From Candidatus Hermodarchaeota archaeon (GTDB lineage: Archaea; Asgardarchaeota; Hermodarchaeia; Hermodarchaeales; Hermodarchaeaceae): a stretch of DNA of 64,000 bases. The stretch's first letter is position 1; every line of letters starts with the position of its first letter. The DNA lies in contig JAEOUH010000069.1 in the NCBI GenBank assembly GCA_016839365.1, positions 33,698-97,697 of the forward strand, in the 5' to 3' direction. Below, in pieces: positions 1 through 64,000 of this stretch. The translations under genes and the position numbers were made by a program. Under the pieces are notes generated by a model, which was given only the letters and a program-made list of their open reading frames with translations, was not told where the DNA came from and did not search any database.

Positions 1-2
1 AA

Positions 3-185
3 GAATGGGAACTCTATCCTGCTGAAGCAGTTGCAGTTGGCATGAAGGCTATTGAACAGAAGATTGCCCGTAAAGAGTGGGAAGAGAATGAACTCCTTGC
101 ACATGCTACTAAGATCATTAAACGCTCCATCGATGTGACTCAGTCCCTCATGGACAACGGGTTCATTCCCAAAGCACCCTTCTAA
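3..185 (+). CDS. 3' end of NAD(P)-dependent malic enzyme (partial, runs off left edge)
   Basis: Frame 3 translates EWELYPAEAVAVGMKAIEQKIARK...LMDNGFIPKAPF*, which resembles the C-terminus of archaeal/Thermotoga-type malic enzymes. Not in the ORF track. Confidence 0.6.
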   Translation, partial: EWELYPAEAVAVGMKAIEQKIARKEWEENELLAHATKIIKRSIDVTQSLMDNGFIPKAPF

Positions 186-302
186 ACCAGGGCGCTTTTT
201 TACTCCTATACGAAAACTATAGACTCTACAAGGACAAACCTTTAACCGCTTGATTTCGAACTCGTGCTAGACTAGCTTGTTATTTCATGGGAGACCTATG
301 CC

Positions 303-977
303 ATGCCAATCTTGGTATCAGATTTAGATGGAACCCTTCTCGATGTCCGAGACCGGTTCATCCATGCACAGATCAATGCGCTAGCGGATTTCGGATACAC
401 AGTGACAATTGAGCAGGTCAGTCCACTCACAGAATTTACGATGGATTACAAACAATTCCTCGGAGGATTAGATGTCCAACTTTCCCAAGAGGACCTCATC
501 CACTATTTCCTACGTATCGAACAGGAATTCTACAAAGGCTGGCAATACTCCTATGTGTTTCCTGGCGTCATCGAAGCCCTTAAGGAGATCCGTCCTCGCG
601 TCGATGCTCTACGTTTGATTACATCACGGGCGTGGGTTGAGGAGACACGGGACGAAGTCAATCATTTTGGATTGGATATCCTCTTTGATCGTCAAGTGGT
701 TACTCGCGGTGACTTGGCTCGTGCCGAGGGCGTCCAAGAAGTTCCGCTCTACCCATTTTTAGATCATCGGCAACGACTAATCCAACTTGCCATTGCTGAC
801 CTGGAAACACCAAATGATGTCTGGGTAATCGGTGATTCACCCAATGAAATGGAAGCAGCACAGAGACTAGGATATACCTCGGTTGGGGTATTAACTGGTT
901 TCTACACACCTGAAGCCTTGGACCCGTATTGCACCCACGTCCTCAATTCAGTAGCAGATATCGACACCCTTCTCTAG
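303..977 (+). CDS. HAD-superfamily hydrolase (phosphoglycolate phosphatase-like)
   Basis: Motif I DLDGTL, motif II ITSR, motif IV GDSPNEMEAA. Confidence 0.85.
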   Translation: MPILVSDLDGTLLDVRDRFIHAQINALADFGYTVTIEQVSPLTEFTMDYKQFLGGLDVQLSQEDLIHYFLRIEQEFYKGWQYSYVFPGVIEALKEIRPRVDALRLITSRAWVEETRDEVNHFGLDILFDRQVVTRGDLARAEGVQEVPLYPFLDHRQRLIQLAIADLETPNDVWVIGDSPNEMEAAQRLGYTSVGVLTGFYTPEALDPYCTHVLNSVADIDTLL

Positions 978-1042
978 TTTGTGTTCAGTTCCTGACATAG
1001 TCAAGCTTATAACCGAACTAAACCTCCATCCCCCCAGTCACA

Positions 1043-1720
1043 ATGAAGTTGAAAGCATTCCTTTCCGACCTCGATGGCACCCTCATCGATACCCGAGAAA
1101 GAGCTATCCACGCCCACGCTAGCGGTCTGCACAGTATAGGTTATGATGTAACAGCCGAACAGGTACAGAGTCTATATCGATACTCCTTTGATACACGAGA
1201 TCTCCTCAACCGCTTAAACATTCAGCTCTCAGAATCCGAGTTCATCCACTATATCATGGGTTTCCGTGAATTCTTCTTTTCACATTCTGAACTCTCCCAT
1301 ATCATTCCAGGCACCATCGAAGCGCTCGAAAAGCTTCAACCGCAAATCGAACACATGCGAATTATCACATCACGACAAGACAGTGACCAAACTCGCCAAG
1401 AAATCCGACGCTTTGGATTCCACAAGTGGTTCGAGGACATTTTCACTCGTGGTGACTTGGCCCAAGCTGAGGGCAAAGATCGCATTCCCCTATTCCCATA
1501 TCTCCCCCACCGTCGCGGACTTATACGATTGGCTGTACAAGATGTCAAGACCGAAGGTGACGTCTGGGTGGTCGGTGATTCGGCGGGTGAATTGGAAGCC
1601 GCGAAAAGCCTCGGATGCTTCACCATCGGTGTCCTCACGGGATTTGGTACTAACGACGATTTAGCCCCCTTCGCTAGTCGCATATTCGACTCTTTCAAGG
1701 AAATTGTGCAACTTATCTAA
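1043..1720 (+). CDS. HAD-superfamily hydrolase, tandem paralog of 303-977
   Basis: DLDGTL, ITSR and GDSAGELEAA; shares TRGDLAxAEG...PLxPxLxHR with the upstream gene. Confidence 0.85.
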   Translation: MKLKAFLSDLDGTLIDTRERAIHAHASGLHSIGYDVTAEQVQSLYRYSFDTRDLLNRLNIQLSESEFIHYIMGFREFFFSHSELSHIIPGTIEALEKLQPQIEHMRIITSRQDSDQTRQEIRRFGFHKWFEDIFTRGDLAQAEGKDRIPLFPYLPHRRGLIRLAVQDVKTEGDVWVVGDSAGELEAAKSLGCFTIGVLTGFGTNDDLAPFASRIFDSFKEIVQLI

Positions 1721-1744
1721 GACACTACAATATGGTTTGTGGAC

Positions 1745-3208
1745 ATGTCTCCCACACCCTCTCAACCCACCAACTGTGACACCGATTCCACACGATTTGA
1801 CACCCGACAGTATCAAGAACATATCCTCCGACGAATCAAGGAAAACCGGAACCATAACATCTTGGTAGAATTAGACTGTGGGCTAGGCAAACGCGTCCTC
1901 ACCTACAAATTAGTCACCGAGCAGTTTCCACAAACCCGGTTCATCATCACAGTCAACTCGTCATCCTCACTTCAAGAAACCGCCCAATATCTGGAAAAAG
2001 AATACGGCGGTGTTGAAGGCTTAGGTATCCTGGCTCCCAACGTTCAAGGACCTCATCGTGAACAACTCTTGCGAGAATCTCGGGTAGTCTTGTGCACACC
2101 TCGAGTGCTAGCCAACATTCTTAAAAAAGGCAATCTGACGCCAACCAACTTCGACGGCTTGATGATCAACGAAGTAGACACTATCATTAGGCGGGTTGGA
2201 CAGGAGCGGGTGCTTATCCAACCGTGGAGTTATCTCCTCGAATTCTTTAAAGACAATTGGATTATTGGGCTCAGCGGTACCCTTCGCGACGATCATGTAG
2301 TGTTCACTGAAGAGCAGCTCCAGATCCGTAATGAACTCCAAACCCTTGCAGTGTTTCTACCTAACGTCGAACTGATCAGCATGAACGAATTGGCCGACAC
2401 TGATTTGAGCGAGTTCATCAAACCCACAATCTTGGATGCGGTTCCAGTCACCAGTCCAGTGATTCGAGCCACCTCCCTGGTCATCGACGACCTCATCCAA
2501 TCCACCCGGGAAGAAATTCACCAAAGGGTTCGCGAAGAAACCGGTCAGTCGATAGGGGAACTTCCAGAATCCACACGTATTCTACATTTAATCCTCCACG
2601 AACTCCCCATCTCAGAAGAACTCGCTCAAAAATACAGCGGACTCCTAATGACCCGGAAATATTTGTACGGCATGGCATCTAAAAGCTTCCGCCGCTACCT
2701 CCACCACCCCACCCTCAAATCTAACATCGATGTTAACCGCATGATGCAGGATTGGCCTAAAATCACTCCCAAATCACTGAAAGCCCAAGAGCTTGCATTA
2801 AACGCTGACAAAACCGTCATCCTTACCTCATACCTCAACGTCGTCAGTGAAATAGACAGCTTGCTCAAAGTGAGGGGAGTAAATACTTTTCAACTCACCG
2901 GACGCACCCAAGACAAACAAGCAGTGCTATCACAATTCAAACAGGCCAAACCACCTGCCGCAGTCATTTTATCTCCGGTCGGTGAGCGTGACCTTGACTT
3001 ACCCGATGCCGATTTGCTTATAATTTGTGATACCGTCAATACGACGAAAACGGTCTATCAGAAAATGAAGCGTAGCCGTGGTGGACGAGTTGTTTTCTTG
3101 GTGTATGCAGACACCTCAGAAGTGGAGAAACTCCGACGCCTCCTAGATAACATCATGGAGCGGTATCCCTGGTCATCACGACTCGGCGATATGAAAGATT
3201 TGCGCTAA
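1745..3208 (+). CDS. SF2 helicase-like protein (Hef/FANCM-type two-RecA core) with degenerate motifs
   Basis: RQYQ Q-motif, LDCGLGKR (Walker A), CTP, INEVD (motif II), GLSGT (III), VGERDLDLP (V), YQKMKRSRG (VI). ATG at 1745 preferred over GTG at 1739. Confidence 0.7.
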   Translation: MSPTPSQPTNCDTDSTRFDTRQYQEHILRRIKENRNHNILVELDCGLGKRVLTYKLVTEQFPQTRFIITVNSSSSLQETAQYLEKEYGGVEGLGILAPNVQGPHREQLLRESRVVLCTPRVLANILKKGNLTPTNFDGLMINEVDTIIRRVGQERVLIQPWSYLLEFFKDNWIIGLSGTLRDDHVVFTEEQLQIRNELQTLAVFLPNVELISMNELADTDLSEFIKPTILDAVPVTSPVIRATSLVIDDLIQSTREEIHQRVREETGQSIGELPESTRILHLILHELPISEELAQKYSGLLMTRKYLYGMASKSFRRYLHHPTLKSNIDVNRMMQDWPKITPKSLKAQELALNADKTVILTSYLNVVSEIDSLLKVRGVNTFQLTGRTQDKQAVLSQFKQAKPPAAVILSPVGERDLDLPDADLLIICDTVNTTKTVYQKMKRSRGGRVVFLVYADTSEVEKLRRLLDNIMERYPWSSRLGDMKDLR

Positions 3209-3233
3209 CAAAATACCCTGATATTGCCCTCCC

Positions 3234-3758
3234 CTACCAGGTCAGCCATCGAAACCAGACCATAAGGCTCACCATGATAATATAAACCAATACTACAAAA
3301 TTCAGGCCCATCAGAAGAAGAAGTGAATTAACGATACTGCGAATATCAACGAGAAGAGAGGATAAAGTAGAGAAATACCCAAGAATGAAAGTTGTCCATT
3401 GGATCCAAATTGCTGCCACCATGATAGACGCAATCGCACTTGCGAAGAACCATCGAGTATTTTGTGGGACATTCGTAGGATGCGAACAAACGCTGACCAA
3501 TACGCTACAAAGCCACGGTCCGAAGACAATAACACCAAAGGAAAGAGGAAAGTGAACCAGACTCAACTGGTTAAAAAACAGAAGCCCTCCCCCAGGTGTA
3601 GGATAATATCCTATCCGAGTAATTAAGTCAAGTGAAATAATCATCTGGGCGAATACAATGATGAACTGTGTAGCTACAGCAACTGAGAGACCAACGAACA
3701 CCAATCGCCAAGCTAGATTACTGCCCAGGTATTCATCGTAATCGTATACAACACCCAA
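3234..3758 (-). CDS. Hypothetical 4-TM membrane protein
   Basis: Four hydrophobic segments; GSxxAWR and GPW...HP motifs shared with the neighbouring gene. Confidence 0.65.
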   Translation of the reverse strand: MGVVYDYDEYLGSNLAWRLVFVGLSVAVATQFIIVFAQMIISLDLITRIGYYPTPGGGLLFFNQLSLVHFPLSFGVIVFGPWLCSVLVSVCSHPTNVPQNTRWFFASAIASIMVAAIWIQWTTFILGYFSTLSSLLVDIRSIVNSLLLLMGLNFVVLVYIIMVSLMVWFRWLTW

Positions 3759-3784
3759 ACATGTTCCCTCGCTCCAATCCTGTT

Positions 3785-4300
3785 CTAAGGGTTATTTAAA
3801 ACCTCAGATACAGGCTTTAGCCACTTCCACCAAAAAACCACACTTATCCCAACAATGGTGAACCCCACGATCCCATAGAGGATAGATGTGGTGACCAACT
3901 CAAACAACACAAATGGATCCGGTGGGTAAGGCCAGGTAACATGGTTGTATAACAGGATTAACTCTCCCCAACACATACCGATAAACGTCATAATCAAAAA
4001 TCCCTGGCCTAGCCATTGCCAATACTGGGATCCGTATTTTGGATGTGTGCTGCCAAAAATCACAATCATACCAAACCATGGGCCAATAAGCGTGGTGATT
4101 ATCAGAGTAAATATCAAACTGAAGAATTGCATAGTCCCACCAAACGACCAATTCGATAGGAGAAAAGCTTGGCGTGTCAATTCAAATAACACGATTTGAC
4201 TCACGATCAGGCATAGGCTAGCACTTGTTAGAATAATGAATCCCCACCGCCATGCCCGTTTTGAACCAGGATAAACTTCAACAGACTTTTTCAATTCCAT
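3785..4300 (-). CDS. Hypothetical 4-TM membrane protein, paralog of 3234-3758
   Basis: YPGSKRAWRW and IGPWFG...THP; ATG (MELKK) at 4300 preferred over the ORF-track start at 4354. Confidence 0.65.
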   Translation of the reverse strand: MELKKSVEVYPGSKRAWRWGFIILTSASLCLIVSQIVLFELTRQAFLLSNWSFGGTMQFFSLIFTLIITTLIGPWFGMIVIFGSTHPKYGSQYWQWLGQGFLIMTFIGMCWGELILLYNHVTWPYPPDPFVLFELVTTSILYGIVGFTIVGISVVFWWKWLKPVSEVLNNP

Positions 4301-4415
4301 ACATTTTCCTCTCCATAAAATAGTAACCAAGGCACCCAGAGGGCTTGTATCCAATTAATTCTTAGTATTACAAGGATTTAACAATTCAGAACAATGTTTC
4401 AACTTGTGAAACTGA

Positions 4416-5039
4416 ATGACCACCCACAATCAGCATTCCAAAGAAGAATCAACAGCTCCTACGGTCTTTCCTGTCTACGTCTTTGAGAGAACTAGCAAAT
4501 CAATCTTCAACTATTGTCTCAACAAAGCCACAGGGTCATCTCCGCGTGAAGCCCTGGGCGTCGTTCTGGGCTTTCGTCGACAATGGCAGGGAGAGAAGTA
4601 TATCCGTATCACCGATTGGGCCACCGGACACGTAGAAGCCAGTATTGCCCATGCCCGGTTCACTCCAGAAGGTATCCTCGAATATCGGCTTACCCTGCAC
4701 GATCGGTATGGCAATAATCCCCATTCTCCTCGCGTCGTCGGCCTCTGGCACTCCCATCCCTTTGGTGGCGATCCGCAGTTCTCCTCAACGGATTTACGTA
4801 CATTCTTCAACACGCCTTTCTGTGCTGAGGGCAACGTCTTCTTTTTGATTGATCCCCTCAGCCGGATCTTCAAAGTGTATATGCTTCGACCACGGCCCGA
4901 ACAGCCCGGCTTACAGCTAGAAAGGGTAGAATGGTGTACCTATCGTCCATCAGTCCCCGCTGGGGAACCAATGCTTCAGGATAACTCGCTAATCCATGAG
5001 GAGGAAATGCGTGATGACGAAGAAGCCCACACCGATTGA
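4416..5039 (+). CDS. JAB/MPN+ (JAMM) metalloprotease, putative Ubl-processing/deconjugating enzyme
   Basis: N-terminal catalytic Glu (PREALG) and a complete JAMM motif VGLWHSHP-x7-S-x2-D (HSHPFGGDPQFSSTD). Confidence 0.9.
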   Translation: MTTHNQHSKEESTAPTVFPVYVFERTSKSIFNYCLNKATGSSPREALGVVLGFRRQWQGEKYIRITDWATGHVEASIAHARFTPEGILEYRLTLHDRYGNNPHSPRVVGLWHSHPFGGDPQFSSTDLRTFFNTPFCAEGNVFFLIDPLSRIFKVYMLRPRPEQPGLQLERVEWCTYRPSVPAGEPMLQDNSLIHEEEMRDDEEAHTD

Positions 5040-5877
5040 TTTAGAGTATTTTGAGAAGGATCAGCATGATCGAACACGACGCTGGTTGGGGGCTACCAAT
5101 CTTGAGGCCGTTCGTCAGTCAACGGTACTGATGGTGGGCGCAGGGGCAGTCGGGAATGAGGTCTGTAAGAATCTCGGCTTGTTAGGGGTTGGGAAAATCG
5201 TTTTGGTGGATCCCGATAAAGTGGCCGCCTCCAATTTGAACCGCTGTGTTTTCTTTCGTCCAGGAGACCACGATATTAAGTTCAAAGTCGATGCAGTGGC
5301 TGAGCGGCTCCCTGAACTCGCAACCGATACAGTGGTTGAACCACATGCCATACCGATACAGGTTGCACCGGACGAAGTGTGGGATGTTGACTTAGTGTTG
5401 GTCGGTGTTGACAACCATTATGCCCGCTACCTGCTGAATGCTAAAAATCTCAGCATCGAGCCACCCTTGCCAGTGATAAATGGGGCTATGGGAAAGGACT
5501 TCGTGTCAGTTGAAGTCCTCGCGCCACCAAAGACAGCGTGCTTGGTGTGTTCGTGGAGTAAAGACTTCGTCGATCATGTCATCACCAACGAAGTACGCAC
5601 ACGATGTGATCCTTTCTTTGTTGACACTATGCCCCGATTTCCCATGATTAGTTTTGTTACCTCCGTTGTGGGCGCAGTGATGGCGTGGGAAGCCACAAAG
5701 ATGCTTGCTGGATTACAGCAGTGGCGTCTAACGGGGCAATGGCAGGAGGGGCTCAAACCAGCACTTGGCCGGTTCATCCAATACGACTTACACAAGCATA
5801 AATCCATGACAGGACCAATTATGGCAAATCCACGGTGTACAGAAATTTTCTGTCGCGATAAGCGGAAACATCTCTAA
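5014..5877 (+). CDS. ThiF/UBA-family E1-like Ubl-activating enzyme
   Basis: GAGAVGNE nucleotide loop, DPDKVAASNLNR, VDN, Zn ligands CLVC and C-x4-C, candidate catalytic Cys in RTRC. SD GAGGAGG precedes ATG 5014; overlaps the JAB gene. Confidence 0.9.
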   Translation: MTKKPTPIDLEYFEKDQHDRTRRWLGATNLEAVRQSTVLMVGAGAVGNEVCKNLGLLGVGKIVLVDPDKVAASNLNRCVFFRPGDHDIKFKVDAVAERLPELATDTVVEPHAIPIQVAPDEVWDVDLVLVGVDNHYARYLLNAKNLSIEPPLPVINGAMGKDFVSVEVLAPPKTACLVCSWSKDFVDHVITNEVRTRCDPFFVDTMPRFPMISFVTSVVGAVMAWEATKMLAGLQQWRLTGQWQEGLKPALGRFIQYDLHKHKSMTGPIMANPRCTEIFCRDKRKHL

Positions 5878-5881
5878 CCCG

Positions 5882-7483
5882 TTAGATTAAACCAATGGTC
5901 TTCTGCCAGACCGTTGAAGTCGGTTTCTGATCAGCCCACAAGCGTAGGTTCAGAGTTACTTTGGGGGCTCCATTTGGCATAGGGAGGTTCATCCAAATAT
6001 TCACAGGGGAATCTAATCGAGGTGCGAAGGGTTCAATAGCCACTACCTGGTCCATAAGGCCGTCTGAAACGGTTGCTGTCATCACCATTTGGTCTAACGG
6101 ATGGGCACTGCTTGGTTTTGGAATCAATGAGACCTTCAAGGGCAACGTACTCCCACGTGGGACAGCATCAGGGGCGTTAACCTCTAATTCTGCGGGGGCT
6201 TCTCTCAACCGGGCGGGAACCGATTCGGGGACACCCACCACTCGTTTTACTTTCCACCCGGTCTCAATCTTGGGCTCAGAACGCTCTCCCTTTTTTCCAT
6301 CAATGGCAACAGTATCAGAGTACCAACTGACTTTGAATTCTTGGCGGACGCGAGTATCCATCCAGTTTCCGATGATAAGGGGAATATGACGGTTTGTCAC
6401 TCCTAACAATCCCATGGCCCCATGCCAGGTCGGATCAACAGGGATCCATTGACCCCGAATCCAAATTTCACTCCAAGCATGACGCTCCCAGGACTGCCCA
6501 TTATAAGCATAACCCGCTTCCAATCGGGCTGGTATTTTGTTCGCGCGACACAACGCCGCAAATAAAGCGGCATATTCAGTGCAATCACCAACCTGCTTTT
6601 CGATAGCATAAGCTGCTCCTCTTTCATACTCTTGACGAACATACCGCATCTTCTTTGTAACTGCCCTCATCGCTGCTTGTGCAAATTGTATCGGTGTTGA
6701 ATGATCTTTAGCAATATCTCGGGCAAGATCTTTGATGAGGTGGTGGTGTGATTCTATGAAATTTTCTGGTTGGGTGAACTTAACGATATTGGATGGAAAG
6801 GCTGAGTTGCGAGTTTCTGGCGGAATATTATACCGTAGTGCGCGATTCCGAATGAGAGCTGTGTACCCACAGGTAAAGGCTTCTCCAACAGCAAGACTAG
6901 CTTGATGAAATCGTATCCATTGATTTCCGATTGTATCATTCTGTTGTTGTCCATCCTTCGGAGAGAACTGGATATCAAGTACCGTTTGCCGAGGAGGCAG
7001 CGAAGGCGGAGCAGCTATTATAACTCGAACATTGCTGATTCGAGCACGTGTAATGTTCTTCACAGTCGCTGAATAATTGACCCTGTGCACTACAATTGGT
7101 GGATGTCCTCCTTCAAAGCGAAAGCATCCCATGACATAATGATCGTCGGGAGGTCCTCGATAGGGATACTTATCGATTGCGGCTTTGATGCGGGTTTCCT
7201 GCAATGCAACAACGATTGTATAGAATCCAGACAGCAGATTTGCCGTCAGTGGCACACTAAATTCACCTGTATTAGTCTTACCAAAATGAAACGGGACCTT
7301 ACTCACCATTCGCCCGAAGGGATCAATGATGTAGACGATCCCATTGTCAACCTTTACATTCGATTTTGCTTGACCCTTTCGTTTCAACTGAATAGAAATC
7401 CGTTGACCGGCTTTAACACTCGGAACACCATCTTGCCTCGTAGGGGCGATAATTTTCAAAGACACGGGAAGATTACTCGTCAT
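5882..7483 (-). CDS. Transglutaminase-like (Cys-His-Asp) domain protein with flanking beta-rich domains
   Basis: GDCTEYAALFAALCRANKIPAR...HAWSEIW...W.PVDPTW gives an intact triad; no obvious signal peptide; overlaps the upstream Zn-finger gene. Confidence 0.85.
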   Translation of the reverse strand: MTSNLPVSLKIIAPTRQDGVPSVKAGQRISIQLKRKGQAKSNVKVDNGIVYIIDPFGRMVSKVPFHFGKTNTGEFSVPLTANLLSGFYTIVVALQETRIKAAIDKYPYRGPPDDHYVMGCFRFEGGHPPIVVHRVNYSATVKNITRARISNVRVIIAAPPSLPPRQTVLDIQFSPKDGQQQNDTIGNQWIRFHQASLAVGEAFTCGYTALIRNRALRYNIPPETRNSAFPSNIVKFTQPENFIESHHHLIKDLARDIAKDHSTPIQFAQAAMRAVTKKMRYVRQEYERGAAYAIEKQVGDCTEYAALFAALCRANKIPARLEAGYAYNGQSWERHAWSEIWIRGQWIPVDPTWHGAMGLLGVTNRHIPLIIGNWMDTRVRQEFKVSWYSDTVAIDGKKGERSEPKIETGWKVKRVVGVPESVPARLREAPAELEVNAPDAVPRGSTLPLKVSLIPKPSSAHPLDQMVMTATVSDGLMDQVVAIEPFAPRLDSPVNIWMNLPMPNGAPKVTLNLRLWADQKPTSTVWQKTIGLI

Positions 7484-7868
7484 TATCTCGACCTACTTGG
7501 TCGGCTTCAGAGCGGGATTCGATTCCTTCTTCTTCTGGAAGAATAACTACTTTTCCACCCAGTGGTTGAGGTGAGCGTCGGGGGACATCGCCCAATATTC
7601 TCACAGATGTTCGTATCTCCGTAGGTTGGCTTCCTAAATCCAATCGGGGACCCAAAAACCGAGTAAAGTGTGGAGAGTGGGCTTCACCGCCACGAACGAT
7701 TGCTCCGGGACAGGTGCCTTGCCCTGATTCTAAGAAGAGGGCACGACACGAAGGACAAATATAGCTACCACAGACTGTACAAATCCACCATTGGCTCCGT
7801 GCATTTTCAAGTGAAACTTGAGTGGCACAAGCCGCACACCGCATTTGGGATGCACCATGTATACTCAT
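7473..7868 (-). CDS. RING/PHD-like Zn-finger protein (candidate E3) with disordered acidic tail
   Basis: C-x2-C-x15-C-x2-C-x4-C-x2-C-x11-CP-x9-H; ATGA overlap with the upstream gene. Confidence 0.7.
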   Translation of the reverse strand: MSIHGASQMRCAACATQVSLENARSQWWICTVCGSYICPSCRALFLESGQGTCPGAIVRGGEAHSPHFTRFLGPRLDLGSQPTEIRTSVRILGDVPRRSPQPLGGKVVILPEEEGIESRSEADQVGRDNDE

Positions 7869-8083
7869 GATGGTCTCTCCTTAAGCTCACGTCGTTTCTT
7901 TTTACCATGAATTCTAATGGAATAATAAGGCGAAAAGTTGGGAGGTCGTTCTTCTTCAAAAGGGATGTCTCTCTCTCGGAGAATCTGAATCCGGGTTTCC
8001 CTCTCAGATTCATTCGTTGATTTTTCAGGTTCTTCCTCATACTCGTCGGGGCTTTCTTTCTCCTCTGAAGGTGGATCCGACAT
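7865..8083 (-). CDS. Small disordered protein (acidic N-terminus, basic C-terminus) in the Ubl operon
   Basis: SD GAGGTG upstream of ATG 8083; fills the gap between the E2 and Zn-finger genes with translational coupling. Confidence 0.65.
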   Translation of the reverse strand: MSDPPSEEKESPDEYEEEPEKSTNESERETRIQILRERDIPFEEERPPNFSPYYSIRIHGKKKRRELKERPS

Positions 8084-8097
8084 AATTGACACCTCGT

Positions 8098-8850
8098 TTA
8101 TCTCTCATCATCAAGAATCCGAACCGATGTACGTCTACTTGGTTTATCCAAAACGCGGGGCGCCCTTCGAACAGATTCCGCGCTTGATGATGAGGACTCA
8201 AGTATGCGTACACGTCCCTGCCGTGAAGCCGCAGCTGGCCCATCCTTGTGCTGGGCTTCCCAGAGCTGATCAAGGGTTTCAACGATTCTGTCTGCATCTT
8301 GCTCATACCATGCCATAGCCGCCATATTTAGACCATGATCGGATTGAAACTGAGATGGTGGTTCTACTCGGTCTGGTTTTAACAATACAAAAAAGGGGAG
8401 ATCTTCAAGGATACGATCTAATTCTCCACGAACCGAGTAGCAGGCATGTCCAGTCCCGCTCGCCGCCAGTCTGGGGTGATACAGGGGCGTTTCTGCTACA
8501 GGTCGAATGGCGCCTATGTTCTGAGGGTACTCTCGGGGCAAATCAAAGATGAATCGATGCTCATAACGTATGGCGCTTGTATCCTCAAGGTTTCTGGGTT
8601 TACGAACGAAGCCGGGGAGATTACGCATAGTAAAGCGAATCCGTTTAAAAGCTCCATCGCGATATCGGGCGATGGTGGAAACGGTGAAATCGCGATTGCT
8701 CCAAGCTGTGTCTTCGCGGTGCGGAGGATCTGGATCCCACCCTCGTCGTCCAAAGAGATTGTTCATAGTGTCAAAAAATGTCTGAATCTGGGTTTCCACT
8801 CTGGCGTTAAACAGCTCAGTAGAGAATACTGGTCGGGTCACGATTATCAC
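8098..8850 (-). CDS. UBC-fold E2-like Ubl-conjugating enzyme
   Basis: FIFDLPREYP...TPLYHPRL-x5-GHAC matches the E2 pattern FPxxYP...TxIxHPN-x-GxIC, with the Cys conserved; LNMAAMAWYEQD matches the E2 LNxxAAxxY helix. Confidence 0.8.
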   Translation of the reverse strand: MIIVTRPVFSTELFNARVETQIQTFFDTMNNLFGRRGWDPDPPHREDTAWSNRDFTVSTIARYRDGAFKRIRFTMRNLPGFVRKPRNLEDTSAIRYEHRFIFDLPREYPQNIGAIRPVAETPLYHPRLAASGTGHACYSVRGELDRILEDLPFFVLLKPDRVEPPSQFQSDHGLNMAAMAWYEQDADRIVETLDQLWEAQHKDGPAAASRQGRVRILESSSSSAESVRRAPRVLDKPSRRTSVRILDDER

Positions 8851-8894
8851 CCTCAGTTCCTGTATTCGTCTCGGGTGTGTGAAGATTTTTTTTG

Positions 8895-9215
8895 TTATTG
8901 TCCGACTTCAGGGACTACATCGAGGAGGAAGAATTCATCATCGGTGATTTTTGGTTCTAGCTCCCCGAAGGTTATACCTGGACTTAGCCGGGTGGGTTCA
9001 GGGGCTTTACGGATGAGCACAAATTCTGCACGCTGGTCCCCGATTTTCGCTTTAGCCCAATCGTCAATACTGACGCCCTCATCACGGGCCTGGGTGACAA
9101 GAGTGCGGATGACTTCATCGACACGGGTATCTTCATCAATGCCGATTCGGAATTCCTTTTGACGGGGCTCAACATCGACGATGATTGAGCGCCAAAATCC
9201 TTCATCTTTACTCAA
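8895..9215 (-). CDS. Ubiquitin-like (beta-grasp) protein ending ...VPEVG-Q
   Basis: 106 aa; strand-strand-helix (DTRVDEVIRTLV), then strands, TFGEL (like the Ub TLxD motif), a final strand FLLDV and a near-terminal Gly. SD AGGTGA before TTG; first gene of the E2 operon. Confidence 0.75.
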   Translation of the reverse strand: MSKDEGFWRSIIVDVEPRQKEFRIGIDEDTRVDEVIRTLVTQARDEGVSIDDWAKAKIGDQRAEFVLIRKAPEPTRLSPGITFGELEPKITDDEFFLLDVVPEVGQ

Positions 9216-9457
9216 GACTGTTCACCTACAAAGGGAGGGTCACAGCACGCACTTTAACTTTACTCGAATCTTAGACGCAAGCTCGCCCTTCTTTAATCGT
9301 GAAAGAGAATAGGTCGGCTCAAAATCACAGACTGATGGCGCTTTGTCTTTGGTTGGTGTGAAAGTTTAAGAGTGATGGACTATTGTGACTTAATGTACTT
9401 GGGCAATACTGAACATGCTAGCTGCTCAGGATAATCCGCGGGAGTGCACTCGAGATA
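9216..9457. promoter_or_regulatory. Divergent intergenic region with candidate BRE/TATA elements for the Ubl and SMC operons
   Basis: Minus-strand AAAGTTAAAG (plus-strand ctttaacttt, ~9252-9261) and plus-strand AAAGTTTAAG (9361-9370). Confidence 0.4.
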
Positions 9458-12352
9458 ATGACCACTAGGCACAAGCCATCCTTATCAACTTCACCAATCG
9501 TGTTTCGTAGTATCCGTCTAGTGAACTTTGTCATTCACCGTGATACCACAATCCAACTCGATCAATCCCCTGTCATTCTTATTACAGGCTCCAATGGAAG
9601 CGGAAAAACCTTGATTCTCGACGCCCTGTTGCTCGCAATTGGCGTTGAATCTCGAAGAGCCCAACGTCAACGCAATTCGGCTTTCATCGGTCGATTCGAG
9701 AAATATGCTGAAGTCATTCTAGAACTTAACAACTACCAACTCAATGGGCGACGAGTCTTAAGAAGCCCCGATCCTACCATGTCTGCGCTTCTTGATAAGG
9801 ACGTTGTGTCGATCCGGCTACGAGTCGATGAAACAAACCGAATATCCTATTGGTTGAATGAAAAACGATCAGTGAATGGCCATCAGATTGCTCGTAAAGA
9901 TATTCGGAAACTCTTCCAAGCTGCTGGACTCTTTGGAGATTCTCCCTTAGCTGTTACTGAGGCTGAGACTTTAGACCACTTTGCCTCCCAATCTCCACGA
10001 CGAAAGTTCGAGACTCTCCTGAACGAAACTGGGCTCCGTAATTGGATGGAAAAACTCGAGGAAGCCCGTCTCCTCGTATTACAGGCAAGAGCCAATGTCA
10101 AGCCCCTCGAATACCGGATCCGCCATGAAGAACAGCGCCTCCAGGTTCTGAAGGCAGCCTATGAAGCTTTTCAACAAAAACAGCAGCTCCAACAGAGACA
10201 GAAGGATCTCGACGTTGAAGCGGCCTGGGCTGAAGTGGCTTATCGTGAGGAGCTTGCTAGCCAACTCCAATCACAAGTTACCAGTCTGGAAACCCAACTC
10301 TCCGACCAAAATGAGAAATTGGACAAGTTAGACCAAAGGAAAACCAGCTTGAAAGAGAAGTGCGAAGCGATTGAAGCAAAACGGGAAAAGCTCCTAACAA
10401 CCATGGACTCGCTACACGATGAGCGGTTGCAAGCACAAGGCCATCGGCGAGGGCTAGAGAATGAACTCAAAGGCATGCTAAATCGAACAGAACGATATAC
10501 CAAGCGTCGGAAGCCCGCAACAGGCAAAATTGACGCCATTCAGAAGGAGTTAGCAACGATTATCCAGGATCGAGATGGCATCGATGATCAACTCGCTCAG
10601 GTCCGACAAGATATTGCCTCAACGGAAGAGTACCTCTTTACCAAACCCCAACGGTATCCACATTTTGAAGAGACAATACTTCGGGGCTGCCTCCGATACC
10701 GGTCTGAACTTGATAAACTCGCACTCTCTGATGCAGTGATTGGGCCCCTTTTTGCGCTCATTCGTATGAAACCGGAGTATGCACAGTACGAAACCGCGGT
10801 CAAACTGGCCTTGGGACGCTACTCCTATGCATTCATTGCTCTGAATCGAGAGGTCTTCGTTGAGGCTAAAAACTTGTATGATCATCTCTGGCCACATGAA
10901 AAGCCAGATCTGGTGGTCGCCCGGACAAATCCCACGACCGCGATAACGCGAGATCGCCCAACGGTTTCTTTACCCGTGATTGGTTGGGCAGCTGATCTCA
11001 TTGAAGGGGATATATATGCCATTAGTTTCCTAAGCCGTGTCATAAACACAGCTATCGCGGAGGAAGGAGCCGATCCCAACACGCTAGTCGATGCCTCTCA
11101 ACAACTCAATTGCAACATCATTACTAGTGAAGGAACAAGTCATTATCTCCGAATCGGCGCCTTTGCCCGACCACCCCGACCCGTTACGGTAAGTTTGGAT
11201 GTCTCTCTCAACGATTTGGGACTAGCCCAGGATGGCGCTGATACACGCATTCAACTCCGTGAACTTCGTGAACAAGAAGCTAAACTGATGCGAGACCGAA
11301 TGCGCATCAATTCTGAAATAAGTCAACTTCGGGCAACCCTCCAAGACCTTCAGCAAGTGCACATATCTCATCTTTCTGATGGGGAAAGAACAGCCCTGGT
11401 CACTAGTTCTGAACATCGAGTCGCTGAATTACAACAACTGATTCTTGAACTGGAAACTGAATGCGACAGGCTTAGCCAAGATTATCAGGAATATAACTTA
11501 GAATTATCACCGATCCATTCCCGACAGCAAAAACTATCCGAACAACTCCAAAACCTTGACCTTCGACGATCACGCCGTCAGGTTGAAATCAACCACCTCG
11601 TTGCAGAGCTCAAGCAACGCGAAGATGAATATGAGCATCTCATTAAACAAACCAAACATTTCCGTAAGGCTGCCACAGCACTGGGAGAACGCCCTCAGGC
11701 TGTTCGAAACCCTACTGCGATTCGTGATGAACAAATCCAAATCCAGGCGATGATTGATACTATCACCGCCACAGCAGACGATCGGCAAGCCTTTGAAGAC
11801 CAGGAACAAGTCGTCTCCCAACTCCAAGACTACCTCAAACAACGTCAGCTCCACTTAGAAAATCTGATGACGGACGTTGATCGAAGACTTCTCGAGTGGA
11901 GACGGCAACTCCAAGAGACGGTTGAAATCCTCAACCACCGTATGAACCAATTACTCAGCCACTTCCTCAAGCAAGTCAAACTGCTTATTCGATTCCCCGA
12001 TGAACCCAGTCGTGCGGAGCTCCACCTTCAACTTGCCATTAACCGCAAAGGCGACTGGCGGACCTATCAAGAAATGTCTGGGGGCGAACGGGTCCTAGCC
12101 ACCCAGACTTTCATTTTAGCCCTACACACTCTCGCCAAGAGTCCCCTCCATGTGATTGATGAATTTACCCAACGCCTCGATGAAGCAAGCCGTGCAGCTA
12201 TTCTCAGTGTTGTTCAACGCGCCCTCGATTTAACCCAAAAAGACTCACTAATTCATCCACAGTTTCTTCTAATGGCTCCCTCCACGGTCGGACTCGAGAT
12301 CCCAGAGACTATGCACCACGTCGTGCTGATCAAAGGACAGGTGAAAGTCTAA
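9458..12352 (+). CDS. SMC-family ATPase of the SMC5/6-related type
   Basis: IRLVNF..H, Walker A GSNGSGKT, two long coiled coils around a hinge (VIGPL...AVKLALG..AFI), signature MSGGER, Walker B/D-loop VIDEFTQRLD, and His-less switch QFLLMAP as in SMC5/6 QF/YxxxTP. Confidence 0.9.
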   Translation: MTTRHKPSLSTSPIVFRSIRLVNFVIHRDTTIQLDQSPVILITGSNGSGKTLILDALLLAIGVESRRAQRQRNSAFIGRFEKYAEVILELNNYQLNGRRVLRSPDPTMSALLDKDVVSIRLRVDETNRISYWLNEKRSVNGHQIARKDIRKLFQAAGLFGDSPLAVTEAETLDHFASQSPRRKFETLLNETGLRNWMEKLEEARLLVLQARANVKPLEYRIRHEEQRLQVLKAAYEAFQQKQQLQQRQKDLDVEAAWAEVAYREELASQLQSQVTSLETQLSDQNEKLDKLDQRKTSLKEKCEAIEAKREKLLTTMDSLHDERLQAQGHRRGLENELKGMLNRTERYTKRRKPATGKIDAIQKELATIIQDRDGIDDQLAQVRQDIASTEEYLFTKPQRYPHFEETILRGCLRYRSELDKLALSDAVIGPLFALIRMKPEYAQYETAVKLALGRYSYAFIALNREVFVEAKNLYDHLWPHEKPDLVVARTNPTTAITRDRPTVSLPVIGWAADLIEGDIYAISFLSRVINTAIAEEGADPNTLVDASQQLNCNIITSEGTSHYLRIGAFARPPRPVTVSLDVSLNDLGLAQDGADTRIQLRELREQEAKLMRDRMRINSEISQLRATLQDLQQVHISHLSDGERTALVTSSEHRVAELQQLILELETECDRLSQDYQEYNLELSPIHSRQQKLSEQLQNLDLRRSRRQVEINHLVAELKQREDEYEHLIKQTKHFRKAATALGERPQAVRNPTAIRDEQIQIQAMIDTITATADDRQAFEDQEQVVSQLQDYLKQRQLHLENLMTDVDRRLLEWRRQLQETVEILNHRMNQLLSHFLKQVKLLIRFPDEPSRAELHLQLAINRKGDWRTYQEMSGGERVLATQTFILALHTLAKSPLHVIDEFTQRLDEASRAAILSVVQRALDLTQKDSLIHPQFLLMAPSTVGLEIPETMHHVVLIKGQVKV

Positions 12353-13143
12353 TGATAACTAATGATACTTCTACATTTCTCCGTGCCTTTCCGCGCCGCA
12401 AGGCCTGGTATGACACTTTCCAATACAACTACAAGCGAACACGACTATCATCTTTTGGAACCAAAGGGATAGTAATTACGCTATGGAATCTGACCAAAAA
12501 GTATGAGGTTGCCCTAAAACAGCACGATACGTTCCCGATTAAGGAAGCGGAGATTGACCGTGAAGAAGTTGCCGATGCATACCGCGTCCTTGATACCCCC
12601 TGGGAACGAACTCTCGATGGGCGTTTCTACTATAATCTCGCTTCAATGCAACATCACCGGGATTCTCAATTGGCTGCTCCTGAAATCGCTCCCGAGGAAT
12701 GGATTTCCCAATTTGCCAATGAGGTCAAACGACGCGCGACTCCGGTACTCTTTTTAATTAATCAAGAGCGGACCATCCCACCTTTCCAATTGCCTCCTGC
12801 TGATTCGCCGGTCGCAATGGACGATGCCCCTACCCAAGATGATAAACAGGCTATGCGCAAACACCGTATCTCTTATGAAGAGATCTCCATAGACGCTCTC
12901 GGCGCTAGAAGGGCGGATATCCTGAAACGGCTACAAGGCAAACGATACAACTATGCAGCCCTATCCGAAATCCTAACCAACTGGGAACTCGATTTACTCA
13001 GCCAGATGATTCGGGATAACATCTGTCCTGCAACGTTCGAAAAAACGGCTATCATTTTTCGACACCCTCCACCTAAAACAAATCCTGCTTTCACTGCTGT
13101 TGCCATTACCGCACAAAACCATGAGGAGGTTCCTCGAAAGTGA
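12352..13143 (+). CDS. Hypothetical protein coupled to SMC; candidate kleisin (Nse4/ScpA-like)
   Basis: TAATG overlap with the SMC gene; helical N-part, Pro/acidic linker and C-terminal helical domain. The kleisin call is mainly positional. Confidence 0.45.
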   Translation: MITNDTSTFLRAFPRRKAWYDTFQYNYKRTRLSSFGTKGIVITLWNLTKKYEVALKQHDTFPIKEAEIDREEVADAYRVLDTPWERTLDGRFYYNLASMQHHRDSQLAAPEIAPEEWISQFANEVKRRATPVLFLINQERTIPPFQLPPADSPVAMDDAPTQDDKQAMRKHRISYEEISIDALGARRADILKRLQGKRYNYAALSEILTNWELDLLSQMIRDNICPATFEKTAIIFRHPPPKTNPAFTAVAITAQNHEEVPRK

Positions 13144-13787
13144 CCTCAGATCCAATACCTACTGACACCATCTCTTCCACAAGCGAGGATTCAGAAGAAG
13201 AGGTGTTAGAGCAACGTCATCTCATTGGTCAGCTCTTTGCCGCCCTCACAGCAAGGTTTCGGAATGAGGAAGGCCAACTCAGCATCGGGGTCAAACGGCA
13301 AGATCTTTTAGAAGCCCTTCATATCAATAAGACTGGCTTAGTCCGCCTCCTCGATTTACTCCGCCAGCAAATATCTCCCCTGGGGCTAGAATTGGTTGAA
13401 TATCGAATGGGACGGGACACGCTCTATTGTGTTCGAACCATTTACGGAGTTCCTGGCGAGCTCACTGATCCTGAATACGCCGTATTAGGAGTCATCATTT
13501 CCACTGTAGAACAGGTGAGTAAACTCCATCGTCCACGCCGGGTGGCCACAAAAGACATCGAAACAATCCTTGTAGCCCGTGGGCGCCTCTCCCGCTACCA
13601 ACTCGATCGTATTTTACGACGACTAACCGAGCTAGGCTATATTACGCGAACCGCACGACGAATTACTTACGGTCCACGACTCGAATTGGAATTTGATGCT
13701 GAACGCCGTGAAGCCATCGCCAGCGCAGCAACCCTGTATCTCGCAGGGGCTACAGCTGATTCGGAGGAAGACCTGAATGAAACTTGA
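13140..13787 (+). CDS. Tandem winged-helix KITE protein (Nse1/Nse3-MAGE/ScpB-like)
   Basis: LRQQISPLGLELVEY...LY, LTDPEYAVLGVII and LDRILRRLTELGYI...ITYGPRLELEF resemble Nse1/Nse3 WH-A and WH-B, including the terminal GPRxxxE; GTGA overlap with the upstream gene. Confidence 0.75.
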   Translation: MTSDPIPTDTISSTSEDSEEEVLEQRHLIGQLFAALTARFRNEEGQLSIGVKRQDLLEALHINKTGLVRLLDLLRQQISPLGLELVEYRMGRDTLYCVRTIYGVPGELTDPEYAVLGVIISTVEQVSKLHRPRRVATKDIETILVARGRLSRYQLDRILRRLTELGYITRTARRITYGPRLELEFDAERREAIASAATLYLAGATADSEEDLNET

Positions 13788-14238
13788 TCTCTCCACCGTT
13801 GGCATCAGTTGTGTAGCCTGTGGAACCCGAATCACACTTGAGGAGGCAATCCAGAAGGAATGGCACCAATGTTTACGGTGTCAGTTCTTCATTGATCCCC
13901 ATTGTCTTGGAATTGTCCAAAACACCATGGGTGGGGTCTGCCCCTCATTTAGCCAAGGAGTGACCCGTCATTCCTTGCAAGCTGCTGATATTCCTACAGA
14001 ACAGATCCTCATATTCGTCAAAGATCAATATCAGAAAGGTCACGGAGGTGCTCTCATCGACTCCTTATTTTATACCAGACCTTCAGCTTTAAAGAAACCA
14101 CAACACCCAAGTCAAATGGAATCGAACTCTGAAGAACCTCTCACCCGAGAAGAAATCTGGCAACGCTTTGGACTCGTTTTAGTGCAGCGGTCCCAAGGTA
14201 AATGGAAAACTTGGGAAAAAGTTGGCAGTACTAGCTGA
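13777..14238 (+). CDS. Nse1-RING-like Zn-finger protein, paralog of 7473-7868
   Basis: C-x2-C-x16-C-x2-C-x4-D-x2-C-x11-CP-x8-H; overlaps the end of the KITE gene by 11 nt. Confidence 0.7.
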   Translation: MKLDLSTVGISCVACGTRITLEEAIQKEWHQCLRCQFFIDPHCLGIVQNTMGGVCPSFSQGVTRHSLQAADIPTEQILIFVKDQYQKGHGGALIDSLFYTRPSALKKPQHPSQMESNSEEPLTREEIWQRFGLVLVQRSQGKWKTWEKVGSTS

Positions 14239-14240
14239 TA

Positions 14241-14672
14241 TTGTCCAAGGGACATAAACTATTTACCTATCAACCACTCATGCCTTCCTATACGAATTGG
14301 CTTGCATCATTTTTGGAGTTGATGGGTTTGGGTGACGAAAAGGCTCCCAGTTGGGTAAAACACGCCGTTCGGCGTTGGAAGCAATTCTATAATGAAATTC
14401 AGTTCATCGATGGACAAATTGATACTGCAAATCCGTTGAGTGTAATTTTCCGAAATGAAGCTCTCTTAAATCAAGTAGTATCCCAATCACAGGCTGTCAC
14501 CTCACCCATTGAACCAACCCTTTCAAAGAAAGAAGAATCAGCTCCATCTCAACCTGAAAAGACTCCTTCGCCAAATCCCGAAAAAAAGCAGCGCAAAGGA
14601 TGGTTCATTTCTAAACTCAAAGACCTCCAATACCTATTCAATCGCCCTCTTTGGTCCTGGGATTCTTTCTAG
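14241..14672 (+). CDS. Hypothetical protein, last gene of the SMC operon
   Basis: 2-nt gap after the Zn-finger gene; Pro/Ser/Glu linker and Trp-rich C-terminal tail. Confidence 0.55.
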   Translation: MSKGHKLFTYQPLMPSYTNWLASFLELMGLGDEKAPSWVKHAVRRWKQFYNEIQFIDGQIDTANPLSVIFRNEALLNQVVSQSQAVTSPIEPTLSKKEESAPSQPEKTPSPNPEKKQRKGWFISKLKDLQYLFNRPLWSWDSF

Positions 14673-15649
14673 ATGGGATCATCCAAACCCATTTTGGAAC
14701 GAATCTTCTCGATGACATCTTCTCCCATCCGCTTCGTTTCTGCTGACTCCGTCGTAGGCTCATCCTGCACATCCTCAGACAGTTGAGGGAGACCCGCTAG
14801 TTTTCTCACGATACCAGAAATTGCATGCTTTGCCACAGAAACCTCAGAACCGCCAGAGAGTAGCACCACCAACCGTCCCTCACAGACTTCTTCCGCTGCC
14901 TGCATCAAAATATCTGTCATTGCAGGAAAGGCACGCAACGAAAGATTAAACCCACCATAGTCTAGGGCATGGGCATCATGACCCATGTTCCACAAGATCA
15001 TCTCAGGGCGAATCCGCCTGGCCCAAGGCAGCGCTAAACGACGTACGGCTTCGACAAAGGAGTCATCACTACTCGAACTTGGGAAAGGGACATCCACATG
15101 CCGATGTGTCACCGTATCCAGGCTTTCCCGGAAACTCGCCTCGAAGTTTAAATGGTATACTCCTTCATCATCCCCAAGGACATCACGAGTTCCATCCCCT
15201 GGATGAGGATCCGTATCAACAATGAAAAAACGATTAACTCCATGCATATGTTGCAAATTTCGAACAAGTAAAGCAGAGTTGTTGTAATAGCAAAAACCCC
15301 AGGATGAACCACGACTAGCGTGGTGCCCAGCACAGCCAGTAAAGGCAAAAGCATTGGCTGCCTCGCCAATCCAAACCGCCTCACCTGCTCTTACCGCGGA
15401 TCCCCCCGACACGAGTGAAGCAGAATCATATCCTGATCTTCTAACATGTTGAATGTGATCAGGGGTGTGCACCTGCAGGAGTAAATCCTCACCTACTCTG
15501 GGCGCTTCTTCCAAAATAACCTGAGTAGTCTCCAATGTTCCCGAATCGCGTAAATAGTCAAGTGCCGGTTGTACACGACCAGCTAGCACCGGGTACCCTT
15601 CAACTGCCATTAAAGGATGGTAGAGTACGAGTGTTGGCTTCTTTTTCAT
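14669..15649 (-). CDS. Histone deacetylase/AcuC-family protein
   Basis: GHHA, GFCYYNN, DTDPHPGDGT and GHDAHALD; LSGGS where the family usually has LEGGY. Confidence 0.9.
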   Translation of the reverse strand: MKKKPTLVLYHPLMAVEGYPVLAGRVQPALDYLRDSGTLETTQVILEEAPRVGEDLLLQVHTPDHIQHVRRSGYDSASLVSGGSAVRAGEAVWIGEAANAFAFTGCAGHHASRGSSWGFCYYNNSALLVRNLQHMHGVNRFFIVDTDPHPGDGTRDVLGDDEGVYHLNFEASFRESLDTVTHRHVDVPFPSSSSDDSFVEAVRRLALPWARRIRPEMILWNMGHDAHALDYGGFNLSLRAFPAMTDILMQAAEEVCEGRLVVLLSGGSEVSVAKHAISGIVRKLAGLPQLSEDVQDEPTTESAETKRMGEDVIEKIRSKMGLDDPI

Positions 15650-15723
15650 TCTTATTCACTGCTTGGCATATTGGAGCAAAAAAGGATTTAACAGCATTTA
15701 TCATTTTACTCGAGTAGCCTAGG

Positions 15724-16935
15724 ATGGATATTCTGATGATAGAAATTCGGAAAATTACTAAAAATGAACGCCCCGCCATCATGGATCTTTACCGATATGC
15801 GTACACAAAATGGACAGATCGGGAGGTTAAGAACGAAGAAATTGATGACATTATTGAGGATGAAACTCTGGGCCTGTTTGAACAAGGGCGCCTGGTCTCT
15901 TCTTTAAGGGTCCACGAATTCCAGCAATCAATCCGTGGTGTACTCAAGGATTGTGGAGGGGTAGCCGGGGTTGCCACATACCCGGAGGCACGACGGAAGG
16001 GATATGTACGAAAATTAATGCAGGAAGGTTTCAAGATGATGCGTGAGAAGGGGCAATCGGTCAGTATGCTCGATCCCTTTAAGCAAAGTTACTATGAAAA
16101 ATTCGGGTACGTTGCTGCAAATACTGCCTATATTGTTGAAGCCCCACTCAAACAGCTACGCATATCAGACACGACGCCTCAGAATGTGGATTGGACCTTT
16201 GAAAGGGTTCGCGCAGTAAATGCCAAAGACGAATATCTAAAGTTTGTCCGCGAAGTAGGTCCTAAACAGTATCATGGTTACATCATTTTCAAAACCTTTC
16301 CTGATGCTATGTGGAGACAGCGTACAAAAGAAAGTCTCATTGTCTTTGTCAAACATAAAGGAAAAATTCAGGCTTTAGGCCGGTATCGGATTAAAGGGGA
16401 ACGAATCAAGGCTGAATTCCGCACAAATATGCAAGTGATCGATCTCTTATGGCGAACCCGAGAAGCTCGTGACAAACTCTTTTTCTTCTTCAGACAACAC
16501 TGGGACCAAATCCATAATATCAGCATACATGCTCCCTTCGATACTAAGGTCGAACATTGGTTCAAAGATGCACGTTTGAAGATTGAACGTAAAACTCCTT
16601 GGATGGTTCGCATCATCGACGCAAAGAACGCAATCCAGAATCTTCCAGGCCTTGGAGAAGACATCGTCACCCTTGAAATCACAGATCCTAATTGTCCCTG
16701 GAATAATGGAACTTACTCCCTTCAATCAGAAAAAGGGCGTTTACACCTAACTAAAAGCTCAGGGCATCCTGAAGTAAAAGCTACTATTCAAGCGCTCTCA
16801 GCCTTAGTCTATGGAACACAACTAGTAGAGGAATTAGAGTTTCAAGAGGAACTATCAGTCACAGAAGAATGGGCTAGACATACTCTTCAACGGTGGTTCC
16901 CGCCTCTCCACCTATATAATGTCGTGTACTTCTAA
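15724..16935 (+). CDS. Eis-like GNAT acetyltransferase
   Basis: GVAGVATYPEARRKGYVRKLM acetyl-CoA motif, YEKFGY, MVRIID, DPNCPWNNG and a C-terminal SCP2-like domain. Confidence 0.9.
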   Translation: MDILMIEIRKITKNERPAIMDLYRYAYTKWTDREVKNEEIDDIIEDETLGLFEQGRLVSSLRVHEFQQSIRGVLKDCGGVAGVATYPEARRKGYVRKLMQEGFKMMREKGQSVSMLDPFKQSYYEKFGYVAANTAYIVEAPLKQLRISDTTPQNVDWTFERVRAVNAKDEYLKFVREVGPKQYHGYIIFKTFPDAMWRQRTKESLIVFVKHKGKIQALGRYRIKGERIKAEFRTNMQVIDLLWRTREARDKLFFFFRQHWDQIHNISIHAPFDTKVEHWFKDARLKIERKTPWMVRIIDAKNAIQNLPGLGEDIVTLEITDPNCPWNNGTYSLQSEKGRLHLTKSSGHPEVKATIQALSALVYGTQLVEELEFQEELSVTEEWARHTLQRWFPPLHLYNVVYF

Positions 16936-17009
16936 TGAAAACCGAAACACGAGCCTTTTTTAGGCAGATATTGCATTGAATTGACTCCTAACTCACTGAG
17001 GGTTCAAAA

Positions 17010-17402
17010 ATGGGCTTTGAAATCCCCTTTGATAAAATCCGTGATGCGATTCAACAATACTTAGCATTTAAAGCTGACTCGACGACCCGGACTATTACCT
17101 TGGAATTTAAAGGATCTATTTACGAAGAGATGCCATTTGGGGATATGCTCGAAGATGAAGAGGGACTAAAACGCATGGCCAAGAACTTAATGGACCAAGA
17201 CATCGAATACACCGCAGAGCCATTACCTGAAGGTAAAGGCGTTATCCTTCACTTCGAAACAGATGAGGATTATCAGAAGATGTACAACTTCATTGATGGC
17301 ATTGTCAATGGGAATCTTATCCAAGAACTCATGGCAAAGGTTATGCAATCCATGTTCTCTGCAATAGACAATGATAGCTCCGAATTCGATAATACGACCT
17401 AG
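17010..17402 (+). CDS. Hypothetical acidic protein
   Basis: 130-aa ORF with SD GAGGG; no recognised motif. Confidence 0.65.
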   Translation: MGFEIPFDKIRDAIQQYLAFKADSTTRTITLEFKGSIYEEMPFGDMLEDEEGLKRMAKNLMDQDIEYTAEPLPEGKGVILHFETDEDYQKMYNFIDGIVNGNLIQELMAKVMQSMFSAIDNDSSEFDNTT

Positions 17403-19159
17403 CCAACTTTATCGCACGACCGATTATGCTCCCTCTTTAGGAAAAATCGCTCCACTTCCTGGTTAATGATTGCCCGCATTTTACCCCGGTCAATGTTCGG
17501 ATTGTCGAATTCCGCGGCAACACTCAATAAGTAGCTATTCCGAGCATCATATGTGATAGATAAGGTGGGTTCCTCACCTAACCATCGGTCTTTGTCGGTT
17601 TCAGACCAAGTTACCTTGAGAACATCCGACACACCATCCTGCTTGCTAATGCGGCTTTTCACAGGTCTACTATCAAGGTAGGATTCGAGTTGGGATACAT
17701 TGATGGGTTGATCAAATCGTACATTCATGGAAAGATGGGGTTCACTCTTCCTCGTTAGATATCGCATCATAAAAAACAGACCTGCAGCAACAACTGCCCA
17801 AGCACCTAATGCGAGTAGGAATACAATGCCCATTCCTAGGAGGAATAGGCCTTCAAACAATCCCATGATACTAAGAATTTCAAAAAAGGCCAGTGCCAAA
17901 GTGCCTGCCACAATAACTTCAATAATAGTCAACGCATGACTTGACCGCTCACTGGCTACGAGAACCTCCTCAGTGGAACGGGAACTGTCTTGGAGCGCCT
18001 CATACATACGTTTCATCTGTTTATCCGCTAAGGTGCCCACGACACTTTGTAAACCTTCCACTTCACGCTTCAATCCCTCCACAACCTTCTCAGCGTCGTC
18101 AATTCGGCTCTCCACACGATCAAAGAAACGGCGTATATGTACCTTCTCAGCAAATTCACGTTGGGCTGGACTTGCCTGCTCGTACAAATGGTTCACTTGT
18201 TTTTTCGTAAAACAAACGGTTTCTATCAGATACTGTTTCAGTGTTTCAAGAATCACGCCGTCAGCACCTACTCGTGACAGGGCTTCTTTTGCCTTCGTCA
18301 CGATAGTCGGATCACGTTCTGACTGCTCGAGAATCATCCGACGGATATGCAACGATTCGTCCCATCCAAGCCATAGCCGAGCGAAGTATTCGTCCATGAA
18401 CAAATCTAATGCCCGAACCAACGCATAAAGGCCAACAAAATCCTCGAAATCCTTTAGATTTTGGGTGACCAGGATTGAACCCAAGGTCCCAACAAAAATG
18501 AACGATCCATCCTTGAGGGTTTCTGCTTCCTCAAGGGTACCGATGATCTGCTCGAGCTCGTTCTGATAATCTTCCCCATCCCTGTACTCGGAAGCTGATT
18601 TCAGGTGGGGCGCGATGTCTTCTCCAATCGCCATAATGAATTTTCCACGATTATGAGATTTCCCACGATACATCGCATCAAGAATACGAATCTGATTATG
18701 TGTAAGGAGGGTATCTAGAATAGTCGAGGAATCCACAACAAGGTCAGCGTTGACCCGTGTTAATTTATCTAATGAGACGGTATTGGCGATACCATCGACT
18801 TCAATCAAATCAAGGGCAAACACTACAAGACCTTGCTCGGAGATATGCACAGCAAATTCCTCTTCCTGCACGATTCCTTCGGCTTCAGGAATATCAACTT
18901 GAGCTACAAACTCTACAAATCGGGTCATATCAAAATCATTAACGACAATTCGTGAATGCACAGGATCAGATTCGAAGATGGCATTCTGTGGGAACTCATC
19001 AACTAGTGCAGTCAATAAGGTGCTCTTTAGCCGTTCAAGCGACCCAAGTTTGTGATTGAGTGCAGCAATCTGATTATTCCCAAAGGGAATCCATTCCGAA
19101 ATAATAATCGAAGGGGTCTTGAGAAAAAGGATTTCTTCCAGTTCATCTCTGATAACCAT
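17399..19159 (-). CDS. Hypothetical membrane protein (large soluble domain, coiled stalk, 2 TM, C-terminal domain)
   Basis: 586-aa ORF; long amphipathic helices followed by two hydrophobic segments; SD GGAGG. Confidence 0.7.
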   Translation of the reverse strand: MVIRDELEEILFLKTPSIIISEWIPFGNNQIAALNHKLGSLERLKSTLLTALVDEFPQNAIFESDPVHSRIVVNDFDMTRFVEFVAQVDIPEAEGIVQEEEFAVHISEQGLVVFALDLIEVDGIANTVSLDKLTRVNADLVVDSSTILDTLLTHNQIRILDAMYRGKSHNRGKFIMAIGEDIAPHLKSASEYRDGEDYQNELEQIIGTLEEAETLKDGSFIFVGTLGSILVTQNLKDFEDFVGLYALVRALDLFMDEYFARLWLGWDESLHIRRMILEQSERDPTIVTKAKEALSRVGADGVILETLKQYLIETVCFTKKQVNHLYEQASPAQREFAEKVHIRRFFDRVESRIDDAEKVVEGLKREVEGLQSVVGTLADKQMKRMYEALQDSSRSTEEVLVASERSSHALTIIEVIVAGTLALAFFEILSIMGLFEGLFLLGMGIVFLLALGAWAVVAAGLFFMMRYLTRKSEPHLSMNVRFDQPINVSQLESYLDSRPVKSRISKQDGVSDVLKVTWSETDKDRWLGEEPTLSITYDARNSYLLSVAAEFDNPNIDRGKMRAIINQEVERFFLKREHNRSCDKVG

Positions 19160-19161
19160 GC

Positions 19162-19758
19162 CTACTCCTCCTTGACGCTATTGTGGTCATTTCGGTACGG
19201 CAATCGTAGAAATTTTGCTTTTGATATGTAACTGACATCTTCAATATCGAAAATCCTAATTTCCCGGATACAGTTACAGACAGGACATCGGAAGAAATAC
19301 CGCTCGAAGTTCTCACACTCAATCTGCATCAACTCCCCCTCACAGTCACTGCACCGAATAATCGCATTAACGCCTTCTCGCTCGCTATTTGGAATAGTGG
19401 CAAGAACTTCACGGCCCTTGTCCGTTAACCGATAACCCGTCACCGTTCCATATTGACTTGTGCTGATCTTGAGGTGGTCGAGTAAGCCCATCTCCCGAAG
19501 GTCGTTCAAATCATCAACACCCTCACGCGAGATATTCATGAAACGTCGATAGCCATCTAAACACAGAATGGACATTGCCGCATAATCATAGGTTTCGAAC
19601 ACGCCTTCAACAGTGAGTACATACATCACAGCAAGTAATGGCCCATCCTTGAACCAATGTTCTTGATCATCGGAGGTCTGTTTTTCATGAGCATAAGACC
19701 CGATGAGAAACACTAATTTCTGCTGGTCCTTCGTAAGTTCCACTTTGTCCACCGTCAT
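19162..19758 (-). CDS. Winged-helix protein with C-terminal Zn ribbon
   Basis: DLNDLREMGLL...GYRLTDKGREVL wHTH wing; CSDC and CPVC; 2 nt from the downstream gene. Confidence 0.7.
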   Translation of the reverse strand: MTVDKVELTKDQQKLVFLIGSYAHEKQTSDDQEHWFKDGPLLAVMYVLTVEGVFETYDYAAMSILCLDGYRRFMNISREGVDDLNDLREMGLLDHLKISTSQYGTVTGYRLTDKGREVLATIPNSEREGVNAIIRCSDCEGELMQIECENFERYFFRCPVCNCIREIRIFDIEDVSYISKAKFLRLPYRNDHNSVKEE

Positions 19759-19875
19759 ATCCCCTAAACGCAACAGTAAACAACAATTTCTGACCATAGT
19801 TAAAAAGCTTCATAGTGCTTAACCACTTGGGCTGCAAAGTGTTTAGGAAACCTTAGCGAAAGGAACCTGAATTGG

Positions 19876-21246
19876 ATGATTCGTAACATCCCAGAACTCA
19901 TCAAAGGCCCTCCTCTGACTCAATATGCACGACAGCGCGCTCTAGCACTCCTTAATGTCGCCCTCAATGCGGCAAATCCCCACGTCCTCGTTGAAAATAC
20001 AATCAAAGTCACCAGCCGCACGATTCGGTTTGTCGATAACGAAATAGGGTTTAATGATTTCGACGGAATTTATGTCATCGGCGCTGGAAAAGCGGCAGGT
20101 CGAATGGCCGAAGCCATCGAAAATCTTCTCCAGAATCACCTGGTTGATGGGCTCATCATTGTTCCCGAAAACACCCTCACTACCTATACGCTACACAAGA
20201 TATCCTTGCAAGCTGGTGGGCATCCCGTACCCACCGAATCCAGTATCACTGCCACTCACCAACTGCTTGATCTCATCGACCAATCCCCCAAGGATGCCCT
20301 AATCCTTAGCCTCTTTTCTGGCGGCGGATCCGCCTTACTCGCCGCTCCCACTCCACCACTTACCCTTGAAGACCTCCAACACACAACACGCTTACTCCTA
20401 CAAGCAGGCGTACCAATACACCAACTCAACACGGTTCGCAAACATCTTTCCCAAGTCAAAGGCGGCTATCTCGCACAACACATTCATCCCCGTCGACATT
20501 GGGGGCTACTCATTTCCGATGTACCTGGTGATCAACTCAACATGATTGCCAGCGGTCCCACTCTCCCCGATCCCACCACATTCGCCAATGCAGTGCAAGT
20601 CTTGGAAACCTATGGGGTTTGGGAACAAGTGTCAGCGCAGGTACGAGAGCACCTCGCTGCAGGTCGTGAAGGGAAACTCAAAGATACACCAAAGCCCCAG
20701 GAGCCAGTTTTTGACCATTCGATTCATCAGCTCATCGGGAGTAACCAACTAGCCTGCCAGGCAGTCCTTGAACAAGCTCAACACGAAGGCTTCACCACCC
20801 GTATTTTAACAACCGACTGTGAAGGCGAAGCCCGTGAAGTTGGCGACCAACTCGGCGCCCTCGCAAGAAAATTAACCCAACACCCCGAATCTCATGTGCT
20901 AATAGTTGGTTCGGAAACCACTGTCACCGTCCGGCATGAAGGAAAAGGAGGTCGAAACACCGAGCTCATCACCGCTGCGCTCTCTCATCTCAAAGGAACG
21001 GAAGGTCTTGTCATCGCAAGCCTTGCCACCGATGGGATCGATGGACCCACTAACGCTGCTGGTGCAATAGCTGATGGTGACTCGGTTAATCGGGCTGAAG
21101 ACCTTGCTCTCTCTCCTGTTCAGCTCCTCGAGACCAACTCAACCTACAACCTCTTCTACGCCCTCGAAGATCTGATTATTACCGGACCCACGCACACCAA
21201 TGTCCGCGATGTCACCGTGATCCTCTGGACAGGCACTCCACCCTAA
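19876..21246 (+). CDS. Glycerate 2-kinase (MOFRL family)
   Basis: GAGKAA, HPVP, SGGGSAL, RKHLSQVKGG, SDVPGD, SGPT, GGRN, TDGIDG, TGPTHTNV. Confidence 0.93.
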   Translation: MIRNIPELIKGPPLTQYARQRALALLNVALNAANPHVLVENTIKVTSRTIRFVDNEIGFNDFDGIYVIGAGKAAGRMAEAIENLLQNHLVDGLIIVPENTLTTYTLHKISLQAGGHPVPTESSITATHQLLDLIDQSPKDALILSLFSGGGSALLAAPTPPLTLEDLQHTTRLLLQAGVPIHQLNTVRKHLSQVKGGYLAQHIHPRRHWGLLISDVPGDQLNMIASGPTLPDPTTFANAVQVLETYGVWEQVSAQVREHLAAGREGKLKDTPKPQEPVFDHSIHQLIGSNQLACQAVLEQAQHEGFTTRILTTDCEGEAREVGDQLGALARKLTQHPESHVLIVGSETTVTVRHEGKGGRNTELITAALSHLKGTEGLVIASLATDGIDGPTNAAGAIADGDSVNRAEDLALSPVQLLETNSTYNLFYALEDLIITGPTHTNVRDVTVILWTGTPP

Positions 21247-21271
21247 ATGCCACTCATCATTATTTTGGAAA

Positions 21272-21412
21272 GAACATTGGGAAAAATGGCGGATTAGGCA
21301 CCTCCATAAAAAGGACATTTGTCCTAATAGGACACAATTGGAGGGGAGAGGGAATGGTTTTCTAGGGGGAGATTTTGGGAAGTGCCATTATCTTTCGCCA
21401 AACCCAATGTTC
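21272..21412. repeat. Structured intergenic element, copy 1
   Basis: Nested inverted repeats (GAACATTGGG/CCCAATGTTC, TGGCGGA/TTCGCCA, GGCAC/GTGCC); core blocks recur at 49203-49276. Confidence 0.7.
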
Positions 21413-21538
21413 CCACTTAATGCGCTCAAATGTCTTATTTAAAGATTTCATTTAACGCTGAAACTATAAATCACCTTACGGTCATAAAAATTTGCGTAAA
21501 TCGGCATTCTGTTGATTCATTCCAACTTTGTGGACAGC

Positions 21539-23002
21539 TTATCTCCGGTGTAAATAGGGAGGTTCGGGAAGGTTGGGGTGTCGTTGGTAGTGGTGGTAAA
21601 TGAGATTGAGGATATCGGCGGCTTCGGCGATGTTGGAGAAGACGGGAAGATTGGCGTCGCGGAACTGATTACGGGTTTCCAAGTTTTCTTGTGGATAGCT
21701 AACAGCAGGGACTGCGACAAAGAAGGGTTTTCGGAGCTCACGGACACAATATTGACCGGCTTGAATCATCATGTCCCAATAAGTGGTGGCCATGCCCTGC
21801 AAGTCCATATGGTTAGCCATAAAGTTGACATAGTGAGGGGCGGCTTCGACGATGATGGCGTCGATATTTTTGTCTTCTGCGACATGTCGGATGGTCTTTA
21901 CCGTGTTTTCGGGATAGAAGTAACTGGAAGCCATATCCACGGGATTTCTGATATTCGTGCCCACGGCATTGATGACATCGGATAAAGCTTCAATGGTTTC
22001 TGAACTTAGTCGGGGCACTTCAAAGCCAAAATGGGCAAGTGAATCAGTGCCTGCAACACCTGCTCCGCCACTGATTGCGATAAGAGCAACTCGTTTACCT
22101 GGCGGACGTGGGCAGCGAATAAATGTGACAATTGTGTTCACCAGACGCTCAAAGCTGTCCACGGAAACTGCGCCTGTTTGACGGAGTAAGGCATTCCAGA
22201 TGTCAGTGGATCCAGCTAAGGCTGCGCTATGGCTGGACACAGCTCGTTGACCTTCTTCTGTCACTCCGGATTTCCAGATAACGATGGGCTTGTCGGGAGC
22301 ACAAGTAGCAATAGCCTTGCGTAGACGAGGTCCATCTCGGACACCTTCGATGTAGATGCCGATCACTTGGGTTTTTGGATCTTCGTGAAGATATTCGACC
22401 AGTTCCCAACTGCTGATATCGGCCTCATTGCCATAACTGAAGACTTTACTGCATCCAAGCTTGGTTTCTGTTACCGCAAGATATGCATCAATAGCTTTTC
22501 CACCAGATTGGGAAATGAATCCCACAGGTCCTGGATTCCGTTTTAAATCAGGCCGAAATGCAAAATACGATTCAGGGCATGTCAAACCCATGCAGTTTGG
22601 ACCAAAGGCCCGCATGGGGCTAGCATGTATTTTCTCAGCAATCGCTCGTTCACGTTGCCAGCCTTCTTCTGTGCCAAGTTCACTGAAACCACTAGTAAAG
22701 ATAGTGACACATTTGACACCCTTCGCGATGCATTCATCCAACACCTGCAACACGCTCTGGGCTGGAACCCGTAAAATGGCATAATCCACGGGGTCGGGGA
22801 TCTCACTCAGAGACTTGTAGAACTTGTATCCGAGGGCTTCATCGACCCGTGGGTTCACCGGGTAGAGCTTTCCTGGAAATCCAAAATTGAGAAAGGACCT
22901 GAACCAGTAGAAACCAGCTGAGCGGCTTGTTCCAATTAAAGCGACGGATTTGGAGTGGATGAACTCTTCGAACTGCTGAAAGGTCTTGGCATCCATAGGC
23001 AT
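21539..23002 (-). CDS. Acetate/acyl-CoA ligase (ADP-forming) alpha subunit
   Basis: CoA-binding fold (ALIGTS, YPVNP), GPNCMG, SQSGG, phospho-His SHSAALAG, NPVD. Confidence 0.9.
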   Translation of the reverse strand: MPMDAKTFQQFEEFIHSKSVALIGTSRSAGFYWFRSFLNFGFPGKLYPVNPRVDEALGYKFYKSLSEIPDPVDYAILRVPAQSVLQVLDECIAKGVKCVTIFTSGFSELGTEEGWQRERAIAEKIHASPMRAFGPNCMGLTCPESYFAFRPDLKRNPGPVGFISQSGGKAIDAYLAVTETKLGCSKVFSYGNEADISSWELVEYLHEDPKTQVIGIYIEGVRDGPRLRKAIATCAPDKPIVIWKSGVTEEGQRAVSSHSAALAGSTDIWNALLRQTGAVSVDSFERLVNTIVTFIRCPRPPGKRVALIAISGGAGVAGTDSLAHFGFEVPRLSSETIEALSDVINAVGTNIRNPVDMASSYFYPENTVKTIRHVAEDKNIDAIIVEAAPHYVNFMANHMDLQGMATTYWDMMIQAGQYCVRELRKPFFVAVPAVSYPQENLETRNQFRDANLPVFSNIAEAADILNLIYHHYQRHPNLPEPPYLHRR

Positions 23003-23141
23003 CCCTGAAAGAGACTCGTTCGGATAGGCGAAGGGCAAGGATGTTCTACTATTTTATGCTGTCGTTTATCAGAACTACGTAGCTATGCATCTGTATAGAA
23101 GTCGTCACGTTTTATTGATAGCTGTTCACGCTTCGTTAAAG

Positions 23142-23645
23142 TCAGGATTCCTTCGAGTTGACGAAGATTTGGGGTAATGCCCTTTTAACGGCAAACATCA
23201 CGGCGACGCCAATGGCACACAGGATGGCAGTGCTAATGAGGATGCCTGGCATCAGGAGAATGTAGGGCGTGAAGACCAGGAACTGAAGATAGGCTGGGAC
23301 GCCTAACCCGATGATAAGAGTGGGGTATAACCAGGCGAGGAACCAATAGGGACAGGTTTTCCGGTTCATCACTAATACACCCGCTAGCAGATTGAGGAGG
23401 CTCCCAAAAACAACATCAATGGCTCCTAACCCACCGAAGATATTGGCAACGAAGCCCCCGATAAACAGGGCTAAAGCCATTGGCCAGCCAAGGATGTAGG
23501 GAAAAGGTAACAGCATATCAGCAACGCGAAATTGAATGCCATAATAACTGAGGGATCCTAACGCAATGGTGACCGCTGCATATACAGCAGCCATAATTGC
23601 CATCACGGCAATACCTTGAGTACGATTTAAATTAGTTCGTTTCAT
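23142..23645 (-). CDS. queT: QueT-family queuosine/archaeosine precursor transporter
   Basis: AAVYAAVT...LSYYGIQFRVAD...GGFVANIFG..G.IDVVFGSL; SD GAGGTG before ATG 23645. Confidence 0.85.
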   Translation of the reverse strand: MKRTNLNRTQGIAVMAIMAAVYAAVTIALGSLSYYGIQFRVADMLLPFPYILGWPMALALFIGGFVANIFGGLGAIDVVFGSLLNLLAGVLVMNRKTCPYWFLAWLYPTLIIGLGVPAYLQFLVFTPYILLMPGILISTAILCAIGVAVMFAVKRALPQIFVNSKES

Positions 23646-23743
23646 GACAATGACACCTCGCAGCCCGGGATTTATTTGAATGAGCGGAACTCGGCACGAG
23701 GAACCCACCCGCTCGGAAATCGCCACGTTTTTGCTCCTTATAA
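23646..23743 (-). promoter_or_regulatory. queT promoter and structured 5' leader (candidate riboswitch)
   Basis: TTATAA at 23738-23743; leader stem GAGCGG/CCGCUC whose loop CCUCG is complementary to the SD-overlapping CGAGG. Confidence 0.45.
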
Positions 23744-23877
23744 CTGCTTTGTCAAATCAACCAACATTCATAAAAGGGATGAGTATCTGTGCTTGGAGTC
23801 TCACGAACTTGAAGTAAACTTCTAATTATAAAAGGAGTTACACACGAAACCAATAGACTGCAAGGGTGGGCAACACG

Positions 23878-25800
23878 ATGCCGATACACATCGAAGATGA
23901 GTTGTACCTTGATGAAAAGCAGGTCTTTTACAACCCAAACGACCAATGGTTTGTCGAATACCTCAAACTGTACTATGTCCACACCATAGATGGACAATAT
24001 CTCTTTGGCAACACCCAGGCGGGTCGACGACCCGATCGTGCTTTCTACATTATCCCCGAAGGGTATAAACTGGGAAAAGGTCAACGCAGCTTCGACCGGA
24101 AAATCGGACTCCAACTCTTTGAAGTTGTTCTCCAGTATCTCAAAACCGCCAAAGTCATCGTCCAGGATGGAATCCAAGGGGAAAGTGGATATAAGACAGG
24201 GCTTCGAATTGTACTCAGCGTAGAGAACCCCCATACAGCTTATATCACTTGGTTTGGCCGTTTGATGATTTATCCACCGGAAGAGAACATGAAAATCAAT
24301 TGCTGGAACTATGTTGTACAGGAACGCTTACCCGGTGACTTAATCCGGGAAATTCAATCTTTCTGGCCCGCTTTTGACCCCGATGAGCCCCTTACGTTGT
24401 ATGACTTGACTCGTATGGACGAGGATCATCGTCGGGTGATGAGTCTACGGGTCGATTATTTTGGCGGAGCTTTTAAGAAACCCAACCTAACCATGGTCTG
24501 GAATCGTGGGGAAGCTGATGGGTGCATATCCTATCACGCTGGTTGCACTAGTAGCCGTGTGCTTAAAGGCCTCTCAGGCACTGGCAAAACAACTCTTACT
24601 GTAGGCCCTCAACTTGAACAAGATGATGCTGTGCTTGGATTACCCAAACATAATGCTACGTCCAGGATAAGAGAGGTGCAACTAATCGGACTTGAAGCTG
24701 CATCTTATGCGAAGAGTGAAGGCTTGGTGCCAGATAGCCCTGAATGGCCAGGGCTCATGAAGTCGAAGTATATCCAGCCTGATGGAACCAGACCAGTTGT
24801 TCTTGCCCAAAACATTGACTGTGAAGGAATTGAATATCGGATAGAAGAAATCGCCGGATATCACGTCAAGGTTCCTCGAGTGCTCCCTGGTCAACAGGTG
24901 GGCCACCTCCAACCAACACGTTACGAACAATCAGGAACTACCAATGGCCGGTTCGTCTTCCGTTTCTATGACCTGAATCCTGACTGGAAACCGGGATTAC
25001 CCAAGAATCTACACACAGAAATGTTGTCATTTCGGCGATTTGACATCTTTCCCTTAGTCGTTCGCATCACTGACCCAGTCATGGCCGTCGCCCTTGATTC
25101 CGCCTGTGAATCAGTGATTACCTCCGCTATCGGCGGGAAGATACCTGGGACCCGAGTCCGCTCTTATGCCGCAACCGATTTCATGGCCCGTGAACAAAGC
25201 CACCAAGCACTCCTCAAACTGGATATGTACACCGACATGAACCTTGGCCTTGATGGACAACTCGTATTCGCCATCGTAAATTCGGGATATGTGGGCGAAT
25301 ATGCCCTCGATGGGCAACAACGTCGGCGCCTTGATGAGAAAGGGCAACCTATACCAAAAATCGATGAAGCTACTGGAAAACCCTATCTAAACGCTCAAGG
25401 AAAACCTGAATACCTGGGTTTAGGTGAAAAAATTAAAGTTGGCGACACCAAACTCCTTGTAACACTAACAGAAACCCGTGCAATTAAGACATGGCACCCG
25501 CACCCAGTCTTCGGTGACGCCTACCTGATCCCAGACCCCACTGAACTAGAAGAAACCCATGGGCTCTCCAATTACCGGGAACGGTTCAATCCCCTCCGCT
25601 TCTATTCACCCAAAGAATACTTGGCATTCTGCCTACATGATATTGATGAACGCAGCACCTATCTTAACGACCTGTTTTCCGGACAGGAACACGCAGACAA
25701 ATTACAACCAATCATCAACGTGTGGCGTAAGGTGACCCTTCCATCAGAAAAAACAATCCAGACCTTTTATGAAACCCACTTCGGGAAAATCAGCCCATGA
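23878..25800 (+). CDS. pckA: Phosphoenolpyruvate carboxykinase (ATP)-like protein, divergent
   Basis: YFGGAFKK, YHAGC, GLSGTGKTTLT, QDD, YAK and TTNGR align with ATP-PCK motifs. Confidence 0.75.
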   Translation: MPIHIEDELYLDEKQVFYNPNDQWFVEYLKLYYVHTIDGQYLFGNTQAGRRPDRAFYIIPEGYKLGKGQRSFDRKIGLQLFEVVLQYLKTAKVIVQDGIQGESGYKTGLRIVLSVENPHTAYITWFGRLMIYPPEENMKINCWNYVVQERLPGDLIREIQSFWPAFDPDEPLTLYDLTRMDEDHRRVMSLRVDYFGGAFKKPNLTMVWNRGEADGCISYHAGCTSSRVLKGLSGTGKTTLTVGPQLEQDDAVLGLPKHNATSRIREVQLIGLEAASYAKSEGLVPDSPEWPGLMKSKYIQPDGTRPVVLAQNIDCEGIEYRIEEIAGYHVKVPRVLPGQQVGHLQPTRYEQSGTTNGRFVFRFYDLNPDWKPGLPKNLHTEMLSFRRFDIFPLVVRITDPVMAVALDSACESVITSAIGGKIPGTRVRSYAATDFMAREQSHQALLKLDMYTDMNLGLDGQLVFAIVNSGYVGEYALDGQQRRRLDEKGQPIPKIDEATGKPYLNAQGKPEYLGLGEKIKVGDTKLLVTLTETRAIKTWHPHPVFGDAYLIPDPTELEETHGLSNYRERFNPLRFYSPKEYLAFCLHDIDERSTYLNDLFSGQEHADKLQPIINVWRKVTLPSEKTIQTFYETHFGKISP

Positions 25801-26567
25801 AAAGGTTCTCAAATGTGAAGATTTATGGCAAATTTGCACAGTTGTACGCATCAGGAGATTTTCCAGAATTCAGCGCACATATGGCACAGCTCCTTCCATC
25901 ACTATTAGACAAGTTTCAGATGCAACCTAAGACTATCTTGGACTTAGCATGTGGTGAGGGAACTTTCGCAGTTGCCATGGCAAAAGCGGGATTCAAGGTT
26001 TCTGGTATTGATCGATCATCAGAGATGCTCGACCTTGCCCGCAAGAAAGCCCAAGCCGCAAGCGTAACAATTCATTTTTATGAAATGGATATGCGACACC
26101 TTGAACTCAACACCACCTTTGATTTAGTTACGTGCTGGTTTGACAGCCTCAACTACCTCCTCGCCCTTGATGACCTTGAGAGTGTCTTCAACAGAGTGGC
26201 ACGGCATTTAGAGCCTGGTGGTCATTTTGTCTTCGATATGAATACGATCTATTGGTTGACTACTCTCGCCCAACGCTATGCAGTAACACTTGAACGGGAA
26301 ACGGAGAGCATTTTCCAAGTTCATCGCCATTCCTATGATGAGAATGCTCGTATCGCTACCTTTGAAATCACTGGTTTCATTAAGGATAATAGCTGCTGGA
26401 GGCGTCAAGTTGATGAAACGCATCATGAACGCGGATACACAATTGAAGAAATTCGTTCCTGTTTGAACAATGCCGGGCTCACTGAAATCGCCTGTTATGG
26501 GAACCTTGAAGAAAGTCTCCCATATGCTCCTGAGAGTAAACGCGTATGGTTCATCACCCAAAAATAA
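25797..26567 (+). CDS. Class I SAM-dependent methyltransferase
   Basis: ILDLACGEG, GIDRSSEML, DMR, FDSLNY, LEPGGHFVFD. Confidence 0.92.
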   Translation: MKRFSNVKIYGKFAQLYASGDFPEFSAHMAQLLPSLLDKFQMQPKTILDLACGEGTFAVAMAKAGFKVSGIDRSSEMLDLARKKAQAASVTIHFYEMDMRHLELNTTFDLVTCWFDSLNYLLALDDLESVFNRVARHLEPGGHFVFDMNTIYWLTTLAQRYAVTLERETESIFQVHRHSYDENARIATFEITGFIKDNSCWRRQVDETHHERGYTIEEIRSCLNNAGLTEIACYGNLEESLPYAPESKRVWFITQK

Positions 26568-26572
26568 CTCAA

Positions 26573-26953
26573 CTATTTCTCCAAAACGAGCGCGTTCTGA
26601 TAACTTTTCATAACCCAGGGCATTACTTTCTTTAGTGCAAATCTATTCTTGACCAGGAGCTGTACCCATTTTTTCATCATGCGCTGGTCGGATTCAAAAG
26701 ATTTCGCCCCGGGAAGCTCATAGGCCTCTGCCCTTTCGTTTTCCGATAAACGAGTTAGAACAACACCATCTGTTACAATGAAAGCAAACAGCTTCCCGCC
26801 AGCCTTGTAACACGGACAGCCAAACATCTTCTTAGTAGACAGATGGGGATGCTGCAAAATTTCTGCTTCGAATTCTTCGCGAATCGCTTTCATTTTCTCT
26901 TCAGAGTAAAATTTCAAAGCCACCAACTCCGATTCGACTAGAACCTTTCCCAT
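26573..26953 (-). CDS. TfoX/Sxy N-terminal-like (YdhG/MmcQ-fold) protein
   Basis: KKMFGCPCYKAGGKLFAF...MKKWV; ATG (MGKVL) at 26953. Confidence 0.7.
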   Translation of the reverse strand: MGKVLVESELVALKFYSEEKMKAIREEFEAEILQHPHLSTKKMFGCPCYKAGGKLFAFIVTDGVVLTRLSENERAEAYELPGAKSFESDQRMMKKWVQLLVKNRFALKKVMPWVMKSYQNALVLEK

Positions 26954-27032
26954 ATGGCTTATAGATAATTTTAACAAGCCACTCCATATAAGACATCTGA
27001 AACCAACACATACGTGAGAACAGGTGGTACAA

Positions 27033-28232
27033 ATGGAAATCCGAAAACTAACCAAAGAGGACATGACTAAAGTTATCAAACTCCATCAATACAGCTACGG
27101 ATTCTGGACCGACCATGATGTCCGTGACGAAGACCACAACTATATGATTCCTGAAAACAGCATCGGGCTCTTCGAAAACGATAATCTCGTTTCGGTTGCC
27201 ACCATTATGCATACCCAGCAATCAATTCGTGGTATCCTCAAGGGCATGGGCGGAATTTCCATGGTCTGCACCTATCCAGAAAAACGGATGAAAGGCTATG
27301 TCCGATCAATCATGCAAAGTGCCTTTCTTGAAATGAAAGAAGCTGAACTCTCAGTTAGCATGCTTGAACCCTTCCGGGAATCCTTCTACACAGACCTCGG
27401 CGATGTCCCTGCCCATGACAAATACCGATTGAAAGCCCCTCTGAACGGCTTACGTGTACCACCAGACATTAGGATTGGTGATGAATGGACAGTTGAACGT
27501 ATTCCAGGACACGAAGCTAAAGAACGCTATATGGCTTTCATCAAAGCCTTCGCACCAACCAAGTTTCATGGATTTGCCTACAACCCTTCAATCCGGGATG
27601 AGGAATGGCGCCGCCGCAACAAAGACCATCACTACGTCTTCATTAAGAAAGCCGGTCAAGTCGAAGCACTCGCTCGTTACACACTCAAAGGGTACATGCA
27701 CTTTGAACAACCAGGAGAACTCATAATCAGAGAAATGTACTGGCGCTCCCTTCCCGCCCAAACTGCCCTCTTCCATTATCTGGGTAAACACCGGGATCAA
27801 ATCCAAACCCTTCACATAATCTTGCCCTACGGAACCGATTTTCAACACTGGTTCGAACACCTCCAAGACTGGATTGAAATCAAGGTTTGGCACCCTTGGA
27901 TGGTGCGTGTCATTGACGCCAAAGAAGCTCTTACAGGACTCCCCGTATCAACTGACGGCGAACTCACTTTCACACTGACAGATCCTCAGTGCGGCTGGAA
28001 TAACGGCACTTACCTACTCAAATCAAACAATGGTCAACTCGACGTGAGTATGACAAAACGGAGTGTCAAACTCGAAGCCTCAATCCAGGGGCTTAGTGCT
28101 CTTGTCTACGGCACTCATTCCATTGAAGCCCTTGAATATATTGGGTGGATAAAGGGAGTAAGCGACACCACCCGAAAACTCCTACATAACTGGTTCCCAC
28201 AACTACCGCTGTACAATCCCTACACTTTCTGA
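27033..28232 (+). CDS. Eis-like GNAT acetyltransferase, paralog of 15724-16935
   Basis: GISMVCTYPEKRMKGYVR, SVSMLEPF, PWMVRVIDA, DPQCGWNNG, IQGLSALVYGT. Confidence 0.9.
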   Translation: MEIRKLTKEDMTKVIKLHQYSYGFWTDHDVRDEDHNYMIPENSIGLFENDNLVSVATIMHTQQSIRGILKGMGGISMVCTYPEKRMKGYVRSIMQSAFLEMKEAELSVSMLEPFRESFYTDLGDVPAHDKYRLKAPLNGLRVPPDIRIGDEWTVERIPGHEAKERYMAFIKAFAPTKFHGFAYNPSIRDEEWRRRNKDHHYVFIKKAGQVEALARYTLKGYMHFEQPGELIIREMYWRSLPAQTALFHYLGKHRDQIQTLHIILPYGTDFQHWFEHLQDWIEIKVWHPWMVRVIDAKEALTGLPVSTDGELTFTLTDPQCGWNNGTYLLKSNNGQLDVSMTKRSVKLEASIQGLSALVYGTHSIEALEYIGWIKGVSDTTRKLLHNWFPQLPLYNPYTF

Positions 28233-28245
28233 GTAGGGATTGTAC
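28211..28245 (+). terminator. Perfect 13-bp inverted repeat spanning the stop codon
   Basis: GTACAATCCCTAC-(9 nt)-GTAGGGATTGTAC; the terminator role is inferred. Confidence 0.4.
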
Positions 28246-28483
28246 CTTCGCCATAATCATCGCCACACGCTCCATTACCTTCCTTCTCACCATCCCCGGC
28301 ATTGTTCAATCTGTCTTCATCACTTTCTATCCAGGTGGCATCTTGTCCTTCATCCTACTACCCATATAGGAGCCACAAAGTGGATTTGGTAAAAAAAGTC
28401 GACAACCATCACTTATGGATGACACTCCGCAAAAATCATAAAGTCTAATACGCTTCCTCAAAGCTGGGAGGTGCGACGAACAA

Positions 28484-30493
28484 GTGGCCACTTCACGTAC
28501 ATTCGAACTCAACCCAGATTATACCCCAAGTGGTGATCAACCCAAAGCTATCCAGAAGCTCATCAAAGGCTACAAAGAGGGTAAACGCCAACAGACACTG
28601 TTAGGCGTGACAGGATCTGGCAAAACCTTTACAGTGGCCTATATTGTAGAAGCCCTCCAAAAACCGACGCTGGTCATTTCACCTAACAAGACCCTTGCTG
28701 CACAACTCACAAGCATGTTCCGGGACTACTTCCCTGAAAACGCGGTAGAATATTACACCTCTTATTACGATTACTTTCAACCCGAAGCGTATATGCCCAC
28801 ATCAGATACCTACATCGAGAAAGATGCCTCAATTAACGAAGAAGTAGAACGGATGCGATTATCAGCGGTTGCCTCTCTTGCTGTCCGAAGAGATGTACTC
28901 ATCGTTGCCACCGTCTCCTGCATCTACGGCATTGGAGCCCCTGGCTCCTATCGAAACCTAGTCGTAGAGCTTGCACAGGGTCAAGAGATTCCACGTGATG
29001 AGCTTTTCGCCCGGTTAGTCCATATAAACTATACCCGGAATGACTTTGACTTCCACCGAGGAACCTTCCGCGTTCGTGGTGACGTAATCGAGGTCTTCCC
29101 GGCCTATGCCAATCATCCAATTCGCCTTGAAACATTTGGTGATACCATTGAACGCATCGCCGACATTGCCCCAATCAAAGGAACAGTGCTCTACGAGCGC
29201 GAAAAAATCAAAATCTTCCCGGCAAAACAATTCACCACCGACCAGCGAATCCTTCCTGAAATCTTGGAACAAATCGAAGATGAACTCGAGGAACGGCTGA
29301 AGGAACTCGAGACTCAAGAGAAAATCCTGGAAGCTGACCGATTGCGACGACGTGTGAAATATGACATCGAAATGATGCGCTCTGTTGGATGGACCGGTGG
29401 CATCGAGAACTATTCACGCTACTTTGATGGACGGAAACAAGGACAGAAACCCTACTGTCTATTAGATCATTACCCTGAGGACTTCCTCCTTGTAATTGAT
29501 GAGTCCCACATCACTGTGCCACAAATTGGAGGGATGTATTATGGTGACTTATCCCGAAAACGAAACCTCGTTGATTACGGCTTTCGACTACCCTCCGCCT
29601 TTGACAACCGTCCCCTAACCTTTGAAGAATTTGAACCCTATATGCGTACCGTTCTCTACACGTCTGCCACCCCCTCAAGTTATGAACGAAAGCATTCAGA
29701 CAAGGTGGTAGAACAAATCATCCGCCCCACCGGGCTAGTGGACCCTAAAATCATCGTGCGACCTACCGAAGGACAAGTCGAAGACCTGCTAGGAGAGATC
29801 CGTATTAGAGCCAAAAAAGATGAACGCGCCTTGGTGACTACTCTAACAAAACGCATGGCTGAAGACTTAGCTGATTACATGGTCCATGCTGGAGTCAAAG
29901 CCGAATATCTTCACTCCGAGGTCGGCACCCTTGAACGTATCGAGGTACTACGCAACCTACGTCAAGGTAAACACGAGGTAGTCGTTGGTATTAATTTACT
30001 GCGGGAAGGTCTGGACTTACCAGAAGTATCACTCGTAGCGATTCTCGATGCGGATAAGGAAGGCTTTCTCCGCTCCGATACCAGCCTAATTCAAATCATG
30101 GGACGGGCAAGCCGAAATGTCAACGGAACAGTAATTCTGTATGCGGATCGGATGACTGATTCTATGACTCGGGCGATCACTGAAAACAATCGACGCCGAG
30201 CCATGCAACTCAAGTACAACAAGGAACACGGCATCACTCCCACAACAATTGTGAAATCAATTACTGATATTGCTGAAGGAGTGGAACGTGTAACCGCGAG
30301 TTCACGGACCCAGGTAAACGTACCTAAAAACTGGCGTACTGCCAATGAAAGCGATCTCGCCCTGTTGGTTGTTGAGCTCCGTGAAGAGATGCTTCAGGCG
30401 GCAGAAGAACTGGAATTCGAACGGGCGGCAAACCTGCGTGACCTTATCAATGAAATTGAGGCGTACCTGGGGCTGCAAACGAAGAGTTCCTAG
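28484..30493 (+). CDS. uvrB: Excinuclease ABC subunit B
   Basis: PSGDQPKAI, LGVTGSGKT, YYDYFQPEAY, DESH, GFRLPSA, GINLLREGLDLPEV and a C-terminal UVR domain. Confidence 0.98.
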   Translation: MATSRTFELNPDYTPSGDQPKAIQKLIKGYKEGKRQQTLLGVTGSGKTFTVAYIVEALQKPTLVISPNKTLAAQLTSMFRDYFPENAVEYYTSYYDYFQPEAYMPTSDTYIEKDASINEEVERMRLSAVASLAVRRDVLIVATVSCIYGIGAPGSYRNLVVELAQGQEIPRDELFARLVHINYTRNDFDFHRGTFRVRGDVIEVFPAYANHPIRLETFGDTIERIADIAPIKGTVLYEREKIKIFPAKQFTTDQRILPEILEQIEDELEERLKELETQEKILEADRLRRRVKYDIEMMRSVGWTGGIENYSRYFDGRKQGQKPYCLLDHYPEDFLLVIDESHITVPQIGGMYYGDLSRKRNLVDYGFRLPSAFDNRPLTFEEFEPYMRTVLYTSATPSSYERKHSDKVVEQIIRPTGLVDPKIIVRPTEGQVEDLLGEIRIRAKKDERALVTTLTKRMAEDLADYMVHAGVKAEYLHSEVGTLERIEVLRNLRQGKHEVVVGINLLREGLDLPEVSLVAILDADKEGFLRSDTSLIQIMGRASRNVNGTVILYADRMTDSMTRAITENNRRRAMQLKYNKEHGITPTTIVKSITDIAEGVERVTASSRTQVNVPKNWRTANESDLALLVVELREEMLQAAEELEFERAANLRDLINEIEAYLGLQTKSS

Positions 30494-30684
30494 ACTCAAT
30501 TACTTTCATTGGGGTGTCCCCTCCGCTTATATGTTTAAACGAACTTCCGAGTACAAGAAAGCTGATAAAACAGGTCAACGAACCTGCAACGCTGGACGCA
30601 ACCTACGGTTGGGCTTGGTGTAGAACCGTAACTCTTATGTCAGCTGGCGCAATCGATGCCGCTGACAAGATAGGTGACAGATGG

Positions 30685-33615
30685 GTGAGCGACGACAAGT
30701 ACATTACCGTCAAAGGCGCCCGGGTGCACAATCTGAAAGATATCACTGTGCAAATCCCCCGGGATAAATACGTAGTCATCACTGGACTCTCCGGTTCCGG
30801 TAAATCCTCGCTAGCGTTCGATACGCTCTTCGCTGAAGGACAGCGCCGATACGTTGAGTCCCTCTCAGCTTATGCGCGACAATTCTTAGGGCGCATGGAC
30901 AAACCCGACGTTGACTCAATCGAAGGCTTAAGTCCGGCAATCTCCATCGATCAACGATCCGCAGGAGGCAATCCCAGGTCTACTGTGGGTACTACCACTG
31001 AAGTGTATGATTATATGCGATTGCTCTGGGCCCGCATTGGCATTCCGCATTGCCACCAGTGTGGAAGAAGGATTGCCCCACAATCAGCACAACAGATTGT
31101 ACGACAAATCATGGAATTCGAGGAAGGTACTCAAGTCCGGATCCTCTCCCCGGTTGTAAAAGGTAGGAAAGGCACCTATAAGGCACTCTTCAAGAAGTTA
31201 CAGAGTGAGGGCTTCATCCGGGTTCGTGTCGATGGGAAAGATTACAGATTGGATAAAGAGGAAATCGATCTCGACCGATATGTTATTCACAATATCGAAA
31301 TAATCGTTGACCGGTTAGTACTTAAGCCCGCCGTCGAACAACGTCTGAACCAGTCCGTGGAAACTGCATTAGAGTTTGGAGAAGGATTAGTAATTGTTGA
31401 GGTTAAAGGTGATCAGGAGTATCTGTTTAGCGAGTCTGCTGGCTGTCCGGTATGTGGAATTAGTTTCCCAGATTTAGCACCCCGTCTCTTCAGTTTCAAC
31501 TCACCTTATGGAGCATGTCCGGAATGCAAAGGATTAGGGTACACACTGGAGGTCGATCCTGATCTTGTCATCCCCGACGAGACTAAGTCGATTATAGAAG
31601 GAGCGATCGCTGCCTACCACACTCCTTTGAATGGCTGGCGATTACGGAGTCTGACCAGCATAGCCAAACATTACGGATTCAGTCTTGATACTCCCTTCAA
31701 AGACCTTGCCCCCGAGATTCAGCACGTACTTCTTTATGGATCAGGCGAGGAGGAAATCCGATTCGAACACAGTGGTATCACTGAGTCAGGGCGAAAATGG
31801 GAATGGATCAGTGAGAAACCCACTATGGGTGTGATTCCAGGACTTAAACACCGCTATAAGCAAACGAGTTCAGAGGTCGTTCGCGAATCAATTACTCGGT
31901 TCATGGCTCAGCTCCCTTGTCCAGTGTGTCATGGTCGTCGACTACGTCCGGAAGCGCTTGCCGTCACTATCCAGGACAAGAGTATCGATTATGTGACGAA
32001 CCTCTCAATTGATGAAACCTTGGCCTTCTTTGATCAGCTTGAGCTTACGAAGAAAGAAGCTACTATCGCTCGGCAAACCCTTCGTGAAATCAAACAACGA
32101 CTGGAGTTTCTCTCCTCGGTGGGGCTAGATTATCTGACCCTGAATCGCCAATCAGCTTCGTTGGCGGGGGGTGAAGCCCAACGTGTCCGGCTTGCAACGC
32201 AGATTGGGTCTCGCCTAGTCGGAGTGACTTACATCCTTGACGAACCTAGTATCGGTCTTCACATGCGTGACAACAAACGCCTCCTCTCCATGCTTCTCCA
32301 ACTCCGTGACCTAGGTAACACTGTGCTTGTTGTCGAGCACGACGAGGGTTTCATCCGTGCATCAGACTGGATTATTGATCTTGGACCTGGTGCCGGTATC
32401 CATGGAGGACAAGTGGTCGCCGAAGGACCAGTCCCAGAGATTGAAGCTAATCATAAGTCCATCACCGGACAGTATCTCCGAGGGGATAAGGTCATTTCCG
32501 TGCCTCCTACTCGAAGAATCGGTAACGGAGCCAGCATCCAAATCAAACGGGCCCACCATCGCAACCTGAAAAATATCGATGTGACATTTCCACTGGGAAC
32601 CTTCATCTGTATTACCGGTGTTTCTGGGTCAGGGAAAAGCACACTCATCACAGATACCTTGTATCCTGGTATTATCTGGCAGTTTCGACGCCGTCGTCGA
32701 CGCCAATCCGATGCAATCTTAGCTAGCCGGCTCCTCAAACCTGGACCTTTCGATGCCCTCAAGGGCGTCCGCTTCATCGATAAAGTTATCCTGGTTGATC
32801 AGTCACCCATCGGGCGAACACCACGTTCCAATCCTGCGACCTATACTCAGGTATTTGGACCAATCCGTGAACTTTTCTCGAAGACCGAAGAGGCACGAAA
32901 ACGTGGATATCAACCCGGACGCTTCAGCTTCAACGTAAAAGGTGGTCGATGTGAAACCTGTGGTGGCGCAGGGGTTCTAAGAATCGAGATGCAGTTCCTC
33001 CCAGATGTTTTTGTGCAATGCGATGAGTGCCATGGTAAACGCTTCAACAAAGAAACCCTTCAAGTTCGTTACAAGGGCAAGACCATCCACGAAGTACTTC
33101 GAATGACGGTCGACGAAGCTGCAGAGTTCTACAAGAATATTCCCAAGATTGCTGGTATCCTTGAAACCCTTCAACGGGTTGGTCTTGGGTATATGGAACT
33201 TGGTCAACCTTCGCCGACCCTGAGCGGTGGTGAAGCTCAACGTATCAAACTCAGCCGTGAACTCGGTAAACGCAGTACCACTCAAACACTCTATATCCTT
33301 GATGAACCGACCACCGGTCTGCATCTTGCGGATGTCCAGAAACTACTTGATGTCTTGAACCATCTTGTTGACGCAGGGAACACCGTCATTGTCATTGAGC
33401 ACCAACCCGATGTGATTAAGGGCGCAGATTATATCATCGATTTGGGACCTGAAGGCGGTGACAAAGGTGGATATATTGTAGCCCAGGGAACTCCGGAACA
33501 AGTGGCACAGAATCGAAAATCCTATACAGGGGCTGTGCTTCGTGAAGCACTGGCAATGAAGATGGAACGTGATTCCGAAGATTCCACAGACCGCGTGAAA
33601 GTCCTCTCTCGGTAA
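30685..33615 (+). CDS. uvrA: Excinuclease ABC subunit A
   Basis: [29 protein letters not shown], two ABC modules and Zn fingers; SD AGGTGA supports GTG 30685 over the ORF-track start at 30514. Confidence 0.98.
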
Positions 33616-33665
33616 GAGCGAACGGTTCTTCAACCCGTTTAGTGTTCTAGTAGGTGAATACGATT

Positions 33666-35492
33666 ATGAATCTTGAAGAGGAACTCAAGGACTTACCTGA
33701 CGCACCTGGTGTTTACATTCTATATGATGCCAATGATACCGTCATCTATGTTGGGAAAGCTCAATCTCTCCAAAAACGGGTGCCTGCCCATTTTCGTGGC
33801 AGCGGAAGTGGTAGCGTCTTCTCACCTATTGGGCAAGAAGTGGCTGAACTGGAATATGTGGTCACAGCAAATGAATCAGAAGCGTTGGTCCTTGAAGATA
33901 ATTTGATCAAACGCTACAGGCCACGATATAACATCCGCTTGAAAGATGACAAAAGTTTCCCTTATGTGCGAATTACACTCCAAGAAGACTTCCCAAGGGT
34001 AGAAAAAACACGTACACTTGTCAATGATGGTAGCCGATACATTGGTCCCTATTCCAACGTTAAAGCCTTGGATGGCTTCCTGAAATCAATTAATCGGATT
34101 GTTCCTATTGCCACATGTAAGCCAGCCATTGTTCCTGGAAAACGTAAACGCGCCTGTCTCAAATATGACATCGGCTACTGTCCTGCCCCCTGTATCAACA
34201 AGATTAGTAAAGAAGATTATGCTGAACTTGTCCAGGAGTACACACTGATGCTTACAGGGCAACAAGACGAGCTTGAAGCCCACCTCAAACGTCTTATGAA
34301 AAAAAGCTCCGATTCCCAGGAATTTGAACGGGCTGCCCGATACCGGGATCGGCTCCGCTCAGTCCAACGTGGCAGACAAGCACAACGTGCCACCTACTGG
34401 AATCAATTACCAGGCCACCGTGACGTATTGGGACTAGCTCGTCAAGGACCCGATGCCCTGGTCCAACTCCTCGTGGTCCGTGAAGGACGCGTAATTGGCC
34501 AACAACCGTTCCCCCTCAGTGCACCCTCCGAGCTCCCTGACGAAACGGTCATCGAAGCCTTCCTCAAGCAGTATTATCTACGCGCCACTGAAATCCCAGA
34601 GGAAGTCATACTATCTGTTCCCATAGCTGAGACGCAGTTTCTGGAAGAATGGCTCACTCAACGACGTGGGAATAATCACCCTGTAACAATCGTGCACCCC
34701 ACCCAGGAGCCCCTCATAAGTCTGACACAAATGGCAAATGAAAACGCTCAATTCCATCTCCACCAACTCGTCGAACGCATGGCTCGGGACGAAGGCCGAA
34801 AACAACAAGCCTACAACGATCTCATGGACGCCCTCCTTCTCACCGAAGAACCCGCCCATATCGAGGGGTTTGACATCTCGACTCTCCAAGGCACAGAATC
34901 AGTTGGTGTCTGTGTGGTCTTCAAAGATAGTCTTCCTTTCAAGAAGGGTTATCGGCGGTTCAAGATACGTGAAGTGGAAGGTCAGGATGATTTCGCGATG
35001 ATTAATGAAGTCGTCCACCGGCGTTATCACCGTCTAGTAACCGAGAAACTTCCTCTACCTAATCTCATCGTTATTGATGGTGGACGTGGACAAGTCAGTA
35101 TGGCACTCAAAGCCCTGGAATCTGTCGGCATTTTTAATATTCCAGTCATTGGTATTGCAAAAGCAGAAAAGCCCGATCCTGATCTTATTTACGTCCGTAA
35201 TCAGAAAACACCGGTCGATTTACCCGTAGATAGTCAAGGATTACGGTTAATCCAGCGAGTTCGTGATGAAGCCCATCGGTTTGCTATAGCTTATCATCGC
35301 AAAATCCGACAAATCAAGGGCATGAAACTTACATTAACCGATATTCCGGGCATTGGCGTTAAACGTGCTACTCTTCTCCTTCAGCACTTCGGCAACCTAG
35401 AGAACCTCTCGAAGGCTTCAGTGGATGAAATCGCTGCTGTCCCGGGAATAACTAAGCAATTGGCGAGCGAAATCATAGCGCATTTCTCATAA
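33666..35492 (+). CDS. uvrC: Excinuclease ABC subunit C
   Basis: GIY-YIG (PGVY...YVGKA), PRYNIRLKDDKSFPY, EGFDIS, IDGGRGQ, RDEAHRFA, HhH. Confidence 0.98.
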   Translation: MNLEEELKDLPDAPGVYILYDANDTVIYVGKAQSLQKRVPAHFRGSGSGSVFSPIGQEVAELEYVVTANESEALVLEDNLIKRYRPRYNIRLKDDKSFPYVRITLQEDFPRVEKTRTLVNDGSRYIGPYSNVKALDGFLKSINRIVPIATCKPAIVPGKRKRACLKYDIGYCPAPCINKISKEDYAELVQEYTLMLTGQQDELEAHLKRLMKKSSDSQEFERAARYRDRLRSVQRGRQAQRATYWNQLPGHRDVLGLARQGPDALVQLLVVREGRVIGQQPFPLSAPSELPDETVIEAFLKQYYLRATEIPEEVILSVPIAETQFLEEWLTQRRGNNHPVTIVHPTQEPLISLTQMANENAQFHLHQLVERMARDEGRKQQAYNDLMDALLLTEEPAHIEGFDISTLQGTESVGVCVVFKDSLPFKKGYRRFKIREVEGQDDFAMINEVVHRRYHRLVTEKLPLPNLIVIDGGRGQVSMALKALESVGIFNIPVIGIAKAEKPDPDLIYVRNQKTPVDLPVDSQGLRLIQRVRDEAHRFAIAYHRKIRQIKGMKLTLTDIPGIGVKRATLLLQHFGNLENLSKASVDEIAAVPGITKQLASEIIAHFS

Positions 35493-35585
35493 TCCCTTTG
35501 GCAGGTATTTTCTCTGAAAAACGATTAACTATAAGTATCTGGACCATAAAGCCCCTCATACAAAAATTCACAGGAGTTCGGACCA

Positions 35586-36152
35586 ATGGATACTACTGAA
35601 AAACAAGAAGCAGCAATGAGAAACTTTCTCCGAAGACATTGGAAAATGACGATATTGGCAGGCATAGGAATTGCCATCATGGTCATTGTATCAATTTATG
35701 TCCTTCTCTGGGTCGTGTCTAGTTCACTAGTCTTAGGAATCATACCAGATACGCTTGGAGCATGGAGTGTTGGACTTCTCTTTGGATTCTTTTTCATTCT
35801 GCTATTCTGGGAACTTGTCTTTGTAGCCAGTTGGGCGATTCCCATCGCTATAGTCTTCTGGGCTCTCTGGTACCGAAAATTACCAGAAGAAGAACGAAAG
35901 GAACTAGAATCACCCCGTAAACGCAGTAGAGATGCAGGTGGCGGTGGTGGAATCTCTGCCTTCGTTACACTAATCTGGATAGTTCTTGTCTGGTTCACTG
36001 GACGATGGAGCATTACCTTCAACACCTGGCTTGTCGCTGATTTCGTATATACCTGGCTAGTGGCATTTCTGATTGCATTAGTGCCTTTAATTATTGGTGG
36101 AGTAATTTTCCTTGCTTGGTGGATGACGAAAGGTTCCAAAACCGAATCCTAA
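35586..36152 (+). CDS. Hypothetical membrane protein
   Basis: Four hydrophobic segments; SD AGGAG. Confidence 0.7.
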   Translation: MDTTEKQEAAMRNFLRRHWKMTILAGIGIAIMVIVSIYVLLWVVSSSLVLGIIPDTLGAWSVGLLFGFFFILLFWELVFVASWAIPIAIVFWALWYRKLPEEERKELESPRKRSRDAGGGGGISAFVTLIWIVLVWFTGRWSITFNTWLVADFVYTWLVAFLIALVPLIIGGVIFLAWWMTKGSKTES

Positions 36153-36189
36153 AAACTTGCATTTTAGGATTCCTTCTTCCTTTTTTAAT

Positions 36190-36909
36190 TTAGAAGACAT
36201 ACACGACCATATTGAGTGAGAGCAAGAAGATGGCAAGGTAATAGGTTGTGAAGATGAACACTTCTGCTTTATTGAAGTGATGGCGAAACTGCTTGATTCC
36301 TATGGTGAAGTCTGAGATGACAAAGAAGAAGGCACCTAGCACAGAAACGAATCCAAGCAATATACCACTCGTCAACCACAACATCATTGCAGTACAAAAG
36401 GTCAGGGATACTGTGAGTGCATAAATGATGAGGGGGATTTTCATTTGGCCTAACCCAGCTTCTCCGGCTTCAATGTAAAGGGTTAAGAAGACTATGACCA
36501 AAATCCAGGCAATGAACGCCGTAATGAATGCGGCTAGTGGAAGAAAAGACACGCCGAGAAGTAGGCTCTGCCAGACAAAATTACTGATGAAGAAGATTTG
36601 AGCAATCAGGAAGAGTCCAACTCCTAACAGAAACTTCGTTTCCATACCAATATCTCCTAGCATACAAAAGATCAGGGCCACAGCTAAAAGGACATAAAAT
36701 AGACTCGCAGTGGACCGGAAAAGCAGGACGATAACTGCGGCGGAGAGTGAGGGAAGAAACTTGATGACGATGAAGAGGGCTTTTGGAAGTTCTGTGAGTC
36801 TTTCCTTCTGAAAGTTGATTTCGTCTTCGCGGGCTGCTTTGATTAGGGTCGAAATAAATGCAAAAACCCAGAAGAACAAAGCATAAGGAATCAAGAACAA
36901 CATGCCCAC
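36190..36909 (-). CDS. YhhN/lysoplasmalogenase-family membrane protein
   Basis: KFLP, ALIFCMLGDI, LGVGLFLIAQ, GAFFFVISD, TYYLA. Confidence 0.8.
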   Translation of the reverse strand: MGMLFLIPYALFFWVFAFISTLIKAAREDEINFQKERLTELPKALFIVIKFLPSLSAAVIVLLFRSTASLFYVLLAVALIFCMLGDIGMETKFLLGVGLFLIAQIFFISNFVWQSLLLGVSFLPLAAFITAFIAWILVIVFLTLYIEAGEAGLGQMKIPLIIYALTVSLTFCTAMMLWLTSGILLGFVSVLGAFFFVISDFTIGIKQFRHHFNKAEVFIFTTYYLAIFLLSLNMVVYVF

Positions 36910-36952
36910 AAGTTAGGGGCTAAGAAGCTTAAGAGTGTTTGATTTCAGGGGT

Positions 36953-37474
36953 TTATCGAGCCTTTAACCGTTTTTTGAGCAACGGAATCGCTCCCCCAGC
37001 CTCCAAGTATGCAAGGAGGAAAGGAGGAATCTTTGCAATCTTATAGCTCCTCTTAGTGCCTTGATTGATCAGGATTGATTCTTGTAAATCGATTTCTATT
37101 AGATCGCCATCACGGATAATTTCTGGATCTTTTTTGAGTTCAGAACATTCGATGGCAGGAAGACCAATATTGAATGAATTCCGGAAGAAAATTCGTGCGA
37201 ATGAAGCTGCAACAACTGCTCCGATACCCAATTGCTTCAAGATGGCAGGAGCTTCCTCACGGCTAGAACCAATGCCAAAGTGTTCACCGCTAACAATAAT
37301 GTCACCTACTTGAACCTTTTCAGCAAACTCAGGCCGAAGATGCTGAAAGGCATAGGTGGTGAGTTTCGTTATTTCAATAGTGGAGAGATGTACACCTGAG
37401 ATGATGTCGTCTGTGCTAATATCACTGCCAAACCGCCAGACCTTCCCAGTGATAAACGATATCTGCTTTGGCAT
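36953..37474 (-). CDS. leuD: 3-isopropylmalate dehydratase/homoaconitase small subunit
   Basis: FGSDISTDDII, FGIGSSREEA, SFARIFFRNSFNIGLP; substrate (leuD vs hacB) unresolved. Confidence 0.85.
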   Translation of the reverse strand: MPKQISFITGKVWRFGSDISTDDIISGVHLSTIEITKLTTYAFQHLRPEFAEKVQVGDIIVSGEHFGIGSSREEAPAILKQLGIGAVVAASFARIFFRNSFNIGLPAIECSELKKDPEIIRDGDLIEIDLQESILINQGTKRSYKIAKIPPFLLAYLEAGGAIPLLKKRLKAR

Positions 37475-37479
37475 TGGAT

Positions 37480-38742
37480 CTATTTACCTCCGCGGGGATC
37501 CGTGATTTTTCCTGTAATCGCACTCGCTGCAACTGTGACGGGTGAGGCTAGATAGATTTGGGCCTCAGCACTTCCCATCCGACCAGGGAAATTGCGGTTC
37601 GTGGAGCTAATACAAACCTCACCTGGCGCCAACAGACCACAATGCCCCCCAAAACAGGCACCACATGTTGCTGGTCCAATCGTGGCACCAGCTTTTACAA
37701 GGGTGCCAATCGTCCCATCGTGGAGAGCGGCATGATAGACTTGGCGACTAGCTGGGTTCACAATAAACCGAACCCCCTCGGCGATTTGGTTACCGTTTAT
37801 TACCTTAGCAGCCATTTGGAGATCTTCAAGTCGACCATTCGTGCACGATCCCAAATAGGCCTGATCGATGGGTGTTCCAGCTACCTCTGCTACAGGAACC
37901 GCTTGCGTGGGAAGCGATGGGGTTGCGACTTGGGGTGTGAGTGTTGACACATCAAAATCCATGCTTTGATCGTATTCTGCATTATCATCTGGTCTTATGG
38001 GTTTAAACTTGCGATCCGTGCGGGTCTTAACATATTCAGTGACGCGTTCATCGGGTGAGATAAGCGCAGCCATTGCTCCGATTTCAACTGCCATGTTGGT
38101 GAGGGTCATCCACGCATCGAGACTCAACTTGGCGAGCGTATCTCCCTGGTATTCGAGGGCTTGAAAGGTGGCTCCTTCCACGCCGAGCTCTCCAAGGGTG
38201 TGCAGAATGATATCTTTTCCCATCACCATTGAGGGCAGGTTGCCCGAATAGGTGATTTTAGTGGTTTCGGGCACTCGGAACCATAATCGTCCAGTTGCTA
38301 ATACAAATGCCATATCAGTGGCACCAATACCTGTTGCTAGGGCTCCGAATGCACCTGCGGTGGTTGTATGTGAATCAGTACCCACCACCAACTCACCAGG
38401 TCGGATATGCCCTTCTTCGACGAGAACCTGGTGACAGATGCCTCGTCCCACATCGTAAAAGTACTTAACGCCAAAATCTGAAACAAATTCTCGAACTTGT
38501 TGGTGAATGGTTGCAGCTTGAATCGTGGGGGCGGGAGCCCAGTGATCCAAGATCACTACCACTCGGCTAGGATCCCAGATTTTCTTAACTCCTGCTTCTG
38601 CAAGCTGGGGAAGCACGCGGGTTCCCAGCATTTCATGGGACATGGCTATGTCAATGGTTGCTTCGATGATTTCTCCAGGTTCTATCCTCTTTTCATCACT
38701 GTGGCTGAGGAGGATCTTCTCTGCTATCGTAAGACCGCTCAT
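37480..38742 (-). CDS. leuC: 3-isopropylmalate dehydratase/homoaconitase large subunit
   Basis: GICHQV, DSHTTT, GSCTNGR, CGACFG, NRNFPGRMG; leuC vs hacA unresolved. Confidence 0.85.
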   Translation of the reverse strand: MSGLTIAEKILLSHSDEKRIEPGEIIEATIDIAMSHEMLGTRVLPQLAEAGVKKIWDPSRVVVILDHWAPAPTIQAATIHQQVREFVSDFGVKYFYDVGRGICHQVLVEEGHIRPGELVVGTDSHTTTAGAFGALATGIGATDMAFVLATGRLWFRVPETTKITYSGNLPSMVMGKDIILHTLGELGVEGATFQALEYQGDTLAKLSLDAWMTLTNMAVEIGAMAALISPDERVTEYVKTRTDRKFKPIRPDDNAEYDQSMDFDVSTLTPQVATPSLPTQAVPVAEVAGTPIDQAYLGSCTNGRLEDLQMAAKVINGNQIAEGVRFIVNPASRQVYHAALHDGTIGTLVKAGATIGPATCGACFGGHCGLLAPGEVCISSTNRNFPGRMGSAEAQIYLASPVTVAASAITGKITDPRGGK

Positions 38743-38747
38743 CTAGT

Positions 38748-39938
38748 TTACAGCTCCTCTAATTGTTGTTGAATTCTTTGGCGAATAGCTTTGCCTACTT
38801 GTTTTGTGGTTGACGGTTTTATATGAGCATACTTACCGACGCAAAGATCGTAGGTACGTATCTGTTCCTCTCCTAGCAGTTCCATTACTGCTGCTTCAAT
38901 TACTGAAGCTGCTATCATTGCTTTTTGATCTTGGTGGCGTTCTCCGAGCCATTCGAGCATCATCTTCCCTGCTAAAATCGCTGCAATCGGATTAGCCCTG
39001 CGCTTGCCAGCATGCTTTGGTGCGGATCCATGTATAGGTTCAAACATCGCATGCAAGTCTCCAATATTACCTCCTGCAGCGACCCCCATACCCCCTTGAA
39101 TCCCAGCCCCCAAATCCGAAATGATGTCCCCATACATATTGGGGGCTACAACCACATTATAGTATTCGGGCCGCCGCACACACCACATCGTCCACGCATC
39201 AATATATGCATAATCGGGAATAATTTTCGGGAATTGCTGTGCCAGTTCTACAAAGACGCGGCGGAAGAGTTGATCACCAATCAACACATTGCTTTTATCC
39301 ACACAGGTGACCCGTTTTTTCTGATCACTTGGTGCTCCATACCCACGTTTTAAAGCTAGTTTCATGGCATAACGAATGACCCTTTCAGATCCCAGCCTGG
39401 AGATTGGGCGAACATCGATGGCAAGCTCTTCCCTTTCGCCTTCTCCATAATGTTTTCCAATACCCGCATAGAGTCCTTCAGTGTTTTCTCGGATGATGAC
39501 AAAGTCAATATCCTTTGGCTGTTTGTCAGCTAATGGTGTCGGAACGCCTGGATACAGCTTCACCGGTCGCACGTTTGCATATAACTCGAGTTCTCGTCGT
39601 TGACCCAACACGACTGCTGCACCTGCTAGTTGCCCATCGTCTCTGCGGACAGGTTCTCCGGGTGTCTTCTCCCATCCGACAGCGCCAAGGAGAATAGCAT
39701 CGGCTTCTTGCTTTGAGAATACTTCGGCTTCTCCTGGCCATTCACAACCTGTCTCCAAATAGTATTTGCCACCACACGGAAACTCATGAAAGGAGAGAGA
39801 TAGTCCAGGAATTCCATTAGACACTATTTCAAGAATTCCTACCGATTCCTGTATAACCTCAGGGCCAATCCCGTCTCCGGGTAACACTTGAATCTTATAG
39901 GTTCGTGGCACAGGAATCCGTTCCGCAATCCTCTTCAC
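38748..39938 (-). CDS. leuB: Isopropylmalate/isocitrate-family beta-decarboxylating dehydrogenase
   Basis: PGDGIGPEV, LYANVRP, RENTEGLY, DKSNV, NMYGDIISD, FEPIHGSAP. Confidence 0.8.
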   Translation of the reverse strand: MKRIAERIPVPRTYKIQVLPGDGIGPEVIQESVGILEIVSNGIPGLSLSFHEFPCGGKYYLETGCEWPGEAEVFSKQEADAILLGAVGWEKTPGEPVRRDDGQLAGAAVVLGQRRELELYANVRPVKLYPGVPTPLADKQPKDIDFVIIRENTEGLYAGIGKHYGEGEREELAIDVRPISRLGSERVIRYAMKLALKRGYGAPSDQKKRVTCVDKSNVLIGDQLFRRVFVELAQQFPKIIPDYAYIDAWTMWCVRRPEYYNVVVAPNMYGDIISDLGAGIQGGMGVAAGGNIGDLHAMFEPIHGSAPKHAGKRRANPIAAILAGKMMLEWLGERHQDQKAMIAASVIEAAVMELLGEEQIRTYDLCVGKYAHIKPSTTKQVGKAIRQRIQQQLEEL

Positions 39939-40023
39939 ACACGGCTATACAAAGTTTCCGACTTTAGAGGGTAAACGTACATGTCGGGCTGTTCGGGATT
40001 ATTCTAAAGCGAATTTAATGCAC

Positions 40024-41241
40024 TTATTCCAAGGACTCTTCTACAAACTCGATCAAGTCCACCATCTCCAGCTTCGATCCACTCTTTTCAATCGCTAGCT
40101 GAAGGCTCGTTTCGCAAAATGGGCAAGCACTTACAAGGTGGGTTGCACCGGTGGCTTCGGCTTCTTTGATACGTTCGATGGAGGTTTCGAGGGTCCAATC
40201 GGGAAATTGGGCACGGGCTCCTCCTCCAGCGCCGCAGCACCAGCTGTTTTCGCGATTACGGGGCATTTCGACGAAGTTGTCTCCAAGGAGAGTACGCAGG
40301 ATTTTTCGTGGGACTTCGAACCATTCGGCTTTTTCTTTGTGGTTCTTGATGAGTTCTCCGACATGTCGACCGTAGTGGCAGGGATCATGATAGGTGGCTT
40401 TGATACCTTTCATGGGTTTGAGTTTCCCTTTACCCGCTTCGAGGGCTTCAGCGATGAAGTTAACGCTGTGCTTCACTTCAAAAGGAAGGGGACCGTAATA
40501 TTTGGGCCAATCGCGTTTCATGGTACGGAAGCAGCCAGCACAGGAGGAGACGACAGTCTTAGCCTTAGAGTTCTTGAAAAGTTCAACATTGTGCTTGACA
40601 TAATCGTTTACTAAATCCAGTTTTCCAACTCGCATCAGTGGTGAACAGCAACAGTATTCGTCTTCTTTAACAGTAAAATCAATTTCTAATTTCTGCATTA
40701 CCCGAAGGGTTGAGACCGCTAGCTTCTGTAAGCGATATGATGCAGTACAGCCCACAAAATAGATTACATCAGCTGTGTCTTTCATCTTGAATTCCTTGGG
40801 AACCCAATCGGTGCGGCAAGCGTGATCTTCGTTGTAGGGATTGCGTTTGATCTCAGTAGCTTTGGCATACCCCTGTTGTTTGTCGAGGGGACCTACACCT
40901 GCCTTGACTGCTTCGGCTCGCATGGCTTCAATGATATCGACTGTGGGGAGCTCGTTTTCACATTGGGTTTCACAATTACCGCAGGTAGAGCAGCGGAATA
41001 GGAGGTCGCCAATGTCTTTGTCGATTTTGTAGTTTCCGTTTAGGATGGCTCGAGCCAGCCACATTTTCGCACCACCGCTATAGGCTTCCCATTCCATGGC
41101 GTTCCAAGCAGGGCAGCCGGTTTCGAAGCCCCCCTTGGGGTTGGCGGCATCAGCGATGGTGCAGGCTTTACAGTGAATGCATCGAGCGATTTCAAGCTCG
41201 AAGTCTTTGAGTTCGGTTTTAGGTTTTTCGGATTCAGTCAA
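40024..41241 (-). CDS. Fe-S oxidoreductase with CCG domains (GlpC/GlcF/HdrD-like)
   Basis: CIHCKAC...CP, CSTCGNCETQC, FVGC, CCCSP, HDPCHYGR, CCGAGGG, ACPFC; SD GGAGG before TTG 41241. Confidence 0.9.
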   Translation of the reverse strand: MTESEKPKTELKDFELEIARCIHCKACTIADAANPKGGFETGCPAWNAMEWEAYSGGAKMWLARAILNGNYKIDKDIGDLLFRCSTCGNCETQCENELPTVDIIEAMRAEAVKAGVGPLDKQQGYAKATEIKRNPYNEDHACRTDWVPKEFKMKDTADVIYFVGCTASYRLQKLAVSTLRVMQKLEIDFTVKEDEYCCCSPLMRVGKLDLVNDYVKHNVELFKNSKAKTVVSSCAGCFRTMKRDWPKYYGPLPFEVKHSVNFIAEALEAGKGKLKPMKGIKATYHDPCHYGRHVGELIKNHKEKAEWFEVPRKILRTLLGDNFVEMPRNRENSWCCGAGGGARAQFPDWTLETSIERIKEAEATGATHLVSACPFCETSLQLAIEKSGSKLEMVDLIEFVEESLE

Positions 41242-41324
41242 TTCAATGGTCCTCCGGATGGTAAGGCGAATGTTGTGTTTCACATACGTTAGACCCTTTT
41301 ACAGTTTGCCTTTTTTCGAAAAAT

Positions 41325-42050
41325 TCACGGTGTTAGATGCGAATCAACTGGGATACCAAGAGGTCTCTCTTGTTTTCCATAGTGTCGGTCTAAAACAATC
41401 ACTATGAATACCAGTACAAAGAAGATCCCCACAAAAGCAATTGCAATAACGTTCAAAATGAAATTCACCGGATAACTGGCATAATTTGCTAACGCGAACA
41501 GAAAAACCGAGCTCCCAATACATGGCATGCCCATGGTAAGAAGATGCTGAGTGATAACTGAAGTCTTAGCATCATCAGGAGCCGTAAGATAAGCATAGCT
41601 AAAGAATCGATAGGCAATGGACCAACTCAGAGCTGCGTTCACGAAAGTTAGGAGCACATAAACAACCAAAAGTAATGCCTCCAAGCGAAACAACGTGAGA
41701 AACAAAATTAGGTCAAAGATACTCATCCAAAGCAGAGCCCTCACTCCAAAGAGGAATCCGATGGAGAGTCCCATGGCACTTGCCATGAAGTATCGACCAA
41801 GACCAATATCGCGATCAACATCTCTTTCAATTAGTGGAGGAACACCCAGAGCAAAAGCGAAGTTAAAACCAAGAGAAATCACAAAGAATACGATTGGCTC
41901 ATATGGGTAAACCACGAAAAAGCTAGCAAGGCAAAAGTAGCCAATAAAAGCGTAAATAGAAGAGATTCCCAAACCCACAACATATACAATTAAGCGCTTA
42001 GTTGTTTCCTTAAGGTGCGTTAGCATTTTCGGCGTCCCCTCAAACTGCAA
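41325..42050 (-). CDS. Hypothetical multi-pass membrane protein
   Basis: About six hydrophobic segments; start uncertain. Confidence 0.6.
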   Translation of the reverse strand: MQFEGTPKMLTHLKETTKRLIVYVVGLGISSIYAFIGYFCLASFFVVYPYEPIVFFVISLGFNFAFALGVPPLIERDVDRDIGLGRYFMASAMGLSIGFLFGVRALLWMSIFDLILFLTLFRLEALLLVVYVLLTFVNAALSWSIAYRFFSYAYLTAPDDAKTSVITQHLLTMGMPCIGSSVFLFALANYASYPVNFILNVIAIAFVGIFFVLVFIVIVLDRHYGKQERPLGIPVDSHLTP

Positions 42051-42280
42051 TTGATTGAAAATGTCCTATGATAGTTCTCTTACTGTTGAACAGCATTCAC
42101 CTTCTAGGATTCAGTAAAGAGTCTAGAAAATCCTGGGTACGGTCTGAGCGGAGTGAGTTCAAAGGATAACACTGCAACTCCCTCCATCTCGTGTTCGATC
42201 GCGAGGATTTTCATATCCTACCCTCACTTGATTCTCAGGTTTAATTGTTACGTGGAAGAAAAATTAGTAAAAGGGCTAGA

Positions 42281-42802
42281 TCAGTACCATCCAACCTCGG
42301 AACCACATTCATGGCAGAACTGGTCGATGCGATTCAGTTCCGTGCCACAATTGACGCATTTCTTTGTCTGCGTTGTGGCTGAGCCCTCTATGTGGTGCTG
42401 GCGAACCCAGATGGAACTACCATCGTAATCATGGTATGGTCCCAGAGGATGGAATTGGGTTCGCGTAGACCGTGAAGCTGGAACCTGATAAGGATTCCAA
42501 CTAGCCACTAAGGCACCTGCAACAATAAGGAGTACTCCACCAATGAAGAAGATGAAAAGCAGACTGACAATACCGGAGACGATGAGAATCCCACCAGCCG
42601 CACCTCGGTTCCCCTTAGGGATCTCGATCCAAGCAGTTATCGGAAAAATGAATCCCAGGAAGAACCACAGGAGTGTAATAAATATCAAAGGAAAATAGAT
42701 GATGGCCATCAATAATTGGAAGATGAGAATGAAGCCATTGGCTAAAAGTCCAAGAATTGTCAATACCTGTACAGTATCTTTAGTTCCCATTATCTCAACC
42801 AA
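42281..42802 (-). CDS. Membrane protein with C-terminal zinc ribbon
   Basis: Four TM segments, then CVNCG-x8-FCHECG. Confidence 0.7.
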   Translation of the reverse strand: MVEIMGTKDTVQVLTILGLLANGFILIFQLLMAIIYFPLIFITLLWFFLGFIFPITAWIEIPKGNRGAAGGILIVSGIVSLLFIFFIGGVLLIVAGALVASWNPYQVPASRSTRTQFHPLGPYHDYDGSSIWVRQHHIEGSATTQTKKCVNCGTELNRIDQFCHECGSEVGWY

Positions 42803-42920
42803 ACTTCAACGTAAATACCAGTTCAAGTATTCCCACTAAAAACGGGCAGAAAAACCTTTGTCACCTTGCCTAATCTGAACTCCAATACTGGTAAAATATT
42901 TGGAGCCTGAATAATTTTGA

Positions 42921-44375
42921 TTAGACTGCCAACCGACCGGGGTGCATGATGCCATTGGGATCCCAAAGCTCTTTGAGCTCCTTCAACAAGTTCACATACT
43001 CAGGCATCAACGGCCGCATCGCCGGCCAATGGATGAAAGCATTCGGTCGGTAGTTTAACCAGCCTTTCTTATGCGCAATTTCCGTAAAGTGCTTATCCCA
43101 AGCTTCTGCTTGTTCATAGCCCTTCTCGGTACGGCTATCAAAGGTGACAATTGGCATCGAAATACACTGCCGACCTTGCTCAATACTAGCCACCCATTGC
43201 ACTGGAGGTATGTCAAACTTTTCCATGGTTTCGACGGAGATACGGGAAATTTCAGCGCAGTCCTTCCAAGGGCAATACCAGGTAATGAAAACGAAGCCAG
43301 CGCGGTGCATGGCATATGGAACTGCAATAAGGTTGGGTTTGGTGAGACGCACTTCTTTGGCTCGGGGATGGAGTTCCATGGCATCGACCTTTTCACCAGT
43401 TTCCCGAATCTTCTTGGCTTCCTCTTCGATGATGTCCATTTGGCTTTGCATTTCTTTCTCAGTATGAGCCCAGAGCTCGTAGTTCATGAGCCATTCGGGG
43501 ATGTAGTACTTCTTCTCTCGCCACTCCTCGATAGTGGTGGGAACTTCGCGTTCATCTTTCCTGCTTGGGACCAGCCACCAATTACCGCCTTGGACCATGA
43601 CGCCAACTTCTTTCTTCAGGACAGCCATGGAGTGATTCTGCATGGCTTCAGGAGTGTCGTAATCATAGGCTACAAGGTCAATGTAAGGGGGATGGGGGAT
43701 GATACGGATAGCAGCCTTGGTGATGATGCCCATGGTGCCTTGTGCCCCGAGGAAGAGGCCCGTGAAATCCGGACCCGGTCCCCATGGATAGAAGGGTTTG
43801 AAGCCCTTCAGGGCCCAGCTGCCTGTATAAATGAGTTCACCACGGGGCAGGATGACTTCGAGCCCGTTGATCATACGACCTTGAGGACCGTATTTACTGG
43901 TGACCAGACTAAAACCGCGTTCTAGGGCATCTCCAATGAGAGTTGCCCGCGGTGGGGCTCCGTCAGGAACGGGTGGTGCCCATTCGGGATGGTGTTTTCG
44001 GAAGTAAGCCCAGACTTGGCCAGCGGTGACGCCTGCTTCCACAATGACATATCGCGCATCTTCGTCCACTTCGATGATGTTGTTCAGACGCACCAAATCC
44101 AAAATGATTCCTTCTGGCTTCAAAGGTTGAGCATATCCGCCACTTAGCCCGCCGGAATAGGGACTGATGGGGATCTTGTATTTGTTGCAAAGTCTGACGA
44201 TTTCTAAGATCTCGTCACGTGTTCCGGGTTTCACAATGGCTTCTGCAACGGCAGCGCGGATGCCCATGACAGATCGGGCCATGTAGCTGTGGCGCATCGC
44301 CAGGTTCGTTGTAATGTGTTCAGAACCGATAATTTTGGTGGCTTCATCAACGAATTTGTCAATCTTTCCAGGCAT
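42921..44375 (-). CDS. FAD-binding oxidoreductase (GlcD/D-lactate dehydrogenase-like)
   Basis: IVKP...GG.SGG, VEAGVT, GLEVILP.GE, GAQGTMGIITK, WDPNGIMHPG; SD GGAGG before ATG 44375. Confidence 0.9.
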   Translation of the reverse strand: MPGKIDKFVDEATKIIGSEHITTNLAMRHSYMARSVMGIRAAVAEAIVKPGTRDEILEIVRLCNKYKIPISPYSGGLSGGYAQPLKPEGIILDLVRLNNIIEVDEDARYVIVEAGVTAGQVWAYFRKHHPEWAPPVPDGAPPRATLIGDALERGFSLVTSKYGPQGRMINGLEVILPRGELIYTGSWALKGFKPFYPWGPGPDFTGLFLGAQGTMGIITKAAIRIIPHPPYIDLVAYDYDTPEAMQNHSMAVLKKEVGVMVQGGNWWLVPSRKDEREVPTTIEEWREKKYYIPEWLMNYELWAHTEKEMQSQMDIIEEEAKKIRETGEKVDAMELHPRAKEVRLTKPNLIAVPYAMHRAGFVFITWYCPWKDCAEISRISVETMEKFDIPPVQWVASIEQGRQCISMPIVTFDSRTEKGYEQAEAWDKHFTEIAHKKGWLNYRPNAFIHWPAMRPLMPEYVNLLKELKELWDPNGIMHPGRLAV

Positions 44376-44547
44376 GCAGGACGCCTCCGATAAATACACC
44401 AGAGATTAATGCCGACACGGTATGACAGCCTGTACATAAGCCTTACTTAAGTTAGAAATGCTATAGAAAGTAGTTTGGGGGTTAGGATTGGCGAATTCTA
44501 TGCAAGGATGGAAGCACTTGCTCGTATCTACTTCTTTAACGGATTCA

Positions 44548-45861
44548 CTACGGAAGTGGTAATAGAAACAAACGGAATAACACATAGGCTGTCGATAAAC
44601 CCAGAAAGATGAACGTCATTAAAACGCCAATCGTTAAGAATGTAATATAGGGAATTGGGCGGTTATGTTTCGCTGCCGTGCGATATGCAAGGAGATTTGC
44701 TGTACTTGAGATTGGAGTGAGACATCCTCCTAATTCAGCGCCAAGGGTTAGAGCAATCCAGAGGGTTCCCGCGGGAATGCCAATTACTATTAATCCTTCG
44801 ACAACGGGAATGAGTGTCATTGTAATAGGAATATTATCAACTATGCCGCTGGCTAGTCCAGTAATCCATAAAATCACAACATGAGCTGTGACGGTATTTC
44901 CACCAGTTAATAAGATGATTTGAATAGCCAGCACATCGATTACTCCAAATTCCTCCATGGCTCCTACAATTATGAACAATCCGATAAAAAAGAAGATAGA
45001 TGACCATTCCACTTCTCTCAATATCTCCTCCGTATCACCACCAAAAAGCAAAAAGGCGACTGCTCCAATGATTGCGACAATATAGGCATATTGACTAAAC
45101 AAGATGAATCCCGCAATAATTGCAACTAATAAAAGCGCTGTGCGGTAGAAAATTGAGCGGTTTGGAATCATTGTAGCTTCATCAATTTCAAGTAGATGTT
45201 CAAGTTGGGTTGGATGCAGGGCTTTGAGGGTTTTCCTAAAGAAAATGAAGCAAATTACAATTGCTACCCCAGCTAATATCACTGCGAAGGGTAAGAGATT
45301 AATTAAGAACCAATTGAAATCATATCCAGTCGCTCCAGCAATCAAAATATTTGGTATCCCAGAAATCTGAGTGCTCACCGCTCCGACATTGGAGACTATA
45401 GCCTCTGACACAAGATAGGGCACTGGATTAAAATCAAGTGCTTCACAAACAATCATCGTCAAGGACCCAATCAACACGATTGTCGCAATTTGGGTTAACA
45501 CTGCGGACAGCATAAATGCTAGTAGACAAAAAATCGCAAGTAATATTGCAGGACCTCCCCGCGACCATTTCACAGCCTTGATCGAAATATATTGAAACAA
45601 CCCTGAATCCTTGATCGGTTCGGTAATCACCATCACTGCTAGAATAATAATAATGGTGCGAAAATCAACCCATCTGACTAACAGCTCTACAAACACTGGG
45701 TATGTCAAAAATTCTCCAGCCCAAAATGGCCAAATCTGAACCATAAAGACCAAAACAGCTACCGCACCTAACAGTGTCGCAATCACCTCCTTGACCATGT
45801 TAGTCGTAATCAACAAGACTACAACAATGAAGATGATGAATACGAAGGTTCCAGGAAACAC
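44548..45861 (-). CDS. ArsB/NhaD/SLC13-family permease
   Basis: DFRTI, SNVGAVSTQISGIPNILI, VEWSSIFFFIGLF, SGIVDNIP, GGCLTPISSTAN. Confidence 0.88.
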   Translation of the reverse strand: MFPGTFVFIIFIVVVLLITTNMVKEVIATLLGAVAVLVFMVQIWPFWAGEFLTYPVFVELLVRWVDFRTIIIILAVMVITEPIKDSGLFQYISIKAVKWSRGGPAILLAIFCLLAFMLSAVLTQIATIVLIGSLTMIVCEALDFNPVPYLVSEAIVSNVGAVSTQISGIPNILIAGATGYDFNWFLINLLPFAVILAGVAIVICFIFFRKTLKALHPTQLEHLLEIDEATMIPNRSIFYRTALLLVAIIAGFILFSQYAYIVAIIGAVAFLLFGGDTEEILREVEWSSIFFFIGLFIIVGAMEEFGVIDVLAIQIILLTGGNTVTAHVVILWITGLASGIVDNIPITMTLIPVVEGLIVIGIPAGTLWIALTLGAELGGCLTPISSTANLLAYRTAAKHNRPIPYITFLTIGVLMTFIFLGLSTAYVLFRLFLLPLP

Positions 45862-46218
45862 ATTGCATCCCGCCGGAAGCTTCCAAAAAATTCTTGAATA
45901 GATGCAAAAGACACTTCATGCTTATCAACTTTGTTGGTTGAGGAAAAGTAATTTTCTAAGTTCTTTTTGTAACTTCCAGGCATCATCATCGTAGTAATCG
46001 TGTGATTTAATCTTTGTTCATCGTATTAGGAGAAAATATACTAGTAATTAACAGGCATGAAGCTGCTTTGTTATCCTTTTCTTTAATGACTAGTGACAAT
46101 TGTCTAAAGCATCATGCACTTTTGTCAACCTTTTACTTCCATTCTTTTTCGAAACAACACAAACAGTATAAAAGGAACATTACTGCGTTAAGACGAGTTC
46201 CTGTAGCTTCATAACTTG

Positions 46219-48543
46219 ATGGGTGTTTCTATGACCGGATTCTTCTCCACCTTTCTGAGCCTTACTCCCCTCGAGCAAGGCATGCTCTACTTCGTAATCA
46301 TCGCCGCCATCATTAGCCTCATCTACGCTGTCTGGCTCCGTCGTGATGTCCTCAAACACGACAAAGGCACCAAAGAAATGCAAGAAGTCTGGGGCTCCAT
46401 AAAAGAAGGATCCAACGCTTATCTGAGTAAACAGCTTCGTACTATTCTGCCAATCATCTTTCTCCTCACCTTTGTACTGTTCCTCTCCGTGTATATCATT
46501 CCGGCTAGCCCTGAAGCCGTTCATGTTTTCCCCCCGGGTCCCTATAACACGAGCTTCATCATCGCCATTGGACGCTCTGTAGCATTCATCATGGGCGCCC
46601 TCTCATCCCTCGCTGTCGGTCAACTCGGAATGCGAATAGCCATCGAATCGAACATTCGCGTTGCCTCCGCCTCTGGACGCAGCTACCGTGAAGCCCTCAA
46701 AATCGCCTACCACGGTGGCACCTTCACTGGCATGCTCACCGACGGACTCGGCTTACTTGGTGGTACCCTCATCTTCATCGCCTTTGGCATCAGCGCCCCT
46801 GACGCCCTCCTTGGTTTCGGTCTCGGTGGTACTCTCCTTGCCCTCTTCATGCGAATTGGTGGTGGCATCTACACCAAAGCCGCCGATGTCGGTGCTGACC
46901 TCGTCGGCAAAGTTGAAGCCGGGCTTCCCGAAGATGATCCCCGCAATGCCGCAGTCATCGCTGATCTAGTAGGTGATAACGTGGGTGATTGTGCTGGAAT
47001 GGCTGCAGACATCTTTGAATCCTATGAAGTCACCATAGTGTCCGCACTTATCCTTGGTGTTGCCCTCTTCGCCATTACTGGGGATATTTTCTGGATTGTC
47101 TTCCCCTTGGTAGTACGTGCCATTGGTGTCATCAGCAGCATTATCGGTACATTCATGGTTGCGGTGTGGCGAACTGAAAAAGCCGAGAAAGCCATGTTTT
47201 ACAGCTACGAAGTTAGTAGCGCGTTCACGATTATCGTTTCCAGCATCTTCGCTTATTTTTACACCGGTGATGTGCGCCTCGGCATTCTCGTCGCCGTCGG
47301 TGTCCTCCTTGCGGTCAGCTTCAACCCCCTGACCAACTACTTCACCAGTCACCGTCACCGACCGGTCGAAGAAATCGTCGAACAAGCCCACGGCGGACCC
47401 GCCACCATCGTTCTCAGCGGCATCAGCGTCGGCTATGAAGCCGCCGTCTGGATCCTCCTCGTCATCGTCGCCACCTTCATCGCTGCCTTCCTCATTGCCC
47501 CCGAATACGTCCTCTACGGCATCGCCCTCATCGGCATTGGCATGTTAAGTCACACAGGAAATAATGTGGCTATGGATAGCTATGGACCGATTGCGGATAA
47601 TGCGGGTGGGATTGCGGAGTTGACGGATATGCCGAAGGAACCTCGGAAGATTCTAGCGGATTTGGATGCGGTTGGGAATACGACCAAGGCGATCACCAAG
47701 AATGTGGCTATTGCTTCGGCGGTGATTGCAGCGAGTGCGTTGTTCTATAGTTTCGTCGTGGACGTGACACGCGCTGCCGATTTCTGGGGCGTTATTAATC
47801 CGTTGGCAATGGGGATTCAATTGGATAACCCGGTTGTCCTCGCCGGACTCTTACTAGGCGCAGCCTTACCATGGTTGTTTTCTGCGCTAGCAATCCGTGC
47901 GGTGAGCCGAGCCTCCACACAAATTATCGAGGAGGTGCGTGAGCAGTTTAAGACACCTGGTGTTATGGAAGGAAAGGTGAAACCGAAGTATGATCGAGTG
48001 GTAACGATTACCACTCGGGCCGCACAAAAAGAGCTCATCAGCTTGACAATCCTTGCGGTGGTGACCCCACTTGTGATAGGGTTGCTGCTGCAGATTCAGG
48101 CCTTGGGTGGATTCTTGGCTGGTCTAATTGCTTCTGGACTTCTCCTAGCCGTGTACATGTCGGTTGCGGGAGGCGCTTGGGATAATGCGAAGAAATACAT
48201 TGAAGACGAAATCTGTGCCCCTGAAAAAGGGACAGGTAAGGGTTCTGACAGACACAAAGCAGCTGTGTGCGGTGATACCATTGGTGATCCGTTAAAGGAT
48301 ACCGCAGGTCCAGCCTTGAATCCGATGATCAAAGTGGTGAATCTCGTCGCCTTGATTGTCGCACCAATTCTGCTAGTGTATCGGTTCACTCTGCCGGTAG
48401 TATGGCCTCCCACAATGGAATGGATTATTGGAACCCTTGTAATCGTCTTTGTGGTCCTAATACTCTTAGCGCTTTTAGTGTGGGCGTTCCGTCGGAGTCG
48501 TCGGTCCATTCCACCGATTGCAGAATGGGAGAGTCGGGACTAA
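46219..48543 (+). CDS. hppA: Membrane H+-translocating pyrophosphatase, K+-independent type
   Basis: GGIYTKAADVGADLVGKVE, EDDPRN, DNVGDCAG, DNAGG and GNTTKA (Lys marks the K+-independent type); DPLKDTAGP. Confidence 0.95.
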   Translation: MGVSMTGFFSTFLSLTPLEQGMLYFVIIAAIISLIYAVWLRRDVLKHDKGTKEMQEVWGSIKEGSNAYLSKQLRTILPIIFLLTFVLFLSVYIIPASPEAVHVFPPGPYNTSFIIAIGRSVAFIMGALSSLAVGQLGMRIAIESNIRVASASGRSYREALKIAYHGGTFTGMLTDGLGLLGGTLIFIAFGISAPDALLGFGLGGTLLALFMRIGGGIYTKAADVGADLVGKVEAGLPEDDPRNAAVIADLVGDNVGDCAGMAADIFESYEVTIVSALILGVALFAITGDIFWIVFPLVVRAIGVISSIIGTFMVAVWRTEKAEKAMFYSYEVSSAFTIIVSSIFAYFYTGDVRLGILVAVGVLLAVSFNPLTNYFTSHRHRPVEEIVEQAHGGPATIVLSGISVGYEAAVWILLVIVATFIAAFLIAPEYVLYGIALIGIGMLSHTGNNVAMDSYGPIADNAGGIAELTDMPKEPRKILADLDAVGNTTKAITKNVAIASAVIAASALFYSFVVDVTRAADFWGVINPLAMGIQLDNPVVLAGLLLGAALPWLFSALAIRAVSRASTQIIEEVREQFKTPGVMEGKVKPKYDRVVTITTRAAQKELISLTILAVVTPLVIGLLLQIQALGGFLAGLIASGLLLAVYMSVAGGAWDNAKKYIEDEICAPEKGTGKGSDRHKAAVCGDTIGDPLKDTAGPALNPMIKVVNLVALIVAPILLVYRFTLPVVWPPTMEWIIGTLVIVFVVLILLALLVWAFRRSRRSIPPIAEWESRD

Positions 48544-48604
48544 AAGGCATCCTTTGCTTGGTGTGGCTGTAGAAATAAAAACGGGAACTTCACATGGAGT
48601 CATA

Positions 48605-48856
48605 GTGATTTCTAAGTCAAGTCCTTATCTAATTCTCATGGATGATGTGCTGAGTGGAAAAATCCCTCCAGATTCTATTGAACCACAGTATATCCTAGTC
48701 GCTCCAGGTAAGAAATCCCCCAGAGACAAGTTCATCGAAGGTATTAACTACTTAGCGAAGTTTGGTTGGCGATCGGTCGGCTATTCACACAACCAATTAT
48801 CCATAGTAACTCTTGGTCGTACTACAATCTATTGTCTGATGGAAAAAGTGGAATAA
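48605..48856 (+). CDS. Small hypothetical protein (DUF4177-like)
   Basis: INYLAKFGWRSV...IYCLMEK pattern; GGAG before GTG 48605. Confidence 0.5.
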   Translation: MISKSSPYLILMDDVLSGKIPPDSIEPQYILVAPGKKSPRDKFIEGINYLAKFGWRSVGYSHNQLSIVTLGRTTIYCLMEKVE

Positions 48857-48941
48857 ACGTCTACAACTACCAAAATTAGTCGGTAACAGAAGACCCAAAA
48901 AGCAGGCACACGCAGTAAGTATTATAGCTTTCTTAAGGTGT

Positions 48942-49130
48942 ATGCAGGTGTCTTCGCAACCACGGTCTGTAATCCTGTTAATCTTCTTGGGCATTGTGTT
49001 CATAAGTGCTGGGTTTGGGCTGTTGTTAATCCCATTGTTGGGATCCCTCTCTTATGTGGCTTCGATTTTATTGTTGGCTGTTGGGCTAATAGTCCTTATC
49101 CTAGCAGGCTGTTTGAGTCGGCGCTTCTAA
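48942..49130 (+). CDS. Small 2-TM membrane protein
   Basis: 62 aa with two hydrophobic helices; AGGTG upstream. Confidence 0.5.
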   Translation: MQVSSQPRSVILLIFLGIVFISAGFGLLLIPLLGSLSYVASILLLAVGLIVLILAGCLSRRF

Positions 49131-49180
49131 ACACACTGGGAACTGTTTAAGCTTCAGCCTGCTTCAAGTATCAATTAATT

Positions 49181-49307
49181 CTACTGTTCACCACACAAGC
49201 CTTGGCGGATTAGACACCTCAAGGATAATGAAAACATCGGAGAGGGAATGGTTTTCTAAGGGGGGAGAGAGGTGCCAAACTTCTCACCGCTGTAGTGGTC
49301 ACAATAG
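49181..49307. repeat. Structured intergenic element, copy 2
   Basis: TGGCGGATTAGACACCTC (49203-49220) and GGAGAGGGAATGGTTTTCTA (49239-49258) match 21287-21304 and 21345-21364. Confidence 0.7.
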
Positions 49308-49466
49308 AAACATCTTAGGCAATATCCCGAATCCTCAAGTGGAATTCACGTTGGCGACATATAAAAGTATAGACTCACATTTTGTCGGGTTGATTCTCAA
49401 AACGAACTACACACTTTTAAGCGGGTTTCCTACCTAGTCGCCTCACCAATACCGAGGCTGATCTGC

Positions 49467-50738
49467 ATGGTCGATTTTGCCCTGACGAAACGTGAACAAG
49501 AAATCTTAGATACTGCCATGGCTTTCTCCAAAAAGTGGATTGTACCCTATGCTCGGGAACTCGAAGAAGCCGACGAGTTTCCCTGGAAACTGGCCCAGAA
49601 AGCCTATGATGCTGGGCTAATGAACTCGCATATACCTAAAGAATACGGTGGACCCGCTCATTCAATGGTGGAAGAGACCCTCATTGGGGAGGCTATTGGT
49701 TACGGTGACGGCGGTATCGCCACTACTATTTTAGCTAACAACTTGGCCCTCACGCCGCTTCTTATTACTGCAACTCCGGAGCAAATGGAGAAATACATCA
49801 AACCCTTTGCCACGGGCAAGGAAGCCCAGTTTGCCGCTTTCTGCCTCACTGAACGTGAGGCGGGATCTGATGCTGCTGCTGTGAAAACTACCGCCACGAA
49901 GGATGGTAATGAGTGGATCATCAATGGGCGCAAATGCTTTAGCACCAACGGGCACGTTGCTAAATATCACAGCGTCTTCACTACGGTGGATCCCTCATTG
50001 GGCTATAAGGGAATGGCTGTGCACATGGTGGACGCGGAACTTCCTGGGGTTAAGGTTGTCATGCTCGAAGACAAGCTTGGGCAGCGAGCTTCATTCCAAG
50101 CGGAAATTGAATACAAAGACGTCCGCATCCCCGGAGATTGTCTCTTCGGAGAGGTTGGTAGTGGTTTTAAGTATGCGATGCAAACCCTTGACCGTACTCG
50201 CGCAGCCATTGCAGCTTTGGGCGTAGGGATTGCACAACGTGCTGTAGATGAGGCAGCGATTTTCGCTAATCATCGCCGCCAATTCGGCAAACCCATCGGC
50301 GCCTATCAGGGTATCAACTTTATGATAGCAGATATGGAAGCTCGTACCATGCACGCCCGATGGGCTACTCGTTATTCTGCTTGGCTTGTCGACCAAGGAA
50401 AACGGAATACCAAAGAGTCCAGTTGTGCGAAGTTCTTCGCCACAGACGCTGCAATGCAAAATACACTGGATTGCATCCAAATCATGGGCGGCTATGGTTA
50501 TGCCAAAGAATATCCCGCCGAACAGATGATGCGCGGTGCCAAGCTTACCCAAATTTATGAAGGCACCAATCAGATTCAACGGATGGTCGCGGGACAGGCC
50601 GTCCTAAAAGAAGCCCAGGTCACCGAATTGGACACCGGATTCCGATTATCCTATTCAGGAAACGACTATCCCGATCCTTGGGGTCCTCGTGAAAGCAAGG
50701 TTCCTGATTTCTGGGGGAAACAGAAGGCTAAGAAATAA
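49467..50738 (+). CDS. Acyl-CoA dehydrogenase
   Basis: FCLTEREAGSD, INGRKCF, KLGQRAS, RRQFGKPI, QIMGGYGY, IYEGTNQIQR. Confidence 0.95.
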   Translation: MVDFALTKREQEILDTAMAFSKKWIVPYARELEEADEFPWKLAQKAYDAGLMNSHIPKEYGGPAHSMVEETLIGEAIGYGDGGIATTILANNLALTPLLITATPEQMEKYIKPFATGKEAQFAAFCLTEREAGSDAAAVKTTATKDGNEWIINGRKCFSTNGHVAKYHSVFTTVDPSLGYKGMAVHMVDAELPGVKVVMLEDKLGQRASFQAEIEYKDVRIPGDCLFGEVGSGFKYAMQTLDRTRAAIAALGVGIAQRAVDEAAIFANHRRQFGKPIGAYQGINFMIADMEARTMHARWATRYSAWLVDQGKRNTKESSCAKFFATDAAMQNTLDCIQIMGGYGYAKEYPAEQMMRGAKLTQIYEGTNQIQRMVAGQAVLKEAQVTELDTGFRLSYSGNDYPDPWGPRESKVPDFWGKQKAKK

Positions 50739-50768
50739 GCTTCCTCTTGGGCTGAAAAATAAAAGAAC

Positions 50769-50800
50769 GAGCCGACAGTGAATACTATGCCTGTCGACTC
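50769..50800. terminator. Hairpin between convergent genes
   Basis: GAGCCGACAG/CTGTCGACTC stem with one mismatch. Confidence 0.35.
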
Positions 50801-50829
50801 ATTAAAGCTAGCTCCGTCAAAGAGAGCTA

Positions 50830-51807
50830 CTATTCTTGTTTCTTGCGTCGTACTGAACGGACAGGAGGCGGTTGGCTAGCACCTACTAGACCAGCAAGAC
50901 CTAAGATTTCACCTCTAACCATGTCCATAGGAATGGCAAAGACGATCGTATTGCTTTGATCGAAGCTGATGTCTTCAAGGCTAGACAGAGTTCGTAAGTA
51001 AAGGGCTTGAGTGCTCATCTCCCGAACTGCTTGTTCGAGATTCTGAGCGGCCACTAGTTCCCCTTCGCTTTTGATAATTACGGCTCGGCGTTCTCGTTCG
51101 GCTTCCGCCTGGCGAGCAATTACTCGCTTCATATCCATGGGCAATTCAATGTTCTGAAGATTGACGCTTTGAATGTCAATGCCCCAGCGTTCTGTCTCTT
51201 TGTCCACGATTAACTTAATACGGTCGGCGATTTGGTCGCGTTGTGCTAGAAGGTCGTCGAGTTCAACGTTACCGATGACATCTCGCATGGTGGTTTGGGC
51301 GTATTGGACGGTGCTGAGTCTTACGTCTTGGATGTTAATGAGACTTTTGGGAGTATTGGTGACTTTCATGAAGACCACAGCGTCAATATTAAGACTGATG
51401 TTGTCGCGTGTCATTAGTTCTTGTTTCATCACATCTAGAGTCTGGATTCGCATGTCTTGGCGGATGAATCTTTCGACTCCAGGCCATTTGAAGAACATAC
51501 CTGGTCCGACGAGACGGACAAATTTCCCGAATCGCAGGACAATGGCTTCCTCCCACTGCTTATTGATGGACACAGTTGCGGGAATGAATATGAAAAACAT
51601 CACAGCAAAGAATCCAAAGAGGAATGGGAGAAAGAATGTCCAAAAGCCAAGTATTGGCACTAGGAAGGGGACTCCAAAGATCGCGATGAGGATGAAGATG
51701 ATTCCAAGGAAGAGGAATGTGAGCAATGGAAGTGGCGAGCCCCTATATTCATACATGCGTTGCTGCTCTCTTTCACTTTTCTCTACTTCAGTCACGGTTT
51801 TCACCAT
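50830..51807 (-). CDS. SPFH/band-7 (stomatin-like) membrane protein
   Basis: Two N-terminal TM segments, QWEEAIVLRFGK, TRDN, AQTTMRDVIG, WGI, RQAEAERERRA. Confidence 0.92.
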   Translation of the reverse strand: MVKTVTEVEKSEREQQRMYEYRGSPLPLLTFLFLGIIFILIAIFGVPFLVPILGFWTFFLPFLFGFFAVMFFIFIPATVSINKQWEEAIVLRFGKFVRLVGPGMFFKWPGVERFIRQDMRIQTLDVMKQELMTRDNISLNIDAVVFMKVTNTPKSLINIQDVRLSTVQYAQTTMRDVIGNVELDDLLAQRDQIADRIKLIVDKETERWGIDIQSVNLQNIELPMDMKRVIARQAEAERERRAVIIKSEGELVAAQNLEQAVREMSTQALYLRTLSSLEDISFDQSNTIVFAIPMDMVRGEILGLAGLVGASQPPPVRSVRRKKQE

Positions 51808-52056
51808 AGGTCACTCAAAGTGCTCTCACATCGTCCCTTATAGCTGTTGATTGAAAGACTAGTTGGGTGGGATGGTAGCACTGAAGTGTTGAGGGAATAT
51901 TGCGGTTTGGAACTATACGTAGATCATCTAAATAAACATCTATCCCGTGTGTATAGCCGAATCGGATATCCCGCACCAGGTTCGAATATCCCTCGTTCTA
52001 GGTTCCACGAGTTCAGGCTTAAAAAATTACGGGACAGGAATTGACATTAGCCACAA

Positions 52057-52263
52057 TTAGGTGATGTCAAGCCTTTGTGTTCGGGCAATAACGAAGCCAA
52101 GAATTACAATCGCGATTGCTATTATGACGAAAAAAGCCGTGAAGATAATACCAATGAACACGGCTCCGAAGGAGCCGAGTAAAAAATTGACAACTGAAGC
52201 AACGGCACATAGCATTGTAACAAACGCGAATTGGACCCAGTTCTTCGACCATTCTATCTTCAT
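52057..52263 (-). CDS. Small 2-TM membrane protein
   Basis: 68 aa with two hydrophobic helices. Confidence 0.5.
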   Translation of the reverse strand: MKIEWSKNWVQFAFVTMLCAVASVVNFLLGSFGAVFIGIIFTAFFVIIAIAIVILGFVIARTQRLDIT

Positions 52264-52342
52264 ACCAAGTCATACCTTTTTTGTCGCAGGCAGGTGTGGG
52301 GGGCGAATTATTGAAGCTGTTGAAAAATCATTATTGGCTGTG

Positions 52343-53335
52343 TTACTTGGTTTTGATAAGATCTGGGTAATTCGGGTCGAGTTTACGAACTTGGTCAAAA
52401 CAGGCCTGGGCTTCCCGTGGCCGATTTAACTCAATGAGAATCCTGCCGCGAAGATATAGCCCATTTATATGGTGAGGACTCACCTCGAGAAGCCGATTGG
52501 TGATGTCTAAAGCTTCCTGGAACCGTTTGAGTTTTCGTGCTAGTGTGTTCGCAAGATTGTAGAGGGTGTGCACATCATGCGGGTTAAGTTTGGTGGCTCG
52601 TACATAGGCTTCAACTGCCTCTTTGTGCTTGTCTAGAATACCCAACGCAACACCTTTATCATACCACGCTCGCGCGTTTTCTGGTTCTAAGGCAATAACT
52701 CGTTTGAAAATCTTTAGGGCGTCTTCAGTCTGCTCCATCTTCCCCAAGAGTTCACCCATGTCAAGCCACGCTTCTACTTGCTCTGGGGTCATCTTGGTGG
52801 TTTTCTTATAACTGGCGAGAGCTTCTTCATTTTGGCCAAGCTGTTCGTGGATGACCCCACGATTATACCACGCTCGTGCGTCTCCAGGATTAATACGCAC
52901 AGTCTCAATAAAACATTCCAACGCTTCTTCGTAGCGCTCCATATCGGCTAAAATGACACCCCTATTGTACCAGGCGTTGGCATAATCCACTCGGTTTGGT
53001 GTACGTGTACGGGTGGCTCTGATGAAGCTTTCTAACGCCTCTTGAGCGCGTCCTAGTTCCTGATAGGCTGCCCCCAGGTTGTTCCACGCTTCAGTATAAT
53101 TATCATCTAATTCAGTTGCCCGTTGATAACAGTCCAAAGCCTCATTAATCCGACCTAATTCATCAAGGACAAGTCCCCGGTTAAACCAGATGGCTGCATC
53201 GTGGGGACATAATTCAGCAGCAGTAGTAAAAGCTTCCAACGCTTCTTGGTGGTTTCCCTGTTCGCCAAGTGTCACTCCGAGGTTAAACCAGTCTTCTGCT
53301 GTTAGATTGGTTTTTCGTGGCGGGTTCTTTGACAC
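52343..53335 (-). CDS. Tetratricopeptide-repeat protein
   Basis: About nine 34-aa repeats of the form AWxNxG...EAL...A. Confidence 0.92.
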   Translation of the reverse strand: MSKNPPRKTNLTAEDWFNLGVTLGEQGNHQEALEAFTTAAELCPHDAAIWFNRGLVLDELGRINEALDCYQRATELDDNYTEAWNNLGAAYQELGRAQEALESFIRATRTRTPNRVDYANAWYNRGVILADMERYEEALECFIETVRINPGDARAWYNRGVIHEQLGQNEEALASYKKTTKMTPEQVEAWLDMGELLGKMEQTEDALKIFKRVIALEPENARAWYDKGVALGILDKHKEAVEAYVRATKLNPHDVHTLYNLANTLARKLKRFQEALDITNRLLEVSPHHINGLYLRGRILIELNRPREAQACFDQVRKLDPNYPDLIKTK

Positions 53336-53347
53336 CTTCTCACCCTT

Positions 53348-53710
53348 TCATCCTGCCTGCAAAACCTGCAGCATTAGCTGCCCTAAGGGCACTGATTCAT
53401 GGGCTGCTCCAATAATGATGAGTTCCCACCGCTTCATCAAGTCCCGAAATGATACTTGTCCTGTGAACAAATTCATCAAAGTTTCACTTCTAGCCTTGTA
53501 GATCACATCAGGCGAAGGATAACTCCCTTTTCTGAGTTCCATCGTTCCTTGCTTAAAGACAATAATATGCACTGTTTCTGCTTCAGTTTCAAGTTGGAGG
53601 ACTTTCCCTTGATACGGGCCTACCCATCTTTTCACCTGCTCACGAAGTTCTGAGGTGTTATTGACCTTTGTCACCAATCCGTCGAATAATTGCATTATTG
53701 AACTAGTCAT
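53348..53710 (-). CDS. SCP2 sterol-carrier-like protein
   Basis: PDVIYKA.SETLMNLFTGQVS...ELIIIG SCP2 pattern; ATG 53710 overlaps the upstream stop. Confidence 0.65.
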   Translation of the reverse strand: MTSSIMQLFDGLVTKVNNTSELREQVKRWVGPYQGKVLQLETEAETVHIIVFKQGTMELRKGSYPSPDVIYKARSETLMNLFTGQVSFRDLMKRWELIIIGAAHESVPLGQLMLQVLQAG

Positions 53711-53997
53711 TCTCTCTTCTCTCCTGACTTTTTCTGTTTCATCCAATTACGTATGGCTTCTAAAGCCGCTGCATTGACGTTTCGAGCATTGATGCTGCCT
53801 TTGTCTTGTTGTACTTTTTCTAGAAAATCTTGGTATTCACCATGGTCCATTAACACCACAATTCGTCCCTTGCGGTTGTTCACCATCGATTCCGCAACAT
53901 ATTGGTTCTGCTGAATTGACAGTGTCTCAATGTCATTTAGGCGAAGTGTGGGGTACCCAGGCCATTGCCCATCTGATGCTTTCTTGTATCGTTTCAC
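53707..53997 (-). CDS. Hypothetical protein with possible C-terminal ribbon-helix-helix
   Basis: SD GAGGAG; operonic; IVVLMD..EYQDF...AALEAIRNW. Confidence 0.55.
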   Translation of the reverse strand: MKRYKKASDGQWPGYPTLRLNDIETLSIQQNQYVAESMVNNRKGRIVVLMDHGEYQDFLEKVQQDKGSINARNVNAAALEAIRNWMKQKKSGEKRE

Positions 53998-54009
53998 ACC
54001 AACTCCTCC

Positions 54010-54282
54010 TTAACTGATTCTTTCCTTTTTCAAATCAATTGACTGATCGCCAGGTATCTTAACTAATCCGGGTTGAAAGGGCCAATCAATTACATACCGC
54101 ATTCCTTTCTTCCCAGCCTTGTCTCCGCTGCGCCAGGTTCCCACGTAAATCCCACTTCCGAAGACACGGATATATTCACTTAATATGAGGGTCGCCGCTG
54201 CTTCAACACTAATGTTGGCATTTTCCGCTTTCTCAGCTAGTCCCTTCTGGATTTCTTTAGGTAGAATGATCTTCATCGACAT
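54010..54282 (-). CDS. Hypothetical protein with N-terminal ribbon-helix-helix
   Basis: MKIILPKEIQKGLAEKAENANISVEAAATLILSEYI; SD GGAG. Confidence 0.6.
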   Translation of the reverse strand: MSMKIILPKEIQKGLAEKAENANISVEAAATLILSEYIRVFGSGIYVGTWRSGDKAGKKGMRYVIDWPFQPGLVKIPGDQSIDLKKERIS

Positions 54283-54298
54283 CTACTCCTAACCATCG

Positions 54299-55078
54299 TT
54301 AATGTTTGGGTTTTGTTTTTCTTTTGATACGAAATGCTAAGCGTGTGTATGGATTCCCCCATCGTTCAACATAGAAACTTCCTTCTAACGGCCAACGGGA
54401 GGGTCCAAGCATTCGTGCTTTCTCAGGCACCCCAATACAAAAAGCGGCCAATGGCGTCCAGGTGCGAGGGATCCCTAGTTTGTCACAGATGAATTCGACA
54501 TGTCTTTTATCGGCAAAGGGGACCGCTTGATATGCGCAGGCGTATCCCATGGAATGGGCAACCAGCCACATACTGAAGACTCCCATGGCAACAACTACGC
54601 TACCGCAGAGCTCATTCGAATACATAGCGGGGCTATCATGCCAGCTTTCTGAGGCGCAGCATACGATTACCGCATCCGCTTTCTCAGGATACCTGAACAA
54701 GGAGCCATCCCGCATCTCCTCATATGTCCCCGGACGACTCGCATCAGGCATATACCAAAGTCGACCCTGGGTTGCCTCATACGGGTAGTTGCCAAAGACA
54801 TAGCGGGCTGCCTCCTGACTGATATCGGCGATGATCCGTTTCATTTCCTCATCTTCACGAATAATGACATACCGCCACATCTGCATGTTTTCTGGAGAAG
54901 GCGCATATCGGGCGGCATCCAAAATCAGCTCCAAATCTTCGTCTGGGATCCGTTCACCCGTCATGTGCCGGATGCTTCGCCGCATACGAAGTAACTCGAC
55001 TAATTGGTTCGTGGCAAGGGACTGGATATTGGATTCGCCTTTTTTTGACACAGATGCCTTAGATTTTGCTTCTGTCAT
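54299..55078 (-). CDS. Nitroreductase-family flavoprotein
   Basis: RRSIR, ILDAARYAPSPENMQMWRY, MWLVAHSMGYAC, IGVP. Confidence 0.9.
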   Translation of the reverse strand: MTEAKSKASVSKKGESNIQSLATNQLVELLRMRRSIRHMTGERIPDEDLELILDAARYAPSPENMQMWRYVIIREDEEMKRIIADISQEAARYVFGNYPYEATQGRLWYMPDASRPGTYEEMRDGSLFRYPEKADAVIVCCASESWHDSPAMYSNELCGSVVVAMGVFSMWLVAHSMGYACAYQAVPFADKRHVEFICDKLGIPRTWTPLAAFCIGVPEKARMLGPSRWPLEGSFYVERWGNPYTRLAFRIKRKTKPKH

Positions 55079-55235
55079 AAATATTCCACCGTGGCGTCTC
55101 TATTCGAAATATATCTATGTGGTATTAAATGGTAGCTTTGTAAACGATGAAGCATCCACTATCAGGATAACACTGAGCAGAACAATTGGCGAAGTGAAAA
55201 ACACAGATACAGTTGAGGTAACTGCCCCCTTTAGG

Positions 55236-55940
55236 CTAGCCTGATCGGATGTGCATGTTCAGCTCTTCTAGCTTAGCAACAGCCGTAGCAACGGTATCCG
55301 GGGGTAAATCGGAAGGGCTAGATTTCAGGAGCGCGATGAGTTCTTTGTAGACACTCGCAGCCTTCGCCCGACTGCTGAGGTTATTCATTGCTGTATCACG
55401 GGCTTGCTCAATCAAAGGTTTTAGGTACTCTCGTTGCACCTTTTGCCGATTCTTCAGGTCGTTGATAATGTTATCATTCGTTTCAATGACCGTGGCAATT
55501 TTGGTATCAGGCACATCGGAGGGCCGACGAGGGGCTGCTGGTCCAGCAGCGGCTGGTATAGGGGCTGGAGCAGGTGCGGGAGCTGGCGCACGTGCAGGGG
55601 CTGGAGCGGAGGTCGGTGCAGGAGCTGGTGCAGGGGCAGTTCGTTGAAGTTGGGGGATTATCTGCTCGGTCATGGCTGATCGAATGGCTTTATCGATGAC
55701 TTCTGCAAGGGTGGCTTCAATGGGAGCCAATCCATCGGCAACCGCCTTCCCTGTAGCCGTCATAATATTACCGATGGCTTTATCCAGCGCATCAATACGC
55801 TTCTCAATATTGGTGATTTGTGCAGCCATCTTTTTCTGCGCTTCGTTAAGATGGCTGATATATGAAACAATCCTCTTCAACTCTTGATCAATTCCGCCTT
55901 TCTGAGCAGCAGGTGGCGGGGTTTGAGGTGGCTGTGTCAT
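55236..55940 (-). CDS. Coiled-coil protein with Pro/Ala linker and helical C-terminal domain
   Basis: Heptad N-terminus, (AP)n tract and helical C-terminus; SD GGAG. Confidence 0.7.
   Translation of the reverse strand: MTQPPQTPPPAAQKGGIDQELKRIVSYISHLNEAQKKMAAQITNIEKRIDALDKAIGNIMTATGKAVADGLAPIEATLAEVIDKAIRSAMTEQIIPQLQRTAPAPAPAPTSAPAPARAPAPAPAPAPIPAAAGPAAPRRPSDVPDTKIATVIETNDNIINDLKNRQKVQREYLKPLIEQARDTAMNNLSSRAKAASVYKELIALLKSSPSDLPPDTVATAVAKLEELNMHIRSG
55545..55640 (-). repeat. Low-complexity Ala-Pro coding repeat
   Basis: Imperfect GCNCCN tandem units encoding APAPAPAPTSAPAPARAPAPAPAPAPIPAAA. Confidence 0.7.
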
Positions 55941-56068
55941 CAGAAATCAATCTCCATAAGCTGTTTACAAATAATACGGGCTAGCGGATAGTATAACCCT
56001 TCCGTTCTCCACTCCGTAAGACTCCAGATAAATGTTTAGCTCAATTTCTGGAAAAAGTCGGGTTGAAT

Positions 56069-56515
56069 TCAATCATCATGAAAAATTTCAACATCAACAG
56101 GAATCCCTTGGCGCACCGAGGATGTGACAATACAGTAATTCTCAAAAATATCCACACAGCGCTGGTATCGGTTCGGATCATCTTCAGCCATTGTGATATG
56201 GACTTTAACATTTACATGTTGAATACGCCATCTTCCTTCCTCATTCCGGGCAACTGTTGGAGAGACTTCTGCACGGATCGTATCAACCATGAGTTTACTT
56301 CGTTGAAGACAAAACATGAAACTCGCCGTCAAGCAATTGCCAATTGCAGCCGCTAACGCTCGTGTGGCGTTTGGTCCCTTATCCTTTCCCAGAGGGGATG
56401 GTTCATCCATGGTCCACTCATCAAATGAAGGGTTATCGAAGCGAACACGGAACTCATAATTCTCCACACGTTCAACAACCACTGTGTAACTATGTGGGTC
56501 ATCTATCTTGGACAT
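56069..56515 (-). CDS. OsmC/Ohr-family protein
   Basis: DEPSPLGKDKGPNA..ALAAAIGNC and FENYCIVTSS (two Cys). Confidence 0.88.
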   Translation of the reverse strand: MSKIDDPHSYTVVVERVENYEFRVRFDNPSFDEWTMDEPSPLGKDKGPNATRALAAAIGNCLTASFMFCLQRSKLMVDTIRAEVSPTVARNEEGRWRIQHVNVKVHITMAEDDPNRYQRCVDIFENYCIVTSSVRQGIPVDVEIFHDD

Positions 56516-56605
56516 AAAAACCACCAATTGTACTCTCCGAGTACTACGTTAGTTGGGCATATAATCTAGTCGGCGAAAACACTGATTTAGTTTGTAGTTT
56601 TGAAA

Positions 56606-58288
56606 CTATTTTCGATTCACAATTGACTTCTTGCCCATCTTTTCCAACTGCTCTTCTTGGAGCACTCGTCGGAGAACCTTCCCAACCATTGATTTTGGTA
56701 ATTCGTCACGGAATTCGACGAATTGAGGTCGTTTGTAATAGGCGAGTTTATCTTTGGTATACTCGATAACCTCTTCGGCGGTAATTTCTTCGCCTTGTTT
56801 GACTACAACGACGGCCATGACGGTTTCTCCACGCTGTTCGTCTGGAATTCCGAATACAGCGGCTTCAGCGATCTTTGGATGTTCGAAGAGCACTTCTTCC
56901 ACGTCACGGGGCCAGACTTTGAATCCTGCTCGGTCAATCATTTGCTTCGCTCGATCCACGATGTAGAAGTAGCCGTCCTCATCCATTTTAGCGATATCAC
57001 CGGTACGGAGCCAGCCGTCTTCGGTCATCTGCTGTACTGTTTCTTCGGGTTTGTTCCAGTAGCCTTTCATCACCTGAGGGCCCTTAATGACCAATTCACC
57101 TTCCTGTCCAGGTGGGAGGTCTTCACCTGTGTCGAGATCGATGATTTTAGCCAGTGTGCTTGGCATCGGAATACCGACGGAACCTTCACGTTTCTTGTCA
57201 AAGGGCGGGTTCTGTTGAATGGGATTTGCATGAGTCACCGGACTCGCCTCAGTGAGCCCATATCCTTCAACAAGGTTAGCGCCCGCGATGTCTTCAAAGG
57301 CTTTGGCAACAGCCATTGGGAGAGGGGCGGCGCCAGATAAACAAGCGGTCATCGATTTCAGGTCGTATTGGTCAAGGTCGTCTCGTTGGAGTAGGGACGA
57401 GTAAATGGTTGGAACGCCTGGAAAGAAGGCAACGTTGTAGCGTGGGATGTCGCGGAGGATTTGGTCCAGGTCAGGTCGTGGATGGAGGATCAACCGGTCA
57501 GCAAGAGTGATAGTGTTGAGCATACAGACGGTGAGGCCAAAGGAATGGAAAAAGGGAATCACAGCGAGAGTAGTGTCTCCTGCTCCCCGTTCAGCAAAAG
57601 GAATCCAGCTGTTGCATTGGTATGCATTTGCTACAAGATTATAATGGGTCAGTATTGCCCCCTTTGGTACACCAGTGGTGCCACCTGTGTAAAGAAGCAC
57701 TGCAGGTGTGTCTTTCGGTGTGATTTTGAGTTTGGGGGGTTTCGGCTCAGCTGATTCGAGGAGTTCACCCCACATGTGATATCCTTTGATACCTTCAGGT
57801 GGTTTGAAGCTGACCTGCATGCCCGGGAAAGCATCCGCCATTGTCGTGACAATGGTATACTGCACTTTAGTTTCGTCACGGATTTTAGCATAACCATCAT
57901 GCATAATGTCAATGATGATTAAAGCCTTCGCACCCGAATCGTTGAGCTGGAACTTGACTTCAGGAGCCTGGTAGAGGGGATTGATCAGCGTGAGGATTGC
58001 TCCAGCCCTGAGTGCACCAAAGAATGCAGTGATAAATTGGGGCATGTTCCCTAACATCAGGCCGACAACATCACCTTGCTTGATGCCCATTTTATTCAAC
58101 GCAGTTGCTAAACGGTTGACTTCTTCTAGTACTTGTTTGTAAGTTTTTTCTTGTCCAAGAAAAACACCAAGGGTATTATCTGGAAAATCCTTTGCAGAAT
58201 CTTCGAGAAGTTGAAAGAGGGGGATTTCGGGGATTTCAATATTTTCAGGGACTCCGGGTTCGTAAAATTTCAGCCAGGGTTTTTCCAT
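56606..58288 (-). CDS. fadD: Long-chain fatty acid--CoA ligase
   Basis: YTGGTTGVPKG, EGYGLTEASP, GPQVMKGYW, RTGD, LPKSMVGKVLRR. Confidence 0.93.
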   Translation of the reverse strand: MEKPWLKFYEPGVPENIEIPEIPLFQLLEDSAKDFPDNTLGVFLGQEKTYKQVLEEVNRLATALNKMGIKQGDVVGLMLGNMPQFITAFFGALRAGAILTLINPLYQAPEVKFQLNDSGAKALIIIDIMHDGYAKIRDETKVQYTIVTTMADAFPGMQVSFKPPEGIKGYHMWGELLESAEPKPPKLKITPKDTPAVLLYTGGTTGVPKGAILTHYNLVANAYQCNSWIPFAERGAGDTTLAVIPFFHSFGLTVCMLNTITLADRLILHPRPDLDQILRDIPRYNVAFFPGVPTIYSSLLQRDDLDQYDLKSMTACLSGAAPLPMAVAKAFEDIAGANLVEGYGLTEASPVTHANPIQQNPPFDKKREGSVGIPMPSTLAKIIDLDTGEDLPPGQEGELVIKGPQVMKGYWNKPEETVQQMTEDGWLRTGDIAKMDEDGYFYIVDRAKQMIDRAGFKVWPRDVEEVLFEHPKIAEAAVFGIPDEQRGETVMAVVVVKQGEEITAEEVIEYTKDKLAYYKRPQFVEFRDELPKSMVGKVLRRVLQEEQLEKMGKKSIVNRK

Positions 58289-58531
58289 GTTTCGTTGTCC
58301 TCCCTGTAGAGATTAGCACAATATGGTGGCTCATAGATGAAAAGGCTTACCATTTCAACTCTTCTTGCGACGATTCAGCCGTTAGAGTTTTTATCCAACA
58401 ACTCAGTATCAGTCATGAACCTAGTTTTTTCGAGGAATTCGTGACTACGTGGATTCAGTATTGTCCTGTCACTGACACTTAAAAGGCACCATGTCGATGA
58501 GTAGCTGGGATTCTGGCGAGGATGCACCTGA

Positions 58532-59707
58532 ATGGATACTGCCGATTTACGACACCAGATTGCAGACTATCTGGACTCTGTTCGGGATTTTAACCAAAGT
58601 GTTATGCTTATTGATTCGGGAGTGTTTTGTCTTCCCGATTATCACGAGCTAATAACTCATCCTGAAGCCCTATTGAAGCTTGAAAATCAGTTCATCGGTG
58701 AACTGGTTCATCTACTCAATGAGTTAAACAGAGCTCTGCATCACGCCCGACAATGGCGGACCCATCTTGAGAATCTGGCTACAAATCTCTACTTCTCTCC
58801 CATTGATAAAAAAGCCCTATTCAAGAAAAAACAAAAAGCCGTCCGGATATTAGCCCAAGACGATATCCGGACCCGCATTCAAGCGTCCTCGGATGGATTA
58901 GCATATCTTCGCTGGATTGCTGCAGATACAGGTTTAGAGCTTGAACAGCTCCTCATTGAAATGCGCAATCTAGGTGTTACCCGTCAAGGCTTTCGAAACC
59001 TTTTCGGCAAGTATCAATCACCAGAATTAAGTCGATGGGAAAAAGCCCTTGATGCCTGGTTAGATGTGGACCTCGATGCTCTAATTACCGCCCTGCAAGG
59101 CTTTCTGGATGAGGCTAGCAATACGGGCTTCAAAAGGGCACTCCATGCCCTGGCCAGCTATATTGATGTCATTGTCAATCTTCTTTCCCAATTCTCCACG
59201 ATCAGTGCCAGTTTCAATTTTCTTTCATTGGAATGGATGTCAAAAATCCAAATCCAGTTCGATTCGCTTACCGAAGCCAGCGTGGCACTACATGAGCTCC
59301 TTTCGCAACGTACTCAAGTAGGAAATCTTTACGTTGATCACGAACTAGCTATCCTCAACGCAATCCTTCCAACTGAAATTGATCCCACCGAATGGTTTGT
59401 GGTGTTTGCAAAAAATCCCGCGAAATCGGCCCACGAACTATTACCACAGGAGATACGTTTTGATGCCCTTCCTTTTGCTCTTCATCAAGCTGAAACGGCC
59501 TTGGTTTCCATGGATGACCAAATCAAAATTGGAGAATATCTCCTGAAATCCGTTGAAGTCCTTCCAGAACTACTGAAATCACCGATAGTGGCAAAATTCC
59601 TCGATGCCGATAAACAACGGCTCGACATTTTTCGGTCCGGACGTTTCAATTTGTTTCGGCGGTTACGTCAAATACGGGAAATGGTAAACTCGATTAATGT
59701 TCTCTGA
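58532..59707 (+). CDS. Hypothetical all-helical protein
   Basis: 391-aa ORF, Leu-rich helical composition, GAGG upstream; no motif recognised. Confidence 0.65.
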   Translation: MDTADLRHQIADYLDSVRDFNQSVMLIDSGVFCLPDYHELITHPEALLKLENQFIGELVHLLNELNRALHHARQWRTHLENLATNLYFSPIDKKALFKKKQKAVRILAQDDIRTRIQASSDGLAYLRWIAADTGLELEQLLIEMRNLGVTRQGFRNLFGKYQSPELSRWEKALDAWLDVDLDALITALQGFLDEASNTGFKRALHALASYIDVIVNLLSQFSTISASFNFLSLEWMSKIQIQFDSLTEASVALHELLSQRTQVGNLYVDHELAILNAILPTEIDPTEWFVVFAKNPAKSAHELLPQEIRFDALPFALHQAETALVSMDDQIKIGEYLLKSVEVLPELLKSPIVAKFLDADKQRLDIFRSGRFNLFRRLRQIREMVNSINVL

Positions 59708-59920
59708 TCCTTGCAAACTGCCAGAATTGCTTGTTACTTTGACAATAATTCTCAAAGAAGTAGTAATTTGTGCTACCTCAGGCATCTAGGTAAATGATTT
59801 TAACTACAGCCTCACTATTGGTGAATGAGGCGACAATACGGGAGGTCCTTGGATCCTTAGTAAAGCCAAGGCTTTCCGTGTTCACTCCTGAAGAAAATGG
59901 CTCCTCAGGAACGGGATATT

Positions 59921-62900
59921 ATGAAACGTTCTTTTACCAAATGGTGTGGAATTCCACTAATTGCTTTACTTACATTTACTTTGATATATCCTCTCTTGTA
60001 TTCTCCTTCGTTATTGCCGTCGAATATGGCGTTGGTTTCAGCGCCTAATGTACAAAGACCAACCTTTGGACCAGTTATTCCCCAGCCAGCTAGCCCTGAA
60101 TATTTGATTATAACACCAAACAGCGGCTGGGTCCAATCCTTTGCGGAATGGAAGACCCTGAAAGGGGTTCCCACTCAGGTGATCAATGTTAGCTGGATTC
60201 AAGCAAATTACCCACTGAGTTCAACAATTCGGGATAAAGCTGAACAAATATGGACTGCGATAAAGAGTGTATATGACGCAACAACTCCTGCTAGCCTTCA
60301 ATGGGTTCTACTCATTGGTGATAATGCGACCATTCCTTCACGGTATGTCTACTTACCTGATACAACAGAATGGACAGGTCAAGATCCTAACCGGAAACCA
60401 ACTGATTTCTACTATTCAGTTATGGGTGATACCGATTGGGATGACGATGGTGATGGCAGATGGGGGGAATGTGCCACCTTTAATGTGGGCGGCCCCTCGT
60501 CTGACGAAATTGGGGATTGGCAATCTGATCTTTATGTTGGTCGCATCCCCTTTAGTGACCAAGGAAATGTAACCAGCATACTCACTAAGGCATTAGATTA
60601 TGCCCGGAATCCAACCGGCTTTTCACCGACGGGCTGGGATTCCTTCCTCCTTGGCGGTGCCATAAGTAATTACGATGAAGAGGTCTGGGCGTGGCTCGAT
60701 CAAGATTACACCGATGAAGCAGAACTAAGCGACTACATCAACGCAAACCATATTCCTGGGTATTACGATGTCTACCGTTTCTATGAAGATCGGTTTAACT
60801 TCTGGAATTACACCTCACCGAATACATTTCAGAACTTAAACGATACTGCGGTTATCCAAGGAATCAATCTCTACTCACCCGCACTCATCAATTTAGCTGC
60901 GCATGGAAGCCCAACAGACATTCAGCGCAAATATGATCCCTGGGGATTCCCCTATGGAAACACCTGGTCTAGTGCAACAGCAGGATGGAATAATCCAGTA
61001 ACCGGAGTTGCCATCGGTGATCCTGACAATGACGGCTTCAATGAGCTAGTCTACACACATGGCATGGGTACAGGGCTTACTGCACAAAATGGTACAATTT
61101 GGCTACGAGATCCTAGTACGATGGTAGACACCCTAATCTGGGATCTATGGACTTTCCCGGTTGACGGTTTTCCAACCCATGCTACCTGCGTTGATATCGG
61201 GGATGTTTGGAATAATGGGACCATTGCAGTTGTAGTGGGCACTTGGTCCGGTTCAACTGTCATTTTCACGAGAATCGTTCCCATTGTGGGACTTCCCTAT
61301 TGGAGGCCAGTTGTAGTGAATGGTCCAGAAATTTCAGATCCAGTACTATGTATCGAGGTTGGAAATGCCGACAATGTCCTTGAACCACACGGTTATGGGG
61401 GAAGTGGCACTCCTTCTGTCAATATTGATATCGTTTGGGGTCATCAAAGTGGCATGACCTTTATCGCATCTTGTGTTGGTGCACCAGGACCAGTAGGGCA
61501 CGTCATACGGGTAGCCTTAGTGTGGAATCACGGTCAAGCAGTGTATTCGATTGACGTAGGCGATCCCGACGACGATACAAAGGGGGAAATCACCTGTGGA
61601 ACAGGGTTTACTAATGCTTCTGGTGATTTTGGAGACGTCTATCGATTATTCTATCTGCCTGCTGTTAATTGGTTCCGTACTACCATCGACTTAGGCCTTG
61701 GCGGGTTTGTGTATGGGTGTGATTCGGGTGATGCCGGTAACGACTTCTATAACAAAGTCGTTGTTGGTGTAAGCGATGGATCCATCTATATGTATGAAGC
61801 CGGTTGCATATCCCTTGGATATGGGGGATATCAAGGTGGTACGGATAGAGGAACGAGAAAAACAATCTCGAGCCCTGGTGGAAATGCAGGCATGGTTCGA
61901 TGTTTAAACATCGGATTCGTCGATGACAATGACCTCCTTACCACTTATCCAACACCTGTGGAACACTATTCGATCATTGCCGGGAATCAATACGGTGGTA
62001 TCTGGAAATACCATGCTAACAACGTTTCAGGCTTTATTGACGCCTACCCCATCGCAGTTCAGAACTTGGTATTTGGGGTGAATGTAACAGATCTTGACGT
62101 TGGCGAACTTAGTTACGTTACGGGAGAAACGACATTCAATCAAGAGGTTGCGGCTGGCAGTGAAGTTGGTATGATGCCACTGTCATTTGTCTATTGGTTT
62201 GAATGGCCTTGGAATCTGTGGGGCAATATGCTCAATACTACTCAAGTTAATGCAACAACCGCGAATATCCCTGCCCTCGTCTATGCTGACTCCTGTCACA
62301 CAGCCGGATATGAATATACCCAAGAATGTTTAGCTGAAGCCTTCATACGAAACATGGCCATTGGCTACATCGGTTCGATGCGCATCTGCTGGTATTATCG
62401 AGGGACCATGACTCAATCCTTCCTGTGGGGGCTAGGTCGGTACATGTCACAGGAATTCTGGGACCTCTTCTTCAGTGGCACAACTGCCTATCGACCAGGA
62501 GCAACACTCTATCAGAATAAAATCGATTATCAAAGTACCTTTGCTTCCATTGCCAGCTCATTCCCCACAACATGGGAAACCTATCACCGCAAGAACCTAC
62601 TCAGCTATGCCCTCTTCGGAGATCCAGAGATTGACGTGTTCACCAATAATCCACGAACCCTCACCATAAGTACTCCAGCCAACGCTAATTATCAAGGAAC
62701 CACAGTCCTTCAAGCCTTGGATGGCACCTTACCTGTAGCAGGGGCAACCATCTGCCTTTGGGACAAAGATGGCACCTACTACGAGGTCCAAACCACTAAT
62801 GCCAGCGGTCATGCTGTGTTTACAGTAACAGCAAGTGTTCCGAATAGTCTGAATGTCACTGCCACAGCGCACAACTATATTCCTCACCAGAGCACTATTG

Positions 62901-63373
62901 GTGTTGCCCATTGGCTCGATATCTCACAACCCACCATCTCCTATGTTGCCAGCACGGCAAGCTTGGATGTGACTAGTGTCACAGCTACGTGTAGCAATCC
63001 ATCCCACGGCAGTCTCAATGACACCGAAGCGACCACCTATACTTACACCATCTACACCAATGGCACCGACGCAGCCACCACAATAGCCGGTACGTTAACC
63101 TGGACTGGAACATCATGGCAGGTACTCGGTATTGATGTCTCAAGTCTTGCATTTGGTTCCTATTATGTTCGGTGTAACTTTGCTGATGCCGATGTGACGA
63201 ATACCATGAGCCCCGCGTCGGATCTCTTCACAATTGCTCCCGTTGGACCCCCACCCTTCGACTGGCTACTCTGGCTCATGCAAAATTGGCTATTCATCCT
63301 CATCATCATTGTAATCCTCATCATAATTCTGCTCCTCGTATTCAGGATGCGGCGACGTGGGAAGATCGAGTAA
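59921..63373 (+). CDS. Membrane-anchored C25 (gingipain-like) cysteine peptidase with inserted FG-GAP-type propeller
   Basis: Signal-like N-terminus, EYLIIT...FAEWKTLKG, VLLIGD, TDFYYS, VGRIP, AHGS, DSC, LFGDP, Ig-like domains and a C-terminal TM followed by RMRRR; ATG 59921. Confidence 0.88.
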   Translation: MKRSFTKWCGIPLIALLTFTLIYPLLYSPSLLPSNMALVSAPNVQRPTFGPVIPQPASPEYLIITPNSGWVQSFAEWKTLKGVPTQVINVSWIQANYPLSSTIRDKAEQIWTAIKSVYDATTPASLQWVLLIGDNATIPSRYVYLPDTTEWTGQDPNRKPTDFYYSVMGDTDWDDDGDGRWGECATFNVGGPSSDEIGDWQSDLYVGRIPFSDQGNVTSILTKALDYARNPTGFSPTGWDSFLLGGAISNYDEEVWAWLDQDYTDEAELSDYINANHIPGYYDVYRFYEDRFNFWNYTSPNTFQNLNDTAVIQGINLYSPALINLAAHGSPTDIQRKYDPWGFPYGNTWSSATAGWNNPVTGVAIGDPDNDGFNELVYTHGMGTGLTAQNGTIWLRDPSTMVDTLIWDLWTFPVDGFPTHATCVDIGDVWNNGTIAVVVGTWSGSTVIFTRIVPIVGLPYWRPVVVNGPEISDPVLCIEVGNADNVLEPHGYGGSGTPSVNIDIVWGHQSGMTFIASCVGAPGPVGHVIRVALVWNHGQAVYSIDVGDPDDDTKGEITCGTGFTNASGDFGDVYRLFYLPAVNWFRTTIDLGLGGFVYGCDSGDAGNDFYNKVVVGVSDGSIYMYEAGCISLGYGGYQGGTDRGTRKTISSPGGNAGMVRCLNIGFVDDNDLLTTYPTPVEHYSIIAGNQYGGIWKYHANNVSGFIDAYPIAVQNLVFGVNVTDLDVGELSYVTGETTFNQEVAAGSEVGMMPLSFVYWFEWPWNLWGNMLNTTQVNATTANIPALVYADSCHTAGYEYTQECLAEAFIRNMAIGYIGSMRICWYYRGTMTQSFLWGLGRYMSQEFWDLFFSGTTAYRPGATLYQNKIDYQSTFASIASSFPTTWETYHRKNLLSYALFGDPEIDVFTNNPRTLTISTPANANYQGTTVLQALDGTLPVAGATICLWDKDGTYYEVQTTNASGHAVFTVTASVPNSLNVTATAHNYIPHQSTIGVAHWLDISQPTISYVASTASLDVTSVTATCSNPSHGSLNDTEATTYTYTIYTNGTDAATTIAGTLTWTGTSWQVLGIDVSSLAFGSYYVRCNFADADVTNTMSPASDLFTIAPVGPPPFDWLLWLMQNWLFILIIIVILIIILLLVFRMRRRGKIE

Positions 63374-63385
63374 ATTCATAATTAT

Positions 63386-63412
63386 CCTCTAGCACTCCTA
63401 GAGTGCTGGAGG
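63386..63412. terminator. Hairpin between convergent genes
   Basis: CCTCTAGCACTC/GAGTGCTGGAGG 12-bp stem (one G-U pair) followed by a T-rich tract. Confidence 0.5.
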
Positions 63413-63424
63413 ACTTTCCTCTTT

Positions 63425-64000
63425 TTATTCACGAAGCCCAACTTCACGTCGATACCCAGCATATTCTCTAATCGCCTTAAGCGAGATCGTACTGGTGATA
63501 TACTGCGATTTTTCATCGGTGGTCGTTTTCAATGCTTGGGTAGGGGGGCCTTCTTCATTGGAAAATCGGTAGGAGGGATCCGCGATACAAGACCCACCAC
63601 ATGTATAAACGCCAGGGAAATATTCTCGAGACGCTTGGTCTGCACTGACAATTGGAATGGTGTACTCCTTTGATCGGACAGACACCAGCGACTGCCACGC
63701 CCATTGACCATACCTGATGTATTGGTCGTTCAGGACCGTGGTCATTGTCGGTACAGTGAGAAAATCGATTTGAGGTGCAATCTGTGACACCAAGTCATGA
63801 TACCAGAGATCCGAACAGATAAGGACAGCCATTCGAAGTTTTTTTATCCTAAAGATAGGGCGCTCTGTTCCCGGCTCTAATCCGAGCTTTTTCTCAGCCC
63901 GAAAGGGATAGTGCTTATCATAGAACCCGAGGATTTTCCCTTCCTCCGAGAAGACAAAACAACGATTTCGCCACTGGTTCTGCTTCGTCTGATACGGCAT
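63425..64000 (-). CDS. Carbon-nitrogen hydrolase (nitrilase family), 5'-truncated by the window edge
   Basis: YDKHYP (catalytic Lys), E, LICSDLWY (catalytic Cys), GGSCIADP. Confidence 0.85.
   Translation of the reverse strand: MPYQTKQNQWRNRCFVFSEEGKILGFYDKHYPFRAEKKLGLEPGTERPIFRIKKLRMAVLICSDLWYHDLVSQIAPQIDFLTVPTMTTVLNDQYIRYGQWAWQSLVSVRSKEYTIPIVSADQASREYFPGVYTCGGSCIADPSYRFSNEEGPPTQALKTTTDEKSQYITSTISLKAIREYAGYRREVGLRE

Follow-up and report, generated by a model that had tools for sequence, protein, structure and literature searches.

A conserved short motif recurs in the disordered tails of neighbouring proteins in an Asgard ubiquitin-like modifier locus

Eukaryotic cells read the modifiers SUMO, Atg8 and UFM1 through short strand-addition motifs: SUMO-interacting motifs (SIMs) bind SUMO, LIR/AIM motifs bind Atg8 and the UFIM of UBA5 binds UFM1, all by adding a strand. 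A STUbL is a reader of one modifier and a writer of another. UFM1 ends in Val-Gly followed by two further residues, and its E1, UBA5, is minimal; the Ubl and the E1 of the system presented here can be likened to these. In archaea, the Caldiarchaeum-type operon combines ubiquitin, E1, E2, a small RING finger and Rpn11, and we know of no description of shared tail motifs in it. SIMs are carried by the SUMO E1, by E3s and by readers, and bind by strand addition (PMC12751080), while both motif-based recognition of ubiquitin-like proteins (Ubls) and the link between SMC5/6 and a modifier are currently regarded as eukaryotic innovations (10.1101/2024.01.07.573240). The searchable papers contain no description of the present system, or of such a motif in an archaeal Ubl system.

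Here, we describe a short motif shared by the products of neighbouring genes in an Asgard (Hermod) archaeon. The proteins belong to a rare tagging system encoded in a window of 64,000 nucleotides, which is the whole stretch of DNA analysed (Table 1). Like the Caldiarchaeum-type operon, the locus is a compact archaeal set of genes for a Ubl, an E1, an E2, a small Zn finger and a JAB peptidase. It differs in that its E2 and Ubl match no Pfam family, that a transglutaminase and a small disordered protein are added, and that the genome has a separate canonical ubiquitin/E1/E2/RING-H2 locus on contig C71, where the motif was found in none of the ORF ends inspected. The E2, the Ubl and the small-protein family are annotated as hypothetical. 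That the locus encodes a Ubl system, as the earlier note had proposed, agrees with the UBC-fold E2, the ThiF-type E1 closest to UBA6/UBA1, the JAB gene and a Ubl ending in Val-Gly plus 0-3 residues. Among solved structures, the best sequence matches of the E1 are the adenylation domains of UBA6, UBA1 and UBA7. The Ubl orthologs share an invariant PEVG followed by 0-3 variable residues, those of families f5 and f21 ending directly in Gly, and have a mean column identity of 89% and a net charge of -5 to -11 (save one over-called ORF), being acidic in all four families. When 16 Ubl orthologs were combined into a profile, no solved chain matched it at E values up to 10, and the Ubl has no Pfam match.

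Table 1. Positions of the proteins and motif copies in the window.
Feature	Position	Strand	Basis or remark
E2-like protein, UBC-fold core and disordered tail of ~45 residues	8098..8850	-	AF2, Foldseek
E2 tail motif 1, GRVRILES	8194..8217	-	kept in orthologs as G-R-V-[RQ]-I-L
E2 tail motif 2 (short form), PRVLD	8146..8160	-	P-[RQ]-[IV]-L-[DGQ] in orthologs
E2 tail motif 3, TSVRILDD, close to C-terminus	8107..8130	-	C-terminal copy in nearly all E2-family members
Small protein, 72 aa from ATG at 8083 (ORF opens at GTG 8092)	7865..8083	-	no Pfam match
Conserved module of small protein, RIQIL-RERDIPFEEERPPNFSP-YYSIRIH	7907..7993	-	29 residues; first element is the shared motif
Zn-finger protein, 131 aa, RING/U-box-like domain (residues 1-75) and low-confidence tail	7473..7868	-	AF2, VIA-align
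Zn-finger tail motif A, TSVRILGD	7587..7610	-	S-x-V-x-[IF]-L-x-D-V in orthologs
Zn-finger tail motif B, GKVVILPE	7533..7556	-	G-G-[KR]-V-[VI]-I-L-x-D in orthologs
Ubl, 106 aa, acidic, ends ...PEVG-Q	8895..9215	-	ortholog alignment
Transglutaminase-like protein, 533 aa, final gene in the Ubl unit	5882..7483	-	Pfam Transglut_core 4e-24
Minimal E1, 293 aa, ThiF domain only	4996..5877	+	Pfam ThiF 1.5e-34
JAB/MPN peptidase, 207 aa	4416..5039	+	Pfam Prok-JAB 1.3e-8

The E2 ORF spans 250 aa, or 247 aa from the likely start at 8841, and its core (residues 1-204 of the 250-aa ORF) is modelled by AF2 with pLDDT above 88 over most of its length. Foldseek relates the model to UBE2G1, UBC9 and CDC34 at probability 1.0 with a TM of about 0.5 over the target, and UFC1 is not among the matches listed. 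With H124-P125-R126 and C136 invariant in 14 sequences, the protein qualifies as a UBC-fold E2 with an HPN-like motif and a downstream catalytic Cys. The protein is very divergent, as it has no Pfam match, UQ_con included, and its only sequence matches among solved structures are chance-level ones to ACP. For the Zn-finger protein, AF2 gives pLDDT above 90 at about residues 10-70, and eight candidate Cys/His ligands are invariant. VIA-align yields middling Z scores of 4.2-5.6 to U-box, Ring1b, RNF4, SP-RING, Nse1 RING and ZZ domains, so the domain has a RING/U-box-like fold; Foldseek returned nothing at or below 0.001 and Pfam sub-threshold matches only. Both tails appear disordered when unbound, as is typical of SIMs, with pLDDT below 50 at E2 residues 205-249 and of 36-60 in the Zn-finger tail, and with linker identities of 0.24-0.26. 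In the full-length AF2 models neither tail packs against its own folded domain, and the three E2 copies form no intramolecular sheet.

The small protein consists of an acidic N-terminal part, a conserved module and a basic C-terminal part, and is described as disordered; the module is conserved across the family and its P-P-N is invariant. In all families, as well as in minimal loci made up of E1, Ubl, E2 and small protein, its gene lies directly downstream of the E2 gene, the ends overlapping or nearly abutting. A profile search against 1.84 billion proteins gave 33 matches (cluster representatives), all but one of them short (42-173 aa) and none fused to Ubl, E1, E2 or transglutaminase. The single long match has 587 aa with 9 stretches, and match P0023 carries an N-terminal piece that may be unrelated. 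A stand-alone adaptor, as the protein had been proposed to be, is plausible given that it is never fused, but its motif belongs to a longer module, and the gene invariably comes directly after that of the E2.

All peptides quoted in the earlier note are present at the proteins to which it assigned them: two in the E2 tail (motifs 1 and 3), two in the Zn-finger tail, and TRIQILRE (7973-7996) and YSIRIHGK (7901-7924) in the small protein. The last of these, quoted as SIRIHG and counted as a copy of the same motif, is instead the second strand-like element (F-x-V-K-V-H) of the small-protein module, while an ortholog-conserved copy between the other two in the E2 tail, P-R-V-L-D, had been overlooked. 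The copies thus total six, three in the E2 tail, two in the Zn-finger tail and one heading the longer module of the small protein. Across the three neighbouring proteins the consensus is [basic/Gly]-[VI]-x-I-L-[acidic], built on a four-residue aliphatic core, [VI]-x-[IV]-[LI], usually with Gly, Arg or Lys before it and, in the family of this locus (f1), Asp or Glu after it. VRIL, VVIL and IQIL each have the hydrophobic four-residue core with at least three Val, Ile or Leu that defines SIMs, and the E2-tail instances (n=161) hold V/I, x, I/L and L/I at the core positions. Three copies are present in 47 of 62 E2 tails, with motifs 1 and 2 separated by 17-18 residues in 45 of these 47 (exactly 18 in 40) and the next copy following at 11-13 residues, the linker sequence being variable; the two conserved Zn-finger copies are 18 residues apart. 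One lineage has an E2 wholly without the tail, and its small protein still carries the motif.

Four Asgard families have the motif in both their E2 tails and their small proteins. In f1 and f21 the Zn-finger tail carries it too, as does a transglutaminase tail in f20, one ortholog of that family ending in SSIVFLEE; the transglutaminase gene lies beside the small gene in f1, f5 and f20. In the minimal loci the small protein retains the motif. Families whose Ubl has the triplet DED or EEE after beta2 mostly have Arg/Lys at x, and those with SPD, QPE or QQD mostly Val. The Ubl genes adjoin an SMC-kleisin-KITE-Zn-finger operon in f1 (divergent) and f21 (one co-directional row), and no SMC genes are found beside the Ubl-E2-small genes in f5, f20 and the minimal loci.

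The earlier note had proposed motif conservation in orthologs as a check, and in 18 orthologous Hermodarchaeota loci and three more Asgard families the motifs form conserved islands in variable, low-confidence tails. In the set of 18 loci, the mean pairwise identity of motif columns was 0.74 vs 0.24 for other tail columns in the E2, 0.68 vs 0.24 in the Zn-finger protein and 0.81 vs 0.26 in the small one, and motif columns are thereby at the level of the folded cores (0.71-0.80). Nearly all of the sequences derive from genomes related to one another, and the counts therefore exaggerate their independence. As reported earlier, the E2 and the Zn finger have TSVRIL in exactly the same form, although 6 of the 18 bases encoding it differ; the different codons, and the lack of a DNA repeat joining the two copies, indicate that the likeness is maintained at the protein level. 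A DNA-level repeat or gene conversion as the origin of the shared peptide is ruled out on the same grounds.

That the repeats are a by-product of chance or composition is exceedingly improbable and already contradicted by the conservation data. The core is admittedly short and loose, [VI]x[VI][VIL] occurring at 5.6 per 1000 aa across the genome, but the stricter [VI]xIL occurs at 1.08 per 1000 aa (2336 ORFs of this genome), and its five instances in 177 tail residues give a Poisson P of 1.8e-6 for a motif defined post hoc. Motif conservation on a par with folded domains and recurrence in four families also speak against chance. In a genome-wide motif scan the E2 tail was the sole low-hydrophobicity motif cluster, with no second one elsewhere in the genome. 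Lone C-terminal look-alikes occur in only two other places, UvrA and a 173-aa ORF. The motif exists, is under selection, sits in low-confidence tails and belongs to the Ubl system.

Among described motifs, it most resembles the SIMs of SAE2, PIAS/Siz, Nse2, ZNF451 and RNF4, in its V/I/L four-residue core within a disordered region, in its often tandem arrangement, and in its presence on the modifier's own E3-like protein and on other pathway proteins. By analogy, beta-strand addition, which is part of the SIM definition (PMC12751080), would be expected of the Asgard motif as well. The SIM-like acidic or Ser flanks proposed earlier hold in part: Asp, Glu or Ser follows most copies in f1, but a basic or Gly-Gly residue pair comes before the core, with basic residues there in most copies, Arg/Lys is frequent at x, and no acidic flanks occur in f21, whose copies are flanked by Gly and Lys or are protein-terminal (GGVRII, then the stop). 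The modifier differs as well, not being SUMO and lacking any detectable sequence relative of solved structure; with no SUMO-family match by the 16-ortholog profile or Pfam, the motif is SIM-like in form rather than a strict SIM. To our knowledge, UBC9 itself carries no such motif, unlike the E2 here. The STUbL architecture put forward in the earlier note applies insofar as a RING-like domain and tandem strand motifs are combined on one small protein, as in RNF4, but the locus has one Ubl system, the RING-like domain comes first, and there are two copies vs four in RNF4. This analogy is thus a loose one, and SIM-bearing E3s or E2s of the SUMO pathway (PIAS, Nse2, ZNF451) offer a closer parallel. 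The UFIM of the UBA5 tail for UFM1 and the LIRs of Atg3, Atg4 and receptors for Atg8 are likewise strand motifs in disordered parts of conjugation enzymes. Unlike LIRs, however, the Asgard motif has no aromatic anchor; unlike the UFIM, it is carried by E2 and E3 tails and not by an E1 tail, and the best fold matches of the E2 are those named above.

We infer that the peptides represent a single short linear docking motif present several times over, a reading favoured by conservation, recurrence, copy number with fixed spacing, and selection at the protein level. The most economical account of the partner is that the motif docks on the Ubl through strand addition, and we assign it a probability of roughly 45%. 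Each copy would bind the operon's own acidic Ubl non-covalently, joining the beta-grasp fold as an extra strand along an exposed edge or groove. Tandem copies would keep free or conjugated Ubl close to the E2 active site and the E3, favouring transfer to already modified targets or chain building, and the small protein, co-produced with the E2, would bind the Ubl in the role of regulator or adaptor. The Ubl as a single hub would explain the four different carriers most economically, and tails that AF2 leaves unfolded and undocked in cis are as expected if the motif becomes folded on a separate protein, in trans. Since the motif is retained in the minimal loci, the transglutaminase, the Zn finger and the JAB protein are unlikely as universal partner; the transglutaminase, not adjacent in f21 or the minimal loci, was set aside in this role. 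The acidic, strongly conserved Ubl and the basic residues in the motif may be complementary in charge, and comparison of the four related families gives a hint that the two could covary. Counting against the Ubl as partner are the SIM-unlike flanks, the lack of any detectable sequence relationship between the Ubl and SUMO, and the lineage with a tail-less E2. A complex prediction for the Ubl (16 rows) and the small protein (18 rows), made without controls, scored 0.28 and 0.05, the mark being 0.32, and speaks neither for nor against binding.

The motif could instead dock on an enzyme of the cascade, either the E2 core (beta-sheet edge or backside) or the minimal E1, a possibility that we consider somewhat unlikely. 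With the E2 core as receptor, the small protein would form a subunit of the E2, the tail of the Zn finger would supply a second element for binding the E2 in the manner of G2BR/U7BR, and the tail of the E2 itself would serve as a pseudo-ligand with an autoinhibitory or oligomerising effect. The invariable position of the small gene directly after the E2 gene favours such docking and, together with the location of the motif in a 29-residue module, fits an E2-binding subunit equally well. The minimal loci offer only E1, Ubl and E2 as in-locus partners, and the E1 is a bare adenylation domain without a UFD for E2 recruitment; E1 relatives recruit E2 or Ubl via short peptides, as the UBA5 tails do. 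Yet AF2 leaves the E2 tail off the E2 core in cis, and three spaced E2 copies, two Zn-finger copies and one in a transglutaminase tail are hard to fit to a single E2 or E1 site. The tail-less E2 lineage also indicates that the tail is not a general E1-docking device.

A hub outside the system, such as the SMC5/6-like complex, a proteasome/Cdc48-type machine or another oligomer, is a distinctly unlikely receptor. The adjacent SMC operon in f1 and f21 points in this direction, and an oligomeric target would go well with the fixed spacing of the three copies, but the other loci have no adjacent SMC genes, no other protein of the genome has a comparable motif cluster, and the motif is absent from the SMC-operon paralog of the Zn finger (13777-14238). 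It is very unlikely that the strands pair mutually, zipping E2, small protein and Zn finger into an assembly or condensate without a folded receptor. The same strand-prone core does occur, in several copies, across all three proteins, but the charged x positions and flanks are unfavourable, AF2 builds no such sheet within the E2, and the small protein retains its motif where the E2 has no tail.

If the motif binds the Ubl, multivalent motif-based reading of a tag existed in Asgard archaea. A broader view, which we regard as doubtful, is that of a SUMO/SIM-style reader-writer network predating eukaryotes, in which the non-canonical, acidic Ubl would be recognised by strand-addition motifs on the E2, the RING-like E3, the transglutaminase and the small adaptor, and which would be joined to an SMC5/6-like operon in two families. 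If this were true, both Ubl recognition by motifs and the SMC5/6-modifier link would have archaeal antecedents. The system is small, with five short proteins, making its reconstitution and dissection in vitro feasible, and the six defined peptides provide a concrete handle on the function of the operon and on its recurrent SMC5/6-like neighbourhood.

The tails of three consecutive proteins of the ubiquitin-like protein (Ubl) locus, namely the E2-like protein, the 72-aa small protein encoded after it and the Zn finger, carry six copies of a short strand-prone core of the [VI]-x-I-L type: GRVRILES, PRVLD and TSVRILDD in the E2, TRIQILRE in the small protein, and TSVRILGD and GKVVILPE in the Zn finger. 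All peptides quoted in the earlier note were found in the window, but one of them, SIRIHG, belongs to another element, the second strand-like element of a conserved small-protein module. PRVLD, the sixth copy, is additional to those in the earlier note and sits between GRVRILES and TSVRILDD. Across the 2336 ORFs of this genome, [VI]xIL occurs at 1.08 per 1000 residues, and five occurrences in 177 tail residues correspond to a Poisson P of 1.8e-6 for a pattern defined post hoc, after the motif had been seen. The E2 tail is the sole low-hydrophobicity cluster of the motif in the whole genome. At the DNA level, 6 of the 18 bases of TSVRIL are different between its two copies, and no repeat was found to link them, which argues that their identity is maintained at the protein level. 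Lone C-terminal look-alikes in polar context, at the ends of UvrA (1033 aa) and of a 173-aa ORF (...RQQPIYILES), may be due to chance.

The locus, spanning window positions 4416-9215, consists of two divergent units in which neighbouring gene ends overlap or nearly abut. Next to it lies an SMC-like gene and, behind this, a group of three to four small genes, one of which encodes a Zn-finger paralog. This row is divergent from the Ubl genes in the window's Hermodarchaeota family (f1), while family f21 has one co-directional row of SMC, two small ORFs, Zn finger, JAB, E1, Ubl, E2 and small protein. In f21, an aromatic amino acid lyase carrying an inserted rubredoxin domain (residues 277-324) comes after the small-protein gene, in the position held by the transglutaminase-like protein (TGase) in the window. 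Family f5 has its E1 and a Zn finger on another contig, apart from Ubl-E2-small-TGase.

Locations of the features discussed, with Pfam matches or gene content
Feature	Location	Strand	Pfam match or content
JAB	window 4416-5039	+	Prok-JAB
Minimal E1	window 4996-5877	+	ThiF
Transglutaminase-like protein	window 5882-7483	-	Transglut_core
Zn-finger protein, 131 aa	window 7473-7868	-	sub-threshold Zn-finger matches only
Small protein	window 7865-8083/8092	-	none
E2-like protein	window 8098-8850	-	none
Ubl	window 8895-9215	-	none
SMC-like gene and small genes	window 9458-14672		
Same, f21 locus L069	1629-9796		
Same, related locus L072	2016-10138		
Lyase, f21 locus L069	9942-11660		
TGase with motif, f20 locus L074	2438-3745		
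Distant locus L093	4850-6803		E1-Ubl-E2-small
Distant metagenomic locus L094	2865-3917		
UvrA	window 30514-33615		
173-aa ORF	window's genome (G000), contig C1, 8665-9186		
Canonical ubiquitin locus (L089-L092)	same genome, contig C71, ~37.3-41.1 kb		E1 (361 aa); UQ_con E2 (111 bits); ubiquitin ending GG (45 bits); RING-H2 protein; second UBC-like ORF

Conservation of the motif in orthologs, set as a check in the earlier note, was borne out. Among 41 related genomes searched, the E2 turned up in every one of the 18 others of the window's family (two genera) and once outside it, in a genome from another family. The aligned tails vary freely except at the motifs, with mean pairwise identities for motif and remaining tail columns of 0.74 and 0.24 in the E2 and 0.68 and 0.24 in the Zn finger, and of 0.81 and 0.26 for motif and remaining columns of the small protein; the folded cores gave 0.80 and 0.71 by the same measure. 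In a phylum-wide scan of 400 Asgard genomes, members of the E2 family were present in 32, which belong to four families. In f21, the E2 tail reads GGI[KR]II ... [TA]I[RK]II ... GG[VI]RII-end, the small protein ST[IV]KI[IL]SE[KR]D...PPPN[YF], and a Zn-finger homolog, 6.6 kb downstream, ends in ...STVKILPKKSIKVIE... The f5 E2 ends in GGIVFIE and its small protein carries KVVIIDE, while in f20 the corresponding sequences are KLKILS or KVVMLD and KIVILQE. One f20 TGase has the motif at its C-terminus (SSIVFLEE; ...KKKNKSSIVFLEE); those of f1 and f5 are without it. In 62 full-length E2-family cluster representatives from a collection of 5.8 billion proteins, which are related by descent so that the counts are not independent, the tails held three copies in 47, two in 6, one in 8 and none in 1, with a spacing of 18 residues (40 of the 47 three-copy tails) followed by 11-13 residues. 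Representatives carrying their source's name are all called hypothetical and come from Asgard-type MAGs.

The small protein had been proposed as a stand-alone adaptor. A profile search of 1.84 billion representatives returned 33 relatives, 42-173 residues long except for one 587-aa match, and leaving that match out, none carries a further domain of the system. The family-wide pattern, [KR]-x-I-x-I-[IL]-x-E-[KR]-[DN]-...-P-P-N-[FYL]-x-P-...-H, shows that the motif opens a longer module. The small-protein gene is always the one directly behind the E2 gene, with ends overlapping or nearly abutting. A second conserved N-terminal-proximal peptide, acidic residues and then F-x-[FY]-E-[VI]-S-S, is seen in f21 and relatives (L058-L072; P0004-P0020) and is absent from the window's family.

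In AF2 models, E2 residues 1-204 form a high-confidence core, and residues 205-249 (pLDDT <50) are not packed against it. The core matches UBE2G1, UBC9 and CDC34 with Foldseek probability 1.0 and has an invariant His-Pro-Arg with a downstream Cys, which identifies the protein as a highly divergent UBC-fold E2. The Zn finger has a confident fold in residues 1-75 and a low-confidence tail; in structure it comes closest to RING, U-box, SP-RING and ZZ domains (Z 4.2-5.6, ~3 Å over ~60 residues), Foldseek gave no significant match, and the domain is putatively RING-like. It is a paralog of the Zn finger in the adjoining SMC-type operon (33% over 58 residues), a protein that lacks the motif. The E1 is a bare adenylation domain, nearest by sequence to UBA6, UBA1 and UBA7 among solved relatives. 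The Ubl is acidic in all families, and no more than 0-3 variable residues stand after its invariant C-terminal Val-Gly.

Conserved, strand-prone and repeated at fixed spacing in the disordered tails of four kinds of protein of one Ubl system, the motif is probably (about 0.8) a docking motif with a common partner. Two distant loci bear on which partner this may be. At L093, a minimal locus with no genes of the system beyond E1, Ubl, E2 and small protein, the E2 stops right after its last helix, with neither tail nor motif, and the 62-aa small protein keeps the motif (GLTILEEK...PPPN). At L094, the Ubl frame continues past ...QPVVG into an apparent E2 N-terminal helix and the remaining E2 is encoded by an overlapping ORF of its own, which points to a frameshift or to a natural Ubl-E2 fusion with a split; this E2 piece ends in PKVQILGD, and KVRILEEK is present in the small protein. 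From these loci, it is unlikely that the universal partner is the TGase, the Zn finger or JAB, and the in-locus candidates would narrow to the Ubl, the E1 and the E2 core. The Ubl is the most economical of these, a tentative choice at somewhat below even odds, since one hub covers all carriers and eukaryotic Ubls are read likewise by their own enzymes and readers, with LIR and UFIM motifs as further cases beside SUMO-interacting motifs (SIMs). SIMs are found on SAE2, E3s, proteases and effectors, and bind by strand addition (PMC12751080). Docking to the E2 core or the E1, which also remain at the distant loci, is rather unlikely. A hub outside the Ubl system, for instance the neighbouring SMC5/6-like complex, is more doubtful still. 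Mutual strand pairing of the motifs, with no separate partner, is the least probable.

The literature search returned no description of this Ubl system or motif. In a recent survey of archaeal SMC5/6-related complexes, the Nse1 RING and the SUMO ligase Nse2 count as additions made in eukaryotes, and no neighbouring Ubl genes appear in those of its passages that matched the search terms. The motif is SIM-like, as previously proposed, in its core and disorder, and partly in its acidic flanks, but strictly speaking it is not a SIM, since the modifier here is not SUMO. The suggested STUbL (RNF4) architecture holds only as a loose analogy: the domain order is reversed in the Zn finger, which has two motif copies, and no cross-talk is apparent with the separate canonical ubiquitin locus on contig C71 of the same genome, in whose printed ORF ends no tail motif is found. 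By analogy, SIM-bearing SUMO E3s and other pathway proteins, together with the UFIM of UBA5, are closer functional counterparts than STUbLs. With the Ubl as partner, it would serve as a common hub read by the E2, the E3-like protein, the TGase and the small protein, and the tandem copies would be suited to conjugated or chained Ubl.

Follow-up and report, generated by a model that had tools for sequence, protein, structure and literature searches.

To our knowledge, SMC5/6 stands alone among eukaryotic SMC complexes in carrying its own ubiquitin and SUMO ligases. Its SUMO E3, Nse2/Mms21, is bound to the Smc5 arm. MAGE-RING ligase pairs, such as MAGE-G1 with NSE1, were reportedly described by Doyle et al. 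in 2010. In these pairs, a kite protein of the MAGE/Nse3 type is bound to a separately encoded RING E3 (PDB 5hvq, 5wy5). Small RING proteins also occur in prokaryotic ubiquitin-like operons (Caldiarchaeum, Asgard archaea), together with ubiquitin, E1, E2 and an Rpn11-like JAB protein.

SMC5/6-related operons have been described in TACK and Asgard archaea, where they encode an SMC protein, an Nse4-related kleisin and a kite related to Nse1 and Nse3 (10.1101/2024.01.07.573240; PMC8665677). The row given for the Hermodarchaeum genome contains one ScpB-like and one Nse1/3-related kite (10.1101/2024.01.07.573240). The RING is stated to be absent from archaeal kites and no zinc-finger gene is reported; the Nse1 RING is treated in the literature as a eukaryotic addition without equivalent in the archaeal kite (10.1101/2024.01.07.573240; PMC8665677). 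In Nse1 itself, the variant RING (vRING) is of the C4HC3 type and contributes to the structure of the Nse1/3/4 trimer (PMC8750328).

The operon analyzed here lies in a 64,000-nt stretch of Hermodarchaeota DNA, hereafter the window. A sequence-only reading of the window had proposed that a kite gene and the RING-like gene overlapping its end represent Nse1 in its state before fusion. The operon resembles the published ones in gene order, in existing alongside the canonical SMC-ScpAB as a second SMC set, and in its kite complement, the one Nse1/3-related kite listed for Hermodarchaeum matching the single non-ScpB kite found here. It differs from them in having a finger gene as a fixed fourth member and in being linked to a putative ubiquitin-like (Ubl) conjugation cassette. 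Moreover, the published kleisin is Nse4-related, whereas ORF263, which occupies the kleisin position here, is too divergent for recognition.

Results

The operon and its trailing ORF comprise the following features, numbered from the first letter of the window.

9458..12352, + strand: 964-aa divergent SMC ATPase that opens the operon (Pfam SMC_N, 3.2e-22)
12352..13143, + strand: ORF263, putative kleisin, assigned by position and size only
13140..13787, + strand: kite subunit, 215 aa, N-terminal helix plus two winged-helix domains
13777..14238, + strand: finger gene ORF153, 153 aa, ATG start
13777..13971, + strand: predicted N-terminal binuclear cross-brace zinc finger of ORF153, residues 1-65, from homologue alignments and the ligand table
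13972..14238, + strand: C-terminal domain of ORF153, residues 66-153, from conserved alignment blocks
14241..14672, + strand: ORF143, variable trailing ORF outside the core, no family match

This is a second SMC operon besides the canonical SMC-ScpAB, and in the Hermod and Heimdall groups the finger gene always lies directly after the kite gene. The order SMC, ORF263, kite, finger is fixed in 14 long loci from non-Hermod families and in 16 loci from the genome collection. SMC heads the operon in the former (one being cut off by a contig end) and in 15 of the latter, and an ORF of 210-300 aa separates SMC from the kite in 13 and in all 16, respectively. The SMC protein matches NCBIfam SMC_prok_A at 2.8e-35, well below that model's cut-off, and its best PDB sequence matches are Pyrococcus Smc (3.9e-14), Smc3 (1.7e-10) and Smc6 (7.7e-9). 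This ranking does not demonstrably place the protein in the SMC5/6 type. ORF263 is a putative kleisin by position and size; its family alignment gave no Pfam match, no significant PDB sequence match and no detectable kleisin similarity. ORF143 was detected in 7 of 15 Hermod-type loci and in no other family, and flanking synteny is conserved in that an HDAC-family gene follows in 15/15 Hermod-type genomes.

At the locus itself, the kite ORF begins with a GTG that overlaps the upstream stop as GTGA, and ORF coordinates confirm the claimed overlap with the finger gene: exactly 11 nt, in different frames. Kite and finger are separate ORFs in all 56 loci collected (Hermodarchaeia, Heimdallarchaeia, Asgardarchaeum). 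Their junctions vary: some overlap by 1, 4, 11 or 13 nt, others abut (0 nt) or are spaced by 20-38 nt. Typically, the finger start and the kite stop share a few bases, ATGA being the commonest form. Every finger ORF has its own start codon, and none of the ORFs in these loci matches both the kite and the finger profile. The sequence-only reading was right that gene order follows Nse1 domain order (kite, then finger), which holds throughout the 56 loci. As to natural fusions, which it had suggested seeking in relatives, none was found in these loci, among 1.84 billion representative proteins or in any genome set searched.

The finger was found in 70 of 400 Asgard genomes and the gene pair in 62-70 of the 400. 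Coverage is dense in certain groups: Hermod (finger 18/18, kite 15/18 genomes), Heimdallarchaeaceae (28/31 for both) and family f12 (11/12 and 10/12). Where near-universal, the system is single-copy within whole families; it was not found in most of the Asgard families searched. Members of the finger family include proteins named from LC_3 and Hodarchaeales (Heimdallarchaeia). The LC_3 homologue sits on a 1.5-kb metagenome contig, where the upstream ORF ends in a kite-like manner (...ELMIEFTDEAREQ...), a suggestive, non-significant resemblance. In Heimdall families lacking the system, two other second SMC-like loci were inspected, and neither has an adjoining finger gene: one is a HerA/nuclease/Rad50-like cluster, and the other consists of a 409-aa ORF, a distant kite and an SMC-like gene.

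The AF2 model of the kite (pLDDT 80.5) consists of two helix-plus-hairpin winged-helix units. In Foldseek searches it matched ScpB, Nse3, Nse1, MAGE, JetB and MukE at 1.6e-4 to 7.5e-3 (probability 0.96-1.00). Matches to the kite family by VIA had Z scores of 9.2-10.9 and spanned 143-160 residues. The best at full length was Nse1 7dg2_A (Z 10.9 over 159 aa; the Nse1 reference structures were PDB 7dg2, 5hvq and 7tve), with further Nse1 chains at Z 10.1 and 10.0, ScpB 3w6j_F at 9.4 and JetB at 9.2; Nse1, ScpB and JetB are thus less than 2 Z apart. The model and these matches bear out the claim of tandem winged helices, and the 215-aa protein is predicted to have the fold that defines the kite superfamily (ScpB, MukE, JetB, Nse1, Nse3/MAGE). 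The further claim of an Nse1-type kite held for the fold, Nse1 being the top full-length match, but not for the SMC_Nse1 profile (PF07574), which had no match at E<=10 across the source genome and nothing over cut-off in 121 Asgard genomes. A Pfam scan of the kite protein yielded no SMC_Nse1, MAGE or ScpB and only a weak MarR_2 match. Run over the genome, Pfam MAGE had no match, and since the control was likewise matchless this absence carries no information. The kite family profile found nothing significant among PDB sequences; a search with a diverse kite profile returned no Nse1, MAGE or ScpB proteins among 8000 candidates scored and, within a range of 102-457 aa, no kite relative longer than 243 aa. 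Leads from the ESM Atlas were MAGE (0.81) and DUF4194 (0.80). YGPRLELEF is indeed there, but at residues 177-185, some 30 residues short of the C-terminus, and not at the very end as had been read; its Y177, G178 and R180 are invariant among 29 homologues.

The source genome has two kites only, this one and the canonical ScpB. The sole match to SMC_ScpB (PF04079) lies on another contig, beside a canonical 1195-aa SMC, and is not recovered by the kite family profile even at E<=10. By profile and by location, identity of the 215-aa kite with ScpB is ruled out.

In ORF153, the spacing read from the sequence is correct: C12-x2-C15-x16-C32-x2-C35-x4-D40-x2-C43-x11-C55-P56, with H65 in addition. Across homologues at 20-80% identity, all eight ligand positions are conserved or replaced by other metal ligands. 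Position 40 is Cys in 27 of 30 other homologues; at position 15, 11 of 31 have Asp, His, Asn or Gly; and all nine sequences without H65 carry a Cys at C55+5. In two homologues (P0106 and P0109), positions 12, 15, 40 and 43 are lost together while 32, 35 and 55 are retained. From this correlated loss and swapping of ligands, two interleaved zinc sites are predicted (pairs 1+3 and 2+4: C12, C15, D40, C43 as site 1 and C32, C35, C55, H65 as site 2), in the cross-brace topology of RING and PHD fingers. The eight conserved or swapped positions, the recurrence of the gene pair and the confirmed kite fold place the pair and its ligand pattern far beyond chance.

The finger is best read, from sequence, as a two-zinc cross-brace domain of the RING or PHD class, its matches to RINGs all being below significance. 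Confidence in the ORF153 model is low: pLDDT averages 52 overall and reaches some 70-76 in the finger. VIA matches of the finger, at Z <=5.6 with a model of pLDDT ~70, are nearly all to RING, U-box, SP-RING or ZZ domains. A U-box leads (Z 5.6), the SP-RING of Nse2/Mms21 appears at Z 4.8, 4.5 and 4.0, and the Nse1 RING ranks 38th and 48th (Z 4.0 and 3.8). Foldseek found nothing at E<=0.001, the best match being 2yu4 (Nse2/Mms21 SP-RING, E 0.36). The finger family profile had no significant match among PDB sequences, and a finger-only profile gave RNF4, Hakai, FYVE and TRIM21, all sub-threshold, with Nse1 absent from its best 60 PDB matches. No Pfam RING model was over cut-off among family members (best zf-RING_UBOX, 1.9e-4, sub-cut-off in some members). 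Zf-RING-like (PF08746) is absent from the Pfam families listed for the 27 or 31 members scanned, and over the source genome it hit three other loci and not ORF153. The ESM Atlas lead was Prok-RING_1 (0.75). Taken together, the zf-RING-like result, the rank of the Nse1 RING and the PDB profile spoke against the specific tie to the Nse1 RING that had been claimed.

The best Pfam match of ORF153 is C1_1, at 16.9 bits against a cut-off of 26.5, and only 2 of 31 diverse members match it. C1 domains follow the pattern H-x12-C-x2-C...C-x2-C-x4-H-x2-C-x7-C. A C1 domain is ruled out here by the score below the gathering threshold and by the missing leading His and C-x7-C end.

Beyond the finger, ORF153 has a C-terminal domain (pLDDT <50, this part of the model being unreliable) with nearly invariant F98 and W128 and the consensus EE-x-W...VKR-x-RGKF-x-TWE. 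The family counts 39 cluster representatives among the 1.84 billion representative proteins, with lengths of 89-192 aa except for one 397-aa protein with an N-terminal finger. Homologues of 101-103 aa begin at Met51.

In Hermod genomes, a putative Ubl conjugation cassette lies upstream of the SMC operon and is divergent from it.

4416..9215, mixed strands: the whole putative cassette (Pfam for JAB, E1 and the transglutaminase-like protein; motif or synteny for the others)
4416-5039, + strand: JAB (Pfam Prok-JAB, 1.3e-8)
4996-5877, + strand: E1 (Pfam ThiF, 1.5e-34)
5882-7483, - strand: transglutaminase-like protein (Pfam Transglut_core, 4e-24)
7473..7868, - strand: RING2, 131 aa, finger paralogue (BLASTP 4e-8 vs ORF153)
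8098-8850, - strand: E2-like protein (YP...HPR-x9-C motif resembling the UBC hallmark)
8895-9215, - strand: putative Ubl (synteny)

Neither Pfam nor PDB searches matched the E2-like ORF, and the putative Ubl has no family match. RING2 is recovered by the ORF153 family profile at 3.4e-11 (hmmsearch) and shares all eight ligand positions, the one at 40 being Cys; by sequence comparison it is the sole paralogue of the ORF153 finger. In families f2 and f12, JAB and E1 follow the finger gene. They do so directly and co-directionally at loci L049 and L074, and at L051, in one of the two families, they are joined there by homologues of the Ubl and E2-like genes.

Discussion

We propose that ORF153 is the fourth gene of a second SMC5/6-like operon in Hermodarchaeia, several Heimdallarchaeia families and Asgardarchaeum, and that it acts as an E3-like adaptor, a proposal whose chances we put at about even. 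The usual overlap between the finger gene and the kite stop codon suggests that the two proteins may be produced together and work as partners. One could envision residues 1-65 forming a RING/PHD-class finger, with two zincs in a cross-brace, that would bring a charged E2 to the SMC complex or its substrates on DNA, with the C-terminal domain probably docking on the kite or the kleisin. An E3-like adaptor seems the most likely job because the finger has a single paralogue, the finger protein of the neighboring cassette. The resemblance of this mode of action to that of Nse1 and of MAGE-RING pairs is best read as a functional analogy, common ancestry being unproven.

With MAGE-RING pairs, the Asgard pair would share a kite-fold and a RING-class protein as separate polypeptides presumed to act jointly; the former are eukaryotic, not operon-encoded and mostly outside SMC complexes, whereas the Asgard pair is encoded in an operon. 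The RINGs of prokaryotic ubiquitin-like operons are likewise small cross-brace finger proteins encoded with E1, E2-like and JAB proteins. Unlike them, ORF153 lies inside an SMC operon, has an added C-terminal domain and uses the ligands C4-[C/D]-C2-H in place of C3H2C3 or C3HC4, with no Pfam RING over cut-off. Nse2/Mms21 offers the parallel of an E3-type finger on the SMC5/6 complex in a separate polypeptide, the matches to it being within noise. SP-RINGs keep only zinc site 2, as do two ORF153 homologues; ORF153 itself has both predicted sites, and no Nse2-like N-terminal arm-binding helices.

The likeness to Nse1 inspired the idea that kite and finger are its unfused direct ancestors, joined by loss of a stop codon at eukaryogenesis, with duplication of the kite giving Nse1 and Nse3. 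In both, the order from N to C is a tandem winged-helix kite, then a two-zinc cross-brace finger (predicted here); both belong to an SMC/kleisin/kite set (the kleisin being putative here), and both are linked to a ubiquitin-like conjugation pathway. The Asgard genes abut or overlap, the kite's best full-length fold matches are the three Nse1 chains, the family is present in Heimdallarchaeia, and an adjoining RING gene would fill a gap, archaeal kites being regarded as RING-less. The Nse1-like ligand spacing that had been claimed applies to ligands 1-6, C-x2-C...C-x2-C-x4-X-x2-C as in C4HC3 fingers, where X is His in Nse1 and Asp or Cys in the Asgard finger. That spacing, however, is also common to PHD and C1 fingers, C1_1 being the best Pfam match, and the claim fails at the last pair, which is C-x9-H or C-x4-C and not the C-x2-C of Nse1. 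Neither zf-RING-like nor SMC_Nse1 matched, the Nse1 RING came no higher than 38th among fold matches and was missing from the best 60 PDB profile matches, and the fold scores of the kite hardly separate Nse1 from ScpB and JetB. Nse1 is a single fused protein, while the Asgard genes are two and were never found fused. The conserved C-terminal domain of about 85 aa has no counterpart or place in Nse1. Nse1 pairs with Nse3, whereas the Asgard operon has a single kite gene and no Nse3 partner, so that its kite is presumably a homodimer; and most Asgard families searched lack the system. We therefore consider a true split Nse1 quite unlikely. Decidedly improbable, too, is the reading in which the finger protein is the direct ancestor of the Nse1 variant RING, still encoded separately from its kite in Hermod and Heimdall archaea, and the linked E1, E2, Ubl and JAB prefigure the ubiquitin and SUMO ligase activities of SMC5/6. 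An E3-armed SMC complex would in that case predate eukaryotes and not be a "eukaryotic innovation".

It is also worth considering that the finger is a purely structural zinc module that stabilizes the kite-kleisin or binds DNA with no ligase role, the Ubl linkage reflecting regulation of the complex as a substrate. The vRING of Nse1 is itself structural in the Nse1/3/4 trimer (PMC8750328). Of 31 homologues, 11 lack Cys at position 15 and two have lost site 1 completely, suggesting that the canonical E2 surface is dispensable, and the cassette already has a dedicated finger in RING2. Yet the ORF153 finger is paralogous to that very finger, JAB and E1 directly follow the finger gene in two families (with Ubl and E2-like genes too in one), and the fold neighbors are overwhelmingly E3 ligase domains; we regard the structural role as unlikely. 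We consider a role as accessory to mobile defense very improbable; SMC-like ATPase and Ubl module would then form a Wadjet-, Lamassu- or Bil-type island against viruses or plasmids, with no connection to chromosome maintenance or to SMC5/6 ancestry. In its favor, eukaryotic SMC5/6 and Wadjet alike restrict extrachromosomal DNA, JetB is among the fold matches of the kite, the system is patchily spread over the phylum, and PADLOC gave partial matches of SMC to LmuB (1.8e-21) and JetC, generic SMC-head matches only. Against this stand the near-universal, single-copy presence in whole families and the conserved flanking synteny of Hermod-type genomes, which is unusual for mobile defense islands; kite, finger, ORF263, E2-like and Ubl had no PADLOC match, and the core has no nuclease or other effector gene. 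Finally, overlapping ORFs in different frames are what a frameshift in a metagenome-assembled genome would leave of a single Nse1-like gene. The two-gene arrangement is, however, conserved across the 56 loci, from independent assemblies that include the closed 3.08-Mb genome of Heimdallarchaeum aukensis and a second single-contig genome, with junctions that differ, a start codon for each finger ORF and no ORF matched by both profiles. This refutes the artefact and leaves it practically no chance.

Returning to the E3-like adaptor, the finger family is a new small zinc-finger family with a clear partner. In some of the archaea nearest to eukaryotes, an SMC5/6-like kite comes with a dedicated protein of apparent RING class, and the whole operon is linked to a putative Ubl conjugation cascade. 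No matter whether descent or convergence lies behind it, the locus would offer a simple four-subunit system in which to test how E3 activity on SMC complexes arose and what it is for.

The operon and its neighbours

ORF calling in the window gives five tightly packed genes, all on the plus strand:

9458-12352, +, SMC protein, 964 aa
12352-13143, +, ORF263, putative kleisin by position and size
13140-13787, +, kite (tandem winged-helix protein), 215 aa, GTG start
13777-14238, +, zinc-finger protein ORF153 ("finger"), 153 aa, ATG start
14241-14672, +, ORF143, adjoining the finger gene on its 3' side

The kite GTG start shares the sequence GTGA with the upstream stop codon, and the finger ATG lies 11 nt ahead of the kite stop. 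The coordinates bear out the 11-nt overlap between a winged-helix gene and a finger gene described in the sequence-only reading, and the cysteine pattern ascribed to the finger is present in ORF153; the motif YGPRLELEF does occur in the kite, at residues 177-185 rather than at the extreme C-terminus as had been stated. ORF143, found in 7 of 15 Hermod-type loci and in none of the other families examined, had no family match in profile searches and could be either recently arisen or spurious. A Hist_deacetyl gene (14669-15649, minus strand; Pfam 1.1e-43) converges on the 3' end of the operon. All 15 Hermod-type loci have the operon core and an HDAC-family gene in this same position.

An ancient, stable gene pair

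Close homologues are named from Promethearchaeota and Hermodarchaeota metagenome-assembled genomes; among the more distant finger-family members are proteins of Heimdallarchaeota LC_3 and of a Hodarchaeales MAG. A survey of 400 Asgard genomes with profiles of the two families detected the finger in 70 genomes and the kite in 62, distributed over the same families.

Finger and kite in Asgard families (genomes with the gene/genomes in the family)
f1 (Hermod, the source genome's own): finger 18/18, kite 15/18
f7 (Heimdallarchaeaceae, with the closed genome of Heimdallarchaeum aukensis among its members): finger 28/31, kite 28/31
f12: finger 11/12, kite 10/12
f2 (Asgardarchaeum abyssi): finger 1/1, kite 1/1
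f6: finger 1/1, kite 1/1
f8: finger 3/3, kite 3/3
f11: finger 2/2, kite 2/2
f29: finger 1/1, kite 1/1
f20 (largest family): finger 1/135 (one weak partial match), kite 0/135

Fourteen long loci representing eight genera all share the order SMC, ORF263, kite, finger, ORF263 going undetected at one of them, on a truncated contig. Kite and finger are separate genes at all 56 loci, where no ORF matches both profiles. Their junctions differ: a 4-nt overlap in 22 loci, overlaps of 1, 11 or 13 nt elsewhere, and gaps of 0 or 20-38 nt where there is no overlap (twelve larger apparent overlaps reflect the ORF caller picking an upstream start). The uniform two-gene state excludes a frameshift artefact, a possibility that the sequence-only reading had wished to see checked along with the existence of natural fusions in relatives. 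No fusion was found at the 56 loci, among 1.84 billion representative proteins scanned in full with HMMER (39 finger-family members, 89-192 aa bar one), or in a search for kite relatives across 102-457 aa (8000 candidates scored), which gave none longer than 243 aa. Judged from these gene sequences, the split is ancient and stable. The sole long finger-family member, P0114 (397 aa, on a 4.9-kb NCBI contig), carries its finger at the N-terminus (residues 13-83), followed by 314 more residues that appear helical and coiled-coil-like by eye.

The kite protein

The AlphaFold model of the 215-aa protein, built with 29 homologues as input (pLDDT 80.5), shows two winged-helix units preceded by an N-terminal helix. 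Its Foldseek matches are archaeal ScpB, Nse3, Nse1, MAGE proteins, JetB and MukE (E 1.6e-4 to 7.5e-3), and by its predicted fold the protein is a kite. VIA re-alignment puts the Nse1 chain 7dg2_A on top (Z 10.9, 159 residues, rmsd 3.9), with further Nse1 chains (7tve_C, Z 10.1; 5hvq_C, Z 10.0) and, close behind, ScpB (3w6j_F, 9.4; 6juv_B, 9.3) and JetB (9.2), gaps too small for the kite subfamily to be assigned by fold. There was no Pfam match to SMC_Nse1, MAGE or ScpB and no match of the family profile to PDB sequences, and a diverse kite profile, with 8000 candidates scored, recovered only members of its own family.

Profile searches of the source assembly (2.2 Mb, 93 contigs, 84% complete) found one other kite, a canonical ScpB on another contig that adjoins a canonical SMC of 1195 aa. 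A third SMC-like gene, adjoining an ORF of Mre11 size, is probably Rad50. SMC/kleisin/kite operons "related to SMC5/6" have been described in TACK and Asgard archaea, and a Hermodarchaeum genome is listed there with one ScpB-like and one Nse1/3-related kite (10.1101/2024.01.07.573240). Since the other kite of our genome is ScpB, the window kite is probably the Nse1/3-related one, by elimination rather than sequence comparison.

The finger: zinc sites and affinities

The pattern in ORF153 is C12-x2-C15-x16-C32-x2-C35-x4-D40-x2-C43-x11-C55-P, then H65, and the eight ligand positions are kept in alignments of 27 close and 30 more distant homologues. In the finger-only alignment C12, C32, C35, C43, C55 and H65 are invariant and C40 nearly so, Asp40 of the Hermod proteins being Cys in 27 of 30 other homologues. 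Position 15 is mostly Cys; 11 of 31 homologues have His, Asp, Asn or Gly there. Sequences that lack H65 carry a Cys five residues past C55 (9/9), and two homologues have jointly lost positions 12, 15, 40 and 43 while retaining 32, 35 and 55. This joint loss and swapping points to two interleaved sites, {12, 15, 40, 43} and {32, 35, 55, 65}, which from the ligand pattern form a cross-brace arrangement as in RING, PHD and FYVE fingers. Across the family alignment the eighth ligand is either a His 8-10 residues past C55 (CP[SG]...H) or a Cys at +5 (C[LVP]S..C), mutually exclusive options that divide the family into two subgroups. Several entries (P0073-P0079, 101-103 aa) that open with the conserved Met51, and thus miss ligands 1-6, are probably gene-calling artefacts. 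Residues 66-153 of ORF153 are a second conserved region, to which Nse1 has no counterpart.

The spacing of ligands 1-6 is typical of C4HC3 fingers, the class of the Nse1 vRING (PMC8750328), and is also found in PHD and C1 fingers. The AlphaFold model of ORF153 is poor overall (pLDDT 52; about 70-76 across residues 11-50) and gave nothing significant in Foldseek, the best match being the Nse2 SP-RING (E 0.36). The exhaustive VIA list consists almost entirely of E3-type domains: the Prp19 U-box leads (Z 5.6), TRAF6, RNF4, APC11, Ring1b, Rbx2, Slx1, Nse2 (Z 4.8) and ZZ domains are included, and the Nse1 RING ranks no higher than 38th and 48th (2ct0, Z 4.0; 7dg2_A, Z 3.8). Sub-threshold Pfam matches were to C1_1 in close members and to B-box, zf-RING_4, FYVE, zf-RING_UBOX and zf-C3HC4 in distant ones; zf-RING-like was missing from the match lists of the members scanned. 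The finger-only profile matched RNF4 (0.0098), Hakai, FYVE domains and TRIM21 among PDB sequences, and Nse1 was not among the matches. By these comparisons the finger is of the RING class, with no specific tie to Nse1.

A genome search with zf-RING-like, the Nse1-type RING model, matched three other loci and not ORF153. The best match (21.4 bits, against a cut-off of 26.6) is a stand-alone 55-aa protein (L001:1483-1650, plus strand; about 3617-3784 of contig C61 in the source genome) with the textbook C4HC3 pattern C-x2-C-x9-C-x2-C-x4-H-x2-C-x8-C-x2-C, adjoining a permease-like gene and away from all SMC genes.

A linked putative Ubl-conjugation cassette

In Hermod genomes a putative Ubl-conjugation cassette (4416-9215 in the window) lies upstream of the SMC operon and divergent from it. 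Pfam matches identify a Prok-JAB protein (1.3e-8), a ThiF-type E1 (1.5e-34) and a transglutaminase-like protein (4e-24); a 250-aa E2-like ORF, without a match in family searches, carries a YP...HPR-x9-C motif resembling the UBC hallmark. The genome's one paralogue of ORF153, the finger protein RING2 (131 aa; 7473-7868, minus strand; BLASTP 4e-8, hmmsearch 3.4e-11), is also encoded in the cassette. The Hermod-type order is transglutaminase, RING2, E2-like and putative Ubl on one strand, SMC, ORF263, kite and finger on the other, then the HDAC-family gene; putative Ubl, E2-like and RING2 occur in all 12 such loci with enough upstream sequence. In Asgardarchaeum, JAB and E1 are immediately 3' of the finger gene, and in f12 the finger gene is followed by JAB, E1, putative Ubl and E2-like homologues in one co-directional array. 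In Heimdallarchaeaceae a transglutaminase-like gene is about 7 kb away.

Ancestry and possible role

The sequence-only reading took the two genes for a split Nse1, in its state before fusion. As an argument from layout this is now much stronger because the pair is conserved across classes, including Heimdallarchaeia; the proposed homology of the finger to the Nse1 RING fared less well, as all tests able to single out that RING (fold, Pfam, PDB profile) failed to do so. Signal is often lost in such short, divergent domains. The Nse1 RING has been viewed as a eukaryotic innovation missing from archaeal kites, and in the supplement of that work no zinc-finger or RING gene is mentioned beside these kites (10.1101/2024.01.07.573240). 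We found no description of the kite-finger pairing in the literature searched.

SMC operons of this kind might also be read as mobile defence islands. PADLOC, however, gives generic SMC-head matches only, and within families the system is near-universal and syntenic, which favours a housekeeping-type module instead. Another SMC-like cluster (L092:10787-16908, minus strand) comes from a genome whose Heimdall-class family lacks the finger system. Its gene order is a 409-aa ORF, a 182-aa distant relative of kites (aligned to the kite family by hhalign with probability 72% and E 3.4e-5), a 927-aa SMC-like ATPase and a 405-aa protein that PADLOC matches weakly to PDC-M34B and to a Macro-domain model of ThsA. 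No finger gene accompanies these four, and PADLOC made no Wadjet assignment.

The pairing of the two genes, the topology of the zinc sites, the RING2 paralogy and the genomic linkage suggest a working model. The C-terminal domain of ORF153 would dock on the kite-kleisin module, binding the kite or ORF263, if the latter is indeed a kleisin; the docked protein, presumably zinc-bearing and active as an E3, would offer its RING-class finger to the linked cascade's E2. Nse1 and MAGE-RING ligases work on this principle, with a docked finger serving an E2.
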